Shown here in pieces: positions 1 through 64,000 of a stretch of 64,000 bases of DNA; position 1 is the first letter of the stretch; every line of letters starts with the position of its first letter. The DNA is from a virus, in IMG/VR virus record IMGVR_UViG_3300032325_000466, positions 96,001 through 160,000 of that record, one strand, 5' to 3'. The translations under genes were made by a program, and so were the position numbers. A model generated the notes under the pieces. It was not told the origin of the DNA. It saw only the letters and a list, made by a program, of their open reading frames with translations, and did not search any database.

Positions 1-2
1 AT

Positions 3-3000
3 ATCAACTATGATGTATATGAAAATTGGGCAATTAAGAGTGGTGAATTTGGTGGTGTACTCAATAATAATTTCATAGACTTTAGACTCAACCAAAATCA
101 ACTTACTGGTAATCCTAGCATTGTTGGTCTAACTACCGGTGTATTTACTGATGGCGTACAGCAAGAAGTTCCGCTATACTCAGTGTTCAACTATGGTAGA
201 CCAGTTACTGATCCAAATGTATTAGCTACATTACCAACTGATACTCCTGATAAATTATTCCCAAGTGCTGGATACCCAAATTTCAATGATGTTAAAACTT
301 ACTCATATTTTTATTCAGGACTAAACAATGCAGTAGTTCCCCTATCACGCTTATATGTGGGAGAATATTTATGGGTAGCAGACTTTAAGGGCACATGGCA
401 AGTGTTCACACCACAGTCAATTAGTCAAGTTATTAATGTAATCAACAATTTAAATAACACAATTACTGTACAGTTTAACGCACCCCATAACCTAGTTAAA
501 TTTCAGCCATTTGCTATCATCAACTTTAACACAAATATCGATGGCTACTATATTGTAACTTCAGTGCTAGATCCTACTAGAGTAACCGTAACACTATCGC
601 TTAGTTCAGCTACTCTAAACATTACAGGCACAGGTATTGGAGTTGCATTTACTAGCCAGCGTGTAGGAAAACCTAGCGATATTGCATCGTTTCCTGTAAA
701 CGATAATGAATTTATCAAAACAAAAGTTTGGGTAGATGAAAATAATGACGGCTCTTGGGCAGTATATCGTAAGAGTTTAAATTATCAATATAAATCAGAA
801 TTGATTAAAGACGATTCATTTACATTTGGTAGTGCAGTAGCTTATACAAGTGACTTAGGTTATTTAATTAGTGACGCTAGCTTAGGTGAAGTGTATAGAT
901 ATACATACAACTCAGTATTTGCTAGATATGATCTAACACAAACCTTAGTGGGAGCTACAACATTTGGTACTACTATTGGTTATGCTGGCTCTATATTTGC
1001 GATATCTCAGCCTACTGGTGTAACTACTAATGATAGAATAGTTAGCGTTTATAACCTAGTAACAAATACATTAACTAATGCATTACAATTAATTCAAACA
1101 ATTACTGCACCCTCTGGTATTACAAATTGGGGAAGAGCTATCACAGTGTCAGGTGATCAACAATGGTTATACATTGGTGGTTACGAACAAAATGTAGTGT
1201 ATGCATACAAGTTTAATGCTACTACCGATGAATATGATCATGTAGCTACAATCGCGCTATCTACATCGGAGACAGGTGATAACTTTGGTTATTCTCTATC
1301 AACCAACTATTATGGTAATACTTTAGTAGTGGGAGCACCTGGTGAAAACTATAACGCTACTACAGATAATTGGGGATACACTTATGTATTCAATAGATTA
1401 TCACAAACATTTGAATTTCAATTTGATCAAGCACCATCATTTACACTAGCATTTACTCCAACCACAGTGTCAGTTGCAGTTAATGGTACCGCATTGGAAG
1501 CTACTGAATACACGCTTATTGGTAATGTTGTTTCTATTACTAAATCACTAAACACTGGTGATATCATAATAGTAAGTGGAAATCAGTTTGTACTAATGCA
1601 AGAATTGACTACACAAAATCAGCCAAGAATAGGTGTTCAGTTTGGCTATAGCTTAGATACTAATAACTATGGTACAGAAATCTTAGTAGGCGCTCCCTTT
1701 GAAGTAAACGCTAGCAATCAAGAGGGTGCAGTTTATAGATATACTACTTCGGGCGGTGCATATGGTTACATAATTGGTAGCAAAGAATGTTATGTATACG
1801 ATACTACTAACATATTGATTAATGGGTATCAGGTAACAGTACCAGCAGGTGATGCAGCATCTACCGCTAGCGCAATCAACGCGGCAAAAATTACAAATGT
1901 TACTGCCTCTGCCGCGGATAATATACTAACCATTAGACTAGTAAATGTTAAACTGGCTTTAATGAATGATAAACTAAATCTACAAGTACTACAGACTAAC
2001 ATACTAGATCAATTGGGTATAACTGTTTATACACAAACACAAACAATTAATGATCCAAACCAACAGAGTAGAACCCAGTTTGGTACTGCGGTAAGATTCA
2101 ACGAGTTGGGTTCATTTGTAGTCAGCGCACCAGTTGCAGCAAGATACGCTCACACTACATTTGACATGACTGATGATGAGAATTTTGACAACGATACTCT
2201 GTTTGATAATAATACTACTCAGTGGGTAGATAGATTTATAAATGCCGGTGCTGTATACATGTATGACTACTTAAGCGTGTATAATGAGAATTTACACAAT
2301 GTAGGTAAATTCGTTTACGCTCAAAGTGTAAATGCCCTAAATGAAAATTACGGAGCACAACCATATTATGGTACTGCATTAGACTTTAATAGTAATAATG
2401 TTATCGTAGGTACTCCTGGATTTAAACCCGGCACTACTAATGGCCAAGTTGTTGTTTATGATAACAGCACTGGTGTACAGAACTGGGCAACATATCGTTA
2501 CTCTGCTCCAGTAGTAGATACCGGCGCTATACAGAATGTACAGCTATACAGCGCGATTACTAACAATACCCTTGAAAATCTTGACTACATCGACCCACTA
2601 CAGGGCAAGATATTGGGTGTAGTAAGAGAAAACTTAGATGTAGTGTCTAATGCTGACCCAGCAGTTTATAATTCATCTACTGCTAACAATCAAGGTGCTA
2701 TAGTATGGGGAGAACGTCAACTAGGTCAATTATGGTATAACACTTCTACTACTAGATTTGTCAATTATCATCAAAACGATTCGGTAACTTATAACAGCCA
2801 GTGGTGGGGTAGAGTATTCCCAGGCAGTAATGTACAGGTATTAAGTTGGATTACCAGTGATCAGCTACCAGTTAACTACAGTGGTCCAGGTACTCCTTAC
2901 GATATAACATCCTATAGTATTGAATACACTACTAACTCAACTGGTGCTCTAGTTCCTGTATATTACTATTGGGTTAGAAATACTAACATAATCTTTAGTA

Positions 3001-6000
3001 AGACAGGTAAAACACTATCCGATACCGTATGCGAATCTTATATTGGATTACCAACAGCAACCGGTATCGCTTATATGGCTCCCATACAACCAAATGTATT
3101 TGGATTGTATAACAGTGGAGATTATATAAATGCAAATGACTCAGTGCTACATATTGGCTTTGCCACAAGTAGAAATGATGATGTTTCACATAGCTCATAT
3201 AATTTAATAAAAGCCAATTATGCTAGCGACTTTTTACCAGGATTGCCAGGTGTAGGTAGTGCCATAGAACCTGAATCGCTATACCTAAAAATGATAGACA
3301 GTTTATCAGGTGTAGATACTGCAGGCGGCATAGTTCCTGATCCATTCTTACCAAAGCCAGTGCAAAGCGGTATCCTATCTCGCCCACGCCAAAGCTTCTT
3401 TTATAATAGATTTAAGGCGCTACAGAATTATCTTGAATACGCGAACACAGTACTTGCACAATTCCCTATCTTAGAGATAAGAAATGGAAATCTTTCATTC
3501 TTATATAAAGTAGGTGAAGTTAACAAGTCTACTGATCCTGTATATAATACAGACCCAACAAGCCCATATTACAGTCCCGACCCATGGACAGGTCCCATAC
3601 TACCATTCTATGATACAACTGATTACTGGACACCAATTAATTGGTGGGCAACTGGTTATAACGATAATACTAAATCGTCATTACTAGTTCCTCTATATAG
3701 TGATCTAAGTACTATTGGCAATCCTCAAAATGGATTAATAGTAACTGTGGCTGAAAACGGTGCTGGCAGTCAAGAAACATATAGATATGTAGCTCCTGTT
3801 GGCGACACTGCAGGATATTGGGTAAGAATAGGTTTACAAAATGGTACTATAAAATTTAACAGTTCTTTATGGGATTACGCTACTGCAAGAATAGGATTTG
3901 GTGATAGTTTCTTTGATACCCAGCCATATGATTATTACCCATCAGCAGAAACTAGAAATATAATTAGATCGTTGAATGAAGAAATTTACATTGGTGAACT
4001 ACTAATCTTTAGAAATAAAAGTCTAATATTACTGTTTGAATATATCCAAAGCGAAACAGTTGAATCGCAGAATTATATGCCATGGTTGAATAAAACATCA
4101 TTTATAGATGTATCCCATACTATACGCGAACTATTACCGTTAAGAGTATTTAGGTCTGATAATCAAGTATTCTTATCAGGGTATATAAACGAAGCCAAAC
4201 CATATCATGTAGTAATTAAAGACTTTATCTTTAACTATACTCGCACTGATCTTTATAACAGCGATATAACCGATTTTGATTTACCTGCAAAGTATAATAC
4301 AGACTACGATCAATTTATTACACCAATGTTAGTTTATAGTGGAGCGGATGATATCAATGAATTCTTACCAACTGATCCTATATGGCAATCACCAGACTAT
4401 ACAACATGGTATAACAATTATGGATTAAGTCTATCTACTGTTTATAAGTATCCAATGACTACGGTAGCATCATACCTTAATTTGGTAAGTGATAATTTAT
4501 ATGTAAATAATGTGTCTGGTTTCCCAGTAACTGGTACAGTATTAATAGGTACTGAATTGATTGGTTACACTGGTATTGATACTGCATACAATATACTAAC
4601 TGGATTGACACGCGGGGTTAAAGATACTCTAGTTCAAAATCATATATATGGAGAACAAATTTACATTGATTTGCCTCCTATATTAGTTTTAAATAGCGGA
4701 AGAGAATATACCGTTCCTCCTAAGGTTACTGCATACATAGATACTAGTGTCTATCCTGCACCAAGAGTTGCTGCTATACTAACACCCATAATGTCTTTTG
4801 ATAAAGTTATAGGTGTTCAGGTAGTAAATTCAGGCTCAGGTTATGCAGTTTTACCCGAAATTGTATTCGAACCAGCCCTTATAGAGAACTTTACTAGCAC
4901 AGGAGTAGACACTGATCTAAACTATATTGCGCTTACTACTACTGGATTAGTAACGGGTGATTTAGTAAGATATGATGTAGGTACTGATACTGAACCAGTT
5001 AGTGGACTTCAAGTGGGCGCATACTACTATGTAAATTTACTACAAACTACACCAACAAATGTTATTGCACTTTATACTAATTATGTTGATGCTATTCAAG
5101 ATCATAACAGAGTTAATCTGTATACTCAAGGAAGTGGCGACAATAATATATTAGCATTAACTGCGGTAGCAAGTTGCACTACAACATCACAGCCTGTTCG
5201 TGAAAATATAACTACTCTTAGATTTGATAGAACTTCTTATAACTCTTCACTGCAAACATGGCAACCAGGACAATTTTATGGTTCTAAGTATACCGGGGAT
5301 TTAAGTCTTACTAAGTTAGCTAGCTCATCTTTACTATTGCAATCTACCAACCCACCGATATCTGAGATATTGGCTAGTGCCCAAGGACAAACTTTTGAAA
5401 TACTAGAAGTTAGAAATGTAGAAACTTATACTTGGTCATCACGCACACGCTCAGTGTTTGCAACTACTAGCCCTGATCGTATTACGGTTATGTCATCTGC
5501 TGGTGGCGACTCGCTTAATCCCACTTTAGGATTTTATGTAGATATGCCCATTAAGTTTGAGGGTGAGGAATTTGGTGGACTAAGTGTTGGAGTTACTTAT
5601 TATGTTACCGATGTATACAACAACCTTGAATTCTCAGTATCTGAAACAATCGGCGGCATGCCCATTACTCTTACCACTGAGTCTGCACCATCGGCTGGTC
5701 TACTAGCAATAACAGGTACGCTTACAAATCAAGCAGTAATTAAATTGTTTTATCCAGGTATATTAAAAGCAACTGCTACAACTAAAATAACTAATATTGT
5801 TACCGTACCACTATTACCCACTGGGTTAGGCGGAACTCAAGGATTCTACACAGGGTTACCAATATACTTTACAGGAAGGAACGTACAAGCTGGTAGCTTT
5901 GTAATAGGTAAAGGGTATACCATAGTTAGTGTAGGTACTACTGATTTTACATTATGCGGGGCATCGGCTAACGAGATAGGTGTTCAATTTACTGCAACAT

Positions 6001-9000
6001 CTGTGGGTACTGGAACAGGTGTAGTATCAACTGTATTTGGCGATGTAATTGCTAATATAGAGTTTTATGTTACTACTGTTATTGACGCAGAGAATTTTAC
6101 AATGTCTTATACCAGTACTCCTACTGAGACAACTCTGTATGCAACTACTGCTGGAACAAATTATGTGACTGTAGAAAGCGTAAATGGATTTAATGTAAAT
6201 GATCCTATAATCTTTACTAATATGCAAATTGCAGGTACTAGGGTTACAGACTTTGGAAATATCCAAGCAGGCATAGTTTACTATGTACAGTCAATAATTA
6301 ATGGTACTCAAATTCAAATTTCTACTCAATTTAATGGTGCAGCGTTAACCCTTACTACAGTGGCAGTAGCAACCGACACTAATGGTACAATAACTAATCA
6401 AAGTGAGAATGTACAATTAAATAATGCAATTGGAGAAATGACTTTAGTAGCTGGTCTGCCAATTAGCCCTGGTCAAATTAATGGCCAACGATTTGCCTTT
6501 TACCCAACCTCAAACGCATTCACTGGTGTTAGTGGTATAACAAGTGACTTATTAACAAGAACTATTACAGCAGCAGTAAGTACCAATAATGGTTTATATT
6601 TAGCTATCAGTACTGGTGGAATATCGGATGTGTATATAAATATGCCGTTTATAGTTCAAACAGCAATTGGTGGATTGTTGACAGGTACTACATATTATGT
6701 TAGAAGTACAGGCACATTAACCACTACTGTAACCAATACTACTACTTCTACTAACAGGTTAACTTGTAGTACAACAGCAGGATTTTATGAAGGTATGGCA
6801 ATAAAATTCTCAGGTGCGGTATTTGGTGGAATAACTCCAAATCTTACATACTTTATATTATCAATAGTTGATGGAAACACATTTACTATTTCTAATGACA
6901 TAGGCGGTACTGAAGTTACTCTATCTACTAGTGTTGGTAGTATGCTGCTGACCGGGGAACAGTATATCACTGTAAATGATGGAGCAGGCTCCCAAGTATT
7001 CTTATCTGATGATATTGCTTTCGTCACTCTAGACCAGTACCCAACCTCACCCCCAACATTCAATGTTGGATATACTGCAGGTGGATATTTCGTACAAGTA
7101 GCAACTCCAGGTACAGGTTATGCAGTAAACAATACTATTACGGTTGATGGTGCTCAATTAGGTGGAGAATCAGGTACAAATGATTTAACAATGACAGTAT
7201 ATGAAATATCATCAATTGGTGAAGTTGTTACAGTTATTAGTACCGGTGCACCAGCTGGAATAAATGCAAATTATTACTTAAAAGTCATATCAGAATATGA
7301 ATGTGAACTTTACTACAACTCATCATTATCTATTCCAGTACCAGGATCACAATTCCCATTTAATGGTATTACTCAAACTACAGTTACTGGGGTAACTGCT
7401 GCAACCAATGAACTTACTGTAAACAGTTCAGCGAGTTTTGCTATTAATGACCCTGTTGTATTCACTGGAGATGTATTTGGTGGAATGATATTGGGAGAAA
7501 CTTATTATATTAAAACAAAACCATCACCAACAACAGTAACTATTTCAACATTCCCAAATGGTACAGTATTTGATATTACCGCAGATGAGACAGGCGATTG
7601 TATAATGGCTACTGTAGGCGATGTTAGCTTATTGCCTGACCCATTCTATGCTACTCAAAGTATAGTTATTTACAATAACAAAGTATATCAGTGTGCAGTA
7701 AGTAACAACGATGATGATTTTGTTTTCCGTAAATGGCAATTAATGGACAGTGGGGATAGACAATTAAACGCACTTGACAGAATAGTGGGCTACTATCAAC
7801 CTACTATTAATATGCCTGGTCTAGATCTTACACAGTTAGTAGCTAATATTGTTTACCCAAATAATACTTACTTAGATAACGCATTTGCTCCAGCAGATGA
7901 GTACCCCTATGATACACTACTATTAGATAACACCTTTACTCAAGTCAATGACAATATATACACAGTACAGGGTGATGAATTTACGGCTGGTTATGGTCCT
8001 GAAGAATTAGTACCAGGCATAGTAACTGACAATCTAACAATGATTGTAAAAACACGCCCAGGTAGTAATTGGGAATCTACTGTTTATCAGAATGTGGGAT
8101 ATAATTCAGTTTCTACCGAGATTACTCCAGCACAACCTGATCAAGTACTATACTCATTTGTAAATGTTGTAATAAACCCAATACAAATATCAGTGTTTGA
8201 TATTGATACTACCACAAAACTAAGCACAAGATTGTATGATTACACTATAGATTGGATTAATAAAGTAGTTACACTATCTACTCCGCTAGCAGAGAACCAC
8301 ATACTTAGAATTGATGTATATGAAGTAGGTAATGGTGACCAGCTAGTTCGTTCAAATTCACAAACTACCCCATTCTTCTTAAATGAAGATACTCAATTTA
8401 GTGAAATTTATTTAGACTGCCTCTACTCTGCTTCTATCACTAATGGATCAGGATTAATCATACCTGGTAGTGCACCAAGTTCAATTGAAGCAATTGAAAC
8501 CAGCGCAACAGATAACACTATTTTATGCTTATCAGTATCTTCATTTACTCTTAATGCTCCAATTACTTTCCAAGGCGCAGTTTTTGGCGGTGTCGCACTA
8601 GACACTACATACTATGTTAAAACAGCAAGCGCAATTACAGACAGAATAACAATATCTGATACACTAGTTGCTGGTATAGCAGGTCCTACCCTAACGCTAA
8701 CATCAGCTACAGGTAGTATGCAAGCGATTATTCAAGCTGATAACGGTTTAGTTTGGACAGATCCAATCATTGTTCATAATGGTACAAGATTAACATTGGG
8801 TGAGCAAAGCTTTGTCACACAAACTAAGAGTAGCACAAATTCAATAGTTTGTAACTCTACGGCTCACTTTGACTTAAATGATACCGTTACTTTTAGTGCA
8901 ACAATGTTTGGTGGCATTATACAACCTAACACGGTATACTATATCGCTACCATCGTAGATGATAACGATTTTACTATTTCAGAAACTCTAGGTGGACCTA

Positions 9001-11111
9001 TACTCGCACTAACAGATGCTACTGGTGCTGCATTCTGTATAACAGCAGACTATGCGATTGCAGTAGCTGGTGATGAAGTTGGTGTCGCTCGCCCAGGAAT
9101 ATCAGCTAAAATAGTATTCCCAGTTATCTATACCACATCAGATGATTATGTATCATTTGCAGTATTTGGTCAAACAATACCTGAACAATATGGATACACT
9201 CTACCTGAAACACAAACTTATACAGGTACAGGTGCTCTACAAACATTCTCATTATTCAACTATGCTAGCGGAGATAATCCAAATAATGCTATTGTTGAGA
9301 TTGATGGATTGCGCTTATCAAATACTGATTATACAATTGATGCTGAATTATCTACGATAACCTTTACAACTGCCCCTGCACTTGACGCTAAGATAGCAGT
9401 TACTACATACAATCTAACTGATCGTCAGTATTTTAACACACAGTATGACATTACTGGCAATATCATTTCTTCAATCATTGGTATCAGTAATGCTATCACC
9501 GTGCCCCTAGCTAATACACCAGTTTATTCTTCTACTTCAGTGGGTAACTTAATTACTTGCGCTTCAACTAGTAATTTTATAGTTAATCAACCTATACAAT
9601 TCTTTGGCGTTGCCTTTGGAAATATACTAACTGATGGTACAGTGTATTTTGTTCTTACCGTTAATAGCCCAACCGAGTTTACTATATCCCAAACACAGGG
9701 AGGTAGTGCTTTCAATCCAGGTACAGCATCAGGTATTATGCTAGGTTCAGTTGGTGGACAACCTGCTATTCGCGTAACTACACAATTGGATAATGAATTT
9801 GTTACTAATGATTTAGTTGTTATTGATGCAACTGATGGTTCAGTACAGCTAAACAATAACGCATATTATGTTCATGTAATCAGTCCTACTCAGTTTGACT
9901 TATACACTGAACCATATGATCCTGCTATTGACGCTACTAATTACCCAGTAACTCAATCAGGTACATATACCGGTGGAGGATTTACTTGGTTAGACGGTAT
10001 GTTTACTCTGACTGATGTTGTCGCTACTGGAACTTCAAGTGTAGATAATACTATTATTGTTCCTGACACTGTTGGTCTAATAGTTGATACTCCAGTACTG
10101 TTCACTGAGCAGGGTAAGAAAGATGGTGAAACTACGCTAGGTGGATTAATAATAGGCCAAGAATATTACATAAGGTCAATTCCCAATACTACTAAGTTTA
10201 AAGTTTCTACTATTAGAGCAGGCGCCGAAGTTATTTTAACAACTGATGCAGGTAGTATGAATGTTACTCAGTGGGAACAACTAAATGTAGATAGATTATG
10301 GGTAACAGTTAACGGTTATCGTGTACCTTCATCGTCACTGCGCTTGAACCCAAATAATAATTTAAGCATTTTAGTTCAAATGGCTGCTACTGATGCGGTG
10401 ACTATCACTAATATGATTCCCACAGCTACACCAAATGAATTAGTGTATCTACAAAATGTTAATAAAGATAGTGTACCCGCAGTGTTCCGTGCAAACTCAA
10501 ATACACGCACTTGGCTAACTCAACCATTGATTAAAACTGATACCTATATATTCATGAGTGATGTAAGCAGAGTTACCGACACTGTTATACAAAATGCGGT
10601 AGCTCCCGCCCCAATTGACGATGCAATGTATATCCCATTACAAGCTGATAGAAATACCATTTGTCAAGTAATACTATACAATGAAACTTCGGGAGAATAT
10701 CTATTTGGAGTCTATGAAGTGGTAATCATAGCAACTGCTCCTGTACTTAAGATTATACCTACTGAACCTATTTCGGGCACTATATTCGTCAGCGAAGGTA
10801 ACAACTTAGTTATTACTATAACAATGGGTAAACTACTCTTTATCAACGGTGAATATATTTCATTTAGCGAAGTTAATTATGGAGCTAACTCGGTTGGTAA
10901 ATTACAACGAGGAATCAATGGTACTGGCATACAACCAATAACTCCTACATATTCTGAAGTCTATGGATTACTGACTGCCAACTTATTACCCGAAGCAGAG
11001 TATACTGTAACTTGGAATCCTATACCCGGTGTTTATAATGCTGTTAAGGGTGATCCATTACAATTAGCAGACACAACGGCAGCAAATTTCTTAAAAGGTG
11101 ACATCCCTTAA
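3..11111 (+). CDS. Giant virion structural protein (baseplate/tail-associated), 5'-truncated by the window edge
   Basis: The frame is open from base 3 (INYDVYENWAIKSGEFGG...), upstream of the ORF-track start at 183. It has FG-GAP-like repeats (NFGYSLS, QFGYSLD, QFGTAV), about 11 repeated beta modules (F..N.PI.F.G..FGG....TYYV...FTIS) and Thr/Asn/Gly-rich composition. Confidence 0.8.
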   Translation: MNYDVYENWAIKSGEFGGVLNNNFIDFRLNQNQLTGNPSIVGLTTGVFTDGVQQEVPLYSVFNYGRPVTDPNVLATLPTDTPDKLFPSAGYPNFNDVKTYSYFYSGLNNAVVPLSRLYVGEYLWVADFKGTWQVFTPQSISQVINVINNLNNTITVQFNAPHNLVKFQPFAIINFNTNIDGYYIVTSVLDPTRVTVTLSLSSATLNITGTGIGVAFTSQRVGKPSDIASFPVNDNEFIKTKVWVDENNDGSWAVYRKSLNYQYKSELIKDDSFTFGSAVAYTSDLGYLISDASLGEVYRYTYNSVFARYDLTQTLVGATTFGTTIGYAGSIFAISQPTGVTTNDRIVSVYNLVTNTLTNALQLIQTITAPSGITNWGRAITVSGDQQWLYIGGYEQNVVYAYKFNATTDEYDHVATIALSTSETGDNFGYSLSTNYYGNTLVVGAPGENYNATTDNWGYTYVFNRLSQTFEFQFDQAPSFTLAFTPTTVSVAVNGTALEATEYTLIGNVVSITKSLNTGDIIIVSGNQFVLMQELTTQNQPRIGVQFGYSLDTNNYGTEILVGAPFEVNASNQEGAVYRYTTSGGAYGYIIGSKECYVYDTTNILINGYQVTVPAGDAASTASAINAAKITNVTASAADNILTIRLVNVKLALMNDKLNLQVLQTNILDQLGITVYTQTQTINDPNQQSRTQFGTAVRFNELGSFVVSAPVAARYAHTTFDMTDDENFDNDTLFDNNTTQWVDRFINAGAVYMYDYLSVYNENLHNVGKFVYAQSVNALNENYGAQPYYGTALDFNSNNVIVGTPGFKPGTTNGQVVVYDNSTGVQNWATYRYSAPVVDTGAIQNVQLYSAITNNTLENLDYIDPLQGKILGVVRENLDVVSNADPAVYNSSTANNQGAIVWGERQLGQLWYNTSTTRFVNYHQNDSVTYNSQWWGRVFPGSNVQVLSWITSDQLPVNYSGPGTPYDITSYSIEYTTNSTGALVPVYYYWVRNTNIIFSKTGKTLSDTVCESYIGLPTATGIAYMAPIQPNVFGLYNSGDYINANDSVLHIGFATSRNDDVSHSSYNLIKANYASDFLPGLPGVGSAIEPESLYLKMIDSLSGVDTAGGIVPDPFLPKPVQSGILSRPRQSFFYNRFKALQNYLEYANTVLAQFPILEIRNGNLSFLYKVGEVNKSTDPVYNTDPTSPYYSPDPWTGPILPFYDTTDYWTPINWWATGYNDNTKSSLLVPLYSDLSTIGNPQNGLIVTVAENGAGSQETYRYVAPVGDTAGYWVRIGLQNGTIKFNSSLWDYATARIGFGDSFFDTQPYDYYPSAETRNIIRSLNEEIYIGELLIFRNKSLILLFEYIQSETVESQNYMPWLNKTSFIDVSHTIRELLPLRVFRSDNQVFLSGYINEAKPYHVVIKDFIFNYTRTDLYNSDITDFDLPAKYNTDYDQFITPMLVYSGADDINEFLPTDPIWQSPDYTTWYNNYGLSLSTVYKYPMTTVASYLNLVSDNLYVNNVSGFPVTGTVLIGTELIGYTGIDTAYNILTGLTRGVKDTLVQNHIYGEQIYIDLPPILVLNSGREYTVPPKVTAYIDTSVYPAPRVAAILTPIMSFDKVIGVQVVNSGSGYAVLPEIVFEPALIENFTSTGVDTDLNYIALTTTGLVTGDLVRYDVGTDTEPVSGLQVGAYYYVNLLQTTPTNVIALYTNYVDAIQDHNRVNLYTQGSGDNNILALTAVASCTTTSQPVRENITTLRFDRTSYNSSLQTWQPGQFYGSKYTGDLSLTKLASSSLLLQSTNPPISEILASAQGQTFEILEVRNVETYTWSSRTRSVFATTSPDRITVMSSAGGDSLNPTLGFYVDMPIKFEGEEFGGLSVGVTYYVTDVYNNLEFSVSETIGGMPITLTTESAPSAGLLAITGTLTNQAVIKLFYPGILKATATTKITNIVTVPLLPTGLGGTQGFYTGLPIYFTGRNVQAGSFVIGKGYTIVSVGTTDFTLCGASANEIGVQFTATSVGTGTGVVSTVFGDVIANIEFYVTTVIDAENFTMSYTSTPTETTLYATTAGTNYVTVESVNGFNVNDPIIFTNMQIAGTRVTDFGNIQAGIVYYVQSIINGTQIQISTQFNGAALTLTTVAVATDTNGTITNQSENVQLNNAIGEMTLVAGLPISPGQINGQRFAFYPTSNAFTGVSGITSDLLTRTITAAVSTNNGLYLAISTGGISDVYINMPFIVQTAIGGLLTGTTYYVRSTGTLTTTVTNTTTSTNRLTCSTTAGFYEGMAIKFSGAVFGGITPNLTYFILSIVDGNTFTISNDIGGTEVTLSTSVGSMLLTGEQYITVNDGAGSQVFLSDDIAFVTLDQYPTSPPTFNVGYTAGGYFVQVATPGTGYAVNNTITVDGAQLGGESGTNDLTMTVYEISSIGEVVTVISTGAPAGINANYYLKVISEYECELYYNSSLSIPVPGSQFPFNGITQTTVTGVTAATNELTVNSSASFAINDPVVFTGDVFGGMILGETYYIKTKPSPTTVTISTFPNGTVFDITADETGDCIMATVGDVSLLPDPFYATQSIVIYNNKVYQCAVSNNDDDFVFRKWQLMDSGDRQLNALDRIVGYYQPTINMPGLDLTQLVANIVYPNNTYLDNAFAPADEYPYDTLLLDNTFTQVNDNIYTVQGDEFTAGYGPEELVPGIVTDNLTMIVKTRPGSNWESTVYQNVGYNSVSTEITPAQPDQVLYSFVNVVINPIQISVFDIDTTTKLSTRLYDYTIDWINKVVTLSTPLAENHILRIDVYEVGNGDQLVRSNSQTTPFFLNEDTQFSEIYLDCLYSASITNGSGLIIPGSAPSSIEAIETSATDNTILCLSVSSFTLNAPITFQGAVFGGVALDTTYYVKTASAITDRITISDTLVAGIAGPTLTLTSATGSMQAIIQADNGLVWTDPIIVHNGTRLTLGEQSFVTQTKSSTNSIVCNSTAHFDLNDTVTFSATMFGGIIQPNTVYYIATIVDDNDFTISETLGGPILALTDATGAAFCITADYAIAVAGDEVGVARPGISAKIVFPVIYTTSDDYVSFAVFGQTIPEQYGYTLPETQTYTGTGALQTFSLFNYASGDNPNNAIVEIDGLRLSNTDYTIDAELSTITFTTAPALDAKIAVTTYNLTDRQYFNTQYDITGNIISSIIGISNAITVPLANTPVYSSTSVGNLITCASTSNFIVNQPIQFFGVAFGNILTDGTVYFVLTVNSPTEFTISQTQGGSAFNPGTASGIMLGSVGGQPAIRVTTQLDNEFVTNDLVVIDATDGSVQLNNNAYYVHVISPTQFDLYTEPYDPAIDATNYPVTQSGTYTGGGFTWLDGMFTLTDVVATGTSSVDNTIIVPDTVGLIVDTPVLFTEQGKKDGETTLGGLIIGQEYYIRSIPNTTKFKVSTIRAGAEVILTTDAGSMNVTQWEQLNVDRLWVTVNGYRVPSSSLRLNPNNNLSILVQMAATDAVTITNMIPTATPNELVYLQNVNKDSVPAVFRANSNTRTWLTQPLIKTDTYIFMSDVSRVTDTVIQNAVAPAPIDDAMYIPLQADRNTICQVILYNETSGEYLFGVYEVVIIATAPVLKIIPTEPISGTIFVSEGNNLVITITMGKLLFINGEYISFSEVNYGANSVGKLQRGINGTGIQPITPTYSEVYGLLTANLLPEAEYTVTWNPIPGVYNAVKGDPLQLADTTAANFLKGDIP

Positions 11112-11114
11112 AAG

Positions 11115-11121
11115 ATAAATA
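11115..11121 (+). promoter_or_regulatory. Late-type promoter ATAAATA, 5 nt before ATG 11127
   Basis: GATAAATA-aatat-ATG; resembles the T4 late consensus TATAAATA. Confidence 0.6.
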
Positions 11122-11126
11122 AATAT

Positions 11127-11285
11127 ATGAATACTAATCAGAACAATGGTGACCAAGCGAAAGAAAAGCAAGAAGAACCAAATACTCGTCCAAATGAGAT
11201 TGGTGGTTTTTACTTTTCTTCGTCTGTAAAAATTACAGATCCAAACACAAAAGAAATATTGGTTCAAATCAGGGGCGATAACTAA
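11127..11285 (+). CDS. Small 52-aa protein missed by the ORF track (MNTNQNNGDQAKEKQEEPNTRPNEIGGFYFSSSVKITDPNTKEILVQIRGDN)
   Basis: Hand translation. Its stop overlaps the next ATG (TAATG), and its C-half resembles the N-terminus of the next gene (LKIYDPNNGEIFVDKK). Confidence 0.75.
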   Translation: MNTNQNNGDQAKEKQEEPNTRPNEIGGFYFSSSVKITDPNTKEILVQIRGDN

Positions 11286-11923
11286 TGTCAGTAATAACTT
11301 TATCATACAAAATTGAAGGTTTTCTCAAAATATACGATCCTAATAATGGTGAAATTTTTGTAGATAAAAAGAATGCCATAAATTATGAAACTATGTCGAT
11401 AGCCATAGCCGATACTCTAAGTAGTAGGGGTTATGGCGAAATATATCAAATGGCATTTGGTAATGGTGGCGCGTCAGTTTCAGACACTGGTGTTATTACC
11501 TATCTACCTCCTAATGTAACAGGACTAAATGCGGCTCTGTACAATCAAACCTACGCTAAAGTAGTAGATGATACCAGTGCATTTAATCTAGACCCAACTA
11601 GAAACAAAATGTCTGTTCTACATACATCAGGTAAAGTATATACTGATATTTTAGTTCAATGCTTATTAGATTACGGTGAACCTGCAGGACAGGCAGCGTT
11701 TGATAATAGCACCCAAACAGATTCAAGCTATATTTTTGATGAATTGGGATTACTAGCCAACTATAGTCCTATTAATCCAGGCGAAGCTACAAGATTACTA
11801 ACACATGTAATATTTCACCCAGTACAAAAAAGCTTAAACCGACAGATTCAAATAGATTACACAGTTAGGATTCAGGCGCTAACTAGTAGTACAAGTATTA
11901 GTACAAGTATAAATTTAATGTAA
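11285..11923 (+). CDS. Putative virion structural (baseplate/tail) protein
   Basis: 212-aa ORF between structural genes; DELGL and HPVQKSLNRQIQIDYTVRI resemble tail-collar/baseplate C-termini. Confidence 0.55.
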   Translation: MSVITLSYKIEGFLKIYDPNNGEIFVDKKNAINYETMSIAIADTLSSRGYGEIYQMAFGNGGASVSDTGVITYLPPNVTGLNAALYNQTYAKVVDDTSAFNLDPTRNKMSVLHTSGKVYTDILVQCLLDYGEPAGQAAFDNSTQTDSSYIFDELGLLANYSPINPGEATRLLTHVIFHPVQKSLNRQIQIDYTVRIQALTSSTSISTSINLM

Positions 11924-11945
11924 ATACAATATCGGAGTTATTTAA

Positions 11946-13916
11946 ATGGCATACAGAATTTTAAAAAGTAACGGGCAATTATTAGCAACTATTCCCGACG
12001 GGACTATCAATACTAGCAATTCTAGTTTAGGTTTGCCCGGTAGAAACTATGCAGGTTATGGACAAACACTAGATACTAACTTTGTTCACATAACTGAAAA
12101 TTTTGCCAAAGCTACTCCTCCCGCTAATCCACTACAGGGTCAATTATGGTATAACACTAATGCCAATCTATTATATGTATGCCCCGCAGATGGAACAACT
12201 AATGCTGCTGATTGGGTGCCTATAGCAGTAGCAGGTGGAAACACTACTACAACATTTGGTACGGTTAATGTTAATGGAAACCTAAACGCTAATAATGTAA
12301 TAGCGGTTAATTCTGTTCAGGCAGCAAATGGCGCATTTACTAACATTAGCGTTACAGCTAATGCAAATATCGCAAGTTCAAGCACAATAACAGCTAATAT
12401 TGGTACACTAACTACTCAAGCAATTACCACTGGAGCAAATACTACTACAGGAACAATGAATGGTACTTGGACAATAACTGGTGGCCTGTCAGGTAATTCA
12501 CTAGTAGTAGCTAATGGTAATGTATATACTACTGGTATTAGAACTGACGGCTATTATTACTCTAATGGTGCACCATTCAATGGAACATATACTAATGGTA
12601 ATGTGTTTGATTATTTGACTGGCGCAAACAGTACACCAAGATTTACTGGTAATATTGCACCAAATTTAATCGCTGCGACTGGTAACATAAACACTACTGG
12701 TAACATAAGTGCGACTGGTAACATAACTGGTAATTATATTATAGGTAACGGTAGTTTGTTGACCGGCGTGTCAGTAAGTGGAGGAACTACTATTGTCAAT
12801 GGTAATAGTAATGTAAATATTCCAGCTGCCAATGGCAATGTTACCATCAGTTCAGCCGGTAACGCAAATATCATAATAGTTACTGGAACCGGTGCTAATA
12901 TCGCTGGTACACTAAGCTCAACCGGTAACGCTAACGTAGGTAACTTAGGTACTACTGGTGTATTTGCTACTACACTAAGCTCAACCGGTAACGCTAACGT
13001 AGGTAACTTAGGTACTACTGGTGTATTTGCTACTACACTAAGCTCAACCGGTAACGCTAACGTAGGCGGTACGCTAAATGTAACTGGTAATACTACTTTC
13101 TCAGGTGTTGGACAGAGAATTTTAGGTGACTTTAGCAACACGACTTTGGGAAGTAGAACCGCGCTTCAAGATAAAGCTACGAACAGTCTTACTTTTGTTC
13201 CAATACTTCCCAACGGCACAAACTCAAATTCCGGATTAGGTGTATTTAACTCATCCGATGGAAACAACGCAGCATATGGTTATCTTCAAACAAATACCTC
13301 GCAAGTTCAAGTAGGTGCGGACAAAATTGGGACGGGCACTTATCTGCCAATTACATTTGCAACTAGTGGGGCAGAAGCAGCTAGAATTGATACGACAGGA
13401 AGATTTCTTGTTGGAACCCCATTGAATAATTGGGGAGGATCTCCAACTGGAATAGCAACATTTGCCCCAACTTCATCAGTAGTATCTGGCATATATACCG
13501 GATGTTGGAATGCAGCCGGCACTGCCGTATCGTTTTACTCTGGAACTAATTCACCATTTTATTTTGCAGGCTCGATTAGTTTAAGTACATTCACCACTGC
13601 ATACAATACATCGTCTGATTATAGATTAAAAGACAACATACAGCCACTAACCGGCAGTGGTTCGTTCATTGATGCATTGCAGCCAAGAAAGTGGTCATGG
13701 GTGCAAGGTGGAGGTAATGGAGTAGGCTTCGTCGCACATGAGGTTGCGGCAGTATCACCTTCATCAGTTTCTGGGGAAAAAGACGCCGTTAAAGAAGATG
13801 GCTCACCAGACTATCAGGTTATGGAATACGGTAGTGCAGAATTTATTGCTAATATGATTGCTGAATTGCAAGAATTACGCCGTCGAGTAGCCCAATTAGA
13901 AGCTAATAATCCTTAA
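11946..13916 (+). CDS. Tail fiber with C-terminal peptidase S74 intramolecular chaperone
   Basis: Gly/Asn/Thr-rich repeats; SDYRLKDNIQPL cleavage motif; GFVAHEV; terminal coiled coil ELQELRRRVAQLE. Confidence 0.85.
   Translation: MAYRILKSNGQLLATIPDGTINTSNSSLGLPGRNYAGYGQTLDTNFVHITENFAKATPPANPLQGQLWYNTNANLLYVCPADGTTNAADWVPIAVAGGNTTTTFGTVNVNGNLNANNVIAVNSVQAANGAFTNISVTANANIASSSTITANIGTLTTQAITTGANTTTGTMNGTWTITGGLSGNSLVVANGNVYTTGIRTDGYYYSNGAPFNGTYTNGNVFDYLTGANSTPRFTGNIAPNLIAATGNINTTGNISATGNITGNYIIGNGSLLTGVSVSGGTTIVNGNSNVNIPAANGNVTISSAGNANIIIVTGTGANIAGTLSSTGNANVGNLGTTGVFATTLSSTGNANVGNLGTTGVFATTLSSTGNANVGGTLNVTGNTTFSGVGQRILGDFSNTTLGSRTALQDKATNSLTFVPILPNGTNSNSGLGVFNSSDGNNAAYGYLQTNTSQVQVGADKIGTGTYLPITFATSGAEAARIDTTGRFLVGTPLNNWGGSPTGIATFAPTSSVVSGIYTGCWNAAGTAVSFYSGTNSPFYFAGSISLSTFTTAYNTSSDYRLKDNIQPLTGSGSFIDALQPRKWSWVQGGGNGVGFVAHEVAAVSPSSVSGEKDAVKEDGSPDYQVMEYGSAEFIANMIAELQELRRRVAQLEANNP
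12909..13066 (+). repeat. Perfect 63-bp tandem repeat, 2.5 copies (TLSSTGNANVGNLGTTGVFAT)
   Basis: Identical units start at 12909, 12972 and 13035 (the last is partial). Confidence 0.95.
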
Positions 13917-13938
13917 AGTATTTGTGATATAATTGTCA

Positions 13939-14439
13939 ATGCACGATGACACGAAAAATCCTAGCAATTTAGCTAAGGGTAGAACTAGCTTTGATATTAA
14001 TGTAGGTGGTACGCTTGTACCCTTCTTTAATAAAAACATCACTCCCTACCCTACAGATGTAAGTGCTCCCAAATTTGAGCTAGTACCTGTACGCGAGAAA
14101 AAAGACTTGATGATAAATTCTGCCCGCATGTATGCCGAGCAAGAATACAACCGTATCATGGAGTTAGTAAATGTGTTACAATCACAAGCTAATCAAATAA
14201 AACGCAGATTAGATATTACAGATTGGGTACATAGTGCTGATTATAACTTTAATACTACACATGGTGGGTATTATTGGATAGCACAGGATACAAATAGAAA
14301 TCGCACAGTTCTATTGATAATGGGCCCCAGTGACTGGTCAACAGGCGCTCCCGAACACTTTGAATATATCGCTAGAGTAAAGTATATGGGCGATCATACT
14401 TGGGTAGAAGTAGATGATCAAAACAATATAAAATGGTGA
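13939..14439 (+). CDS. DUF2452-like protein
   Basis: YPTDVSAPKF...YAEQEYNRIMEL...YNF pattern. The probable ATG is 13939, 5 nt after an extended -10 (TGaTATAAT); the ORF track uses TTG 13933. Confidence 0.55.
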   Translation: MHDDTKNPSNLAKGRTSFDINVGGTLVPFFNKNITPYPTDVSAPKFELVPVREKKDLMINSARMYAEQEYNRIMELVNVLQSQANQIKRRLDITDWVHSADYNFNTTHGGYYWIAQDTNRNRTVLLIMGPSDWSTGAPEHFEYIARVKYMGDHTWVEVDDQNNIKW

Positions 14440-14492
14440 ATAAATGATACACTTTACAATAACTGATCACGATATGAAGGGCAAATTCGGTA

Positions 14493-14521
14493 TTGACTTT
14501 TACCATCGAACAGTGTATAAA
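14493..14521 (+). promoter_or_regulatory. Sigma70 promoter of the tmRNA gene
   Basis: TTGACT-N17-TATAAA; the -10 overlaps a late-type TATAAATA. Confidence 0.75.
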
Positions 14522-14708
14522 TAGTATTGTTCGTTGAAAGGTTCATCATAAGCACATACGCTGATAGCAAGCGACTAAGGCAGCTATGCGAAATCTTAGT
14601 TTAATGTGTGCTTTTGATGAATCAGTAGAGGAATTCGTTGAGGGTAACCTCTAGAAGTCGTTATTGGACTAGCTGTGGACGTGGGTTCGATTCCCACCGG
14701 GTCCACCA

Positions 14709-14794
14709 AAAGTATACTACTTGATTGGTTGACTACCCAAGGTTATCGTTGATAGAGAATTAGTCGCTCAGTAGATAACAAGTGTACTTCTGAT
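14709..14794 (+). other. Intervening segment of the permuted tmRNA precursor (excised on processing)
   Basis: Lies between the CCA and the 5' GGGCC; its ends AAGTAT..ACTTG / CAAGT-GTACTT can pair. Confidence 0.8.
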
Positions 14795-14900
14795 GGGCCT
14801 GACCTGGTTTCGACATGGTTAGAAAGGAACGATTAGAATCGGCAATGTTAAAGCCGTTAGGGTTGGGATTTCTCGGCCGTAGAGACAAAAAACTATAAAT

Positions 14901-14942
14901 GCTAACGCATCTAACGATGAGGTTTTCGCTCTAGCAGCGTGA
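14901..14942 (+). other. tmRNA tag reading frame ANASNDEVFALAA*
   Basis: GCT AAC GCA TCT AAC GAT GAG GTT TTC GCT CTA GCA GCG TGA, preceded by the resume context ATAAAT; C-terminal LAA degron. Confidence 0.9.
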
Positions 14943-14981
14943 TCTCCGGGGTTGACAACCTTGTAACCAAATAGTCAGGAA

Positions 14982-15005
14982 AGGCTCGCAAGGGCCTTTT
15001 CTTTT
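14982..15005 (+). terminator. Intrinsic terminator after tmRNA
   Basis: AGGCTC-GCAA-GGGCCT followed by TTTCTTTT. Confidence 0.8.
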
Positions 15006-15023
15006 GGCAGCATAAATACTAGC

Positions 15024-15569
15024 ATGAACATCAAAGAAATAATCACCGAAGAAGTAGTTGCCGAATACTGGACCACTGGAAGGGGTACTACAAAACAAGG
15101 TATTGATATGGGTGACATGATAAAATCTCAAGTTGAGCTGGTCAACACCCCATTAACTCAACTTAATGTTAGATATTCCCCTTTTAGTAATTCTGCAAAA
15201 ATACATGAATATTATCTATACGATAAAGAAACTGATAAGTGCGTTGGGTATTTTTTCGTAGAAATGCAAAATAAAAAATTTGATAAAGTATTGAAACCTG
15301 GTATTAGCGCAGTAATTCCCCATATAGGACTAGCACTCCGCGTTCAAGGTAAGGGTATAGCTAGTCAAATTTATACAACATTTTTACGAGGTGGTCCATG
15401 GGTGTTCGTAACTGAATCGCATAGTAATGCAGCCGCAGCACTTTGGGACAGGATAGCAACTGGTGATATCATTGAAGTTTATGTTGATGCAAAAACCGAA
15501 AAACGAATTGAAAATTCAAAGAGTGTGATCGATTATAGAATGATTGGTCCAAAAGATAGGTTCCTCTAA
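15024..15569 (+). CDS. GNAT-like protein with a capsid-targeting-like N-terminus (MNIKEIITE)
   Basis: RVQGKGIASQIY resembles GNAT motif A, followed by HSNAAAALWDRI. Late-type ATAAATA lies 5 nt upstream. Confidence 0.55.
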   Translation: MNIKEIITEEVVAEYWTTGRGTTKQGIDMGDMIKSQVELVNTPLTQLNVRYSPFSNSAKIHEYYLYDKETDKCVGYFFVEMQNKKFDKVLKPGISAVIPHIGLALRVQGKGIASQIYTTFLRGGPWVFVTESHSNAAAALWDRIATGDIIEVYVDAKTEKRIENSKSVIDYRMIGPKDRFL

Positions 15570-15584
15570 ACAAATATTCACCAT

Positions 15585-15608
15585 AGGCTCGCAAGAGCCT
15601 TTTCTTTT
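15585..15608 (+). terminator. Intrinsic terminator, near-identical to 14982-15007
   Basis: AGGCTC-GCAA-GAGCCT-TTTCTTTT. Confidence 0.8.
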
Positions 15609-15623
15609 GGGTATATAAACAGG

Positions 15624-15652
15624 TTGACAATAGCTAATATTATCTGTATGAT
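15624..15652 (+). promoter_or_regulatory. Sigma70-type promoter
   Basis: TTGACA-N17-TATGAT. Confidence 0.65.
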
Positions 15653-15677
15653 GTAGTTTTAGTAATGTAAATAAACT

Positions 15678-16460
15678 ATGAAAAAAATTCTAATGTGCGA
15701 TCCCCGATTCTTTGGGGTTACTTATGATATCAACCCATGGATGTCTAGTAATATTGGGTGTGTAAATCAATCACTTGCTCGTGAACAATGGACTCTATTG
15801 CGAGATGCTATCTCAAGTGTAACTGAAGTAGAAGTATTGCCGGGAGTAGAAAATTTACCCGATTTAGTTTTTACTGCCAATGCTGGCATTGTTAGAAAAA
15901 ATCAAGCAATCGTAGCTAAGTTTAGCAAATCTGAACGGCGTGCAGAAGAAGAGCATTTTAAAAAATGGTTTAGTGAGCATAAGCTAATCACTGTTCAAAC
16001 TGTTCATTCATATGAGGGTGAAGGTGATCACCTAGTAGATAAATTAGGCCGTCATTGGCTGGGTACTGGCTTTAGAACAGATGGTAAAGTAGCTGAAGAA
16101 TTGACTAGAATTCTATGGGTTCGTATGAATACATTAGAGTTAGTTGATCCTCGCTGGTATCATTTAGATACTTGTTTTGCACCTTTACCATATGGTGAAG
16201 TAATTTGGTATCCTGGTGCATTTTCAGAGAGTAGCCAACAACTTATTCGCAGCGCATTTAGAACTAGGATAGAAATAAGTGAAGAAGATGCTAGTGCATT
16301 TGCTTGCAATTTGGTAGCACTGGGTAATAATATCTTTCTTCCCAAGAACTTTGGTGCATCAGACCGATTACAGGGTCTTGGTTACAAAGTCCAAGAATTT
16401 GATTTAAGCGAATTTATGCGAGCAGGTGGCGCAGCCAAATGCTTGACGCTATACTATTAA
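15678..16460 (+). CDS. Pentein-family amidinotransferase / arginine dihydrolase-like enzyme (ArgZ N-domain/DDAH-like)
   Basis: ILMCDP..Y.INPWM, PDLVFTANAG, EGEGD, YHLDT and catalytic Cys in GGAAKCLTL. Confidence 0.85.
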   Translation: MKKILMCDPRFFGVTYDINPWMSSNIGCVNQSLAREQWTLLRDAISSVTEVEVLPGVENLPDLVFTANAGIVRKNQAIVAKFSKSERRAEEEHFKKWFSEHKLITVQTVHSYEGEGDHLVDKLGRHWLGTGFRTDGKVAEELTRILWVRMNTLELVDPRWYHLDTCFAPLPYGEVIWYPGAFSESSQQLIRSAFRTRIEISEEDASAFACNLVALGNNIFLPKNFGASDRLQGLGYKVQEFDLSEFMRAGGAAKCLTLYY

Positions 16461-16481
16461 ATCTTATTTGGGATAATTAAC

Positions 16482-16505
16482 GGGGGCAATAGCCCCTATT
16501 TTTTT
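16482..16505 (+). terminator. Intrinsic terminator
   Basis: GGGGC-AATA-GCCCC followed by a T-run. Confidence 0.75.
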
Positions 16506-16577
16506 ATCCAATGCGGATGCTGAGATTAAATAGAGTTACTAATCTTTGCATACGATAACTATATAAGGGAGATAGAA

Positions 16578-16877
16578 ATGACAAAAGTGTATATGGTTGA
16601 TATAGATAACACTATCTGCATAAGCAAAGGTAATGACTATGCTAACAGCGAACCATTAATAGATCGTATTGCAAAAATAAATGAGTTGGTAAAACAAGGT
16701 CACAAAGTCATTTATTGGACAGCGCGAGGCAGTAGCAGTGGAATAGATTGGACAAACGAAACACACAGTCAACTAACAGCCTGGAACTGTGAATACCATG
16801 AAATTCATATGGGAAAACCATCATATGATATATGGATAGACGACAAGGCTATTAATTCAGAGGATTTTTTCAAGTGA
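16578..16877 (+). CDS. Small HAD-superfamily phosphatase (capsule-biosynthesis phosphatase-like)
   Basis: VDIDNT motif I, WTARG motif II, GKP..D.WIDDKA motifs III/IV. Confidence 0.8.
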   Translation: MTKVYMVDIDNTICISKGNDYANSEPLIDRIAKINELVKQGHKVIYWTARGSSSGIDWTNETHSQLTAWNCEYHEIHMGKPSYDIWIDDKAINSEDFFK

Positions 16878-18865
16878 ATATTTTAATTTTCTCCCACAGT
16901 TGTAATCTCGGCGGAGCAGAGAATGCACTAATTTGTTTGGTATCAGAATTAAGTGCTAAACATACAGTAACAATATCTTTCCCTAATGCACAAGGTCCAC
17001 TAATAGATTATTTTACTAGAAAGAATATTAGATGCGTGTCGTTACCTCTAGGATTCTCCCTCCCCAATCCACATGACGCCTTGGTTAAGTTTTCACAAGT
17101 ATGTAATGATAATGTAATCGAACAAATACGAGAATTAAATTTCGACATGATCATATGCAATACTATAGTTACTTTGCATGGATTACTATTAGCAAAAATT
17201 TTAAAAATTCCAAGTATATTGTATGCACATGAAAAATTAGAGTTTGATACTGATTTAGCACCTCACGGATGTTCCTCTAGGTTTTATTTAGATTTGGTGG
17301 GAATGGCGTCCAATCATATTATGTGTACCTCCGAGTATGTTAAAAAATCATTTACTCAATTTAATAATAAAGCTAGTGTATTGTATATGTTTGATCAACA
17401 TATACAGTCGATAGAAACACCAGTTATGAATGATGACTTGGTTTCTATTTCGGTGATAGGTATAAAATCGATTAGAAAAAACACGCATTTCGCAATAACG
17501 GTATTAAAAGCCTTGCGTCTAAGGGGAATGAACGCTGAATTACATTTAATTGGTCAAAATGGTTCTGGAATGCATTTATTAGAGCAGAAGTTAAAAATTC
17601 GCGGAGAACCAAATATCCATGTATACCCTAATCAACCCGATCCGTATGCAATTGGAAAAGGTAAAAAGATAACATTAATAACAGCTATTTGTGAACCGTT
17701 TGGATTAACCATGATGGAATCATTGTTCAGGGGTATCCCTGTTGTTGCATCGAAATGCGGTGGCCCGGAAGAGGTATTACCAAAATCATATCTATATGCA
17801 GTAAATGATTTGGAGTCATGTGTTCGAAATATAGAAGAAGTGGTGTCAAACTATAAAACTCACGCTAATACGGCTAAGAAAACTTATAACAATTTTATAA
17901 AAAAACATCCTAAAAAAGAAATATCTGATGTTATCTCATCGGCAATTGACAGCGCAAAACAGGATTTTAGTAAAAATGGTAACGGATCTACTTCAATTAA
18001 GTGGGAAGATTTTAAATTCTTGGTAGAAAGTCCATTGTCCAATGAGGATATTGTAAAAAATATAGCAGAAGTTACAAAGACCACTACTGATGTCATAGAA
18101 ATTCAATTGACAAAAGAACGTGTAACACCCGGGATATCCGTGCTGAATGATATTCGTAAGTTTGATGTTGTCCCCTATACCATATCCGACAACTTGACAA
18201 ATCTTTACAAAGAAGGCACCGGACTAGCAATTGAATTATTATCTTCTATAGGTGATAGTGGAAAAATTTCCATGCTAAGTTATATATTGTTAGCTCTAAA
18301 AGAAAAACAACAGATTAACCCAATAAAAAAAGTACTGTGTTTAGGCGATGGTATAGGAATAGATGCGATTAGGTTTGCACAATGCGGATATGAGGTTGAT
18401 TATCTTGATTTTGATTCTTCAAAAATGGCAAAAATTGCAGAATTAAACTTTAAAAAAATTAAAGAAAATAATCCCACACTAAAATTAAACATTGTAAAAA
18501 CGCCCACACAAAAATATGATGTAATTATATCACTTGAAGTTATCGAGCATGTAGACGATCCTGTTGATTTTTTAAAGTTTATTCATAGTATGATGAACGA
18601 TGATGGATTTTTGTTTATTTCCGAATGTTTTGATGGTATATATGATGTTTGGCCTACACATATACTAAAACATGAAGAATTTTCTAATTTACTACCTTTA
18701 TTGGCAAGTCCTTACTTTAAATTAGTAGATATAAATAACACCTACTTTGGAAAACCATATATGTTTCAAAAAATAGACGCAGTGTCATCTGATGTATTGG
18801 ATTTTCTAAAAAATAGAGAATGGGTGATAAATTTTATAAATACAAAACTTAAAATTGGAATTTAA
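16874..18865 (+). CDS. GT-B (family 4) glycosyltransferase fused to a C-terminal SAM-dependent methyltransferase
   Basis: LGGAE; EPFGLTMMESLFRGIPVVAS; C-terminal VLCLGDGIG and YDVIISLEVIEHV. Confidence 0.8.
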   Translation: MNILIFSHSCNLGGAENALICLVSELSAKHTVTISFPNAQGPLIDYFTRKNIRCVSLPLGFSLPNPHDALVKFSQVCNDNVIEQIRELNFDMIICNTIVTLHGLLLAKILKIPSILYAHEKLEFDTDLAPHGCSSRFYLDLVGMASNHIMCTSEYVKKSFTQFNNKASVLYMFDQHIQSIETPVMNDDLVSISVIGIKSIRKNTHFAITVLKALRLRGMNAELHLIGQNGSGMHLLEQKLKIRGEPNIHVYPNQPDPYAIGKGKKITLITAICEPFGLTMMESLFRGIPVVASKCGGPEEVLPKSYLYAVNDLESCVRNIEEVVSNYKTHANTAKKTYNNFIKKHPKKEISDVISSAIDSAKQDFSKNGNGSTSIKWEDFKFLVESPLSNEDIVKNIAEVTKTTTDVIEIQLTKERVTPGISVLNDIRKFDVVPYTISDNLTNLYKEGTGLAIELLSSIGDSGKISMLSYILLALKEKQQINPIKKVLCLGDGIGIDAIRFAQCGYEVDYLDFDSSKMAKIAELNFKKIKENNPTLKLNIVKTPTQKYDVIISLEVIEHVDDPVDFLKFIHSMMNDDGFLFISECFDGIYDVWPTHILKHEEFSNLLPLLASPYFKLVDINNTYFGKPYMFQKIDAVSSDVLDFLKNREWVINFINTKLKIGI

Positions 18866-18885
18866 ATTTATGAAGGCATATTAAA

Positions 18886-19854
18886 GTGATAGTAACATCA
18901 TGTCCTTTAAGGATATCATTAGTAGGAGGATCAACTGATCATCCACATTTTATTAATAAGTACGGACAAGGATCTGTCATCAGTTTCCCTTCAACTCTTC
19001 GGACTTATATAACTATTCACCAAGATATTTTTGGTAGTAATTCTATAGGTAATAATTATCATATTAACTATAGCAAACGAGAAACGGTAAAAAAAGTATC
19101 CGAAATTCAAAATGAATTAATACGATATTGTTTTGAATATCTCAACGTAGATAAAATGAATTGCAGTTTAACCTCTGATATTTACAGTGCCGGTTCAGGT
19201 TTAGCAGCAAGTTCTTCTTATTTACAAGCATTAATAAAAGCCATATATGTATTGCGTGAAGAACATATAACTGAATTCGAAGTATGTAAAATGGCAGAAA
19301 TTATAGAAAGAAATTTTAATCCATTGGTAGGCCAACAAGATTTCTATGGTAGTATTGGTGGATTGAAACGAATTGATTTCTTTAAAAACAGTGACCCTAG
19401 CATCCGTTATTTAAGTACAAACATATTCAAACAATTGAACATATATTTACTATATACAGGAGTGTTACGCAGTAGTACCAATATATTAGAAAGTATAAAT
19501 ATAGACAAATCAGTGCCTTTATTGCAAGATGTTGAAGATTTAGAGATAGCTATAAAAAATTGTGATATTGAAATGTTTAGTAATGTTATCAATCGCGGCT
19601 GGGAAAATAAAAAAGCTACTAGCAATTTAATATGCGAATCTTCTACACTTGAAGAATTAGATAGTAAACTCAAAAATGATCCTGATATACTAGCACACAA
19701 ATTATGCGGTGCTGGTAATGGTGGATATTTTTTAATTTTTACTAATTTGAATAGTGGATTTGATTCAGCTAAATATGATATGATGAAAGCTATCAGCTTA
19801 TCAGAAACCGGACTAAAATATATTAATTTAAAAAATGAATTTACAAAACTTTAA
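18886..19854 (+). CDS. GHMP sugar kinase, HddA (heptose-7-phosphate kinase)-like
   Basis: PLRISLVGGSTD, GSGLAASSS, GQQD, KLCGAGNGGY. Confidence 0.85.
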   Translation: MIVTSCPLRISLVGGSTDHPHFINKYGQGSVISFPSTLRTYITIHQDIFGSNSIGNNYHINYSKRETVKKVSEIQNELIRYCFEYLNVDKMNCSLTSDIYSAGSGLAASSSYLQALIKAIYVLREEHITEFEVCKMAEIIERNFNPLVGQQDFYGSIGGLKRIDFFKNSDPSIRYLSTNIFKQLNIYLLYTGVLRSSTNILESINIDKSVPLLQDVEDLEIAIKNCDIEMFSNVINRGWENKKATSNLICESSTLEELDSKLKNDPDILAHKLCGAGNGGYFLIFTNLNSGFDSAKYDMMKAISLSETGLKYINLKNEFTKL

Positions 19855-20332
19855 ACATTGTCTTGACAATATAAATCAAGATGACCTATATAAATTAAAA
19901 CAATACATTCTTGGTGCAAAAAACGTAATTATTTTGGGTAATGGTGGCAGCAATGCTGTTAGTTGTCATATTGCACAAGATTATACAAAGGCGTTAGGAA
20001 TCAGAGCTACAGCATTTGGAGACAGTTCCAGAATGAGTTGTTATGCTAATGATTATGGTTGGGAGAATGCGTATACTAAATATTTAGAACATTTCGCAGA
20101 TTCGGATACCATAGTGATACTAATATCATCTTCTGGTAACTCACAAAATATACTTAATGCTGCTGGATACTGTGCGGGTAAACATGATATGATTACTCTA
20201 TCCGGATTTAATCATGCCAATAAATTAAGAACAGTGTATGGTCCATTATCTTTGTTACATTTTTACATCCCCAATACTGATTATGGAATTGTAGAATTAC
20301 TTCACGAACTTATTTTACATTCTGTTATATGA
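19835..20332 (+). CDS. SIS-domain phosphoheptose isomerase (GmhA-like)
   Basis: ILGNGGS, ANDYG, ISSSGNSQNI, TLSGF, YGIVE. Confidence 0.8.
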   Translation: MNLQNFKHCLDNINQDDLYKLKQYILGAKNVIILGNGGSNAVSCHIAQDYTKALGIRATAFGDSSRMSCYANDYGWENAYTKYLEHFADSDTIVILISSSGNSQNILNAAGYCAGKHDMITLSGFNHANKLRTVYGPLSLLHFYIPNTDYGIVELLHELILHSVI

Positions 20333-20397
20333 AAATGTTTGTAACAAAAGTGAATTGAACACTTCGTCATCAGGCACCCAAATAACTAAACTTTTTA

Positions 20398-20426
20398 TTG
20401 ACACCAGCATACAAACGATGCATAAT
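20398..20426 (+). promoter_or_regulatory. Sigma70-type promoter
   Basis: TTGACA-N17-CATAAT. Confidence 0.6.
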
Positions 20427-20468
20427 CAGTATGCAAAATACATTTTCACAACTTTAAAAGGAATATAA

Positions 20469-21176
20469 ATGAAAAAAATCTTACTAGCATCACTAATCAT
20501 GGCTGCATTTGGTAGCGCACACGCTCAAGTAGCAGGTCTATCAGGAAACCTAGGTCTAACTACTGACTATCGTTTTCGTGGTATTTCTCAAACTCAAAAT
20601 GGTGCAGCCGTTCAAGGTGGCATAGACTACGCTCATAAGAGCGGCTTTTATGTTGGCAACTGGAACAGTTCAGTTAGTAGCGCACTATTTCCCGCTAGCG
20701 CCGGCATCGAAAGCGATCTATATCTAGGCTTTAAGAAAGAAGTTTTCAAAGGCGTAACAATCGATGTTGGTACAATGAGCTATGTTTATTCACGCGCATC
20801 AAGCTTTGGTACTAGCGAAGTTTATGCTGGTGTAGGTTATGGTCCAGTTACTGTAAAAGTTAGCCAATCACTAAGCAACTATTTTGGTGTAGCAGATAGC
20901 GTAGGTTCACGCTACTACCAAGCTGACCTAGCACAGCCAATCACTAGCAAGATCACTCTAGGTGCTCATGTTGGTCGTACATTTGTCAATAACAACACTT
21001 CACTAGACTATACTGACTATCGTGTTGGTGCATCTTATAACGCAGCTGGTTGGGTATTTGGTGCAAATTTCCACACTAACAACAACTATGGTAGCAGTGC
21101 TAAAGCTGCTATGACAGTTGCAGGTCAGTCACTATACAAAAACACCGTTGTACTATCAGTAGCAAAATCATTCTAA
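20469..21176 (+). CDS. TorF/TIGR02001 (gcw_chp)-family outer-membrane beta-barrel, putative porin
   Basis: Signal peptide (..AHA), TTDYRFRGISQT, AVQGGIDY, FYVGNWNS, C-terminal Phe. Confidence 0.85.
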   Translation: MKKILLASLIMAAFGSAHAQVAGLSGNLGLTTDYRFRGISQTQNGAAVQGGIDYAHKSGFYVGNWNSSVSSALFPASAGIESDLYLGFKKEVFKGVTIDVGTMSYVYSRASSFGTSEVYAGVGYGPVTVKVSQSLSNYFGVADSVGSRYYQADLAQPITSKITLGAHVGRTFVNNNTSLDYTDYRVGASYNAAGWVFGANFHTNNNYGSSAKAAMTVAGQSLYKNTVVLSVAKSF

Positions 21177-21190
21177 TACTTTACTAATCA

Positions 21191-21217
21191 AAATAAGGGC
21201 TTTGTAGCCCTTATTTT
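21191..21217 (+). terminator. Intrinsic terminator
   Basis: AAATAAGGGC-TTTGTA-GCCCTTATTTT. Confidence 0.7.
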
Positions 21218-21242
21218 ACCCTTTACTTAGGAGAACACACAC

Positions 21243-21692
21243 ATGTCAGTCACACTAAAAAATTTAGAATCGGCTTTAGCCGGTGAATCTATGGCACATA
21301 TCAAGTACCGATATTTTGCCAAACTAGCCCGAGCAGAAGGCTATGAAGAAGTAGCCAAACACTTTGAACACACTGCTGACCAAGAGCTACTACATGCTTG
21401 GGGTCATCTTGAACTGCTAATTGGTAAACCATCTACTAAAGAATGTTTGGAAAAAGCAATCGAAGGAGAGACCTACGAGTTCACCGTGATGTATCCAGAG
21501 TTCGAAGCAGTTGCTAGGAACGAAGGAAATGAAGAAGCAGTTCGTGAAGCCGTGGAACAAATCGCTGAATCCATGGAACATGCCGCACAATTCGCAGCAG
21601 TTTTGGCTAAAGCAGAAAAGCGTTTTTCAGCACTCAAGCGTGTAGAAGAGCGTCATGCAAATGCTTATAAACAAACTTTAGGGAGTCTATAA
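21243..21692 (+). CDS. Rubrerythrin (ferritin-like diiron domain)
   Basis: ALAGES..Y, E..HA, AIEGETYE...YP, E..HA diiron motifs. Confidence 0.88.
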   Translation: MSVTLKNLESALAGESMAHIKYRYFAKLARAEGYEEVAKHFEHTADQELLHAWGHLELLIGKPSTKECLEKAIEGETYEFTVMYPEFEAVARNEGNEEAVREAVEQIAESMEHAAQFAAVLAKAEKRFSALKRVEERHANAYKQTLGSL

Positions 21693-21826
21693 TGAGAGAA
21701 CAATACGCATGTGTCATTTGTGGCCATCAACATGATGAAGAAACAGAAGGTAAATGGGAAGACTTACCTGAAGATTTTATGTGCCCTGAATGCGGCGGAC
21801 TAAAACAAGACTACGAAGCTATTTAA
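21692..21826 (+). CDS. Rubredoxin, 44 aa (missed by the ORF track)
   Basis: MREQYACVICGHQHDEETEGKWEDLPEDFMCPECGGLKQDYEAI; two CxxCG motifs and WEDLPEDF.CP. Confidence 0.9.
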   Translation: MREQYACVICGHQHDEETEGKWEDLPEDFMCPECGGLKQDYEAI

Positions 21827-21830
21827 TTAC

Positions 21831-21866
21831 GGGCCCGCAAGGTAAAATTTGCCTTTGCGGGCTTTC
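21831..21866 (+). terminator. Hairpin/terminator
   Basis: GCCCGCAAGG...CCTTTGCGGGC-TTT. Confidence 0.55.
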
Positions 21867-21921
21867 CTATATGTAATTTGCATGTAATACTTAGTATTGT
21901 TAAAATACGATAAATATTAGT

Positions 21922-22701
21922 ATGACAAAAAAATATAGAACAATAACAGTCAGTGATGTGCATCTGGGCACCAAAAATTGTAAAGCCGAACTACTTGTAG
22001 ATTTTCTAAGTGAAAACACTTGTGAAACACTGTATTTGGTTGGTGATATAATCGATGCATGGAAAATCCAACAGAATAGGCTAAAGTGGCGCCAAAGCCA
22101 TACCGATGTTGTTCGTAAAATTCTAAAACATGCTAGAAATGGTACTAAAGTAATTTATGTAGCAGGCAATCACGACGAGTTTTTAAGACCAATGATACCA
22201 TATGGTGTTAGCTTTGGTACCATTGTAATATGCAATCAAGCTACTCATATCGGCGCAGATGGTAAAAAGTATTTAGTAGTACATGGCGATTTGTTTGATG
22301 GTATCACTAGATTAGCGCCATGGTTAAGTTTCTTAGGCGACAGAGCATATGATGTTATTTTGGATCTAAATAGCAGGTTCAATTGGATTAGACATCGTAT
22401 GGGTTTTGGTTATTGGAGCTTAAGCCAATTCTTAAAACACCGAGTAAAAAAAGCTATTGATTTTATGTTTCAGTTTGAAAGAACTATTACCGCTTATGCC
22501 AAGAAGCGTGGTTTTCAGGGCGTAATATGTGGGCATATACATAAAGCTGAAATTAAAGAAGTAAATGGTATTACATACATGAATGATGGTGACTGGGTAG
22601 AAAGTTGTACCGCCCTAGTAGAACATCATGATGGCAGTTGGGAAATAATACGTTGGGCACAGGACAAAAAAGATGTGGCTGATGATTCTTCTAGCAGTTA
22701 A
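21922..22701 (+). CDS. plcP: PlcP-like metallophosphoesterase (phospholipase C; often annotated UDP-2,3-diacylglucosamine hydrolase)
   Basis: SDVHLG, YLVGDIID, GNHDE, HGD, CGHIH, YMNDGDWVESCTALVEH. Confidence 0.78.
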   Translation: MTKKYRTITVSDVHLGTKNCKAELLVDFLSENTCETLYLVGDIIDAWKIQQNRLKWRQSHTDVVRKILKHARNGTKVIYVAGNHDEFLRPMIPYGVSFGTIVICNQATHIGADGKKYLVVHGDLFDGITRLAPWLSFLGDRAYDVILDLNSRFNWIRHRMGFGYWSLSQFLKHRVKKAIDFMFQFERTITAYAKKRGFQGVICGHIHKAEIKEVNGITYMNDGDWVESCTALVEHHDGSWEIIRWAQDKKDVADDSSSS

Positions 22702-22852
22702 TATTACAAACCCGCAAGATATACCGGGTAAAATAACACTAGAATTTCCTACCCAACAAGCGTGTGAGCAAAGCTTACAAACTATGCGATACCAATTAAA
22801 ATTCAATGGTTTTAAAGTCGAGGGAAAATGCATAAAACAATACTCATCGTAA
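22673..22852 (+). CDS. Small hypothetical protein with hydrophobic N-terminus, 59 aa (missed by the ORF track)
   Basis: MWLMILLAVNITNPQDIPGKITLEFPTQQACEQSLQTMRYQLKFNGFKVEGKCIKQYSS bridges the gap between plcP and the GT. Confidence 0.55.
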   Translation: MWLMILLAVNITNPQDIPGKITLEFPTQQACEQSLQTMRYQLKFNGFKVEGKCIKQYSS

Positions 22853-23844
22853 CAGATAACTTACCAACTCAAATCAATGGCGTGGTCACAACTTTCAAGA
22901 ACATTCAAACTCACGCTGATCGTGATGGGTACGATCTTGTTTATCTTGACCCCGGGCAGTTTTACCATATTGATTGTCCTGGCTACCCTGAGGTTAAACT
23001 CTCCTTACCTTGGAAAATTGGCAAAAAGATCAAGGCGTTATCTCCCGATTATATTCACATTGCTACGGAAGGGCCGGTAGGCTTAGCCGCTAGAATTTGG
23101 TGCGATATGAATGGGTATTCATATAATACTTCATATCATACTAAATTCCCAGAATTTCTTAAAAAGATATATGGTATCCCCGAGGGCTTTACTTATAGAT
23201 ATGTTCGTTGGTTTCATAAACATAGTGGTAGAGTATTAACAACTACACAGTCTATGGTCGATCAGTTATATGATCATAAATTTAAAACTAACATAGTAGC
23301 TTGGACTAGGGGAGTAGATCGTGAATACCTACAGCCAAGTCGAGTATGGAATCACGATCATTATATAGGTCTAAAGCCACTAGTATTATATGTAGGTCGT
23401 GTAAGTAAAGAAAAGAATTTAGATGCACTATGTAAACTACAACATAAATATAAAATTCATATCGTAGGAGACGGTCCTGATCGTGCGAGATTAGAACGGG
23501 AATATACTGATGTAGAGTTTTTAGGATACAAAACAGGTCAAGCGTTGGCAGATTGTTATGCTTGGGCTGATGTATTTGCTTTTCCCAGTTTAGTTGACAC
23601 ATTTGGCATAGTTATTATAGAATCTCTAAGCTTAGGAACACCTGTAGCAGCATATCGTGTACAGGGCCCACTTGATATCTTAGAAGAGGGCGTAACAGGG
23701 TACATGTGTGATGATCTAGCTACTAGTATAGATCAGTGTTTATTACTAGACCGAGATCAAGTCAAACAATCTAGTGAACGATGGACTTGGGAAAATTGCT
23801 GGGAAGTCTTTAAAGAAAATTTAACGGAACTAGAAAATAAATAA
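22828..23844 (+). CDS. GT4 glycosyltransferase, Agt-like glycolipid synthase
   Basis: IVTD..PTQINGVV, CPGYPEVKLS, IHIATEGPVG, YVGRVSKEKN, DTFGIVIIESLSLGTPVAA. Confidence 0.85.
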   Translation: MHKTILIVTDNLPTQINGVVTTFKNIQTHADRDGYDLVYLDPGQFYHIDCPGYPEVKLSLPWKIGKKIKALSPDYIHIATEGPVGLAARIWCDMNGYSYNTSYHTKFPEFLKKIYGIPEGFTYRYVRWFHKHSGRVLTTTQSMVDQLYDHKFKTNIVAWTRGVDREYLQPSRVWNHDHYIGLKPLVLYVGRVSKEKNLDALCKLQHKYKIHIVGDGPDRARLEREYTDVEFLGYKTGQALADCYAWADVFAFPSLVDTFGIVIIESLSLGTPVAAYRVQGPLDILEEGVTGYMCDDLATSIDQCLLLDRDQVKQSSERWTWENCWEVFKENLTELENK

Positions 23845-23848
23845 CATC

Positions 23849-24103
23849 ATGGAAATAAAGCAAGCAACTGATTGGCAAACAGTATCAACTAAAATCAGGC
23901 GAGAGTTAAACGACATAAAGTATAACCCAGACCTATACAAAATGCTAAAAAACATTGACGCAATGGTAACTGAGATTTCTAAGCTAGAAGTTATCTATCG
24001 CAGGGCTATCTCTAGGCCCGCACTAGACGCTAAGTTAGCAGACGCTAACAAAGCTATCACACATTTAGAAAAATTGATCCTCATGGCCAAGCTTATGAAC
24101 TGA
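23849..24103 (+). CDS. Hypothetical protein
   Basis: 84-aa helical ORF in an operon context. Confidence 0.6.
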   Translation: MEIKQATDWQTVSTKIRRELNDIKYNPDLYKMLKNIDAMVTEISKLEVIYRRAISRPALDAKLADANKAITHLEKLILMAKLMN

Positions 24104-24177
24104 TGTAAACTTGAGTTTACATGTCAACCTAGGCTTACATTATGACAAATGTCACAAAACTGTGTCTAACCCTAGAT

Positions 24178-24206
24178 TTGACATTAAATGGGCATCAGTG
24201 TATAAT
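24178..24206 (+). promoter_or_regulatory. Early sigma70 promoter; ATG 6 nt downstream
   Basis: TTGACA-ttaaatgggcatcagtg-TATAAT-agcttt-ATG. Confidence 0.8.
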
Positions 24207-24212
24207 AGCTTT

Positions 24213-24554
24213 ATGAACTCGACAAACACCCGTAAGCGCAGAACCGATCGCAATCAAGTGATTTACTTTATCCAAGATAAAGTCACTGGTGAGCAGTATA
24301 TTGGTCTGACTGCACTGTCATTCAACGGCAGCGTCTTTAAGACTCTTCGTCGCCGCATGCAAAAGCATATGCAACGGGCCCTTGCTGAAAACAAAGATTG
24401 GGGTCTTTCGCGGGCTTTACGAGAGCATGGCGCCCAGCGTTTTGTTTTTGGCAAGTTGGAAATCGTTCGAGGCAAAGGCCCCGCTCATGCCCGCGAGACT
24501 GAACTGATCAATTCGCTTCAACCCAAACTGAACACATTTGGCGTCAAAGTTTGA
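24213..24554 (+). CDS. GIY-YIG-like nuclease
   Basis: VIYFIQDKVTGEQYIGLT...R...H...RETELINSLQPKLN. The start is moved to 24213 because the upstream part of the track ORF is promoter DNA. Confidence 0.7.
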   Translation: MNSTNTRKRRTDRNQVIYFIQDKVTGEQYIGLTALSFNGSVFKTLRRRMQKHMQRALAENKDWGLSRALREHGAQRFVFGKLEIVRGKGPAHARETELINSLQPKLNTFGVKV

Positions 24555-24579
24555 CAATAAATGAGTTTGGGTATAGAAT
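24551..24579 (+). promoter_or_regulatory. Early promoter (TTGACAATAAAT class)
   Basis: TTGACA-ataaatgagtttgggta-TAGAAT. Confidence 0.8.
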
Positions 24580-24609
24580 ATTCACTCATACTTAGAAAAC
24601 GGAAAGAAT

Positions 24610-24879
24610 ATGAAAATCGAAACTCGTGTTGCCCGCACCAATCTGCGCCGCGAAACTACTGCTAAAAACCTTCGCCTTCTGCGCGAAGTTTTGATCGATG
24701 TTCAAGTTGCCAAAGGATGGGACGAAGAGTCCGGTCAAGCCTACGCTAACGGATACACTGAGAGTATGCTTCTCGATGTTATTTTGGAGCTTGCCTCCAA
24801 GTCTCGCTATGAAGACCTCAACGGGCTGCTTACTGCCCGTCGCATGGAAAAGCTTAACCAATTGCGTGGACAAAAATAG
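24610..24879 (+). CDS. Hypothetical early protein
   Basis: 89-aa ORF behind an early promoter. Confidence 0.65.
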   Translation: MKIETRVARTNLRRETTAKNLRLLREVLIDVQVAKGWDEESGQAYANGYTESMLLDVILELASKSRYEDLNGLLTARRMEKLNQLRGQK

Positions 24880-24930
24880 GTCAAAGTTGAGTGATAACTA
24901 TTAAATAGTTATTTAGAAAAGGAAAAACTC

Positions 24931-25440
24931 ATGAGTATTGTATTAGAAGCAAGCTTATCCAGAGTTTGGCAACATTTTAATAGTGACCGCCCAGTTGCAT
25001 TGCTAACTGGTTTTAGGGGTGAGTACACTAGAGAAGAGAATCTGCGTAGAAACGCGGCTTTAGCGGCCGACATTAGAAATCTTGGCCTTGGGTTCTTTTA
25101 TGTAGATGGATACTGGATAGAAAATCAGGGCACTCCCGAAGAACGCAAAGTCAGTGAAGATAGTATTTTTGTAATAGGTGAACCTAGTACTGATGAAAAA
25201 TTTTTGGACACTATTGTAAAATTTGGCCGTCAGTATGATCAAGATGGCGTCTTGGTAAAAACAGAAGATACTGTAGCTATCTATGATAAGAATGGTGAAG
25301 TGCTGTACCCGCTCAATAAATTGAATCCTGGAAAACTGGGAACAATGTATACTAAACTAAGAAATAACAAACATACCAATACCTTTGTCTTTACTGAAGA
25401 ACGGGTTGATCGTGGTTGGGCCGGCCGTTTTACCGCTTGA
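24931..25440 (+). CDS. Hypothetical protein, possibly head-associated (MSIVLE|ASLSRV start)
   Basis: Late-type TTAAATA upstream, GGAAA RBS, N-terminal V-L-E candidate maturation site. Confidence 0.55.
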   Translation: MSIVLEASLSRVWQHFNSDRPVALLTGFRGEYTREENLRRNAALAADIRNLGLGFFYVDGYWIENQGTPEERKVSEDSIFVIGEPSTDEKFLDTIVKFGRQYDQDGVLVKTEDTVAIYDKNGEVLYPLNKLNPGKLGTMYTKLRNNKHTNTFVFTEERVDRGWAGRFTA

Positions 25441-25459
25441 ATAAAGAAACGAACCTAAA

Positions 25460-25855
25460 ATGAATGCTTGGAGTCATCTACCCAACGCGACACATATAGA
25501 CCGCATATTGGCTTCAGTACACGCAAATCCCAAATTATGGGAGCAGGCATGGGTGCAGGTATGGCTGCCGGCATGGAATAAGGCAAGGGTGCAGGTATGG
25601 AAGCAGGCAAGGGATCAGGCATGGGATCAGGCAGGGTATCAGGCAAGGGATCAGGCAAGGGATCAGGCAAGGGATCAGGCAAGGGGTACCATACTTGCAC
25701 TGATTGCATATGATGATTCAGCCAAGTACCTAAATCTTCCCATTGACCAACTACAAATGCTTTACCATTTGACTGAACACCCAGCTTGTATTTTACTACA
25801 ACCAGCCGTTGTTGCATTTGCGATGGAAAAGGAACGAGAACTGGCCCAAGGTTGA
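25460..25855 (+). CDS. W/R-D-Q-A tetrapeptide-repeat protein (paralog of 50768-51253)
   Basis: N- and C-terminal domains match the paralog (AWSHLPNA.HIDR.LASV; ALIAYDD...LPIDQL.MLY.L.EHPAC.LLQPAV). Confidence 0.75.
   Translation: MNAWSHLPNATHIDRILASVHANPKLWEQAWVQVWLPAWNKARVQVWKQARDQAWDQAGYQARDQARDQARDQARGTILALIAYDDSAKYLNLPIDQLQMLYHLTEHPACILLQPAVVAFAMEKERELAQG
25538..25681 (+). repeat. 12-bp minisatellite, 12 units (consensus WGGGATCAGGCA)
   Basis: Units include tgggagcaggca, agggatcaggca x4 and tgggatcaggca. Confidence 0.9.
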
Positions 25856-25880
25856 CAATAAATGGATTAGGGCGTATAAT
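25852..25880 (+). promoter_or_regulatory. Early promoter (TTGACAATAAAT class)
   Basis: TTGACA-ataaatggattagggcg-TATAAT. Confidence 0.88.
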
Positions 25881-25910
25881 ACTCTTATACACTGAAACAT
25901 TGGAGTTTTA

Positions 25911-26258
25911 ATGAAAATCGAAATCGAAAACTACTTGGCAGCTATCGCTAATGACTATGCGCGATGGAACACTCTTAAAGATGATGCTACTGAAAGCGCC
26001 AAGCGTATTCGCGTCGAATTGGTTTCGGAATTCTGTGCCGGACTTACCATCGAAGAAGGTAACAAGTATATCAAGGTCATCTCTGGCGCTAGGGGTCAAC
26101 GGAGTGTGCATTCGTTTATCGTCAAAAAAGACGATGGCAAGTTCAAGGCCGGCGACATTTTGAAGGCAGCATCTTGGGCAGCACCTGCCAAGAATTTTAG
26201 CCGTGGCAATGTACTGACTGGAAATTTTGGGTCAGTTCATTGGACTGGCGCGCAATAA
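25911..26258 (+). CDS. Conserved phage hypothetical early protein
   Basis: GNKYIKV...SVHSFI...GDILKAASWAAPAKN motif; GGAG RBS. Confidence 0.7.
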   Translation: MKIEIENYLAAIANDYARWNTLKDDATESAKRIRVELVSEFCAGLTIEEGNKYIKVISGARGQRSVHSFIVKKDDGKFKAGDILKAASWAAPAKNFSRGNVLTGNFGSVHWTGAQ

Positions 26259-26263
26259 TTTGT

Positions 26264-26292
26264 TTGACAATAAATCCCTGATTCTATATAAT
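26264..26292 (+). promoter_or_regulatory. Early promoter (TTGACAATAAAT class)
   Basis: TTGACA-ataaatccctgattcta-TATAAT. Confidence 0.85.
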
Positions 26293-26324
26293 CACTTCAC
26301 ACTTAAACAACAGGAGTAGCAAAA

Positions 26325-27428
26325 ATGGCTTCATCAGTTTCAGACAATCTTACGCTTACCTCAGTTCAGGTCCGCAAAGCATTGCTCAAGTCTTTCAAGG
26401 TTCAGCGTCCCATCTTTCTTTGGGGTCCTCCCGGTATCGGCAAGAGTGAGGTTGTTGCTGAGATTGCCCAAGAACTGGGCGGTCATATGATCGACCTGCG
26501 TATGTCGCAAATGGAACCCACTGACATTCGTGGTATCCCTTTCTATAACAAAGAACTGGGCAAGATGGATTGGGCTCCCCCAATCGAACTTCCTGATCAG
26601 GAACTGGCTGACCAGTTCCCCATTATCGTACTCTTCCTCGATGAGATGAATGCAGCCCCGCCAAGTGTGCAGGCCGCAGCGTATCAGCTTATTCTCAACC
26701 GTGGTGTTGGTAAGTATCGTCTGCCCAAGAATGTTGTGCTGGTTGCTGCAGGTAATCGTGAGTCAGACAAGGGCGTAACTTATCGTATGCCCAAGCCCCT
26801 TGCTAATCGTTTCTTGCATTTGGAAATGCGTAGTGACTTTGCTTCATGGCAGACATGGGCAGTGGATAAAAAGATTCACAAGGACGTGGTTGGTTACTTG
26901 AGTTTTGCTAAACAGGATCTAAACGACGATTCTAATAGCAACTCCAGCAGCCGAGCTTTCCCAACTCCCCGTTCGTGGTGCTTTGTCAGCGACCTACTTG
27001 ATGACGACGACACTGATACCGATACTCTGTTCAATCTGGTTGCAGGTGCAGTTGGTGACGGTCTGGCAGTCAAGTTTATGGCTCATCGCAAAGTGTCCGG
27101 CAAAATGCCCTCGCCCACTGACATTCTGTCTGGCAAGGTCATGGACCTGCAAGTCAAGGAAATCTCGGCAATGTACTCGCTGACCATTTCTATGTGCTAC
27201 GAACTGAAAGATGCACTGGATAACAAGCGGGTCAGCAACAAAGAGTTCCATGTGATGGCTGATAACTTCTTCAACTATATCATGGCTAACTTCGAAACGG
27301 AGCTGGTTGTTATGGGTGCAAAGATTGCCCTCAAAACTTACAAGCTGCCCATCGATCCCGTTCAACTCAAGAATTTCGACACTTTCCATAAGAAATATGG
27401 CAAGTACATTGTCGAAGCAGGCAACTGA
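26325..27428 (+). CDS. MoxR-like AAA+ ATPase
   Basis: Walker A GPPGIGKS, Walker B LFLDEMN, AAGNR, LANRF. Confidence 0.85.
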   Translation: MASSVSDNLTLTSVQVRKALLKSFKVQRPIFLWGPPGIGKSEVVAEIAQELGGHMIDLRMSQMEPTDIRGIPFYNKELGKMDWAPPIELPDQELADQFPIIVLFLDEMNAAPPSVQAAAYQLILNRGVGKYRLPKNVVLVAAGNRESDKGVTYRMPKPLANRFLHLEMRSDFASWQTWAVDKKIHKDVVGYLSFAKQDLNDDSNSNSSSRAFPTPRSWCFVSDLLDDDDTDTDTLFNLVAGAVGDGLAVKFMAHRKVSGKMPSPTDILSGKVMDLQVKEISAMYSLTISMCYELKDALDNKRVSNKEFHVMADNFFNYIMANFETELVVMGAKIALKTYKLPIDPVQLKNFDTFHKKYGKYIVEAGN

Positions 27429-27449
27429 TTGGTGTCAGTTGTCTACTCA

Positions 27450-27502
27450 GGTAAGAGGTAATACTCTTACCCCTAGGGTGAGAATATTCTCACCCTTTTT
27501 TT
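27450..27502 (+). terminator. Tandem hairpins ending in a terminator
   Basis: GGTAAGAG-gtaata-CTCTTACC, then the palindrome AGGGTGAGAATATTCTCACCCT and a T-run. Confidence 0.7.
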
Positions 27503-27515
27503 AAGGATAGTAAAA

Positions 27516-27719
27516 ATGATCGATACAAAAAAATTCAAAGTGATTTTTGATACCAATATTCTTGACCGAGAGCTTGGTACGGAACAGGAAATGGAAAATC
27601 TTACTACAGAAATCCAACTGTATATCGATGAACTGGATATTGGTCCTGAAACCGATATGGATTTGGTCCTAATGGATGCACTGGACAGCATTTTGGGCGA
27701 ACATAGGGTTCTTCATTGA
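27516..27719 (+). CDS. Hypothetical acidic protein
   Basis: 67-aa ORF with AAGGA RBS. Confidence 0.5.
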   Translation: MIDTKKFKVIFDTNILDRELGTEQEMENLTTEIQLYIDELDIGPETDMDLVLMDALDSILGEHRVLH

Positions 27720-27722
27720 AGG

Positions 27723-27751
27723 TTGACAATAAATACGGACACTGCTATAAT
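27723..27751 (+). promoter_or_regulatory. Early promoter (TTGACAATAAAT class)
   Basis: TTGACA-ataaatacggacactgc-TATAAT. Confidence 0.85.
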
Positions 27752-27776
27752 AGCAGTATCATAGAAAAGGATCGAC

Positions 27777-29123
27777 ATGACTATTAGCGCACTTTCAGAT
27801 TTTCGCAGTTACCCCATCTCTACTCTGCCCATTCGCATGAGTGAGGTAATCAATCCAACCAAAAAGCGTAAGCGTAGCAAAAAGTTTGAAAAATTGGTTG
27901 GCCCAACCGATCCCAAGATCGATGCACAAGCCCGCGAGCGTTTGGTTACTGCCCGTATTGGTCTGCTTCTACGCCATGCTTTCTTTGGCAATTTGGCTAC
28001 TAGGTTGACTCTCATCAATGCCGATGAGTGGTGCTCTACTGCTGCCACAGACGGTCAAAAATTCTACTACAATAGCCGCTTCATTATGATGCTGAAGGTC
28101 AAGGAAGTAGAATTCCTTGTAGGTCATGAAGTGCTGCATGTGGTCTATGATCATATGGATCGTAGAGTTGACCGTGATCCGCAGATTTGGAATATCGCAG
28201 TAGACTATGCGGTTAACGCGGACCTTAAACGGCATAGCGTTGGTCAGATGATTACCACGGTGCCCTGTTTGTATGAACTAAAATACGACGGCAAGCCTGC
28301 TGAGGAAATCTATGACGACCTCATGAAGAATGTTCAGAAAATCTCTATCGATGACCTTATCGATCAAATGGTCGACGACCATATGGAATCTGATGAAGAT
28401 GGCACCGGTGACGGCGAAGGTGATGAAGAAGGCAAAGGCAAGCGTCCCAAGATGTCTGCTGAAGAGCGCGAGCGGGTACGTCAGGAAGTAAAACAGGCTA
28501 TTATCAATGCTGCCAGCAGTGCTGAAGCAGGCACTATGCCCAAGGGTGTAGAGCGCATGATCAAGCAAATTACCAACCCAGTTATGCCCTGGCCCGAACT
28601 GATCCAAACTAATCTGACCAGTGCAATCAGGTCTGACTATTCATTTATGCGTCCCTCACGCCGCAGTTGGCACATGGATGCAATCATGCCCGGTACTAAT
28701 CCCGGTGAGGAAATTGATGTTCATATCGCTATCGATATGTCAGGCTCGATTGGTGCTGCACAGGCTCAAGTGTTTCTGGGTGAGATTGCTGGCATGATGG
28801 ACTCATTCGACGGTTACAAACTGCATGTATTTTGTTTCGATACCGAAATCTACAATCCTCAGAATTTTACTTCTGAGAATATGGATACGATTGATTCTTA
28901 TGTTCCGCAAGGTGGTGGCGGTACTGACTTTGATGTTATCTTTAGTTACCTAAAAGAAAACGCTATGGATCCCAAGCGACTGATTGTATTCACTGACGGG
29001 TATCCTTGCGGTAGCTGGGGAGATGCGAACTATTGCGACACTACTTGGATCATTCACGGCGACCCCGATCCTAGTCCCCCGTTTGGTCAGTATGCAATTT
29101 ACTCGGACCATAAGAAAGGTTGA
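27777..29123 (+). CDS. DUF2201-type putative metallopeptidase plus vWA-like domain protein (MoxR partner)
   Basis: TAATDG, HEVLH zinc motif, WNIAVDYAVN, MIDAS-type IDMSGSI, GGGGTDF, VFTDG. Confidence 0.82.
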   Translation: MTISALSDFRSYPISTLPIRMSEVINPTKKRKRSKKFEKLVGPTDPKIDAQARERLVTARIGLLLRHAFFGNLATRLTLINADEWCSTAATDGQKFYYNSRFIMMLKVKEVEFLVGHEVLHVVYDHMDRRVDRDPQIWNIAVDYAVNADLKRHSVGQMITTVPCLYELKYDGKPAEEIYDDLMKNVQKISIDDLIDQMVDDHMESDEDGTGDGEGDEEGKGKRPKMSAEERERVRQEVKQAIINAASSAEAGTMPKGVERMIKQITNPVMPWPELIQTNLTSAIRSDYSFMRPSRRSWHMDAIMPGTNPGEEIDVHIAIDMSGSIGAAQAQVFLGEIAGMMDSFDGYKLHVFCFDTEIYNPQNFTSENMDTIDSYVPQGGGGTDFDVIFSYLKENAMDPKRLIVFTDGYPCGSWGDANYCDTTWIIHGDPDPSPPFGQYAIYSDHKKG

Positions 29124-29130
29124 GTAGTAA

Positions 29131-29304
29131 ATGAGTGCTTATCGTACTATAAAGCTTCCAATAGTAACACCTGAAGATTCGATTATACCTAAATGGTATG
29201 ACTGGCTTGATATACTTAAAGCTGCCAATGATTCGCCTGCTCTTGCCAATACTATAAAACAAGCTGAGACAATTTATGCCCTCATCAAAGAAGAAAAAAC
29301 TTAA
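29131..29304 (+). CDS. Small hypothetical protein, 57 aa (missed by the ORF track)
   Basis: MSAYRTIKLPIVTPEDSIIPKWYDWLDILKAANDSPALANTIKQAETIYALIKEEKT fills the gap between two genes. Confidence 0.6.
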   Translation: MSAYRTIKLPIVTPEDSIIPKWYDWLDILKAANDSPALANTIKQAETIYALIKEEKT

Positions 29305-29659
29305 CCATTTTTTAGCAGTGTGGGATATGTATGGCTTAGAAAGCCTACATGATGTCCTTCATGCTAAAAAACTACACGATGAATGGGAAAAGGCCAAAGT
29401 TTTAGCTATTCTTAAAGAAGAAAAAATTCCTCCTGCCCCTAGGATTATTCCACTTAACGCATTGCTATTGCGAGCAAGGTATAATAGTCATCGCCACTAT
29501 GAAATTTATGAATTTGCTACTCCCTTTAGTTTTCAAGAAATAAAAAAAATGTTCGAAGAAGACCCGCAAACAATGGCCAATACTGTTAGAGAAGTTGGTT
29601 ACAAAATTCATTCTAATCGGCTAGATGCAGAGTATCTACATCTAACCGGCTATATGTAG
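29276..29659 (+). CDS. Hypothetical protein
   Basis: 127-aa ORF in a tightly packed operon. Confidence 0.65.
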   Translation: MPSSKKKKLNHFLAVWDMYGLESLHDVLHAKKLHDEWEKAKVLAILKEEKIPPAPRIIPLNALLLRARYNSHRHYEIYEFATPFSFQEIKKMFEEDPQTMANTVREVGYKIHSNRLDAEYLHLTGYM

Positions 29660-29675
29660 ATAAAAGGGTAATCGT

Positions 29676-30077
29676 ATGATACTGATTGGAACAAGTTTTG
29701 GTCGATGTATGGTGTCGATCCTTAAAGGTGAGGTGAGTGAACAAGATGTACTATTCATTGTTACAGGTACAATGTGCCCAGATAAAAAAGAATTCTTAGC
29801 TGTGGCTGAAACCTATTACCATAATGGTAATGGTAGTGTGTTTCAACCTGAACAATATAATGTCAATGGAATTGCAAGAGAAGCATACATGAGCTTGGCC
29901 AGTCATTTATATGATGCAGGCAAAATTCATCAGCCTAGAAACTTTGCATATGGTCATGGATTGGGAGGCAGCTACCATGAGGCTTGGCTACAAGTAGTTC
30001 CCACTAATGAAAACACTACACCTGCGGTTTTAGATGCATGGGAAAAATATAAAATGTTGGATAGCTTAACCAAATGA
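29676..30077 (+). CDS. Hypothetical protein
   Basis: 133-aa ORF; overlaps the next gene (ATGA). Confidence 0.65.
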   Translation: MILIGTSFGRCMVSILKGEVSEQDVLFIVTGTMCPDKKEFLAVAETYYHNGNGSVFQPEQYNVNGIAREAYMSLASHLYDAGKIHQPRNFAYGHGLGGSYHEAWLQVVPTNENTTPAVLDAWEKYKMLDSLTK

Positions 30078-30337
30078 CTGAAGAATATACACTTGATCCA
30101 CAAACATGGTTTAGCCAACGTGAATTACAATTCACTCCCACTCACTTTGTTCAAGCTACCACAAGGCTTACTGAAGTGTCCAAACAATGGGTACTGGATA
30201 AATTAAAAGGCAGATTTGTTGTTGTTACTACTGATGATACTTATTTCCTAACATTTATGACTGATGGTCATTCTTTGGGAAAAATCGCCTTTGAAGACCC
30301 ACAAGAAGCTATTCTTTACGAACTTACTTGGTCGTGA
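30074..30337 (+). CDS. Small protein of the 'F.D...A..F.L.W' C-terminal family
   Basis: Ends IAFEDPQEAILYELTWS. Confidence 0.6.
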   Translation: MTEEYTLDPQTWFSQRELQFTPTHFVQATTRLTEVSKQWVLDKLKGRFVVVTTDDTYFLTFMTDGHSLGKIAFEDPQEAILYELTWS

Positions 30338-30588
30338 TTCCAGCAAATTATGATGGTGGGAAAGGTTGGGAACACACTAATAGAGGTTGGTATGAGTACC
30401 ATGTTAAATTCTACGATGCAACCTCAAGCGCGGACCTAATAGGTAAAGAAGAAGAAATTGTCGAATGGCTTTATAAAAACATCGACAATCCTGAACGACA
30501 TGCAAGATGGGCACCATATGATGTAGGCATGCGGGTAAAGTTTAGATTTGAAAAAGACGCACTCATGTTTGCACTGAGGTGGTTGTAA
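30328..30588 (+). CDS. Small protein of the 'F.D...A..F.L.W' C-terminal family
   Basis: Ends FRFEKDALMFALRWL. Confidence 0.6.
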   Translation: MVVIPANYDGGKGWEHTNRGWYEYHVKFYDATSSADLIGKEEEIVEWLYKNIDNPERHARWAPYDVGMRVKFRFEKDALMFALRWL

Positions 30589-30652
30589 GAAAAAATTACT
30601 ATCACGCTGTTCTCTGTTAAATATCATCATATAAACACAAGGAGAACCGAAC

Positions 30653-31330
30653 ATGAATTTCTTACGACATATTGGAAAACACGGCGACCGCAAAGTTGCA
30701 GTAGTATTCCGCGAAGTACCAGGCGAGCCCCATATGTGCTTAGTCACATACACTGAGTTATTGGGCACAAATGTACATGACCCGATCATTAGTTGTATTG
30801 AAAGTGATATCGGTCAGCACAGCGAAAACTTAGCAGACGCACTAAACAGGTCATTTACCAAAGATGGCCGCCCTATCTTACAAGTTCTACACATGGAAGG
30901 TCAGTTAAAGAAAGTACAGACCTCACAGATCATAATGACTCCAGCTCCAAACACTAAAATCAAATTAGAAGAGTTAAACACTATTCTTAATGAAATGAAA
31001 CAAGGTGAAGAAGCAGTCAAGCGTTTAGCAGAAATGGACAAGAGCCGCGGCATACAAGATCCTGCTGATGTTATTCGTAGAATGCGTGGCCCACAGAACC
31101 AACCATTAGAATCAACAGGTGATGCTCTAGGTGATGCAGCTATTGCTAAACAGCGTATGGAACAAGCACACAAAATGGAACGGGAAGCTAAAGGGTTACT
31201 GGCTGAGGCACAGCGTTTAATTACCGAAGCACAATCATTAGACCCTTCATTAACCGCGCAGCCAGCACCAGTTGTAACAGAAGCTGCACCGGCTAAAGTA
31301 AGAAAAACCCGAGCTAAAGTTAGTACATAA
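30653..31330 (+). CDS. Conserved phage hypothetical protein
   Basis: 225 aa, GGAG RBS, C-terminal coiled coil and basic tail. Confidence 0.7.
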   Translation: MNFLRHIGKHGDRKVAVVFREVPGEPHMCLVTYTELLGTNVHDPIISCIESDIGQHSENLADALNRSFTKDGRPILQVLHMEGQLKKVQTSQIIMTPAPNTKIKLEELNTILNEMKQGEEAVKRLAEMDKSRGIQDPADVIRRMRGPQNQPLESTGDALGDAAIAKQRMEQAHKMEREAKGLLAEAQRLITEAQSLDPSLTAQPAPVVTEAAPAKVRKTRAKVST

Positions 31331-31626
31331 TGTCTCCTGATTTTTTTGACAAATGGGAACACATCCTTGAGGATGTTGAAAAAAGTAGAATACCTATTCA
31401 ATTTATAAAGAAGTTGGTTTTAAAGCTAGAAGGCAAAAAACAACAAACTATAAATATACAGAAATTTTTATCTCAAGGATTAGACCCCGATCAAGTAGAA
31501 GAAGCTATTAGCCGTAAATTGGATGAAATGGATCATATCATAGTTAGTATAGAATTCATTTTAAACATTGAAACTATAGCTGAAATTGTTCAACCTGAAA
31601 CGGACAAGCTTCTCCAAAAGTTATGA
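31330..31626 (+). CDS. Hypothetical protein
   Basis: 98-aa ORF translationally coupled to its neighbours. Confidence 0.65.
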   Translation: MSPDFFDKWEHILEDVEKSRIPIQFIKKLVLKLEGKKQQTINIQKFLSQGLDPDQVEEAISRKLDEMDHIIVSIEFILNIETIAEIVQPETDKLLQKL

Positions 31627-32285
31627 AAGCGGTAGTAGCCTGCGATCCTAACGGGGGCATTGGATATCAAAACAAATTACCTTGGACTCAACTTCAAGGT
31701 GATTTGCCTAGATTTAAATCTCTTACTGAAGGCCAAGTAATCGTAATGGGTAGAAATACTTGGGAAAGTTTGCCCAAGAAACCCTTACCTAATAGATTGA
31801 ATATCGTAGTCAGTTCTAAAAAATTAGATTTACCTGCTGGTGCAATTGCAACAAATAACATAGAGCATTTTGCACATTTCAAAAATGCTTGGTTAATAGG
31901 TGGTAGTCAGTTGATTAGCAGTTGTTGGCATTTGATTGATGAGATACATCTTTCAAGGACCATTGCCCGTTACACTTGCGATACTTTCATAAACCTGATA
32001 TCATTAGAAAATGATTTTAGACTATTTTTAAAAGATCCTACCCCAGTTGATCATCAATATGAGATATGGAAAAAGAAAGTGAACCAACAAATATTTCAAA
32101 AAGAAGAAAAATGTAGTTGTGAAACTTGTATGCTAAATCCACCTTTTGGTGGTCGTATGCGTTTTATTGTATGTAGCAAATGCGGCAATAAAAGATGCCC
32201 ACATGCTACTAATCATATCTACGAATGCACTAACAGCAATGAACCTGGGCAAAAAGGTAGCAGTTGGGAGAACTATAAATTATGA
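31623..32285 (+). CDS. folA: Dihydrofolate reductase with a C-terminal Cys/His-rich extension
   Basis: GGIGYQNKLPW, DLPRFK, VIVMGRNTWESLP..PLPNRLNIVVS, IGG, CDTF; extra CxxC..CxxCGNKRCPHA domain. Confidence 0.9.
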   Translation: MKAVVACDPNGGIGYQNKLPWTQLQGDLPRFKSLTEGQVIVMGRNTWESLPKKPLPNRLNIVVSSKKLDLPAGAIATNNIEHFAHFKNAWLIGGSQLISSCWHLIDEIHLSRTIARYTCDTFINLISLENDFRLFLKDPTPVDHQYEIWKKKVNQQIFQKEEKCSCETCMLNPPFGGRMRFIVCSKCGNKRCPHATNHIYECTNSNEPGQKGSSWENYKL

Positions 32286-32527
32286 ACAAACGAATCCTTG
32301 AACTTGCTAAGAAGGCGGGCTTTGAAGATGGTCACCAAGATCGTTATGGTAACTCATTATCATATGACCTAGAAAAGTTCGCTGCGCTAATTGCCCAAGA
32401 CTGTGCTGAACTACTTGATACCAGCCGACTGAATACTCCCTCGGATCATTGGGGTTTTGTAGCTAGGATATGGACTCTACAAGAAGCAGCCAAGATTATT
32501 CGCAATCATTTTGGAGTTAGTAAATGA
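32282..32527 (+). CDS. Hypothetical protein (MN.RI..LA...LEKFA.LI..C family)
   Basis: Paralog of the next ORF; both end HFGV. Confidence 0.65.
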   Translation: MNKRILELAKKAGFEDGHQDRYGNSLSYDLEKFAALIAQDCAELLDTSRLNTPSDHWGFVARIWTLQEAAKIIRNHFGVSK

Positions 32528-32739
32528 ACGAACGAATTCGCGACCTTGCCAAAGATTGTGATTTGGATTGGCATAGACATTGGAATGACGACAACAGCAA
32601 TCGGTTAGAAAAGTTCGCCGAGCTTATTGTCAGGGAATGCGTTGCTCAGTGCGAGAAAAATGCCGAGCATACATATTTGGGACTTGGCAGTAAGTTGAGT
32701 GCGTTTAATATTAAAGAACATTTTGGAGTTGATGAATGA
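32524..32739 (+). CDS. Hypothetical protein (MN.RI..LA...LEKFA.LI..C family)
   Basis: Paralog of the previous ORF. Confidence 0.65.
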   Translation: MNERIRDLAKDCDLDWHRHWNDDNSNRLEKFAELIVRECVAQCEKNAEHTYLGLGSKLSAFNIKEHFGVDE

Positions 32740-33581
32740 AAGCATACCATGACTTGCTAAGTGAAGTATTAGCTAACGGAGAAGAAAAAGATGACAGGAC
32801 TGGCGTTGGAACTATTAGTGTGTTTGGACCTAGTATTCGCACTGATTTGCGTAGGGGCTTTCCCGCTATCACTACTAAAAAACTGGCTTGGAAAGCTGTA
32901 GTAGGTGAACTACTTTGGTTCATTGAAGGTTCTAGTGATGAGCGCAGATTAGCAGAAATCACACATGGTACTAGAGATGGCGTCACAACAATTTGGACTC
33001 CAAATGCACTTGCACCTTATTGGAAACCTAAGGCTCAGTATGAGGGTGACCTAGGTAGGATTTACGGTGTGCAATGGCGTAGTTGGGGTCCTAGAATTGG
33101 GCCACATATTGACCAACTCAAAAATCTTATCGAGGGTATAAAAAAAGATCCCAATAGTCGTAGGCATATACTTACAGCTTGGAACCCAGGTGAGTTAGAT
33201 CAAATGGCACTACCACCATGCCACATTATGTCTCAGTTCTATGTAAATAAAAATCGTGAATTGAGTTGCCATATGTACCAACGATCCGCGGATTTATTTT
33301 TAGGTCTACCCTTTAATATTGCCAGCTATGCTCTATTAACACACATGATTGCTCAAGTATGCGAATTGAAAGTTGGCGAACTAATCATAAGCATGGGTGA
33401 CGCTCATATCTATAAAGATCATGTTGACCAAGTTAAAGAACAGCTAACCAGAGAACCACTGCCAAGCCCTAGACTATATCTTAACTATGACAAAAAAACA
33501 ATTGATGAATTTACAATGGCAGATATCGTGTTAGATGAGTATAAAAGTCACGGTGCTATTAGCGCAAGAATGGCTGTGTAA
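32736..33581 (+). CDS. thyA: Thymidylate synthase
   Basis: DRTGVGT, LGRIYGVQWR, SRRHILTAWNP, ALPPCH, YQRSADLFLGLPFNIASY. No intron is apparent. Confidence 0.97.
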   Translation: MKAYHDLLSEVLANGEEKDDRTGVGTISVFGPSIRTDLRRGFPAITTKKLAWKAVVGELLWFIEGSSDERRLAEITHGTRDGVTTIWTPNALAPYWKPKAQYEGDLGRIYGVQWRSWGPRIGPHIDQLKNLIEGIKKDPNSRRHILTAWNPGELDQMALPPCHIMSQFYVNKNRELSCHMYQRSADLFLGLPFNIASYALLTHMIAQVCELKVGELIISMGDAHIYKDHVDQVKEQLTREPLPSPRLYLNYDKKTIDEFTMADIVLDEYKSHGAISARMAV

Positions 33582-33842
33582 ATGAATGTGAATGAAGGTA
33601 AGTATGTATCTACACCAGTGCATTCTTTTAGAATGAGCGATGTAGAAGATTTTGAAATATATGCTTATCAAATTATACAAGAATGGAAAAATACCGAAGA
33701 AGGTCAATGGATAATAGAGAATGCAGTAGAACCTCCCCATTGGGAAAATATGATTGACCATGAAACATATGGCTATAAATGCACGATAGTAGCTAAGTTT
33801 TTAGAAGTAAATTACTTATATTGGAAGTTGAGGTTTAGATGA
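33582..33842 (+). CDS. Hypothetical small protein
   Basis: 86 aa, ends YLYWKLRFR. Confidence 0.6.
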   Translation: MNVNEGKYVSTPVHSFRMSDVEDFEIYAYQIIQEWKNTEEGQWIIENAVEPPHWENMIDHETYGYKCTIVAKFLEVNYLYWKLRFR

Positions 33843-34582
33843 AACACGCATTTATGATTACAAGCGCAATTAATGTTGATATGGGAGTATTTACCCCAAT
33901 AGATCGCTTACGGCAAACTCTACTTACGATAAACAGTATCAAAGCAAAAGTACCTGATGCTAAAATAATACTTATTGAAAGTGCTCCCAATCCATTGAAC
34001 GATAGACAAAATGCTATGCTATTAGATGCTACCGATCTATTGATAGACTGTACTGATGATACTGAAGTTAAAGAAATATACGCAACTAAAGAATGGGCGT
34101 TAGCTAACAATTCTAAATTTACTAGTCAAGATATAATCAAAAATCTAATAGAACCTATATGTTTCTTAACCGCATTAAAAATTTGTGTAGAAGATAATGA
34201 TTTTAATGGGATAGATAGAGTACATAAAATATCCGGCAGATACATAATAAATGACAATTTTAAATTAAGTAGGTATGAATTATTGCCCGATAGAATAATC
34301 ATTGCAAACAGACAAAAATCACAGTTCCCACTTTTCGTTAATGGAATAGATACACAATATATGTCTAGGTTATGGTCTTGGCCTACTAAAGAAACAGACA
34401 AAATTATTAATACCTACACAGAAGGATTGACCTTTATTAAAAAATGCATTAATAGTGGGCAAGCATATTGTGATATGGAACATATGCTTTATAAATTCTT
34501 ACCCCCTAACCTAATCACAGAGTTTGCTAAGATAGGTGTAGAAGGAGGTCTAGCTCCCAATGGATCGGTAGTAAGTGATTAA
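33839..34582 (+). CDS. Hypothetical protein, possibly glycosyltransferase-like
   Basis: ITSAI...RLRQTL.TI.SI..K.P...IILIE and KISGRY pattern. Confidence 0.4.
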   Translation: MKHAFMITSAINVDMGVFTPIDRLRQTLLTINSIKAKVPDAKIILIESAPNPLNDRQNAMLLDATDLLIDCTDDTEVKEIYATKEWALANNSKFTSQDIIKNLIEPICFLTALKICVEDNDFNGIDRVHKISGRYIINDNFKLSRYELLPDRIIIANRQKSQFPLFVNGIDTQYMSRLWSWPTKETDKIINTYTEGLTFIKKCINSGQAYCDMEHMLYKFLPPNLITEFAKIGVEGGLAPNGSVVSD

Positions 34583-34607
34583 AACGATTTTATAGATAAA
34601 TAAGTGT

Positions 34608-35126
34608 ATGTGGTTACTATCTTTTATAACCGAATGGATGACTCATGCAATTCTTGCTGTGGGTATTATATTGGTTATAGTGGGATTCGTATTAGATTTT
34701 ATTCCCTTTGTAAAACCCTATCAATTAGCTTGCCAAGTTATAGGCATAATTATGCTTGGATTTGGTCTGTACTCTGAAGGTAAGTTAGCAGAATCACAGT
34801 CTTGGGATGCTAAAATAAAAGACTTGGAAGTTAAATTAGCTGAGGCGGAAGTTAGAGCAGCCAATGTTAATACTGAAATAGTAACACAAACAGTAACAAA
34901 AAAACAAATTATAAAAGAAAAGGGTGAGGATGTAATAAAATATATCGACCGAGAAGTTGTAAAATACGACAATACTTGCCCTATACCTCAATCTGTAATC
35001 AAAGCACACAATGCAGCCGCACAAAATAAAAAAGTAGATGAAGATGTTATCGTTACTACAGATACTCCTATCACTACACAAGATCACAATGCTGCTACAA
35101 AGCCACCAATAAAACTAACCAAATGA
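34608..35126 (+). CDS. Putative inner-membrane spanin (Rz-like)
   Basis: N-terminal TM segments, coiled coil and C-terminal C.IP; adjacent to a lipoprotein gene. Confidence 0.7.
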   Translation: MWLLSFITEWMTHAILAVGIILVIVGFVLDFIPFVKPYQLACQVIGIIMLGFGLYSEGKLAESQSWDAKIKDLEVKLAEAEVRAANVNTEIVTQTVTKKQIIKEKGEDVIKYIDREVVKYDNTCPIPQSVIKAHNAAAQNKKVDEDVIVTTDTPITTQDHNAATKPPIKLTK

Positions 35127-35392
35127 AAAATATACTACTATTTTGTGCAGTTATGTTACTTGCTGGATGCCATACTATCCCTATCACACAAAAATTTCCT
35201 GACGCACCTGCAATTTTAATGGATAAATGCCAACCACTAGAAACACTTGACAAGCCCACTGTTTATCTAAGTGAATTGATGACTACAGTTACCAATAATT
35301 ATACAAAATATCACATTTGCGCTAACCAAGTCGAATCTTGGCAAGATTGGTATAACAAACAAAAAGCAATATACGATAAGATAAACAAATAG
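35123..35392 (+). CDS. Putative outer-membrane lipoprotein spanin (Rz1-like)
   Basis: Lipobox LLAGC, Pro-rich segment, NYTKYH.C...W..WY..QK. Confidence 0.75.
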   Translation: MKNILLFCAVMLLAGCHTIPITQKFPDAPAILMDKCQPLETLDKPTVYLSELMTTVTNNYTKYHICANQVESWQDWYNKQKAIYDKINK

Positions 35393-35428
35393 AAACCAGA
35401 TAAATAGATTATAATCTCGGGATTCTAT

Positions 35429-35959
35429 ATGGCACAAGAAATTATTAATATTGGCGCGCAAGCGAATGACGGTGAAGGTGACCCCCTACGCACGGCCTTT
35501 ACTAAAGTAAATAACAACTTTACTCAGTTATTTGCTACTGCATATAATACTGCTGAAGTAATCACTTACGGGAATACTGCTCAAGAGATTTTTAGTATCT
35601 CTGCAAATGCTTTTACTCAAGGCATATTTCAAATTAACTCAGTTGCCGCTAATACATCAGATAGTCAAAACATCACTATAACTGCTGCTATTAAAGATGA
35701 CCAAACAGGAGTAAAATACACTGGCCACAGCGCACTATTTAATGGTAATGCTATAACTCAATACAGCATGATAGTAGCAGATAGTAATGTAATACTGTTA
35801 GTTAATCCCTTTATAACAGGTCAAATGATCAACTTTATAAACTATCAAGTAACTTATAATAATGCAGTTCCTGGAATGAGTTTAGCACTAAATCAATCTC
35901 CTACAAATGTTCTAGGAACAGAATATCTACAACCTATTACTACTCAGCAGGCGTCATGA
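35429..35959 (+). CDS. Virion structural protein (baseplate/tail-fiber-type N-terminus)
   Basis: INIG..ANDGEGDPLRTAFTKVN.NF.QL motif typical of T4 gp9/gp10-like N-termini. Confidence 0.7.
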   Translation: MAQEIINIGAQANDGEGDPLRTAFTKVNNNFTQLFATAYNTAEVITYGNTAQEIFSISANAFTQGIFQINSVAANTSDSQNITITAAIKDDQTGVKYTGHSALFNGNAITQYSMIVADSNVILLVNPFITGQMINFINYQVTYNNAVPGMSLALNQSPTNVLGTEYLQPITTQQAS

Positions 35960-36330
35960 GAGCTAAAGAGTTTATAACTGAACAAAACAAGTTACCTGAT
36001 CGAATTACCAATCCATTACCTGCTACTTGGGTAATACCAGAGTTACAAAATCAAAATGCATATTTACAATATAGATTTTCTGTGGCATTGGCCGGTGCAC
36101 GAGCGGCTCGCAACGGCGATATACCTAAAATAGATAAAGATACGGTTTGGGGAGAAAATCAAATCGTATCAGGCTACATGAATCCAGATATAGAAGAAGA
36201 TATTGACTTTGCTTTAGGTGAAATGGGCCTTAAAGGTAAATTATTAGTCACTAGTAAAGAAAGTGAAGAAACAAGTGATACCGATATCCACAGTCCTTTA
36301 AATCCTTTTGCGGGATACAAAAGAAAATGA
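35956..36330 (+). CDS. Putative internal head protein (MRAKEFITE start)
   Basis: CTS-like N-terminus; paralog of the next ORF. Confidence 0.6.
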   Translation: MRAKEFITEQNKLPDRITNPLPATWVIPELQNQNAYLQYRFSVALAGARAARNGDIPKIDKDTVWGENQIVSGYMNPDIEEDIDFALGEMGLKGKLLVTSKESEETSDTDIHSPLNPFAGYKRK

Positions 36331-36704
36331 GAGCCAGTGAATTTATAACTGAAGCTAAGATGGGTAAAATATCCAAACATCAACAACAACCTACCCGCGG
36401 GTTAAATATTTTTACAAAGAAAATGGATACTTATGATAAGCTATATGATTTAAATCGTTTAATGATGGCTGTCGCAAGTAGCGATGGTATAAACCCAATA
36501 GAAATGCCTGCTGAAAGTTGGGTAGGTAAACACAACACGGCACATGCTTACACTAAAGAAGAACAAGCTATGCTTAATATGGCATATAAAGCGGCTGGCT
36601 TAGAGTATATAGATTTAAATAATGGTGATTTAGATAGCGAAGAACTATCTGATACAAATACTCAAAGTATAGTAAAACCATTTAAAGGCTATAAGAAAAA
36701 ATAA
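36327..36704 (+). CDS. Putative internal head protein (MRASEFITE start)
   Basis: CTS-like N-terminus; C-terminal SEE.SDT...S...PF.GYK.K shared with the previous ORF. Confidence 0.6.
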   Translation: MRASEFITEAKMGKISKHQQQPTRGLNIFTKKMDTYDKLYDLNRLMMAVASSDGINPIEMPAESWVGKHNTAHAYTKEEQAMLNMAYKAAGLEYIDLNNGDLDSEELSDTNTQSIVKPFKGYKKK

Positions 36705-36758
36705 TATAGCAACAATCATTTAGAATAAGTAATCTTATATAACTTATAGGATATTCAG

Positions 36759-37451
36759 ATGATTGATATTAACAACACCCTTGATTTAGTAAAGTTAAAA
36801 CTCTATAACGAATGGCTTTATACAGCACATATTTACGAAGAAGGTGATAGTCCCTTTCATAAGGATCTTACTTCACAAATCGTAAAACAATATATCGACC
36901 CAATTAATCTTAAAAAAGATGCTAAGATTTTAGACTTAGGCTGCGGCCCAGGCTATTTCTTAGATGAAATGAAAGCACGTGGATATACTGATTTAACTGG
37001 AGTTACGCTATCACCCGGCGATATCAAAATATGTGAAGATAAAGGCCATGCAGTTAAGCCATATGATCTAACTTTCTTACCACAAAAAGATGGTTACTAT
37101 GATGAAAGCGTTGATTTTATCTTTCTACGCCACGCCCTAGAACATAGCCCATATCCTATCTTTAGTTTAATGGAATACAATCGCGTTCTAACACAATATG
37201 GTAAGCTTTATATTGAAGTGCCTGCCCCAGGTGGCGAACGAAATCACGAGGCAAATCTAAATCACTATAGTATTTTTGGTGAGACTATGTTAGCTGCACT
37301 GCTAGACCGAACTGGCTTTAATATCGATGTGTTTAATAACTTAGACTTCGATGTTAAAACTGAACCCGATGCAAATGGAGTTGAAAAAGTATTTCACGAA
37401 AAATACTACTGCATCGTCGCTACTAAGCAGCGCCCACTAGATATAAAATAA
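36759..37451 (+). CDS. Class I SAM-dependent methyltransferase
   Basis: KILDLGCGPG, VDFIFLRHALEHSPYP...L.EYNRVL...GKLYIEVP. Confidence 0.85.
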   Translation: MIDINNTLDLVKLKLYNEWLYTAHIYEEGDSPFHKDLTSQIVKQYIDPINLKKDAKILDLGCGPGYFLDEMKARGYTDLTGVTLSPGDIKICEDKGHAVKPYDLTFLPQKDGYYDESVDFIFLRHALEHSPYPIFSLMEYNRVLTQYGKLYIEVPAPGGERNHEANLNHYSIFGETMLAALLDRTGFNIDVFNNLDFDVKTEPDANGVEKVFHEKYYCIVATKQRPLDIK

Positions 37452-37452
37452 A

Positions 37453-37938
37453 ATGCCAAAAAAAGTTGCTGCAACTGCAAAAAAGCAAACTAATAAAAAA
37501 GTATGCACTTATGTAGTTGCAGTAACTATTGGATTCAGTCTACTTGGTACAATAAATTACACAAAAGCTGAAATTGTTAACTCAGATGCTTGGATTGGGC
37601 AAGATAAAGTTAAACATTTTACAGTATCAATGGGGTTAGGAATACTAGGGGCTAGTTTTTTTAGTGATGCTCAGACCCCTGCAAATCAATTTTTTTATGG
37701 TACATTGTTGGGTTCTATACCCGGGCTCATAAAAGAAATAAGAGATATACATCATCCTGGTTCTACTGCATCGTACAAAGACATGACTTTTAATGTTTTG
37801 AGCGCAGCAACAGGTGCTGCAATTGCGACACTAATGAATTCTTTTACAGATACGCCCCAAACAAAATGGACAATTATTCCAACCAGCACTAAAAATCAAA
37901 TGAATGGTGTTGTTTTTCAATATCGAGTAGAGTTTTAA
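37453..37938 (+). CDS. YfiM/DUF2279-like membrane protein
   Basis: DAW.GQDKVKHF..S, G..KE..D, S.KD...N..A. Confidence 0.55.
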   Translation: MPKKVAATAKKQTNKKVCTYVVAVTIGFSLLGTINYTKAEIVNSDAWIGQDKVKHFTVSMGLGILGASFFSDAQTPANQFFYGTLLGSIPGLIKEIRDIHHPGSTASYKDMTFNVLSAATGAAIATLMNSFTDTPQTKWTIIPTSTKNQMNGVVFQYRVEF

Positions 37939-37989
37939 TCGGTTAAGTTTATAATACGCACAATGGGTTAATGCCAGCTAAATACTCTT

Positions 37990-39543
37990 ATGAGTAAAAC
38001 TGGAACAGCCTCACTAGTTAAAAACCCATATGTAAAGACCCACTTCGCCAATCAAACGCAGTTAGATGATTTTATGAAGTGCTGCGATCCAGTTACTGGA
38101 TATCTTTACTTTATGAGTAATTTCTTCTACATACAGCACCCAACTAAGGGTAGTATGGCGTACCAGCCATGGGGCTATCAAAAGCGACTAATCGATACTT
38201 ATCATAATTATCGTTACTCAATATCACTTATGCCTCGACAAAGTGGTAAATCTACTTCGGCTGCTGGGTATTTGCTATGGTACGCTATGTTCGTACCTGA
38301 CTCTACTATATTAGTTGCTGCACACAAATATACTGGCGCACAAGAAATTATGCAGCGTATTAGATATGCATATGAGAATTGTCCAGATTATATCAAAGCA
38401 GGTGTAACAACATATAACAAAGGGTCATTGGATTTCGAAAATGGTAGTCGCATTGTTTCAGCAACTACTACTGAAAATACAGGTCGTGGTATGTCTATCA
38501 CACTGTTATACTTAGACGAGTTTGCGTTCGTTAGACCAAGTATTGCTAAAGAATTTTGGACTGCTATAACTCCAACTCTATCCACTGGCGGTAAGGCGAT
38601 TATCACTTCAACTCCAAACTCAGATGAGGATCAATTTGCTTTTATTTGGAAAGGCGCTAACAAAACAGAAGATGAGTTTGGTAATACTACCCCAGTTGGA
38701 ATAAATGGATTTAAAGCATATCGAGCGCATTGGAGCGAACAGCCAGGCAGAGATGAAAAATGGGCTGAGGGAATGAAAGCCCAACTTGGAGAAGATCGTT
38801 TCAATCGAGAAATAGGATGCGAGTTCATTATTGCTGATGAAACACTGATTAATCCAAATACTCTTATTCAACTTGAGGGAATTGAACCCGTTACCCGTAT
38901 AGGACAAATTCGTTGGTATAAAAAACCTGAAAAGGGCAATATCTATTGTGTTGGACTAGATCCCAGCATTGGTACAGGCGGCGATCCTGCTGCTATACAA
39001 ATATATGAAGCAAATACTACTACTCAAATTGGTGAGTGGAAGCATAATAAAACTGATATTCCTAATCAAATTAAACTACTATCACAAATAAACAAGTATA
39101 TTGTAGAATGCACCGATGAACCCGATAATCTTTACTATTCAATAGAGAATAATTCTATAGGCGAAGCCGCACTAGTATCACTCAATGAATATGGGGAACA
39201 CAATATACCAGGTGCTTTTTTAAGCGAGCCAGGTAAAAAGCGTAAAGGTTTCACTACAACTAATAAGTCTAAAATACAAGCTTGTGCCAAGTTCAAAACA
39301 CTAGTAGAAAATAAAAAACTAAAAGTAAATAGTCGCAGTCTTATATCTGAATTAAAAGCATTTGTAGCAAGTGGTGGTAGTTATGCGGCCAAAATAGGTG
39401 ATACCGATGATTTAATTATGGCTACACTATTGGTTGTTAGAATGTTTCAACAACTAAGTGATTATCATTACAATTTAGAAGAACAAATTAAAGACCACAG
39501 TGAATTTTTAGCTCCGCTACCCTTTTATGCAATATTAGGATAA
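37990..39543 (+). CDS. terL: Terminase large subunit (T4 gp17-like)
   Basis: PRQSGKST Walker A, LLYLDEFAF Walker B, ITSTPN, FNREIGCEF, nuclease VGLDPSIGTGGD and DDLIMA. Confidence 0.95.
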   Translation: MSKTGTASLVKNPYVKTHFANQTQLDDFMKCCDPVTGYLYFMSNFFYIQHPTKGSMAYQPWGYQKRLIDTYHNYRYSISLMPRQSGKSTSAAGYLLWYAMFVPDSTILVAAHKYTGAQEIMQRIRYAYENCPDYIKAGVTTYNKGSLDFENGSRIVSATTTENTGRGMSITLLYLDEFAFVRPSIAKEFWTAITPTLSTGGKAIITSTPNSDEDQFAFIWKGANKTEDEFGNTTPVGINGFKAYRAHWSEQPGRDEKWAEGMKAQLGEDRFNREIGCEFIIADETLINPNTLIQLEGIEPVTRIGQIRWYKKPEKGNIYCVGLDPSIGTGGDPAAIQIYEANTTTQIGEWKHNKTDIPNQIKLLSQINKYIVECTDEPDNLYYSIENNSIGEAALVSLNEYGEHNIPGAFLSEPGKKRKGFTTTNKSKIQACAKFKTLVENKKLKVNSRSLISELKAFVASGGSYAAKIGDTDDLIMATLLVVRMFQQLSDYHYNLEEQIKDHSEFLAPLPFYAILG

Positions 39544-39582
39544 TTCATACTTTAGATAAATATTTAATAACTTGAGTAAATT

Positions 39583-42500
39583 ATGCCAAAGAATAACTCT
39601 TCAATCAACAATTCGCTATTTGACCTACTAAAAGGCAGGGGATATTCTCCCACAATGCTTAGTACCGCGGGTAAAGAAATACCTACCCCTGATGAAGCTG
39701 AAGTATTTCAGTTTAATTTTGTAAAAGATGGGGAAGATTATGGTAAAGTAACCCTAACAATAGATGATTCCAGTAACCTGATAGTGTATTATAGCGACGA
39801 TGTTGCTGACAGTGAAAAAGGTAATGGATCAACTTATGATTGGGATGATTTTATTGACAAAGTAAAAGACTTTAAGAAATCCAAAAAAACATCCAAATTG
39901 AAAGAAGAAGATGATGATGATGAGGACTTTAAAAGTGAAGGTGGTGATTTATCTTGGTATGGTTTATTAAATCAATTAAAGCGTTTCGCACAAAGATATC
40001 AACTAAGCTTTGAACTTAGAAACACAGACAATCTAAAGTCTGATATGGCCAAAAGAGATTATATGAAGAAACAAGACCAAATTTCAGAAAGCAAAAACCA
40101 TAGTATGGCGGAAGGTTACTCACTAAAGAAAACTAATGTTGAAAAAACATTTGATCCAGGTGATCCTGATGAATACACACAAGATGTCAATACAACATAT
40201 ACTGATTACGAAATTATCAACAATAAGACAGGTCAAGTAGTTGGAACTGCTAGTTGGACTACTAATGATTTTATGGGCCCAGGAGCACTAAAGATTACTA
40301 TGAAGAATGGTGCTACTAGATGGTTAGATATTTGGGAACGAGAAAAGGGTAATCCACAAACAGCATTCAATCGTTTTGTTAAAGATCCCAAAACTGCTAA
40401 GAAGTATAAAGAACAAGATAATAAAGGTGTAACAGAAATGGACAATCGTACCCCAAGTGGTGATCGCAGAGAACAGCGTGCCAATAGCCCAGAAGAAAAA
40501 GCAAAGCGTGAAAAAGAACAACAAGCAAATCTAAAAAAAGTAAGTCCAAAAATGCGCGAAAAATTACGCTTACCTGAACCTAAAGAAGATATGGCAGAAG
40601 GCACTGAAAGTATTCTTGCTCGTGGCACAGAGGTAACTGTTCCACACAGAGGCAAAATGGTGCCAGGCAAAATTCTTAGATATGTTGCTGGTAAAGGTGG
40701 CTATTCAGATGCTTATGTAGTTGATATTGGTGAGTATGAGTCCCTGACTGTACCAACATTTAATGTTAAAACTCAAGTTATGGCGGAAGCCAGCGGTGAT
40801 CAAGTTAAAAAAGTGTTTAAGAAAAATGGTAAGCCAGTAGGTGAAGTTGGTATTGATCCAGAAGCAAGTCCGGGCGTTGGTCAATGGTATATGAAGTGCT
40901 ATCAATACAAAATAGATAATAGTGGCTATGACTCATACGAAGAAGCTGTAGAAGAATTAAAGTATTGTATGAAGCAAGGTATGGTGGAAGCACGAAATCC
41001 AGAAGACTTCATCAAGGATATTAAAAATATTCCCTTACGCCAACGCCAACGAATTGGCAAGTCATTAATCAAACATGCTGAGGAAGCAGGATTAAGGCCT
41101 GAAACAATAAAAGTGGGTTATAGTGAAACAACTGGGGTTTATCAGGTCACCGGTCTAGCCATGAAACACGGTGCGAAATACGACTGGAGATACAAGTCTG
41201 ACCCGGCTACTAATAAAATGGTCTCTCTTGATGCCATGCAATCTGATACTGAGTATGCCCCTGATAAATTTATGCCAATCGTATTTGATAAGTTAGATGA
41301 GCAAGATATGGTGAAAGGCACTGAGGACTCAACTCAAGTATTAAGCGATATTGTTGCTAATGACGATTTTGATGCATTGTATGACTTAATGTCGTCTAAT
41401 ACTGAAGCAGGTAAAATTGTTCAACGAATGTATAACGATGTTGCTGGTGAAGAAGGCTTACATCCAGATGATGATTTTGAACAGATTCTAAACCGTGTGT
41501 TTGATCACCTGTCACAAGATTATGGTCAGCAAGGTATGGAGGAAGGCTTAGGCAAAGATATCAAGCGTTTGGCTACAGGCAAAGATGTTAAAAGTCGTGC
41601 TGGACAAGAAATAGCCAAGTCACAAGATGCCAGTATGAAGGGCGATACTAAAACTTCTAAAAAGCATTTTGACCGCTATGATAAACTAGATAAGTTAGCA
41701 AACAAAGGTATGGCGGAAGGCTGGAATAAGGGACGCCGCGCCGCAGATGTGGATCGGGATGACAATAAAGACCCAGACGATTCATTAGATCAACTCATTG
41801 ATCTGCAAGGACAAAGGGATTGGTTTGCTAAAATGAGTAAGCCTAAGAATATGAGAAACGGCCGCCAGAAGCCAGCTAAGGATGCTATAAAAAGGTTACC
41901 AGTGGCGGAAGGAGCTATAAAGAAATTATCAAAGGGCGCAAAGGTGTATCACACACTTCATGGTACTGGTACTGTTATTGACTTCTCAACTGGTCCTGCT
42001 GCATCTCATTGGGTAGATGTGAAATTTATCAAAGACGGAAACAAAGGCAAGCCTACTAGGGTTGATCGTAAGCAACTTAAGTTAGCAAAAGTTGAAAGTA
42101 TGGCCGAAGGCTATTATGGTGATGATCGTGGTGATTATAGAAAAACTGCTAGGGAAGCAAATGCTGCATCTAGGTTGGCAAAATCATCAAAAACTCATGC
42201 TGAGGCCGCCCGCCTACATAATTTAGCAGCAACATATGCGCTATCAGCAGGCCAAGATCAGTCAGTAATACGCGACCATCAGATGGCAGCACATGAACAT
42301 AATCAGGCTGCAAAAAAATATAAGAAAGGTATGGCGGAAGGCTACACTGTAACTCGTGGAATTGATACAGAAAGATATCAAGAACGCCCGGGATTGGAAG
42401 GTCCCTTTGCTACCAAAAGCGGTAAAGTTGTATACTATGACAAGCGTGAAGGAAAATACTACGATCCCGATACTGATATGTATATTGAATATGATGATTG

Positions 42501-43662
42501 GCAAGCTATGAATGAGCAAGATATGGCAGAAAGTAATCAACAAGTCAATGAAAGTTACTACCCAATGGGCAAACAAGGTAGCTATAGTGATGCTGTACCA
42601 ACAACTAAAATCATTATTCAGCATAGCCGCAGAATAGAAGAAGGTGAGCAGCGTTATCGTAATATCGCTAAAATCTTTGTAGAAAACAGTGAAGGTGAGC
42701 GTTTTGCGGTACCAACTAATAAGCCAGGACTAGCCCGCGTATATGCCCGTCATATAGCAGAGGGTGGCACACCTTATGATGAGCGTGGCCGTCATATTAC
42801 TTCATTAGTAGAAGAATATTCTAAAATGTCTGGCTTTATGCGTGCCACAAGAGGCAAGCAGTTTAATGAGTCAGCACAGCAATTAGTAACCGAAGCTGTA
42901 AATTATTATCAAAGTTTGCGTGAAAGTTTAAGCAAGATGACAGGTCATCGTGGCTATTCAGCATACTTTGAAAGTTGGACACCTTCACTAATGGAAGATG
43001 GAGAAGAACAAGAAACCAATCTTAACGAACTATTCGTACAAGAAACCCTCGACCCCAGAATTGAAAGTGTAATGCCAATCTTAGGTAAGCTACAAAGAAA
43101 ATTGGGCACCATAAAAGAAGTTGATGCACTAGCAGAATGGGCTGATAATATTATTGAAGGTGATGGCGGACAAGAGGCTCTTACCCCACAAGGTATTCCT
43201 GAAGCTGCTGGTCCAGAAACTTTAGCTCATAATATAAGAACCGATCGTAGTAATCTAAAAGCATTTGACTTAGAAGAAACTACTGGTGTAACTGACTATA
43301 ACCCAAAATCTCAGGGTGGTACTAGAGCAGAACTTCTTCGCAAATATGCTAACACTAAAAAGCCAAAAGATGCCGAAGCTGCAAGGCGTGCAGGTGCTAG
43401 CCAGTCAGAATTAAAAGCTGCGGCCGATTCTACTGAAGAAATACATGAAGGTGAGCATGGTCTAGATGAAAACCTAGATGCTAACCAAATTAGTGCAGGA
43501 CAATTGGGCCCTACAGAAAAAGCCAAGTCTATTAGTCCAGTATTAGGTGCTCAACCCAAACAGCATCCTTTTAAAGGCAAGTTAGTTGGTGCTGAAGAAA
43601 GCGTCAATGAAAGTGAAAATGAATTGGCTAGAATTTTACAAATGGTCAAGCATAAACGATAA
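39583..43662 (+). CDS. 1359-aa modular protein, candidate protease-processed head polyprotein
   Basis: Late-type GATAAATA upstream; about 12 (G/D/S/V)-M-A-E-G-like linkers separate unrelated 50-110 aa modules. Confidence 0.65.
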   Translation: MPKNNSSINNSLFDLLKGRGYSPTMLSTAGKEIPTPDEAEVFQFNFVKDGEDYGKVTLTIDDSSNLIVYYSDDVADSEKGNGSTYDWDDFIDKVKDFKKSKKTSKLKEEDDDDEDFKSEGGDLSWYGLLNQLKRFAQRYQLSFELRNTDNLKSDMAKRDYMKKQDQISESKNHSMAEGYSLKKTNVEKTFDPGDPDEYTQDVNTTYTDYEIINNKTGQVVGTASWTTNDFMGPGALKITMKNGATRWLDIWEREKGNPQTAFNRFVKDPKTAKKYKEQDNKGVTEMDNRTPSGDRREQRANSPEEKAKREKEQQANLKKVSPKMREKLRLPEPKEDMAEGTESILARGTEVTVPHRGKMVPGKILRYVAGKGGYSDAYVVDIGEYESLTVPTFNVKTQVMAEASGDQVKKVFKKNGKPVGEVGIDPEASPGVGQWYMKCYQYKIDNSGYDSYEEAVEELKYCMKQGMVEARNPEDFIKDIKNIPLRQRQRIGKSLIKHAEEAGLRPETIKVGYSETTGVYQVTGLAMKHGAKYDWRYKSDPATNKMVSLDAMQSDTEYAPDKFMPIVFDKLDEQDMVKGTEDSTQVLSDIVANDDFDALYDLMSSNTEAGKIVQRMYNDVAGEEGLHPDDDFEQILNRVFDHLSQDYGQQGMEEGLGKDIKRLATGKDVKSRAGQEIAKSQDASMKGDTKTSKKHFDRYDKLDKLANKGMAEGWNKGRRAADVDRDDNKDPDDSLDQLIDLQGQRDWFAKMSKPKNMRNGRQKPAKDAIKRLPVAEGAIKKLSKGAKVYHTLHGTGTVIDFSTGPAASHWVDVKFIKDGNKGKPTRVDRKQLKLAKVESMAEGYYGDDRGDYRKTAREANAASRLAKSSKTHAEAARLHNLAATYALSAGQDQSVIRDHQMAAHEHNQAAKKYKKGMAEGYTVTRGIDTERYQERPGLEGPFATKSGKVVYYDKREGKYYDPDTDMYIEYDDWQAMNEQDMAESNQQVNESYYPMGKQGSYSDAVPTTKIIIQHSRRIEEGEQRYRNIAKIFVENSEGERFAVPTNKPGLARVYARHIAEGGTPYDERGRHITSLVEEYSKMSGFMRATRGKQFNESAQQLVTEAVNYYQSLRESLSKMTGHRGYSAYFESWTPSLMEDGEEQETNLNELFVQETLDPRIESVMPILGKLQRKLGTIKEVDALAEWADNIIEGDGGQEALTPQGIPEAAGPETLAHNIRTDRSNLKAFDLEETTGVTDYNPKSQGGTRAELLRKYANTKKPKDAEAARRAGASQSELKAAADSTEEIHEGEHGLDENLDANQISAGQLGPTEKAKSISPVLGAQPKQHPFKGKLVGAEESVNESENELARILQMVKHKR
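40105..42533 (+). repeat. Dispersed in-frame linker repeats, consensus ATGGCGGAAGGC
   Basis: Copies at 40105, 40591, 40780, 40981, 41308, 41536, 41710, 41902, 42100, 42331 and 42522, plus a GVTE variant near 40426. Confidence 0.85.
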
Positions 43663-43679
43663 GGGTAAATTACTTATCA

Positions 43680-43706
43680 AAAACCTCACTCAAAAGGTGA
43701 GGTTTT
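43680..43706 (+). terminator. Intrinsic terminator
   Basis: AAAACCTCAC-tcaaaag-GTGAGGTTTT. Confidence 0.7.
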
Positions 43707-43794
43707 CCATATATGGCATAAATGGACTAAATAAAGGTGTAGTTCACGGGACGGCAATCCCCAACTACTCTAACGCTTACAAGGAGCATCAGCA

Positions 43795-44367
43795 ATGTTA
43801 TTTAGTAAAAAGCATCTACCCGCGGGATTTTATGTGTATTTTTGGATACGAGTAAAAGATTCCCCCATTGCTAAGGCAGGCACTCCTTACTATGTAGGAA
43901 AAGGTAAAAATATTAGGGCTTGGCGAAAGGATAAGCATGGAAAAGATAAATTGGTCATTATTGCAGAATCAAACCTTACTGAATTGGGGGCTCTTTCATT
44001 AGAAAGGCGTTATATCGAATGGTATGGTAGAAAAGATTTAGGTACTGGGATACTTAATAATAAGACTGATGGGGGAGAAGGTGCTACTAATTTTAAAAAA
44101 TCGTATATAAGAAAAAAGAGGTCCATTGCCACAACTACATTAATGAGTCTTACCAAACTTGGCAAAAAATACCCTAAAATAAGTGAGGCGCTTAAAGGTA
44201 AATCTAGGGGAATCAGGACTACTGAATGGAAAAATAATATTGGACTCGCTAAAAAAGGTAAAAAGATATCTCCCCAGGAAGTAGTACAATGCCCACATTG
44301 TAGTAAGGTAGGAGGCAAATCTTTACTAACTCGGTATCATTTTCAAAATTGCAAATTTATTAAATAG
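43795..44367 (+). mobile_element. Free-standing homing endonuclease (GIY-YIG-like N-terminus, NUMOD-like basic repeats, C-terminal CPHC)
   Basis: FYVY.WIR....PYYVGKG...R.W; [20 protein letters not shown]; ISEALKGK; CPHC.K.G. Flanked by an 11-bp direct repeat. Confidence 0.75.
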
Positions 44368-44410
44368 GGCATAATAAAATTCATTTCCCCCACAAATGGC
44401 ATAAATACTA

Positions 44411-44439
44411 TTGACATACAGCCGAGAGTAAAGTATACT
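44411..44439 (+). promoter_or_regulatory. Sigma70 promoter for gp32, with an overlapping late ATAAATA at 44401
   Basis: TTGACA-N17-TATACT. Confidence 0.7.
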
Positions 44440-44528
44440 CATAACATGTGTGTTAGATGACTCATAGGGAGTTGTCGAATATATACATTTTAGATATTAA
44501 ACAGAGACCATCTCAAGGAGCAATTAAA

Positions 44529-45515
44529 ATGACATCACTAGCAGACATCCGCGCCCGTATTTCAGCGCAAGAAAACAAAACACAAAAGGGTACAGCTACC
44601 CAATCAGATAACTCAATCTTCCCACATTGGAACGCAGACGAAGGTACTACTTCAACTGTTCGATTTCTTCCAGACGCAAATAGTAGCAATACTTTCTTTT
44701 GGATCGAACGCGCACTAATCAAACTACCATTCAATGGCGTAAAAGGTAATCCAGAAGCCAAGCGTGTAGAAGTACAAGTTCCTTGTATGGAAATGTGGGG
44801 AGATGCTTGCCCTATTCTAGCAGAAGTTCGCCCATGGTATAAAGATGAATCACTAAAAGAAATGGCAAACAAGTATTGGAAAAAGCGTTCATATCTGTTT
44901 CAAGGCTTTGTTCGTCAGAATCCAATTGGTGATGACAAAGTTCCTGCTAATCCAATTCGCAGATTTATTATTTCCCCACAAATCTTTACTATTATCAAGT
45001 CAAGTTTGATGGATCCTGAAATGGAAGAACTACCAACTGACTATATGCGTGGTCTTGACTTTAACATCAAAAAGAGTAAAAAAGGTGACTATGCAGATTA
45101 TTCAACTAGCACTTGGGCTCGTAAAGAATCAGCACTAACTCAAGTTGAGCAAGCTGCCATTGAAGCACATGGTCTATTCAATCTAGCCGACTTTCTACCC
45201 AAGAAGCCAGGTGAAGCAGAAATGCGCGTCATCAAAGAAATGTTTGAAGCATCCGTTGATGGACAAGCTTATGATGTAGGGCGTTGGGGATCATACTACA
45301 GACCATTTGGTATTGAAGCTCCAGCAGGATCTCAACCAGCTACCCAAGCTGCTGAAACTCCTCGACCAGCAAGTGTCGCTTTATCAGTGCCAGAAGCTAT
45401 GGATGATGAGCCAGCTGAAGCTACACAACCTATCACAGTTCCAAAAACAACATCAAGTGACAAGGCTACCGACATTCTTGCAATGATTCGCGCCCGTCAG
45501 ACAAAGACTGCTTAA
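44529..45515 (+). CDS. Single-stranded DNA-binding protein (T4 gp32-like)
   Basis: TVRFLP, CPI, YWKKRSY, DFNIKK...GDYADYSTS.W, acidic tail. Start set at ATG 44529 after the AAGGAG RBS. Confidence 0.88.
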   Translation: MTSLADIRARISAQENKTQKGTATQSDNSIFPHWNADEGTTSTVRFLPDANSSNTFFWIERALIKLPFNGVKGNPEAKRVEVQVPCMEMWGDACPILAEVRPWYKDESLKEMANKYWKKRSYLFQGFVRQNPIGDDKVPANPIRRFIISPQIFTIIKSSLMDPEMEELPTDYMRGLDFNIKKSKKGDYADYSTSTWARKESALTQVEQAAIEAHGLFNLADFLPKKPGEAEMRVIKEMFEASVDGQAYDVGRWGSYYRPFGIEAPAGSQPATQAAETPRPASVALSVPEAMDDEPAEATQPITVPKTTSSDKATDILAMIRARQTKTA

Positions 45516-45562
45516 AGGCACGGGGGAGTGTAGCAATACACTCCCTACCTTAGGAGAATACC

Positions 45563-45787
45563 ATGACCATTCCACATGAAAGATATCGTGCCATTAAGCA
45601 AAGTAGAAAGTTTTTAGAAGAACTATGCGACCCCGGTAGAACTCCCAGAGTACCGGGAGCAGTTAGGGACAAAGCCCGAACACTACTTAGGCACTATCCG
45701 GGAGATTGGGAACTAGACCAAATCACAGAAAAAGCACCCGACTTACTTGATAATAAATCTGTTTCTGATAAAATATACAATACATAA
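45563..45787 (+). CDS. Conserved phage hypothetical protein
   Basis: MTIPHERYRAI..S.KFL..L......PRVP..VR..AR.LLRHYP; AGGAG RBS. Confidence 0.7.
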   Translation: MTIPHERYRAIKQSRKFLEELCDPGRTPRVPGAVRDKARTLLRHYPGDWELDQITEKAPDLLDNKSVSDKIYNT

Positions 45788-45799
45788 ACAGGAAAAATA

Positions 45800-46864
45800 A
45801 TGACGAAGCCATTTGATGTTTCAAAATTCAGGAAGGAAATTACTAAGTCCATTGAAGGACTTAGTATCGGATTTAACGACCCGACAGACTGGGTCAGTAC
45901 AGGAAATTATGCTCTCAACTATCTCATTAGCAACGATTTTAATAAAGGCGTTCCTCTTGGTAAAGTTACTGTCTTTGCCGGAGAATCAGGATCAGGAAAA
46001 TCATTCATCTGCTCGGGAAACTTAGTCAGACATGCACAACAACAGGGTATTTTTGTTGTTTTGGTTGACTCAGAAAATGCACTAGATGAGAGTTGGTTAC
46101 ATGCACTAGGTGTATCTACAGACGAAGATAAATTGTTAAAGTTAAATATGGCCATGATTGATGATGTGGCTAAAACGATTAGTAAATTTATGGCTGATTA
46201 TAAAACTCTGCCCGCAGATGATAAACCAAAAGTACTGTTCGTAATTGATTCACTTGGTATGTTGCTAACACCAACTGATGTAAATCAATTTGATGCAGGT
46301 GATATGAAGGGTGACATGGGTCGTAAGCCCAAAGCACTTACCGCGCTAGTTCGCAACTGTGTAAATATGTTTGGTAATCATAATGTAGGACTTGTAGCTA
46401 CTAATCATACATATGCAAGTCAGGATATGTTTGACCCAGATGATAAAATTTCAGGTGGTCAAGGATTCGTGTATGCTAGTTCTATTGTAGTTGCTATGAA
46501 AAAACTCAAGCTTAAAGAAGATGAAGATGGCAACAAGATTAGTGAAGTTCGTGGTATTCGCAGTGCATGTAAGATTATGAAAACACGCTATGCTAAACCA
46601 TTTGAAAGTGTTCAAGTTAAAATCCCATATGAAACAGGTATGAGCCCCTACAGTGGATTGCTAGACTTGTTTGAAAAATCAGGCGTTCTAGCTAAAGAAG
46701 GTAATCGTTTGGCTTATACTACCGTAGATGGTGAAATCATTAAATTCTTCCGCAAAGGTTGGGAAGCTAATGAAAACGGTTGCTTAGATAAAGTAATGGC
46801 TGAATTTCAACAAAAAGGAAAAGCTAGTATAAGTACTCAAGAAGTTCAAGAAACCACTGAATAA
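45800..46864 (+). CDS. uvsX: RecA-like recombinase (UvsX)
   Basis: GESGSGKS, VDSENALD, VIDSLG, NHTY, SGG.G..YASS. Confidence 0.93.
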   Translation: MTKPFDVSKFRKEITKSIEGLSIGFNDPTDWVSTGNYALNYLISNDFNKGVPLGKVTVFAGESGSGKSFICSGNLVRHAQQQGIFVVLVDSENALDESWLHALGVSTDEDKLLKLNMAMIDDVAKTISKFMADYKTLPADDKPKVLFVIDSLGMLLTPTDVNQFDAGDMKGDMGRKPKALTALVRNCVNMFGNHNVGLVATNHTYASQDMFDPDDKISGGQGFVYASSIVVAMKKLKLKEDEDGNKISEVRGIRSACKIMKTRYAKPFESVQVKIPYETGMSPYSGLLDLFEKSGVLAKEGNRLAYTTVDGEIIKFFRKGWEANENGCLDKVMAEFQQKGKASISTQEVQETTE

Positions 46865-46874
46865 AGGAGTTATT

Positions 46875-47132
46875 ATGGATTTGCAGTTAGTAGAAGAAAT
46901 ATGGTACGCATTAAAAAGTCACATTCACAGTACCTATGATATCGAAGCCGCAGCAGATACACTTGTCAATTTACTAATTGATAACAACTGTGAAGCAGAA
47001 GATATTAAAGACACCTTTAAGGGTGAGCGTGTGATTATGTCTGCACTAAAAGCATACATAGACCAACATGATTCCGAAGATGATGAAGATGATGACGAAG
47101 AGTGGGATAAAGATGAAGATGATGAGTGGTAA
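46875..47132 (+). CDS. Hypothetical protein with acidic tail
   Basis: 85 aa, AGGAG RBS. Confidence 0.7.
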   Translation: MDLQLVEEIWYALKSHIHSTYDIEAAADTLVNLLIDNNCEAEDIKDTFKGERVIMSALKAYIDQHDSEDDEDDDEEWDKDEDDEW

Positions 47133-47135
47133 CCA

Positions 47136-47594
47136 ATGAACTGGTACACTAAAGTATCACAAGATTTATCAGTTATCCCTGACTTTATTACTCATTATGA
47201 AGCTGAGTTAGAGTCTGCCAGACAAGATGTAAGGGTAAGAGGCAATGTAGAAAAGAACATTGCTTCTTTACCTGGTATTACTGAGCATAGATTTAATCAG
47301 CTACAAGAATTAGAAGCGGTGTTAAACTTTCTCAACATTCAATTACGAAAAATCCGTAGAAAACACTTTCAAAAATATTTAGAAGCGTATAATCGAGCCC
47401 TAACTTCTAGGGACGCAGAAAAATATGTAGATGGTGAAGATGAAGTTATCCAATTTGAAATTCTTATAAATGAATTGGCACTAATGCGAAATAAATGGTT
47501 AGGAATTTTAAAAGGTTTGGATAGCAAAAACTACATGTTAGGACATGTGGTAAAGCTACGAACTGCTGGAATGGAAGATATTGTTATCAGTTAA
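47136..47594 (+). CDS. uvsY: Recombination mediator (UvsY-like)
   Basis: YLE.YNRALTSRDAEKYVDGED...RN.WLGI.KGLD.K...GHVVKLRTAG; follows uvsX. Confidence 0.75.
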   Translation: MNWYTKVSQDLSVIPDFITHYEAELESARQDVRVRGNVEKNIASLPGITEHRFNQLQELEAVLNFLNIQLRKIRRKHFQKYLEAYNRALTSRDAEKYVDGEDEVIQFEILINELALMRNKWLGILKGLDSKNYMLGHVVKLRTAGMEDIVIS

Positions 47595-47669
47595 GTGGGT
47601 AAGTTGTTACTTGTATAGGTTCATTACTCAGTGTATAATGATCACATCATAAACTAACTTTAGAAAATC

Positions 47670-48443
47670 ATGTCCTCACAATCTTCAAGGTCAACTTCAA
47701 TATTGGGTCAACTACTCAAACAAGCACTCGACTCACCTGATTTATGTGAGCTACGGCCCGCCCAGCCTACTGTAAATAATTTTCTAGCAGATCCACTTGC
47801 CCAAAGTGTAGCTATGTATCTAAATAAGCAAAATGGGTATAAGATTGGTGGGTTTAGAGGTAACTTAAGTCCTATCTCGGAACAGTATGTAGAAAGACTT
47901 ATTACCGACGATGATTATCAAATAGCTGGACAAATTCGTGATTACTACAGCAAAAAAATCATGATGTGGAAACTTCTAGGCCACCCTCTTACTAATTTTA
48001 GACAAGACCTAAATGCATTCATTCACCAAAATGATTTTTCTGAGGTCTCAGATAGAATGCTGCCTCTTATCTACAAGTTGCCTGAATTTTATTTTCAAGA
48101 TATTAAACTTGAAGATGTTCTATATAAATGCATTAAATTTAACGGTGTGATTGGTGAAAGAGCCGGTGTTAAAAAACTTACCTACTTAGATTCTATTACT
48201 AAGAAGTCAAAACTCAAAGTATTAGCTACAGTGGAATACTGGTTTCACGATGAAAATAAGTATCCAGTACTTATTAGACTACAACAAAATCCTTTATCTC
48301 AGTTTTGGGAAAAGATTATCCAAGACCATCATGAAGAAAACAAACCTCTAACTATGTATGCCAGTCGCTATGGTACTTGCAAGTATCGAGGAGAAATTAA
48401 TGTGATTGTTCCTGAATCTTATCATCTACAATTAAAATTATAA
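47670..48443 (+). CDS. Hypothetical protein
   Basis: 257-aa ORF with an upstream TTGTAT-N17-TATAAT. Confidence 0.65.
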   Translation: MSSQSSRSTSILGQLLKQALDSPDLCELRPAQPTVNNFLADPLAQSVAMYLNKQNGYKIGGFRGNLSPISEQYVERLITDDDYQIAGQIRDYYSKKIMMWKLLGHPLTNFRQDLNAFIHQNDFSEVSDRMLPLIYKLPEFYFQDIKLEDVLYKCIKFNGVIGERAGVKKLTYLDSITKKSKLKVLATVEYWFHDENKYPVLIRLQQNPLSQFWEKIIQDHHEENKPLTMYASRYGTCKYRGEINVIVPESYHLQLKL

Positions 48444-48619
48444 TGGATAGAGATAGAAAAATAATCGTATGGTACAATCACATGTTAAATATGTGGACAG
48501 CTATGTACAATGACGATAAAAAGTATCGTGTAGGCTTAGTTGGATATGGTACAAATAAATCAAGCGCAGTAGATGATTTAAAATACCAAAACACAGAAAT
48601 TAAAAATACAGGAAAGTAA
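48443..48619 (+). CDS. Small hypothetical protein, 58 aa (missed by the ORF track)
   Basis: MDRDRKIIVWYNHMLNMWTAMYNDD...; coupled by TAATG upstream and TAAATG downstream. Confidence 0.55.
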   Translation: MDRDRKIIVWYNHMLNMWTAMYNDDKKYRVGLVGYGTNKSSAVDDLKYQNTEIKNTGK

Positions 48620-49555
48620 ATGGCAAAGATTAAAAAAGCAAGCACTAATAGTAGTGCAATGATACACGACCAACTAACCATTGTTTCTGTGTTTGGACAT
48701 AACAATGGTTCTTCAGTCATTCCTGCTATATTAAAAAGTATGGAAGAATTGCCTGGCAGTCGAGGGCTTCTTTTATCTATTGAAAAACCAAAAAATCTTC
48801 CCCCTGAAATTGAATGGAAACAGATTCACAATTTAAATTATAAACAGTACACTCTTTTTATGATGCATTCTTTGTATGCATTTATCAAAACTGACTATTG
48901 TTTGACAGTACAAGAAGATGGCTGGGTTATAAACGGCAATAATCTTACTGAAAAATATTACGAATACGATTATATTGGACCAATTACCCATTGCGCTATA
49001 AAAATGGATGATAGTCTTACTTCATTGCAGCATTTATTTTTACAGTTTCATTGGTGTGGTAAAGCAGATTCAACTACATTTGTGATACAAAATGGCGGAT
49101 TTTCACTTAGAAGCAAAAGATTTTTAGAAGCTTGCAATGTTCATGGAATCACCCATACCACTGATCTTGGTCTAAAAATAACAGGTGCAAACGGCAAAGA
49201 AGAATTATGGACACCTATTTGGAACGAAGATGTACAACTAAGTGGTATGCTTAGGCCAAAGTTGATGAGGTGTGGTTATAAATATGCACCCACTGAAGTA
49301 GCAATGGAGTTTGGAGTAGAATACTTACATACTGAACTACACAAAACTATGGACTTTAATACTATCGTAGGACATCATGCTAAGTCTAGGGTGTTAGTAG
49401 ACCAAGATACTATAAAATTGCCAAACAATGTGGGCACCTTAGGAATGATGGAAAAACGATTCATAGAATGGCTGCGCGACACAAAAAAATACAAGTTCAT
49501 GTTGGATGCTGAATGGCAAAGTAAATTTGGGATGAATTCTGGCTCCAAAGGTTGA
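48620..49555 (+). CDS. DUF5672-like glycosyltransferase-fold protein
   Basis: TDYCLTVQEDGWVIN, YEYDYIG, NGGFSLRSKRFL, NED. Confidence 0.65.
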   Translation: MAKIKKASTNSSAMIHDQLTIVSVFGHNNGSSVIPAILKSMEELPGSRGLLLSIEKPKNLPPEIEWKQIHNLNYKQYTLFMMHSLYAFIKTDYCLTVQEDGWVINGNNLTEKYYEYDYIGPITHCAIKMDDSLTSLQHLFLQFHWCGKADSTTFVIQNGGFSLRSKRFLEACNVHGITHTTDLGLKITGANGKEELWTPIWNEDVQLSGMLRPKLMRCGYKYAPTEVAMEFGVEYLHTELHKTMDFNTIVGHHAKSRVLVDQDTIKLPNNVGTLGMMEKRFIEWLRDTKKYKFMLDAEWQSKFGMNSGSKG

Positions 49556-49580
49556 CAATAAATAAGCATTCTGTTATATT
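49552..49580 (+). promoter_or_regulatory. Early promoter (TTGACAATAAAT class)
   Basis: TTGACA-ataaataagcattctgt-TATATT. Confidence 0.75.
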
Positions 49581-49609
49581 AAATCTATAGTAGATAGAGG
49601 GAGTAGATA

Positions 49610-50053
49610 ATGAAAAAAGGTGAAATGCTTGACAAAATGCTAGTCATTGTCACCAACGCACACCATGGTCAATTTGATCGAGGCGGAAATCCCTATATTC
49701 TGCACCCACTCAAAGTAATGCACTACCTAAGATCGGATGACGAGGAACTAATGTGCATGGCTCTTGGACATGATGTTATTGAAGATACTTCGGTAACTTA
49801 CAAAGACTTGCGAGATGCTGGTATCAGTGAGAGAGTTATCGCAGGGATCCGCGCACTGACCAAAGTACCCGGACAGACTTATGATGAATACAAAGAAGGG
49901 GTCTTTGCTAGCTCAGATGCGATGAGAGTTAAGCTGGCCGACTTGCGACACAACACCGATATTCGGCGTCTAAAGGGTGTTACTGAAAAAGACATTGCTA
50001 GAATGGCAAAGTATCATACTTTCTATATGGAAATAAAAGCAAAACTAGGTTGA
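49610..50053 (+). CDS. Stand-alone HD-domain hydrolase, SpoT/Mesh1-like (small alarmone hydrolase)
   Basis: H.GQ.D..G.PYI.HP..V, HDVIEDT, VKLADLRHN; no synthetase domain. Confidence 0.8.
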   Translation: MKKGEMLDKMLVIVTNAHHGQFDRGGNPYILHPLKVMHYLRSDDEELMCMALGHDVIEDTSVTYKDLRDAGISERVIAGIRALTKVPGQTYDEYKEGVFASSDAMRVKLADLRHNTDIRRLKGVTEKDIARMAKYHTFYMEIKAKLG

Positions 50054-50078
50054 CAATAAATGGGTTTGGGCGTATAAT
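50050..50078 (+). promoter_or_regulatory. Early promoter (TTGACAATAAAT class)
   Basis: TTGACA-ataaatgggtttgggcg-TATAAT. Confidence 0.9.
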
Positions 50079-50108
50079 ATGGTTATACACTGAAACACAG
50101 GACTAAAA

Positions 50109-50348
50109 ATGAAGACCTATCAAGAAGCAGTTTGGAAACTGGCACTGACGCACGCCCGTTACGATATGGGCGGTGGCTTGCCACGCGCCGTAGCCGGCTT
50201 AGATACAGTGGCATGGATCTTTGATGTTTCTGAAAAGCAAGTCCAAAAGGATGTGGACAAGGCCCTCAAAGAAGCCTGGAAAGTTGCCGGCAAGACTTGG
50301 GAAGTGGGCTGGGCCGCAATGCCGATAATCAAAACCCCCAAAACTTGA
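50109..50348 (+). CDS. Hypothetical early protein
   Basis: 79 aa behind the promoter cassette. Confidence 0.6.
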   Translation: MKTYQEAVWKLALTHARYDMGGGLPRAVAGLDTVAWIFDVSEKQVQKDVDKALKEAWKVAGKTWEVGWAAMPIIKTPKT

Positions 50349-50373
50349 CAATAAATGGATTTGGGCGTATAAT
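50345..50373 (+). promoter_or_regulatory. Early promoter (TTGACAATAAAT class)
   Basis: TTGACA-ataaatggatttgggcg-TATAAT. Confidence 0.9.
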
Positions 50374-50404
50374 ATCTTTATACACTGAACAAACAGGCAC
50401 AGAA

Positions 50405-50764
50405 ATGAACTACACTTTCGATAGCAACATTGTTTCCGATCTTCACAAAGATGCTTATGGCCGTCGTCCCAGCGACAGCTTTTGGTCGCAATGGACCGAT
50501 GCTTCGGATGCTGAAAAGCAGACCATTTGGGACGGACTGTTGCGTTCCTTGGAAATCTCTATGGAGATCGAACGGGAGGCAGAGCAGCGGGCCATTGAGC
50601 GGTTCGAGGCTTTGGTTCGGGTAAACATTGACGCAGGTGCAAAGGACCGTGAGACCGCACTGCGTTGGATCATGGATGCTAGCAAGTGTAACGGTGACTG
50701 GGAATATCTGTGCTACACTCACGGTCTGCCCTATAAGTACTTCAATGCCCGAGTGAGTGCCTGA
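50405..50764 (+). CDS. Hypothetical early protein
   Basis: Start set at 50405 after the shared leader (..ISDLHKDAYGRRP..); the track's upstream extension is promoter DNA. Confidence 0.7.
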   Translation: MNYTFDSNIVSDLHKDAYGRRPSDSFWSQWTDASDAEKQTIWDGLLRSLEISMEIEREAEQRAIERFEALVRVNIDAGAKDRETALRWIMDASKCNGDWEYLCYTHGLPYKYFNARVSA

Positions 50765-50767
50765 ACA

Positions 50768-51253
50768 ATGAGTGCTTGGAGTCATCTACCAAACGCGGTG
50801 CATATCGACCGAGTACTGGCTTCAGTTAAGTCACATCCCAAATTATGGCTGCATACAAGGGATCAGGCATGGCAACAGACAAATTTTAATGCCTGGGATC
50901 AGGCAAGAGATCAGGCAAGAGATCAGGCATGGTATCAGGTATGGGAGCAGGCAAGGGGTCAGGCATGGGAGCAGGCAAGGGATCAGGTAAGGGTCCGAGC
51001 ATGGTATCAGGCAAGGGATCAGGTAGGTGTTCGGGCAAGGGGTCAGGTATGGGATCAGGCATGGGGTCAGGAAGGGGGCCAAGCAATGGGTGCTATGCTC
51101 GCACTGGTCGCATATGATGATTGTGCTACTTATTTGCAGCTTCCCATTGACCAACTTAAAATGCTTTACCAGTTAAACGAACATCCAGCTTGTCTATTAC
51201 TTCAGCCCGCGGTTATTGTATTCGCAAAAGAAAAGGAACTGGTCCAAAGTTGA
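50768..51253 (+). CDS. W/R-D-Q-A tetrapeptide-repeat protein (paralog of 25460-25855)
   Basis: Same flanking domains, longer repeat tract. Confidence 0.75.
   Translation: MSAWSHLPNAVHIDRVLASVKSHPKLWLHTRDQAWQQTNFNAWDQARDQARDQAWYQVWEQARGQAWEQARDQVRVRAWYQARDQVGVRARGQVWDQAWGQEGGQAMGAMLALVAYDDCATYLQLPIDQLKMLYQLNEHPACLLLQPAVIVFAKEKELVQS
50846..51085 (+). repeat. 12-bp minisatellite, about 20 degenerate units
   Basis: Units such as tgggatcaggca, agagatcaggca, agggatcaggta and tggtatcaggca. Confidence 0.9.
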
Positions 51254-51278
51254 CAATAAATGGGTTTGGGCGTATAAT
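51250..51278 (+). promoter_or_regulatory. Early promoter (TTGACAATAAAT class)
   Basis: TTGACA-ataaatgggtttgggcg-TATAAT, identical to 50050. Confidence 0.9.
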
Positions 51279-51309
51279 AGCTACATACACTGAACAAACA
51301 GGAACAGAA

Positions 51310-51624
51310 ATGACTCAGTTCGACAAAACCAAATTTCACGGTGCTACTTTCGTTCACTACAGTGGTTCGGGCGAATATCGATTCGTTGCTCGATTCAAAT
51401 ACGGCGGAAAGGCTGCGTTTCTGAAGTTCTTGGCCGAGAATTTCACGGTCGAGGAATACTTTCAGGAACTGGATAAGGGCACTCCCCCGCTCAGGATTGT
51501 TGAAGCCCGTGGATATGTTCAGCCCCATGTGAAAAAGATCCTGAAGGCCGAGGGCTATCCCCAGACTACCGCAGGCATGCGTCAGTACATTGCCGAGAGC
51601 GTTATCGCTCGGCGCGCTGCTTAA
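51310..51624 (+). CDS. Hypothetical early protein
   Basis: Start set at 51310 after the shared leader ACAGGAACAGAAATG. Confidence 0.7.
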   Translation: MTQFDKTKFHGATFVHYSGSGEYRFVARFKYGGKAAFLKFLAENFTVEEYFQELDKGTPPLRIVEARGYVQPHVKKILKAEGYPQTTAGMRQYIAESVIARRAA

Positions 51625-51646
51625 AGGATTGGGATAAGGAGTAATT

Positions 51647-52024
51647 ATGAAAAAGCCCAAAATTTTTCCCCATCGTTATTACTGCTCGGATCGCGATGGT
51701 TGTGCCCGGTGTCCTAAATTGGCCGAGGTAGTTTGGAATCGTATTCGTGGAGACCGCAGTAGGTATGCAGTTGACATGGAGATTATTAGCGAGAACTCCA
51801 TCAAAGTATACGCCTACACGATGGCCTGCAATGTGTATGGTGGTATTGGTAATCGTACTCACGAACAGATGGTTACTGAATTCACCGAAGTAGAGCAGGC
51901 AATGCTTGACGAATACATTCTTGAACTCAAGACGGCGGCGGCAGCCAAAGAGTTTGAAAAGCGAGAGGAAGAAAAAAGGAACAAAGCCGTAATGAAGATT
52001 AGAAAGGAACTCTTTGGCGTCTAG
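51647..52024 (+). CDS. Hypothetical early protein
   Basis: 125 aa, AAGGAG RBS. Confidence 0.65.
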   Translation: MKKPKIFPHRYYCSDRDGCARCPKLAEVVWNRIRGDRSRYAVDMEIISENSIKVYAYTMACNVYGGIGNRTHEQMVTEFTEVEQAMLDEYILELKTAAAAKEFEKREEEKRNKAVMKIRKELFGV

Positions 52025-52028
52025 CCGG

Positions 52029-52057
52029 TTGACAATAAATGGGTTCGGGTGTATAAT
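52029..52057 (+). promoter_or_regulatory. Early promoter (TTGACAATAAAT class)
   Basis: TTGACA-ataaatgggttcgggtg-TATAAT. Confidence 0.88.
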
Positions 52058-52089
52058 ACTTGTATTGAAACTGAAGAACAGGAACAAAA

Positions 52090-53118
52090 ATGACTCAAAT
52101 TCTTATCAAGCGCGGCGCGTATCGTGGTACTCCCGTTATCAATCAAACCTTTACACTGGTCAAAGGTTTTCAGGTAGGTGCCAAAGGTAACTATGTTACT
52201 GTCAAAAACGAGGGACATTTCCCGATCGCTATTGATGTAGTAAAGGTTAAAGTAGATAATATGGGATCATTCGAATTTACTTCAGGAGAGCCTGTGACTA
52301 GCACCGCAGTGGAAATCAAGCAAGTGTACAAGCCCGCAGAAACCGACGAGGCAGCTATGGACCGAATCGCTACTCGGTTCTCAGTACTAGATGAGATGTC
52401 GCAAGCTTGTATCAAAGGCGATATCCGAGCCATGATCGTGTCAGGTCCCCCGGGCGTTGGCAAATCGTTTGGCGTCGAGCAGCAATTGGAAAAGGCCGCA
52501 CTGTTTGACAAAATCGCAGGCAAGCGGGTTCGCTTTGAGATTGTCAAAGGTGCAATGACCGCACTGGGCCTCTATGTTCAATTGTACAAGTTTTCGGACC
52601 CGAAAAACATTCTAGTGTTCGATGACTGTGACTCGGTTTTGCAAGATGAACTGGCCCTGAATATTCTCAAGGCTGCGCTGGATTCGGGCAAGCGTCGTCG
52701 CATTTGCTGGAACTCGGATTCGTCACTGCTTCGCCGTGAGGAAGTGCCCGATTCTTTCGAATTCAAGGGCTCGGCAATCTTTATTACGAACCTGAAATTC
52801 GGCAACATCAAGTCGAAGAAACTTCAGGATCACCTCGAGGCTCTTCAAAGTCGCTGCCACTTTCTGGACCTAACGATTGATACCGAGCGTGATAAGATGC
52901 TGCGTATCAAGCAGGTCCATCGTGATGCCGAGGGCGGTCTGTTCAAAGACTATGATTTTGAGGGTGATGAGGCTGCTGAGATTCTTTCGTTCATGGAAGT
53001 CAATCGCACTAAACTGCGCGAAGTGTCACTGAGGATGTGTCTCAAGGTTGCTGATTTGGTTAAGATCAGCCCCGCGAATTGGCGGAATCTGACCCAGGCT
53101 ACTTGCATGAAGGCATGA
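52090..53118 (+). CDS. AAA+-type P-loop ATPase
   Basis: SGPPGVGKS Walker A, LVFDDCD Walker B, IFITN, ALQSR. Confidence 0.8.
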   Translation: MTQILIKRGAYRGTPVINQTFTLVKGFQVGAKGNYVTVKNEGHFPIAIDVVKVKVDNMGSFEFTSGEPVTSTAVEIKQVYKPAETDEAAMDRIATRFSVLDEMSQACIKGDIRAMIVSGPPGVGKSFGVEQQLEKAALFDKIAGKRVRFEIVKGAMTALGLYVQLYKFSDPKNILVFDDCDSVLQDELALNILKAALDSGKRRRICWNSDSSLLRREEVPDSFEFKGSAIFITNLKFGNIKSKKLQDHLEALQSRCHFLDLTIDTERDKMLRIKQVHRDAEGGLFKDYDFEGDEAAEILSFMEVNRTKLREVSLRMCLKVADLVKISPANWRNLTQATCMKA

Positions 53119-53134
53119 TTGTAGTCAGCAAAAT

Positions 53135-53160
53135 AAAAAGGGGCTTAGGCCCCTTTTTTT
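53135..53160 (+). terminator. Intrinsic terminator
   Basis: AAAAAGGGGC-TTAG-GCCCCTTTTTTT. Confidence 0.85.
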
Positions 53161-53205
53161 ACCTTTACGCTTTACTTGATACCGGCAACAGTGTATTATA
53201 GCTAA

Positions 53206-54246
53206 ATGCAAACGCCAACCTTTACTGTAACTGAAGAATGCATTACATATCTACTTACTGTTATCAGGCTAAGTAGAGTTGATGCCCATTTATTTAACAA
53301 CTTAGTTGTACTAAGTACGCATTCGGGTAAGATTACTACAAACCAAGTAAACCTATTTAATCGCGTAGTGTCCAAATATGAGAAACAACTGACAGAACAT
53401 CTTTTAACACCCGAATATGTCGTCAGCTTGCCATGGGCATGTACAATCATAGAAAGCTTGCCCCAATATGCCGAGGCTCATATTTGGATTAAAGATAGAA
53501 TGATCTATCTAAAGTCACCTTTTAGTAGAGAATTTCTTGCCGCTCTAAACCAAGATCCTATATACACTATGCATTGGGATCGAGATAATAGAGAATACAG
53601 TTTAGAGTTTGGTACAGCAGCATTAAAACAATTGCTTCGCATGGTTAATGCCTGCTATAAACAGGTAAATTACTGTCCCATTGTAACTAAACTTTTAGCT
53701 GATGTAAAGTCATTTGAATCAGTTAAATATTGGACTCCAACTTTAGTAATACGCAAAGAGCAATTATATATTGTCGCTTGCAATAAAAGCTTGATGGAAG
53801 CAATAGCGCATATACCACTTACTACTGATTTAAAATCAATCTCGGCTTTACTACAATATGGGATACTGATAGATACTGAGGTCTATGATTTCTTACTAAA
53901 CACTCACGATCCACATGAAGTTAAATTTGCAATTAACCACGCCCCAGCTATTGAAATAAGTGAGTTAGATAAGGTAATACATTGGTTAAAAGATTACGGG
54001 TGTGATGCGATACATATGTCACCTGAAACTAAATTTCAGCGTAGAAAATCCCACATTTGGTGCAGCATAGAAAAAATCATAACTGACTTACATATTACAA
54101 TACTTGATTCTGAAGAACAGTTGAAACTCTATACGAATCCTGTTATAATAAGTGTTAGATCACTCTTACCTACAGCAAAAAATCCCTATAAATACTATAA
54201 GTTAATTAAAGTAATGAACACACAACCTATTGATTTACATAAATGA
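53206..54246 (+). CDS. Hypothetical protein upstream of the helicase
   Basis: 346-aa ORF; TTTACT-N17-TATTAT lies 6 nt before the ATG. Confidence 0.65.
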   Translation: MQTPTFTVTEECITYLLTVIRLSRVDAHLFNNLVVLSTHSGKITTNQVNLFNRVVSKYEKQLTEHLLTPEYVVSLPWACTIIESLPQYAEAHIWIKDRMIYLKSPFSREFLAALNQDPIYTMHWDRDNREYSLEFGTAALKQLLRMVNACYKQVNYCPIVTKLLADVKSFESVKYWTPTLVIRKEQLYIVACNKSLMEAIAHIPLTTDLKSISALLQYGILIDTEVYDFLLNTHDPHEVKFAINHAPAIEISELDKVIHWLKDYGCDAIHMSPETKFQRRKSHIWCSIEKIITDLHITILDSEEQLKLYTNPVIISVRSLLPTAKNPYKYYKLIKVMNTQPIDLHK

Positions 54247-55700
54247 AAAAATGTACCATAAAAATAACAGATGAAGTTAATACCAAAATCATTGGTTTGG
54301 AGTTGGCTGAGCGCAAAACATTAATGAAAATGTTTGAGTATCAAGATCCAACTGCAAGATTTAGACCCTCATACAAGCTTGGCAGATGGAGTGGTAAGGT
54401 AAGTTATTTTTCACTGGCTGGTAGTACTTATATTAATCTGTTACCTGATATTGTTCCTGTATTGGATCGCGCAGGGTATGATATAGAATTAGAAGACACA
54501 AGAGAGTATCGAACTACATTTGAATTCAACCGAGTAACCGAAACAACTTTTTCTGAATATACTTGGCCAGTGGGACATCCTAAAGCAGGGGAACCAGTCA
54601 GACTTAGAAATTATCAAGTTGAAATCGTTAATAACTTTTTAGCTAATCCACAATGCATTCAAGAAATCGCTACTGGGGCAGGTAAGACTATTATGACTGC
54701 TGCGCTAAGTTATAGCGTACAGCAATATGGACGTAGCATTGTAATCGTACCCAATAAATCATTGGTAGTACAAACAGAATTTGACTATAAAAATATTGGA
54801 CTTGATGTTGGAGTGTATTTTGGTGACAGAAAAGAAATAGGAAAAACTCATACTATCTGTACTTGGCAAAGTTTGAATAACATGCTAAAGGATACTAAAT
54901 CAGGTGAAGCGGTAGTTCCAATTGGTGAATTTTTAGAAGGTGTGGTATGTGTTATTGTTGATGAAGTACACATGGCCAAAGCAGATGCCCTAAAAACTTT
55001 GTTAACTGGTGTTATGTCTCAGATGCCTATTCGCTGGGGATTAACAGGTACTATTCCCAAAGCCGAACATGAAGCACAATCACTATTTGTAAGCTTAGGT
55101 CCAGTTATCAGTAAGCTATCAGCCAGTGAATTACAAGATCGGGGTGTACTGGCTAAGTGTCATGTAAATGTTATTCAGTTGCAAGACAAAGTAGAGTTCA
55201 CTAATTACCAAAGTGAATTAAAACATCTATTAGAAGATAAGTTAAGATTAGATCATATAGCAGAAATGATTTTAAAAATCAAAGACACAGGAAACACTTT
55301 GGTGCTGGTTGACCGCGTAAATGCAGGCCGCGAGTTAGTTAGCAGGTTGCCTGACAGCGTGTTCATATCAGGTGAAACAAAACTTACAGAAAGAAAGGAA
55401 GAATATGACGAGATTGCTACCAGTACTGGTAAGATTATTGTGGCTACCTATGGTGTTGCCGCTGTGGGCATTAATATCCCTAGGATTTTTAATTTGGTTC
55501 TTTTGGAGCCCGGAAAAAGTTTTGTCCGTGTTATCCAGAGCATTGGCAGGGGTATAAGAAAAGCGGAAGACAAAGACTTCGTACAAATTTGGGACATAAC
55601 TTCAAGCTGTAAATTTGCTAAACGACATTTAACACATAGAAAAGCTTTTTATAAAGAGGCCTCATATCCATTTGAAGTGGAAAAAGTCGATTACAAATAA
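54243..55700 (+). CDS. uvsW: SF2 DNA helicase (UvsW-like)
   Basis: LRNYQ, ATGAGKT, VDEVH, GLTGT, VATYGVAAVGINIP, IQSIGRGIR. Confidence 0.92.
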   Translation: MKKCTIKITDEVNTKIIGLELAERKTLMKMFEYQDPTARFRPSYKLGRWSGKVSYFSLAGSTYINLLPDIVPVLDRAGYDIELEDTREYRTTFEFNRVTETTFSEYTWPVGHPKAGEPVRLRNYQVEIVNNFLANPQCIQEIATGAGKTIMTAALSYSVQQYGRSIVIVPNKSLVVQTEFDYKNIGLDVGVYFGDRKEIGKTHTICTWQSLNNMLKDTKSGEAVVPIGEFLEGVVCVIVDEVHMAKADALKTLLTGVMSQMPIRWGLTGTIPKAEHEAQSLFVSLGPVISKLSASELQDRGVLAKCHVNVIQLQDKVEFTNYQSELKHLLEDKLRLDHIAEMILKIKDTGNTLVLVDRVNAGRELVSRLPDSVFISGETKLTERKEEYDEIATSTGKIIVATYGVAAVGINIPRIFNLVLLEPGKSFVRVIQSIGRGIRKAEDKDFVQIWDITSSCKFAKRHLTHRKAFYKEASYPFEVEKVDYK

Positions 55701-55766
55701 TGATAATTCTTTACATAACTGCATTGACTTCTCACACACATTATGTTAAAATATCGCTAATAGCGA

Positions 55767-56282
55767 ATGGAGATTAAAATTAAAATATTATCATTAGATA
55801 CAAATAGTCCTTACGATCTTACAGAGTTACCAGATGAGATTGATGATTTAAGATTTGCGATTTTGGATAACTCCAACCCAAACGCAGTAGACTATCATTA
55901 TATCCCACTTATTTTCTTAGAGTCTTTTAACTCGCCTGCGCTGGTACTGCGAATCGGCAATCATACTATCAAAATGCCTGTAGATTGGCAAATTCTTATT
56001 GGCGAACCTGATCATGGTGACTTAGAAACGCTGCCACTTACCAGTATCAATGATCGTGGCTTCAATGTATTTGAGTTTAATCCACTAAGTGCGTTTAGCC
56101 CTAGCTTTTTGCCCATAGAAATCCTAGATGTGTATCACGATGTAACTTGGTATGCACCTAGATTAAAGAATGGCCAATTCTTATGCGTACCTATTAGTGA
56201 TGGTATTAGACCCAAGTGCGTTTACTTTGTTAAAGAGATTAGCAGAAATTGTGAATTGGTTGATTATAGGTTAGCTTGGTAA
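55767..56282 (+). CDS. Conserved phage hypothetical protein (start uncertain)
   Basis: 171-aa ORF behind TTGACT-N17-TAAAAT. GGAG at 55769 is positioned for an ATT codon at 55779. Confidence 0.7.
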   Translation: MEIKIKILSLDTNSPYDLTELPDEIDDLRFAILDNSNPNAVDYHYIPLIFLESFNSPALVLRIGNHTIKMPVDWQILIGEPDHGDLETLPLTSINDRGFNVFEFNPLSAFSPSFLPIEILDVYHDVTWYAPRLKNGQFLCVPISDGIRPKCVYFVKEISRNCELVDYRLAW

Positions 56283-56305
56283 GAATATACCTGTCAGGAA
56301 AAAAT

Positions 56306-57016
56306 ATGATTATTTATTATTTGATGGTTAAAACTCATACCGTGACTGGACTTAAATATCTTTGCCAAACAAAAAAATCGGACCCGCACAATTATCTTGG
56401 ATCGGGTAAATATTGGAGACTACATTTAAAAACACATGGGAACGACATCCACACTGAAATCTTAAAAGAGTGCTCCTCTAAGTTAGAATTAAGAGAATGG
56501 GGCATACATTATAGCAATTTATGGAATGTTACAAAGAGTAATGAATGGGCTAATTTGAAAGATGAAACCGGTGACGGTGGCCAACCAAAGGGATTTGGTT
56601 TAGGAAGAAAGCTATCCGACTCCCACGTAGACTCATTGAAAAAAGCAAAAACAACAATGAATGAAGAAACTATTCAAAAAATGGTTCAATCTGGAAAAAA
56701 ATCATACGAAAAAACATTTGCGTTGCTTACTACTGAACAGCGGAAAGAGAAATATAAAAATAGTTTAGGAAAATTAACATTAGAACAGCGACAAGAAATT
56801 GGACGAAAAAATGAGAACAAAGGTGGAGCTATTTGGAGCAGGGCGTCATCAGGACAAGTTACAGTGACCTATAAAAACGGTATTAGTAAAAGAATTCCAC
56901 AACAGTTATTTAACGACATGAAGAATGATATGATTTTAAAAAATATACCAATGAATGAATGGGATTTCGTTCAAGTGAGTTCATTAGAATCTAAAAAGAG
57001 AAAAAATGGCTGCTAA
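56306..57016 (+). mobile_element. Free-standing homing endonuclease (Seg/GIY-YIG-like)
   Basis: IYYLMVKTH..TGLKYLCQT...Y.GSG.YW..HLK.HG; WANL..ETGDGG; basic C-terminal repeats. Confidence 0.7.
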
Positions 57017-57602
57017 AAAATCTGTAGTACCAGCAGACGAAAAATTTGAAAAACAAGACTTTGACTTGTTTGAGTCATTGGTTGCACTGGATAAAAAAGA
57101 CTATGACTGGTACGATAGATTAACCACAGATCAAAAGAAAAAGTTCGTTCCCTATATGTTGTTACATTGGATGAGTGCGATTAAGGGGTCACCAGAGTTA
57201 CAAGGATATTATTTGCGTAGTGTAGATTACTATGCGAACAGACATATGTTTAATGAACATGTACAGCGGCATCCCAAGCTACAATGGTTGATGTTGTGTG
57301 CAGCAAGTCCAGGATTAGGTAAACAATTTCATCAATGGATTCCCCATCTTAGCAGCAAAGTAACTCAACTAAAAGAACCAGCAAAAGTAAAAGACATTAA
57401 AGAATACTTTAAGAAGATTTATCCAAAAACAAATGATAGTGATATTACTGAATACGCTGAAGCATTTGTAGCAGACCATAAAAAGAAATGCTATTTGGCT
57501 AAGATTTATCCAACTTTAAGTATCACTGATATTGAAACTCTAAGTCAAATAATAACAGAAGATGATATTACAAAATACGAAAGAGATAATGGCAACGGAT
57601 AA
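57006..57602 (+). CDS. Putative clamp-loader small subunit (gp62-like)
   Basis: F.PYM..HWMS, HPKLQWLMLC.....GKQFHQWI; replication-gene context. Confidence 0.5.
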   Translation: MAAKKSVVPADEKFEKQDFDLFESLVALDKKDYDWYDRLTTDQKKKFVPYMLLHWMSAIKGSPELQGYYLRSVDYYANRHMFNEHVQRHPKLQWLMLCAASPGLGKQFHQWIPHLSSKVTQLKEPAKVKDIKEYFKKIYPKTNDSDITEYAEAFVADHKKKCYLAKIYPTLSITDIETLSQIITEDDITKYERDNGNG

Positions 57603-58278
57603 TACAGAATCGGGTTGTGAATTCTGTGGTAGAAAATTTAAAAGACCTTCTACTCTACTTTCTCATATATGTGAGTATAAGCACCGTTGGTTGGAAAGAG
57701 ATAGGCCTGCAAATAGGATAGGCTTTCAATCTTGGTTACAATTCTATAGTAAAAACTCTGCATCTAAAAAGAATCGCACTTATGAAGAATTTATTCGTAG
57801 TCCATATTATACTGGATTTATAAAGTTTGGACTACATTGTGTAGAAATCAAAGCGTTAAATATAAGTAGATATGTAGATTGGTTACTAAAGAATCAAATT
57901 AAATTAGATACTTGGAATACTGATACTGTATATACTAAGTTTTTAATTGAATATCTACGCACAGAAGATCCTTTTGACGCTATTGCCAGAAGTGTAGAAA
58001 CTACTATTGAATTGGCCGAAACAGAAAAAGTCAATCACAATGATTATATCAGATATGGCAATGTAAATAGGATTTGCTATAATATTACTACGGGTAATAT
58101 TAGTCCATGGTTACTGTATCATAGTGAAAGTGGTGTTAAGTTTTTAGAAAACTTAGATCCTATTCAAGTAAAGATGATTATTGATTACATTAATCCTGAA
58201 CTGTGGGCTATTAAATTTAAACGCGAACCTGCAGTAGTTAAGCAAGTTAAAGAGTTATTGGTTCAGGCTAAGTATTGA
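57589..58278 (+). CDS. Conserved hypothetical protein with an N-terminal C2HC zinc finger
   Basis: CEFCGRKF......SHICE; probable ATG at 57589. Confidence 0.65.
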   Translation: MATDNTESGCEFCGRKFKRPSTLLSHICEYKHRWLERDRPANRIGFQSWLQFYSKNSASKKNRTYEEFIRSPYYTGFIKFGLHCVEIKALNISRYVDWLLKNQIKLDTWNTDTVYTKFLIEYLRTEDPFDAIARSVETTIELAETEKVNHNDYIRYGNVNRICYNITTGNISPWLLYHSESGVKFLENLDPIQVKMIIDYINPELWAIKFKREPAVVKQVKELLVQAKY

Positions 58279-58279
58279 T

Positions 58280-58480
58280 ATGAGATTTGTTCCCTTCCAC
58301 TGGCATGTTAGAGTATACGGTCTTGTGATATGTGATCCAGCTTGGTGGGTAGACAATGAAGAAGAAATACATGCTTGGATGGATGAACATATAGCAGGTG
58401 GATCTACTTGCCAACTAGGTATGACGATTCAATTTAAGAGTGACCAAGATCAACTATTGTTTCTTTTAAGATGGGAATAA
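58280..58480 (+). CDS. Small protein of the 'F....D..LFLLRW' family
   Basis: Ends IQFKSDQDQLLFLLRWE. Confidence 0.6.
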   Translation: MRFVPFHWHVRVYGLVICDPAWWVDNEEEIHAWMDEHIAGGSTCQLGMTIQFKSDQDQLLFLLRWE

Positions 58481-58746
58481 AAATGATGAATTATGACTAC
58501 TTATGTTTACATGTAGGTCGAAAGTTTGGACGTATTTTTTCTGATATAAAAAACGCATATTTTTTAGACACTGGAGTGAATGAGTCTACATTTAAGCTTC
58601 AAGCTTTTAATTCTTATATTGAAGAACACTATGGTGTTAGGCTCTTCAATGATATAACTATTCCTGCACGGGGAAGAAATATTGCTGTTGATGATATCAT
58701 TATATTAGATGAGAAGAAATACCTGATGTTTTTATTACGGAAATAA
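58471..58746 (+). CDS. Small protein of the 'DE.KY..FLL' family
   Basis: Ends ILDEKKYLMFLLRK. Confidence 0.6.
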   Translation: MGIKMMNYDYLCLHVGRKFGRIFSDIKNAYFLDTGVNESTFKLQAFNSYIEEHYGVRLFNDITIPARGRNIAVDDIIILDEKKYLMFLLRK

Positions 58747-58747
58747 T

Positions 58748-58954
58748 GTGGATCATAATCTTATTTTGTCTGCTCTTAAATTAATAAGAAAAGAATATCT
58801 TACCGATCCCCGTTACGCAGATAAACAATTTGACACATATCGTTTTGTAGAGTATGTACGAGATAAATATGGCATTGCAATGAAAGTAGGAAGAAGAGGT
58901 TATCGAATAGTAGATGAAACAAAATATACATACTTTTTACTTAAATTCACATGA
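58748..58954 (+). CDS. Small protein of the 'DE.KY..FLL' family
   Basis: Ends IVDETKYTYFLLKFT. Confidence 0.6.
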   Translation: MDHNLILSALKLIRKEYLTDPRYADKQFDTYRFVEYVRDKYGIAMKVGRRGYRIVDETKYTYFLLKFT

Positions 58955-59295
58955 ACAGCCGATACCCCATATCAAAAAAAATATATAAAGGTAAAAGACC
59001 CAAATGGATAATCTCATGGGCTGAAAGAGATAATCCAAAAGGTCTTAGTAGGCAACCTATTATAGGATTGGTGTGTAAAAATTATATGGGTGAATTTGGT
59101 GTACAAATTAGAATGTTTAACGGTGATTATAATTTATTATGGATCAATGAATTAGCCACAGATTTCAATAGATATACTCAATGGGTAGAAGATACCTACG
59201 ATATGACCGCTATGATATTTGACAATGAAGAATCAGCACAAAAAGCACAAGCTGTTTTAGAACAATTGCTAATGGTTAAGATACTTACAGCATGA
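58951..59295 (+). CDS. Hypothetical protein
   Basis: 114 aa, coupled to its neighbours. Confidence 0.6.
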   Translation: MNSRYPISKKIYKGKRPKWIISWAERDNPKGLSRQPIIGLVCKNYMGEFGVQIRMFNGDYNLLWINELATDFNRYTQWVEDTYDMTAMIFDNEESAQKAQAVLEQLLMVKILTA

Positions 59296-59540
59296 ACAAA
59301 ATTACTTTTGACCAAGAACATTATCATTCTATCCCGAGTATGGAAGCATGGTGTACGGAACAATTTGGTCCAGGTACTTGGATATTTATTACTCCCCAAC
59401 GTTCTTTAGGATGGATCAGTGAAGCTATATGGCAAGGGTTAGACGCTTATGCGTGGGCTATAGACCATTCTTTTGGAAGTACAACCTTTATCTTTAAAAA
59501 AGACGAACACTATGAGTGGTTCGCACTAAGATGGGGTTAG
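59292..59540 (+). CDS. Small protein of the 'F.F.....WFALRW' family
   Basis: Ends FIFKKDEHYEWFALRWG. Confidence 0.6.
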   Translation: MNKITFDQEHYHSIPSMEAWCTEQFGPGTWIFITPQRSLGWISEAIWQGLDAYAWAIDHSFGSTTFIFKKDEHYEWFALRWG

Positions 59541-59542
59541 CG

Positions 59543-59812
59543 ATGGATTGGGGTAAAAGCAAATTAAACATAGAAGAAACAAAGTACGCTGCATATATTG
59601 ACAAGCGCAGAAAGTATTGGGAATCTCTAAGAAAGATACGAGAAGAGTATTCTAAGACTATTGGGAACAATCTGTTCAATGCCAATGATTTTGAAATGCA
59701 TGTAGAAGAAACATATGGTATAAGATTGGTATATTATGAGGGTAACATAGCTGGAACTTATGAAATACTTGATGAACAAAAACACCTTATCTATTTGTTG
59801 AAATTCACATAA
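59543..59812 (+). CDS. Small protein of the 'DE.K...YLLKF' family
   Basis: Ends ILDEQKHLIYLLKFT; probable ATG at 59543. Confidence 0.6.
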   Translation: MDWGKSKLNIEETKYAAYIDKRRKYWESLRKIREEYSKTIGNNLFNANDFEMHVEETYGIRLVYYEGNIAGTYEILDEQKHLIYLLKFT

Positions 59813-59883
59813 GCCCAAATCTATTGATAAAAATAAAAACCCATGCTATACTGCAAGATAATATTTCTAGGAACTTGGATATA

Positions 59884-60381
59884 ATGATTATTTATTTGGA
59901 TATGGATGATGTAGTAGCTGATTGGACTGGTGCCGCAAGCACTTACTTAGGTATTGACTTAACTAAAGAAAATGAGCGATTACCCGAATCACAGTGGGAT
60001 ATCTTAAAACAATTTGGTAGATTTTATCGCAACTTGCCTCTTAAAGAAGGTGCTGACGAATTGGTCACTTGGTGTGCACAGTATTGTATTAAAACTGGGG
60101 CAGGCCTAAGGTTCTTAACAGCACTACCAAGTCAAAACGATATGCCTTGGGCAGTACAAGATAAAGTATGGTGGGCAGCAGATCATTTCCCTAACATACC
60201 AGTATTCATTGGTCCTTATAGTGGTGACAAATGGAAACACTGCCAGATAGGTGATGTATTGATTGATGATAGAGAGAGTAATTGTAGTGATTGGGCTAAA
60301 GCAGGTGGCTTGGCTCATGTATATAGAAATTGGGAACAATGCCAACATTGGCTAAAAAACACATTACCAGGAGCAGAATAA
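59884..60381 (+). CDS. 5'(3')-deoxyribonucleotidase (NT5C, HAD family)
   Basis: IYLDMDDVVADW, FLTA, DK..W, K......GDVLIDDR.SN..DW..AGG. Confidence 0.85.
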   Translation: MIIYLDMDDVVADWTGAASTYLGIDLTKENERLPESQWDILKQFGRFYRNLPLKEGADELVTWCAQYCIKTGAGLRFLTALPSQNDMPWAVQDKVWWAADHFPNIPVFIGPYSGDKWKHCQIGDVLIDDRESNCSDWAKAGGLAHVYRNWEQCQHWLKNTLPGAE

Positions 60382-60932
60382 TGGCAGCAGACCATATTAT
60401 GGTGGATATTGAAAGTTTAGATACAAGCCCCACTTGTGTAATTCTTACGATCGGTGCAGTACTATTTGATCCCAAAGGCATGGGTATCACTGATAAGTTA
60501 GAACTTAGACCCGTGATAGATGAGCAAACTGAAAAGTTTAATCGCACTATCAGTGACTCTACTATTAAATGGTGGAGTACGCAAAGTCCTGAGGCTATAG
60601 AAGAAGCTATGGGAGATCAAGGCCGTGAAAGTTTGAGAACCTGTATGGAGAGATTGCATAAATTTTGTTGGAATCGTAAAGCAATATGGTCACATGGTGC
60701 TCCGTTTGATGTAGTAGCTATGGAAACAGCGTACCGACAACTTGAAATGAATATCCCATGGCAGTATTGGACAGTTAGAGATACACGCACACTGTTCGAC
60801 ATTACAGGAGTTAGCTTGAAAGATGGCGGGCATGTGACAACACACAAAGCGGTAGAAGATGCGGAACGTCAGGTTATCGTAGTGCAAAATGCTTATCGTA
60901 AGTTAATTAAAGCAGGTGTAGTTGCTCCATGA
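60381..60932 (+). CDS. DEDDh 3'-5' exonuclease (DexA/Rv2179c-like)
   Basis: HIMVDIESL, IWSHGAPFD, RDTRT, HKAVEDA. Confidence 0.85.
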   Translation: MAADHIMVDIESLDTSPTCVILTIGAVLFDPKGMGITDKLELRPVIDEQTEKFNRTISDSTIKWWSTQSPEAIEEAMGDQGRESLRTCMERLHKFCWNRKAIWSHGAPFDVVAMETAYRQLEMNIPWQYWTVRDTRTLFDITGVSLKDGGHVTTHKAVEDAERQVIVVQNAYRKLIKAGVVAP

Positions 60933-61516
60933 AATTAAAAGGCGATATTGATATTGACTTTGGATCAAGAGATGACCTATTAAAATTAATCACTCATACA
61001 CCAGCAGCTATGCGTAAGGTTAATCCTATTCGCAAACATGCTACTGGAGTATATGTTACCGATATCCCATATGATCCCATTAACGATATGGCTGCAATAG
61101 ATTATGCAGATGCAGAAGACAGAGGTTATTTTAAATTAGACTTGCTTAATGTGTATGTATATTCACAAGTTAAAAATGAACAGCACTTGATATCACTGAT
61201 GAGAGAACCTAATTGGAATCTTCTATTAGATAGAAAATTTGTCGGGCAACTGGTTCATTTGAATAATCATTATCAGTCTATCAAAAGAATGCCAGAACCT
61301 ATCAATAGTATTCCCAGATTAGCTATGTTTTTAGCATTGATTCGACCATCTAAAAAACATTTAATTGGTGAGTCTTGGCAAGAAGTAGCTAAGACTGTAT
61401 GGGATAAAGAAGATGATGGCTATAGCTTCAAAAAAAGTCACAGCGTATCCTATAGCCAACTAGTAGTAGTACATATGAATTTATTGGAAGAACAAAATGT
61501 ACCAATTAGTACCTGA
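60929..61516 (+). CDS. Miniature DNA polymerase III alpha (DnaE)-like catalytic-domain protein
   Basis: GDIDIDF, RKHATGVYV, GYFKLDLLN, and YSFKKSHSVSY resembling the DnaE YxFNKSHxxxY motif. Confidence 0.75.
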   Translation: MKLKGDIDIDFGSRDDLLKLITHTPAAMRKVNPIRKHATGVYVTDIPYDPINDMAAIDYADAEDRGYFKLDLLNVYVYSQVKNEQHLISLMREPNWNLLLDRKFVGQLVHLNNHYQSIKRMPEPINSIPRLAMFLALIRPSKKHLIGESWQEVAKTVWDKEDDGYSFKKSHSVSYSQLVVVHMNLLEEQNVPIST

Positions 61517-61973
61517 AACAGACCCTATTCTTAAAAAGAAAGCTGAACCTTGGCTACCCGAAGACTCTTCGCTCAATGAATTGATCTCCGCTATGACTAC
61601 CATAATGTTTCAAAATAATGGTATAGGTCTTGCTGCACCGCAAATAGGTGTTAGTAAAGCTGTTTTAATCATGGGTAATCCTGACAAAGTATATGCTTGT
61701 ATAAATCCTGAAATCATATCAGGTGAGGGCGAAGTAAAAGACATTGAGGGATGTTTAAGCTTTCCCAAGCTTTGGCTTCATGTAAAGCGATACACCAAGA
61801 TTAAAGTTAGGTATTGGGGAATAACAGGTGAGTTAATTGAGTGCGAGTTCGAAGGCTTATTGGCCCGAGTGTTTCAGCACGAATACGATCATTTACAGGG
61901 TCAATGTTTTACTGAAAAAGTAGGTAAGCTAAGTTTAGATTTAGCTAAAAAACGCAGGTTAAAATCAAGATAA
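61497..61973 (+). CDS. def: Peptide deformylase
   Basis: GIGLAAPQIG, EGCLS, QHEYDHLQG. Confidence 0.95.
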   Translation: MYQLVPETDPILKKKAEPWLPEDSSLNELISAMTTIMFQNNGIGLAAPQIGVSKAVLIMGNPDKVYACINPEIISGEGEVKDIEGCLSFPKLWLHVKRYTKIKVRYWGITGELIECEFEGLLARVFQHEYDHLQGQCFTEKVGKLSLDLAKKRRLKSR

Positions 61974-62345
61974 TCGTTTTACTAAGGTAATACTTCTACG
62001 CTTGATTCGTTTTTTGTTTAGCTCACTAATACTACAAGCTGGACCATGCAATATGGTTAAGCTTTTATTAGTAAATGTTCTTAGATATGGTTTGAAAATT
62101 ATCCAATCTTCTTTTAAAAACAAATTGATTGGGATTAATCTATTGCTTTCCCACCACCATATCTCACCTAATTCTAAGAATTTTTCTTTGATCGCAGCAT
62201 CTACAATAGCACCATAATCATATATAGTGGTAACAATATCATCACGATTTTGAACTATGCCTACAAAGTCTTGATTAGCATAATGGCAAATGGTAATAAA
62301 TGGATGTGTTTCGCTTAACTTCTTAAAAAAATCAGGTTGCGTCAT
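61965..62345 (-). CDS. Conserved phage hypothetical protein (only credible minus-strand gene)
   Basis: 126 aa (HPFITICHYANQDFVGIVQN...WWWESNRLIPINLFL) filling an otherwise empty gap; divergent from 62458. Confidence 0.7.
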   Translation of the reverse strand: MTQPDFFKKLSETHPFITICHYANQDFVGIVQNRDDIVTTIYDYGAIVDAAIKEKFLELGEIWWWESNRLIPINLFLKEDWIIFKPYLRTFTNKSLTILHGPACSISELNKKRIKRRSITLVKRLS

Positions 62346-62457
62346 CGTTTTAATTTCATCTTATGCGATATTTATCACCGAATATTTAACCAAATTATTT
62401 TGATATTATGGTTAACGGTATCATTTTTATTGATAAATAAAATATAGGAGTTTTTTT

Positions 62458-63258
62458 GTGTACTCAACCCAAGTATTTCTTTATACTCAGCGCAACATTG
62501 TTGTGCTTTTATCCGGATTTTCAGCGAGATCATATATGCCTCAATACGCCAAACCATTGACCCTGCACAAAGGCGTCGATAACCAAATACAATTTCAATT
62601 TTTAAATCAGGAACAAAAACCGGTTAACATCACAGGTAAAGTCATTACTTGTAGAATTATCAACTATGAAGGTAGTATGTTGTTAATATCTAAGTCTTTG
62701 ACTTTGGATTCTTCAGTAGATTTCCCCGCCAATGGAATTGCTTCTTTATATCTGTCTATTGCTGATTTGGCTGATATTGAAGTGCAAAAATGCTATTACT
62801 CACTTGAATTTTCGACCGCGAATGCTGCTTTACCAGTCTTTGTAGATCAAAATGCAGGTGCTCGCGGTGAAATGAATATTGTAAATTCGGTGCTACCTTC
62901 CTTTATTCCTTCTATGCAAATTACTATTCCAACAGGACAAGCTTTTCCCAATACATCATACTTAGATCAGTATGGAAACTATTATGGTAACGCAAACAAT
63001 ATCATTTATTACACCAGCGTTATTAATACTGATGGGATACCTGTAGTATCACTACAAGCTTCATATGAACAGTTTAATGGTAATGTAGTAATAGAAGGGT
63101 CTACGATTGTTGATGGTGATTGGTATCCAGCAAGCCCAGTTTATTCTTATGCTAATGTAACAGATACAGTTGGGTATACGGTTAGAGGATATCATCCCTA
63201 TATTAGAATGCAGTTTGCAAGCAATGCAGGAGTAGTAACAAATATTTGGTCACGCTAA
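62458..63258 (+). CDS. Putative virion structural protein
   Basis: Late-type GATAAATA plus AGGAG RBS, GTG start; BppU-like pattern LTLHKGVDNQIQFQFLNQEQKPVNITG. Confidence 0.6.
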   Translation: MYSTQVFLYTQRNIVVLLSGFSARSYMPQYAKPLTLHKGVDNQIQFQFLNQEQKPVNITGKVITCRIINYEGSMLLISKSLTLDSSVDFPANGIASLYLSIADLADIEVQKCYYSLEFSTANAALPVFVDQNAGARGEMNIVNSVLPSFIPSMQITIPTGQAFPNTSYLDQYGNYYGNANNIIYYTSVINTDGIPVVSLQASYEQFNGNVVIEGSTIVDGDWYPASPVYSYANVTDTVGYTVRGYHPYIRMQFASNAGVVTNIWSR

Positions 63259-63269
63259 TACCAAACTTG

Positions 63270-63298
63270 TTGCGAGTGTAGCTAAAATATGCTATACT
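63270..63298 (+). promoter_or_regulatory. Sigma70 promoter for primase
   Basis: TTGCGA-N17-TATACT, 6 nt before ATG 63305. Confidence 0.6.
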
Positions 63299-63304
63299 AC
63301 ATGA

Positions 63305-64000
63305 ATGTTTGACATATTGTCTATTATTCCCGGTAAGAAAAAGATGTCAGGTAGTGGCTGGCACAGCTTTAATGCTGTGTGTTGCCATCACCGAGGGCAT
63401 CGAGCAGACCGCAGGCAGCGAGGTGGAATCAAGTTTGATGGTCAAACTAATTGGACAATGCATTGTTTTAATTGCAAATATAGTTGCAGTTTTATATTGG
63501 GCAGAAGTATACATTATAAAACAAGACAATTATTGATATGGTCTGGTGTAGATGAACAGCAAATACAGCGTTGGAACTTAGAAAGCTTACAACAAAAGGA
63601 CTTGCTTGATTTTACTATAACCAAACGCTCAAGAAACAAGATAAAGTTTACTGATCACAAATTACCAGACGGTGAACTTATTGATCCAAAGAATCCCAAA
63701 CACACACACTTTGTTAAGTATTTGAGTTCACGAGGACTGCAGCCAAGTGATTATCCATTCTTAGTGACTCCTAATTTGCCTGGTAGATACAGTAACAGAA
63801 TTATCATACCCTACACTTATAAAGATAAGATAGTTGGACATACCAGTAGATTTTTAGATTCAAATCTTCCCAAATATATCAACGAACAACAACCTGGATA
63901 TGTTTTTGGTATAGATTTTCAACGTCCTGATTATAGTGTATGTATTTTGGTTGAGGGTATATTTGATGCACTTAGTTTAAATGCTTGTGCCCTAATGCAT
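63305..64000 (+). CDS. DNA primase (T4 gp61-like), 3'-truncated by the window edge; absent from the ORF track
   Basis: Hand translation MFDILSIIPGKKK..GW.SFNAVCC...RGG....HCFNC (Zn domain), RIIIP, SRFLD...KY, TOPRIM LVEGIFDALS. Confidence 0.88.
   Translation, partial: MFDILSIIPGKKKMSGSGWHSFNAVCCHHRGHRADRRQRGGIKFDGQTNWTMHCFNCKYSCSFILGRSIHYKTRQLLIWSGVDEQQIQRWNLESLQQKDLLDFTITKRSRNKIKFTDHKLPDGELIDPKNPKHTHFVKYLSSRGLQPSDYPFLVTPNLPGRYSNRIIIPYTYKDKIVGHTSRFLDSNLPKYINEQQPGYVFGIDFQRPDYSVCILVEGIFDALSLNACALMH

Follow-up and report, generated by a model that had tools for sequence, protein, structure and literature searches.

Eleven exchangeable modules inserted in a virion protein homolog of an uncultured T4-like lake phage, a probable carrier of head cargo

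An open reading frame (ORF) in the 191-kb genome of an uncultured T4-like lake phage raises the question of why one protein carries many short, unrelated segments separated by a recurrent motif, and whether these segments are released as separate products. The ORF (39583–43662, plus strand) lies in a window of 64,000 nucleotides taken from the IMG/VR record IMGVR_UViG_3300032325_000466, is open throughout, and encodes 1359 aa, alongside 231 other ORFs in the genome. We suggest that its product is probably a head-cargo carrier that is cut into small modules. The initial annotation had described a polyprotein of about 12 modules; a cassette array with linker-bounded modules is indeed present, but the modules number 11, and the array is not free-standing, being inserted into a conserved virion protein.

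Backbone and inserted modules

Sequence comparison identifies the ORF as an ortholog of gp278 of phage PA5oct, whose record lists it as a virion structural protein and cites ESI-MS/MS for its detection, an annotation that applies to PA5oct only. The gene lies directly after that of the large terminase (TerL) in the order TerL - X - gp32 - UvsX common to PA5oct, and TerL is directly upstream in 43 of the 61 related loci with enough flanking DNA to judge. A T4 late-promoter-like box (GATAAATA, 39555–39562, plus strand), with one mismatch to TATAAATA, is found 21 nt upstream of the ATG and may function as a late promoter.

The protein starts MPKNNSSINNSLFDLL, and its residues 1–177 (39583–40113, plus strand; final residues SMAE) form a conserved N domain that was detected in 117 of 119 homologs and aligns to the N-terminus of PA5oct gp278. 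A canonical 10-residue capsid-targeting sequence (CTS) was not found at the start of the protein, where this 177-aa domain stands. The fold predicted for the N domain of a near-identical ortholog was confident (pLDDT about 90), and the fold search returned a weak KA1-like match (Z 6.6). It is a probable targeting or propeptide domain and would direct the array protein to the head.

The conserved core (residues 984–1192; 42532–43158, plus strand) belongs to phrog_13484, a virion structural protein family, and is nearly invariant in close relatives. Residues 986–1128 match the phrog (E 2.8e-10), and tblastn searches linked the core to PA5oct and 10 related records at E 1e-15 and about 30% identity, within a family of 1432 representatives at 50% clustering. 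The core was modeled with pLDDT above 90 in the ortholog, searches against solved structures gave no clear fold match for it, and one BFVD structural relative of the backbone bears a large-polyvalent-protein-associated domain (LPD) name. Comparison with the related loci L004, L005, and L006 defined a second variable region (residues 1193–1335; 43159–43587, plus strand), in whose place L005 and L006 have a Gly/Ala-rich stretch of about 245 aa; it is longer by one extra module in L004 and is the main module insertion site in most distant homologs. The protein ends in a conserved C-terminal tail (..ESVNESENELARILQMVKHKR; 43588–43662 with the stop codon, plus strand) that shares 93% nucleotide identity with L005 and L006 and is conserved in alignments A1 and A5.

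The junction between N domain and core is itself a hydrophobic-x-Glu site, reading I-x-E|GYYPMG in module-free orthologs, and it is here that the 11 modules (m1 to m11; residues 178–983, 806 aa, all on the plus strand) are inserted. As first noted, the modules are mutually dissimilar, the best E value in an all-against-all BLASTP being 0.066, and neither the whole protein nor any module matched a Pfam family at curated thresholds. The beta-rich m1 (40114–40437; 108 aa; mean pLDDT about 70) has 19 homologs at 85–97% identity and also occurs in CTS-led proteins, whereas m2 (40438–40599; 54 aa; 15 homologs) is charged and partly helical or disordered (pLDDT about 50). The predicted structure of m3 (40600–40788; 63 aa; pLDDT about 78) is a Tudor/SH3-like beta-barrel; compared with the Tudor domain of ERCC6-L2, it gives Z 9.3 and rmsd 1.9 Å over 58/58 residues. 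One of the most widely shared modules, m4 (40789–40989; 67 aa), which has two conserved Cys and was not folded without an alignment, was found at 52 IMG/VR loci and at 53–88% identity in 24 proteins of unrelated architecture, with homology ending at the flanking VAEG joints. An alpha+beta prediction of low confidence for m5 (40990–41316; 109 aa; pLDDT about 50) is followed by an acidic helical bundle of net charge -16 in m6 (41317–41544; 76 aa; pLDDT about 76; 17 homologs; 36 IMG/VR loci).

The basic helical hairpin m7 (41545–41718; 58 aa; pLDDT about 72; 15 IMG/VR loci) also exists as a single-module protein of 84 aa with a CTS-like leader. The charged m8 (41719–41910; 64 aa) is predicted to be disordered (pLDDT about 33) and has one homolog, at 95% identity, while the small beta domain m9 (41911–42108; 66 aa; pLDDT about 48) is possibly Tudor-like, with a weak Pfam match to PcrA_UvrD_tudor (E 0.005) that falls below the curated cut-off. 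For the three-helix bundle of m10 (42109–42339; 77 aa; pLDDT about 88), the fold search gave nothing more specific than helical matches of the MIT/TPR kind (Z about 8.5). The last module, m11 (42340–42531; 64 aa), is a GLEGPF..YYD..YYD beta domain of phrog_13298 (pLDDT about 90 with an alignment) present in at least 94 IMG/VR stretches, and among its relatives are short hypothetical proteins from KVP40-like vibriophages, KVP40.0154 (83 aa) being one of them. Three modules are predicted to be disordered or unfolded in the models, and in the structure predictions confidence drops at the joints, between modules that are confidently folded and differ in fold.

Joints between modules as peptide and as DNA

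All 12 linkers reported initially were confirmed in the ORF; they begin at residues 174, 282, 336, 399, 466, 575, 651, 709, 773, 839, 916, and 980, span nucleotides 40102–42534 on the plus strand, and delimit 11 segments of 54–109 aa. Linker 1 is SMAE|G (AGT ATG GCG GAA GGT, 40102–40116), and homology with L006 stops exactly after it. Linker 2, GVTE|M (40426–40440), is conserved in homologs as KGVTE|MD, and at linker 3, DMAE|G (40588–40602), the related locus L140 has an extra Cys-rich module. Linkers 4 (VMAE|A, 40777–40791), 5 (GMVE|A, 40978–40992), 7 (GMEE|G, 41533–41547), 8 (GMAE|G, 41707–41721), 9 (PVAE|G, 41899–41913), 10 (SMAE|G, 42097–42111), and 11 (GMAE|G, 42328–42342) were read directly in the sequence, linkers 8 and 11 both as GGT ATG GCG GAA GGC. 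The degenerate linker 6, DMVK|G (41305–41319), has Lys in the expected Glu place and is probably a decayed site, homologs having VAE|G or MAE|G before m6. Linker 12, DMAE|S (42520–42534), marks the point from which L004, L005, and L006 are homologous again, and the core after it has QVNE|S at its start.

The motif MAEG occurs five times in the array ORF and is absent from the other 231 ORFs, with about 0.02 occurrences expected from the composition of the array protein itself (Poisson P about 3e-11), and the looser motif [MV][AVET]E[GA] was found 10 times where 0.39 were expected. Across 120 homologs, VAEG is the commonest 4-mer (164 versus 3.7 expected). The M-A-E|G form described at the outset holds for this ORF, but the family-wide linker is (Q)(G/D)(V/M)AE|G, in which VAEG is more frequent than MAEG. 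The family consensus joint is (V/M)(A/S/T)E|G, with V at 77% and M at 23% of [VM][AST]E joints, and in variant joints it is the middle residue that varies, the Glu and the hydrophobic position two residues ahead of it being retained.

Codon usage bore out the early observation that the rare GCG codon recurs in five linkers: across the genome GCG accounts for 8.2% of the Ala codons and GGC for 20% of the Gly codons, whereas in the linkers they account for 5 of 8 and 6 of 8, respectively. The suggestion that the linker is conserved at the DNA level was upheld in 74 distinct joints from 33 ORFs, which read RTG GCG GAA GGC, with GTG at 82% against a background of 19% (P 2e-24), GCG at 77% against 7% (P 1e-50), and GGC at 59% against 29% (P 4e-8). 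This conservation exceeds the requirements of a protease site and shows that some constraint or history acts at the DNA level.

Exchange of modules among phages

Alignment of the 119 homologs gave the pattern anticipated for an expandable array, in that the N- and C-terminal parts are kept, with N domain and core essentially constant, while modules vary in number, order, and identity with breakpoints at the linkers. Cutting 120 proteins at their joints yielded 214 segment clusters, 156 of them singletons. The locus L006 is about 94% identical in nucleotide sequence across TerL, N domain, core, and gp32, yet its array differs wholly and has two modules; identity ends right after ATGGCGGAAGG, the first linker, and resumes at the last joint. 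Conversely, L140 has only 74% nucleotide identity in TerL and 40% amino acid identity in the N domain, but the shared modules reach 97.6% nucleotide identity across m1 and m2 and 97.1% across m3, with the extra module inserted at a joint. Similarly, m5 is 99% identical in P0006 on a backbone only 66–75% identical.

Many other proteins have the same modules behind T4-style capsid-targeting leaders, and some of them hold just one (P0146, carrying m1, and P0181, carrying m7). Of the 120 shorter module-bearing proteins, 110 were without the backbone, and many start with T4-CTS-like leaders, some of which end in Glu directly before the first residue of the module (MKITDVVE|GYTV, MRAKEFITE|GYTL). 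In cultured phages, only m11 and the module-less backbone were detected, and none with such a module array was found. The joint is the place at which phages exchange arrays, and the modules therefore make up a community-wide pool common to the backbone and many CTS-leader proteins.

The further proposal that the linker serves as a recombination joint is supported by its strong nucleotide-level conservation across the family. It is conceivable, and we offer this tentatively, that the joint of 12–18 nt (CAA GGY RTG GCG GAA GGC) is selected as both an in-frame recombination site and a protease site, allowing integron-like, community-wide exchange of cargo. If so, a joint-flanked module could move between carrier genes and between distant phages with frame, targeting, and processing intact, and lake and marine T4-like phages would keep a shared, rapidly re-sorted arsenal of injected proteins.

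Proposed processing of the array and related systems

We detected a gp21-type protease in the genome, a 215-aa ORF (genome positions 65528–66175) that matches the head maturation protease family phrog_207 at E 2.1e-60. Cleavage by T4 gp21 follows L/I-x-E (PMC9026906), and 11 of the 12 joints fit its rule, hydrophobic-x-Glu, at the sequence level. The capsid, scaffold, and core proteins of the genome carry [LVM]AE sites, including LLAE|S in the capsid protein and VAE|G, VAE|S, and LAE sites in a scaffold-like protein at about 9 times the genome density. Together with modules placed after Glu-ending CTS leaders and a PA5oct ortholog annotated in virions, these findings support the original view of the linker as a protease site. 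The phiKZ-like S/A/G-x-E rule raised with it does not apply and was rejected, since all 12 joints have Met or Val two positions ahead of the cut.

We propose that 11 small modules of differing predicted fold accumulated at the hydrophobic-x-Glu junction of N domain and core, each ending in the same joint, (G/D)(M/V)AE|G. The precursor would be made late in infection and brought into the prohead by the backbone, where the prohead protease would cut after each Glu, leaving proteins of roughly 6–12 kDa beside the DNA. These would then enter the host with the DNA, like T4 internal proteins, and may have an anti-defence or takeover role there. The joint, conserved as RTG GCG GAA GGC, is the exchange point of arrays between phages. 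Full processing cannot be essential, since one joint (DMVKG) has Lys for Glu. The capsid of this phage is thus probably stocked with many small proteins that can separate from one another.

Alternatively, the protein may stay whole as a beads-on-a-string virion protein whose joints are hinges and DNA recombination joints, and which could form an internal body, a scaffold-like filament, or an external decoration. Joint nucleotide conservation well beyond the peptide need, the one joint that has lost its Glu, and a core lacking a clear solved-fold match are consistent with this, but we consider it rather unlikely: variation among joints affects the middle residue and the codons but spares the Glu and the hydrophobic residue, the mark of a rule at the peptide level; Glu-ending capsid-targeting-like leaders form the same junction; the same [LV]AE sites are present in the scaffold and capsid proteins; and some small separate proteins (P0146, P0181, KVP40.0154) consist of modules as well. 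ATG and GTG are bacterial start codons, and the hydrophobic codon of the joint is mostly one of them (17 Met; 47 of 57 Val codons GTG), as would be expected if each joint were an internal translation start giving separate modules or nested C-terminal products. This is very improbable, because no stop codon precedes any joint, leaving nested products and not separate modules; moreover, the purine-rich AAGG precedes the codon by only 1–2 nt, a spacing too short for a ribosome-binding site, some joints have Ile, Leu, or a GTA-encoded Val, and ATG and GTG are one transition apart, a pattern explained by descent.

A third possibility, that the joints are cut by a host protease after injection or by another phage protease, or are cut only in part to give multi-module pieces, draws on the degenerate joint and on Val/Met in the place of the Leu/Ile preferred by T4 gp21 (PMC9026906). 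We hold it to be improbable, as VAE and LAE sites are used in the phage's own capsid and scaffold proteins, no further protease was detected within the array gene or next to it, and Glu-specific cutting at hydrophobic-x-Glu is a known rule of gp21-type enzymes (PMC9026906, PMC5694885). Chance recurrence of the linker motif is excluded by the Poisson probability, the excess of VAEG, and homology breakpoints that fall on the motif; only the general frequency of hydrophobic-x-Glu in proteins would favor a chance or low-complexity motif in an ordinary large structural protein, an explanation to which we attach practically no weight.

We found no paper describing cargo polyproteins such as the one proposed here in tailed phages, though parts of the arrangement resemble known systems. 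The PA5oct gp278 family (phrog_13484) has the homologous N domain and core in the same place after the large terminase, but gp278 is 496 aa long and has no modules, whereas the array protein has its 806-aa array at the junction of the two. Exchangeable units flanked by a short conserved DNA element, which marks the exchange points, are known from integrons (attC cassettes) and from T4-type hyperplastic regions (PeSL cassettes). In contrast, the array joint, for which no dedicated recombinase was identified, is in frame within coding sequence, measures only about 12–18 nt, and specifies a peptide signal as well.

Multiple Glu cuts in the prohead, as proposed here, are made in T4 gp22, gp67, and gp68 and in the long propeptides of phiKZ, 201phi2-1, and SPN3US, but there they degrade scaffold or propeptide, and the fragments are thought to leave the head (PMC5694885, PMC10052503). 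The array segments are instead conserved, independently folding, horizontally exchanged domains, and their joints do not use the phiKZ-type motif. Polyvalent proteins (Iyer et al. 2017, PMC5512222) likewise combine many unrelated domains as a mosaic in one mobile-element polypeptide, and delivery with DNA and release of domains by proteolysis have been proposed for them as well. However, no embedded peptidase (MPTase) or characteristic enzymatic domains were found in the array protein, its modules are much smaller (54–109 aa), and release would occur in trans, by the head maturation protease at a uniform repeated joint.

The T4 internal proteins IPI, IPII, IPIII, and Alt (PMC9026906, PMC3012670, PMC12373910) are likewise small, mutually unrelated, hypervariable cargo, and their common address peptide ends in hydrophobic-x-Glu and is cut by a gp21-type protease, as the array joints would be. 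Relatives of array modules stand directly behind T4-like leaders, and the pieces predicted from the array would be close in size to the small T4 internal proteins. Unlike in T4, the hydrophobic residue before the cut is Val/Met and not Leu/Ile, the joint is conserved as DNA, and the carrier is a 130–177-aa domain of a conserved virion protein and not a 10-residue leader, with many cargo units forming one chain in which the cut site is repeated between units.

Position and joints of the modular gene

The contig, 191 kb long with a G+C content of 38.6% and covered by the window from base 96001 to 160000, derives from an uncultured phage whose head and replication genes are of the T4 type, and the modular protein is encoded by an open reading frame (ORF) of 1359 aa on the plus strand, at window positions 39583–43662. 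Directly before it lies the large terminase gene (37990–39543; Terminase_6N/6C, phrog_36964), whose product is 50% identical to that of the Pseudomonas jumbo phage PA5oct, and 3' of it are a small homing-endonuclease-like ORF and genes for a gp32-type single-strand DNA-binding protein and a UvsX-like recombinase. The box GATAAATA, 21 nt before the ATG, has one mismatch to the T4 late promoter; the exact promoter, TATAAATA, was not enriched in the window, and only this one-mismatch box was found upstream of the gene. A 776-bp stretch (43724–44499) separates the modular gene from gp32 and contains the homing-endonuclease-like ORF (190 aa, 43795–44367; phrog_15526, weakly phrog_655). In L004, L005 and L006, which are closely related loci, this site spans only about 77 bp and the ORF is missing; the ORF is thus a mobile insertion specific to this phage.

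All twelve linkers listed by the initial annotation are present in place in the ORF: SMAEG, GVTEM, DMAEG, VMAEA, GMVEA, DMVKG, GMEEG, GMAEG, PVAEG, SMAEG, GMAEG and DMAES. They delimit an array as it had claimed, but the count of about 12 modules was too high, as these joints bound eleven segments of 54–109 aa (m1 to m11); the segments share no detectable similarity, in line with the dissimilarity it had described. Its remark that the GCG codon recurs at the linkers also held, with GCG used for 5/8 joint Ala codons versus 8.2% of Ala codons genome-wide, and GGC makes up 6/8 joint Gly codons versus 20% of Gly codons genome-wide. Inteins were rejected on inspection: the modules are too small and have neither the terminal Cys/Ser nor the His-Asn residues.

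A wider survey covered 74 distinct [VM]AEG joints in 33 distinct ORFs from many contigs, with the same ORFs as background. Joints used GTG for Val in 82% of cases (background 19%, P 2e-24), GCG for Ala in 77% (7%, P 1e-50) and GGC for Gly in 59% (29%, P 4e-8), a strong bias that bears out the proposed conservation of the linker at the DNA level. The ATG of Met and the GTG of Val are one transition apart. The most economical interpretation is common descent of the joints, which would be kept alike because exchange occurs within them.

Backbone family and exchange of cassettes

We found that residues 1–177 and 984–1359 align with PA5oct gp278 (496 aa), which its record lists as a virion structural protein, with detection by ESI-MS/MS, and which is encoded at the same post-terminase position. 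The core also matches phrog_13484, "virion structural protein". Since the N domain and core both align to gp278, the protein in the window is this backbone with an 806-residue insertion between the two. The core is widespread, with 1432 representatives at 50% clustering in a full HMMER scan (1032 with E <= 1e-10), and among the best 150 of these it starts anywhere from about residue 125 to 1048. The terminase lies directly upstream of the backbone gene in 43/61 fetched loci with room to judge, and in 38/56 a gp32 gene follows within 2.5 kb. The junction of N domain and core reads I-x-E·GYYPMG in module-free orthologs (a dot marks the boundary after the Glu) and QVNE·SYYPMG in the window, so the array occupies a site already shaped like a cut site.

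A word-indexed search recovered 594 homologs of 747–2379 aa, and the parts of the window's protein were mapped onto the best 119. Constant ends with modules variable in identity and order had been predicted, and this is the pattern we observed: the N domain and core occur in essentially all of the 119, and each of the eleven modules in 1 to 19 of them, in differing orders and beside differing neighbours. Insertions concentrate at two hot spots, one at the junction of N domain and core and the other between the core and the C-terminal tail. The joint consensus across the family is (E/K/Q)-Q-(G/D)-(V/M)-A-E·G, and VAEG is the commonest 4-mer in 120 proteins (164 occurrences versus 3.7 expected). 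When these proteins were split at their joints and the resulting segments clustered, 214 clusters emerged, of which 156 were singletons; those that recur are sharply fixed in length.

Comparisons of individual loci provide the strongest sequence evidence for cassette exchange. In terminase, N domain, core and gp32, L006 shares about 94% DNA identity with the window, but its array consists of two completely different modules. Breakpoints had been predicted to fall at the linkers, and identity with L006 indeed stops right after ATGGCGGAAGG of the first joint and restarts at the last joint; L004 and L005 have the same two breakpoints and other arrays again. The related locus L140 is far more diverged, with 74% DNA identity in the terminase and 40% protein identity in the N domain, and its cassettes are 97.6% (m1 and m2) and 97.1% (m3) identical to the window at the nucleotide level, with an extra Cys-rich module inserted precisely where m2 meets m3. 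Likewise, m5 is 99% identical in the homologous protein P0006, whose backbone is 66–75% identical. Modules therefore move as cassettes between diverged phages, and they do so at the joints. We found no dedicated recombinase for this exchange. The codon conservation and exact breakpoints together support the suggestion that the joint serves both as a protease site and as a recombination site; one short sequence acting as peptide signal and DNA exchange joint would be an unusual case of selection at two levels. In L006 (about 3221–3956), and at the same stretch in L005, a Gly/Ala-rich, hydrophobic, membrane-like segment of about 245 aa replaces the window's second variable region.

Leader-bearing proteins and predicted folds

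When shorter proteins were searched with the array, 110 of the best 120 matches lacked the backbone, and most of these are themselves module chains with the same joints. The T4 capsid-targeting sequence is MKTYQEFIAE, and many chains start with a closely similar leader, such as MKITDVVE, MRADEFITE, MKTLRDYINLIE..GVAE, MRFNEFNLNE or MKIRDILTE. Single-module proteins also occur, with a leader joined to m1 in P0146 (146 aa) and to m7 in P0181 (84 aa). In several leaders the terminal Glu abuts the first residue of the module, as in MKITDVVE·GYTV and MRAKEFITE·GYTL. The T4 prohead protease gp21 removes the leader after its terminal Glu, with leader residues 8 and 10 governing processing (PMC9026906), and the inter-module joint is therefore positionally equivalent to a known kind of cut site. 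Similar leaders occur in the window itself: just before the terminase block, two small tandem genes (35956–36704) begin MRAKEFITE and MRASEFITE and probably each encode a single cargo protein of the internal-protein type, and a 181-aa ORF (15024–15569) starts with MNIKEIITEEVVAE, a capsid-targeting-like leader with two candidate cut sites. An IMG/VR ORF at another locus (L230) has MRAKEFITE fused directly to an m1-like module.

IMG/VR scans detected m4 at 52 loci, m11 in at least 94 stretches, m6 in 36, m7 in 15 and m1 in 8, hosted by ORFs of 219–1978 aa. A hydrophobic-x-Glu motif immediately precedes the module in 9/9 distinct contexts for m1, 28/32 for m4, 9/11 for m7 and 41/62 for m11. Among 24 proteins of unrelated architecture, m4 is 53–88% identical inside the module, and homology is gone beyond both flanking VAEG joints. 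Some leader-bearing chains of other phages (P0197, P0239, P0240, P0221 and P0138) contain recognisable domains, namely a ParB N-terminal domain (ParB_N), GP88, a ribosome-modulation-factor-like (RMF-like) segment and a C-terminal Cys-rich DUF6321, which may hint at the function of such cargo. In the cultured-phage collection searched, only m11 had relatives, which are small hypothetical proteins of KVP40-like vibriophages. In these phages it stands alone two genes upstream of dda; in Vibrio phage KVP40 itself it is the 83-aa gene KVP40.0154 (locus L001, 2414–2665), the only link of the module pool to cultured phages in that collection and a possible experimental entry point.

The backbone was modelled on the near-identical L006 ortholog with a 70-sequence alignment. 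The N domain (alpha/beta, then a long helix) and the core (a beta sheet, then helices) were predicted at pLDDT >= 90, and the Gly-rich second variable region at low confidence. No convincing solved-fold match was found for either domain: a Foldseek search of the PDB returned nothing with E < 0.001 for this model or that of the array, and VIA-align gave only middling results (N domain KA1-like, Z 6.6; core generic helices). The BFVD relatives of the backbone come from uncultured phages and are uncharacterised; the name of one refers to a large-polyvalent-protein-associated domain. Pfam returned nothing at curated thresholds for the whole protein or any module (m9 had a Tudor-like match below threshold, E 0.005), a PDB sequence search found no match, and an ESM Atlas search with the core found only unnamed viral clusters with scores <= 0.80.

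Because MAFFT misaligned the shuffled homologs and stacked fragments of different modules, m11 was the only module for which an alignment entered the model of the array. In this model m1 is beta-rich, m3 is a Tudor/SH3-like barrel (Z 9.3, rmsd 1.9 A over 58/58 residues of a Tudor domain), m6, m7 and m10 are helical bundles or hairpins, and m11 is a confident small beta domain. Modules m2, m4, m8 and m9 have low confidence, which for m4, m8 and m9 says little on folding given the restricted alignment. Ten of 11 joints fall inside or directly beside segments with pLDDT < 50, with the joint between m10 and m11 in a milder dip, as would fit exposed linkers.

Proposed processing, alternatives and known systems

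T4 gp21 cuts after Glu in L/I-x-E, the first known cut being a Glu-Ala bond (PMC9026906), and related giant-phage proteases cut after Glu too (PMC5694885, PMC10052503). The genome carries the T4-type set of head genes, encoding a portal, a gp21-like protease (phrog_207, E 2e-60), a scaffold-like protein and a major capsid protein. Candidate sites recur in these proteins, with LLE, LLE, ILE and LLAE·S in the N-terminal region of the capsid protein, and VAE·G, VAE·S and several LAE sites in the scaffold-like protein, where [VLMI]AE reaches about 9x genome density. Six M-x-E sites lie in a very acidic 279-aa protein, encoded on the minus strand between portal and prohead protease (L003 8191–9030, genome 66191–67030, outside the window). 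This protein matches no PHROG and may belong to the prohead core, where it would be cut into peptides.

The best-supported account is that of a virion-protein carrier cut by a gp21-type protease, with cargo travelling with the DNA and cassettes exchanged in frame. We infer N-domain targeting, cleavage, packaging, ejection and any anti-defence function. The N domain of the backbone virion protein would bring the chain into the prohead, where a gp21-type protease would cut after each joint Glu to free up to eleven small proteins and the core. These would enter the host with the DNA, like T4 internal proteins, and the joint DNA would allow in-frame cassette exchange among carriers.

We consider it unlikely that the chain stays uncut as a beads-on-a-string protein. 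Across the joint variants VSE, VTE, MEE, VKE, VEE and MSE, the middle residue varies and both the Glu and the hydrophobic residue two before it are kept, as a peptide-level rule predicts. Cutting by another protease, or only partial cutting, seems less probable still. The DMVKG joint (41305–41319) carries a Lys in place of the Glu that precedes the cut in all the others. It is two base changes from the consensus GAT ATG GCG GAA GGC, and relatives have VAE·G or MAE·G at this place, so that it looks like a recently decayed joint. If joints are cut sites, m5 and m6 would remain fused here, and fewer proteins would be freed.

Internal translation starts at the joints, many of which contain Met, are very improbable, as there are no stop codons before the joints and no ribosome-binding site at a workable distance. 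Chance recurrence of the motif we regard as scarcely credible: MAEG occurs five times in the modular ORF, where about 0.02 are expected (Poisson P 3e-11), and never in the other 231 ORFs called on the contig, and a looser joint motif occurs 10 times versus 0.39 expected.

The first move of a phage against host defences is made by the proteins that it packages and injects. Should arrays of this kind be processed in the way suggested, a single gene would let uncultured T4-like phages deliver at least a dozen small proteins, and these would be reshuffled among phages as cassettes. The 214 segment clusters in only 120 homologs would then point to a large and unexplored stock of candidate proteins for anti-defence or takeover, and a simple sequence rule would find such proteins in metagenomes. 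The arrangement would also be a new way for tailed phages to use a polyprotein, and a natural design to load several foreign proteins into T4-type capsids.

A full-text literature search found no paper describing capsid-cargo polyproteins in tailed phages. Particular to the present array are a conserved virion protein as its proposed carrier, a pool of modules demonstrably held in common with leader-bearing proteins, the swapping of entire arrays, with base-exact breakpoints, between phages of 94% identity, and a joint whose conservation at the nucleotide level is strongly supported by statistics. The closest known system is that of the T4 internal proteins and their capsid-targeting sequence, in which diverse anti-restriction proteins have the leader alone in common (PMC3012670, PMC12373910); all three T4 internal proteins are specific anti-restriction factors (PMC12373910). 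The polyvalent proteins of Iyer et al. (PMC5512222) resemble the array in their multi-domain, mosaic, delivered-with-DNA logic, but differ from it in relying on an embedded peptidase and in containing other domains.
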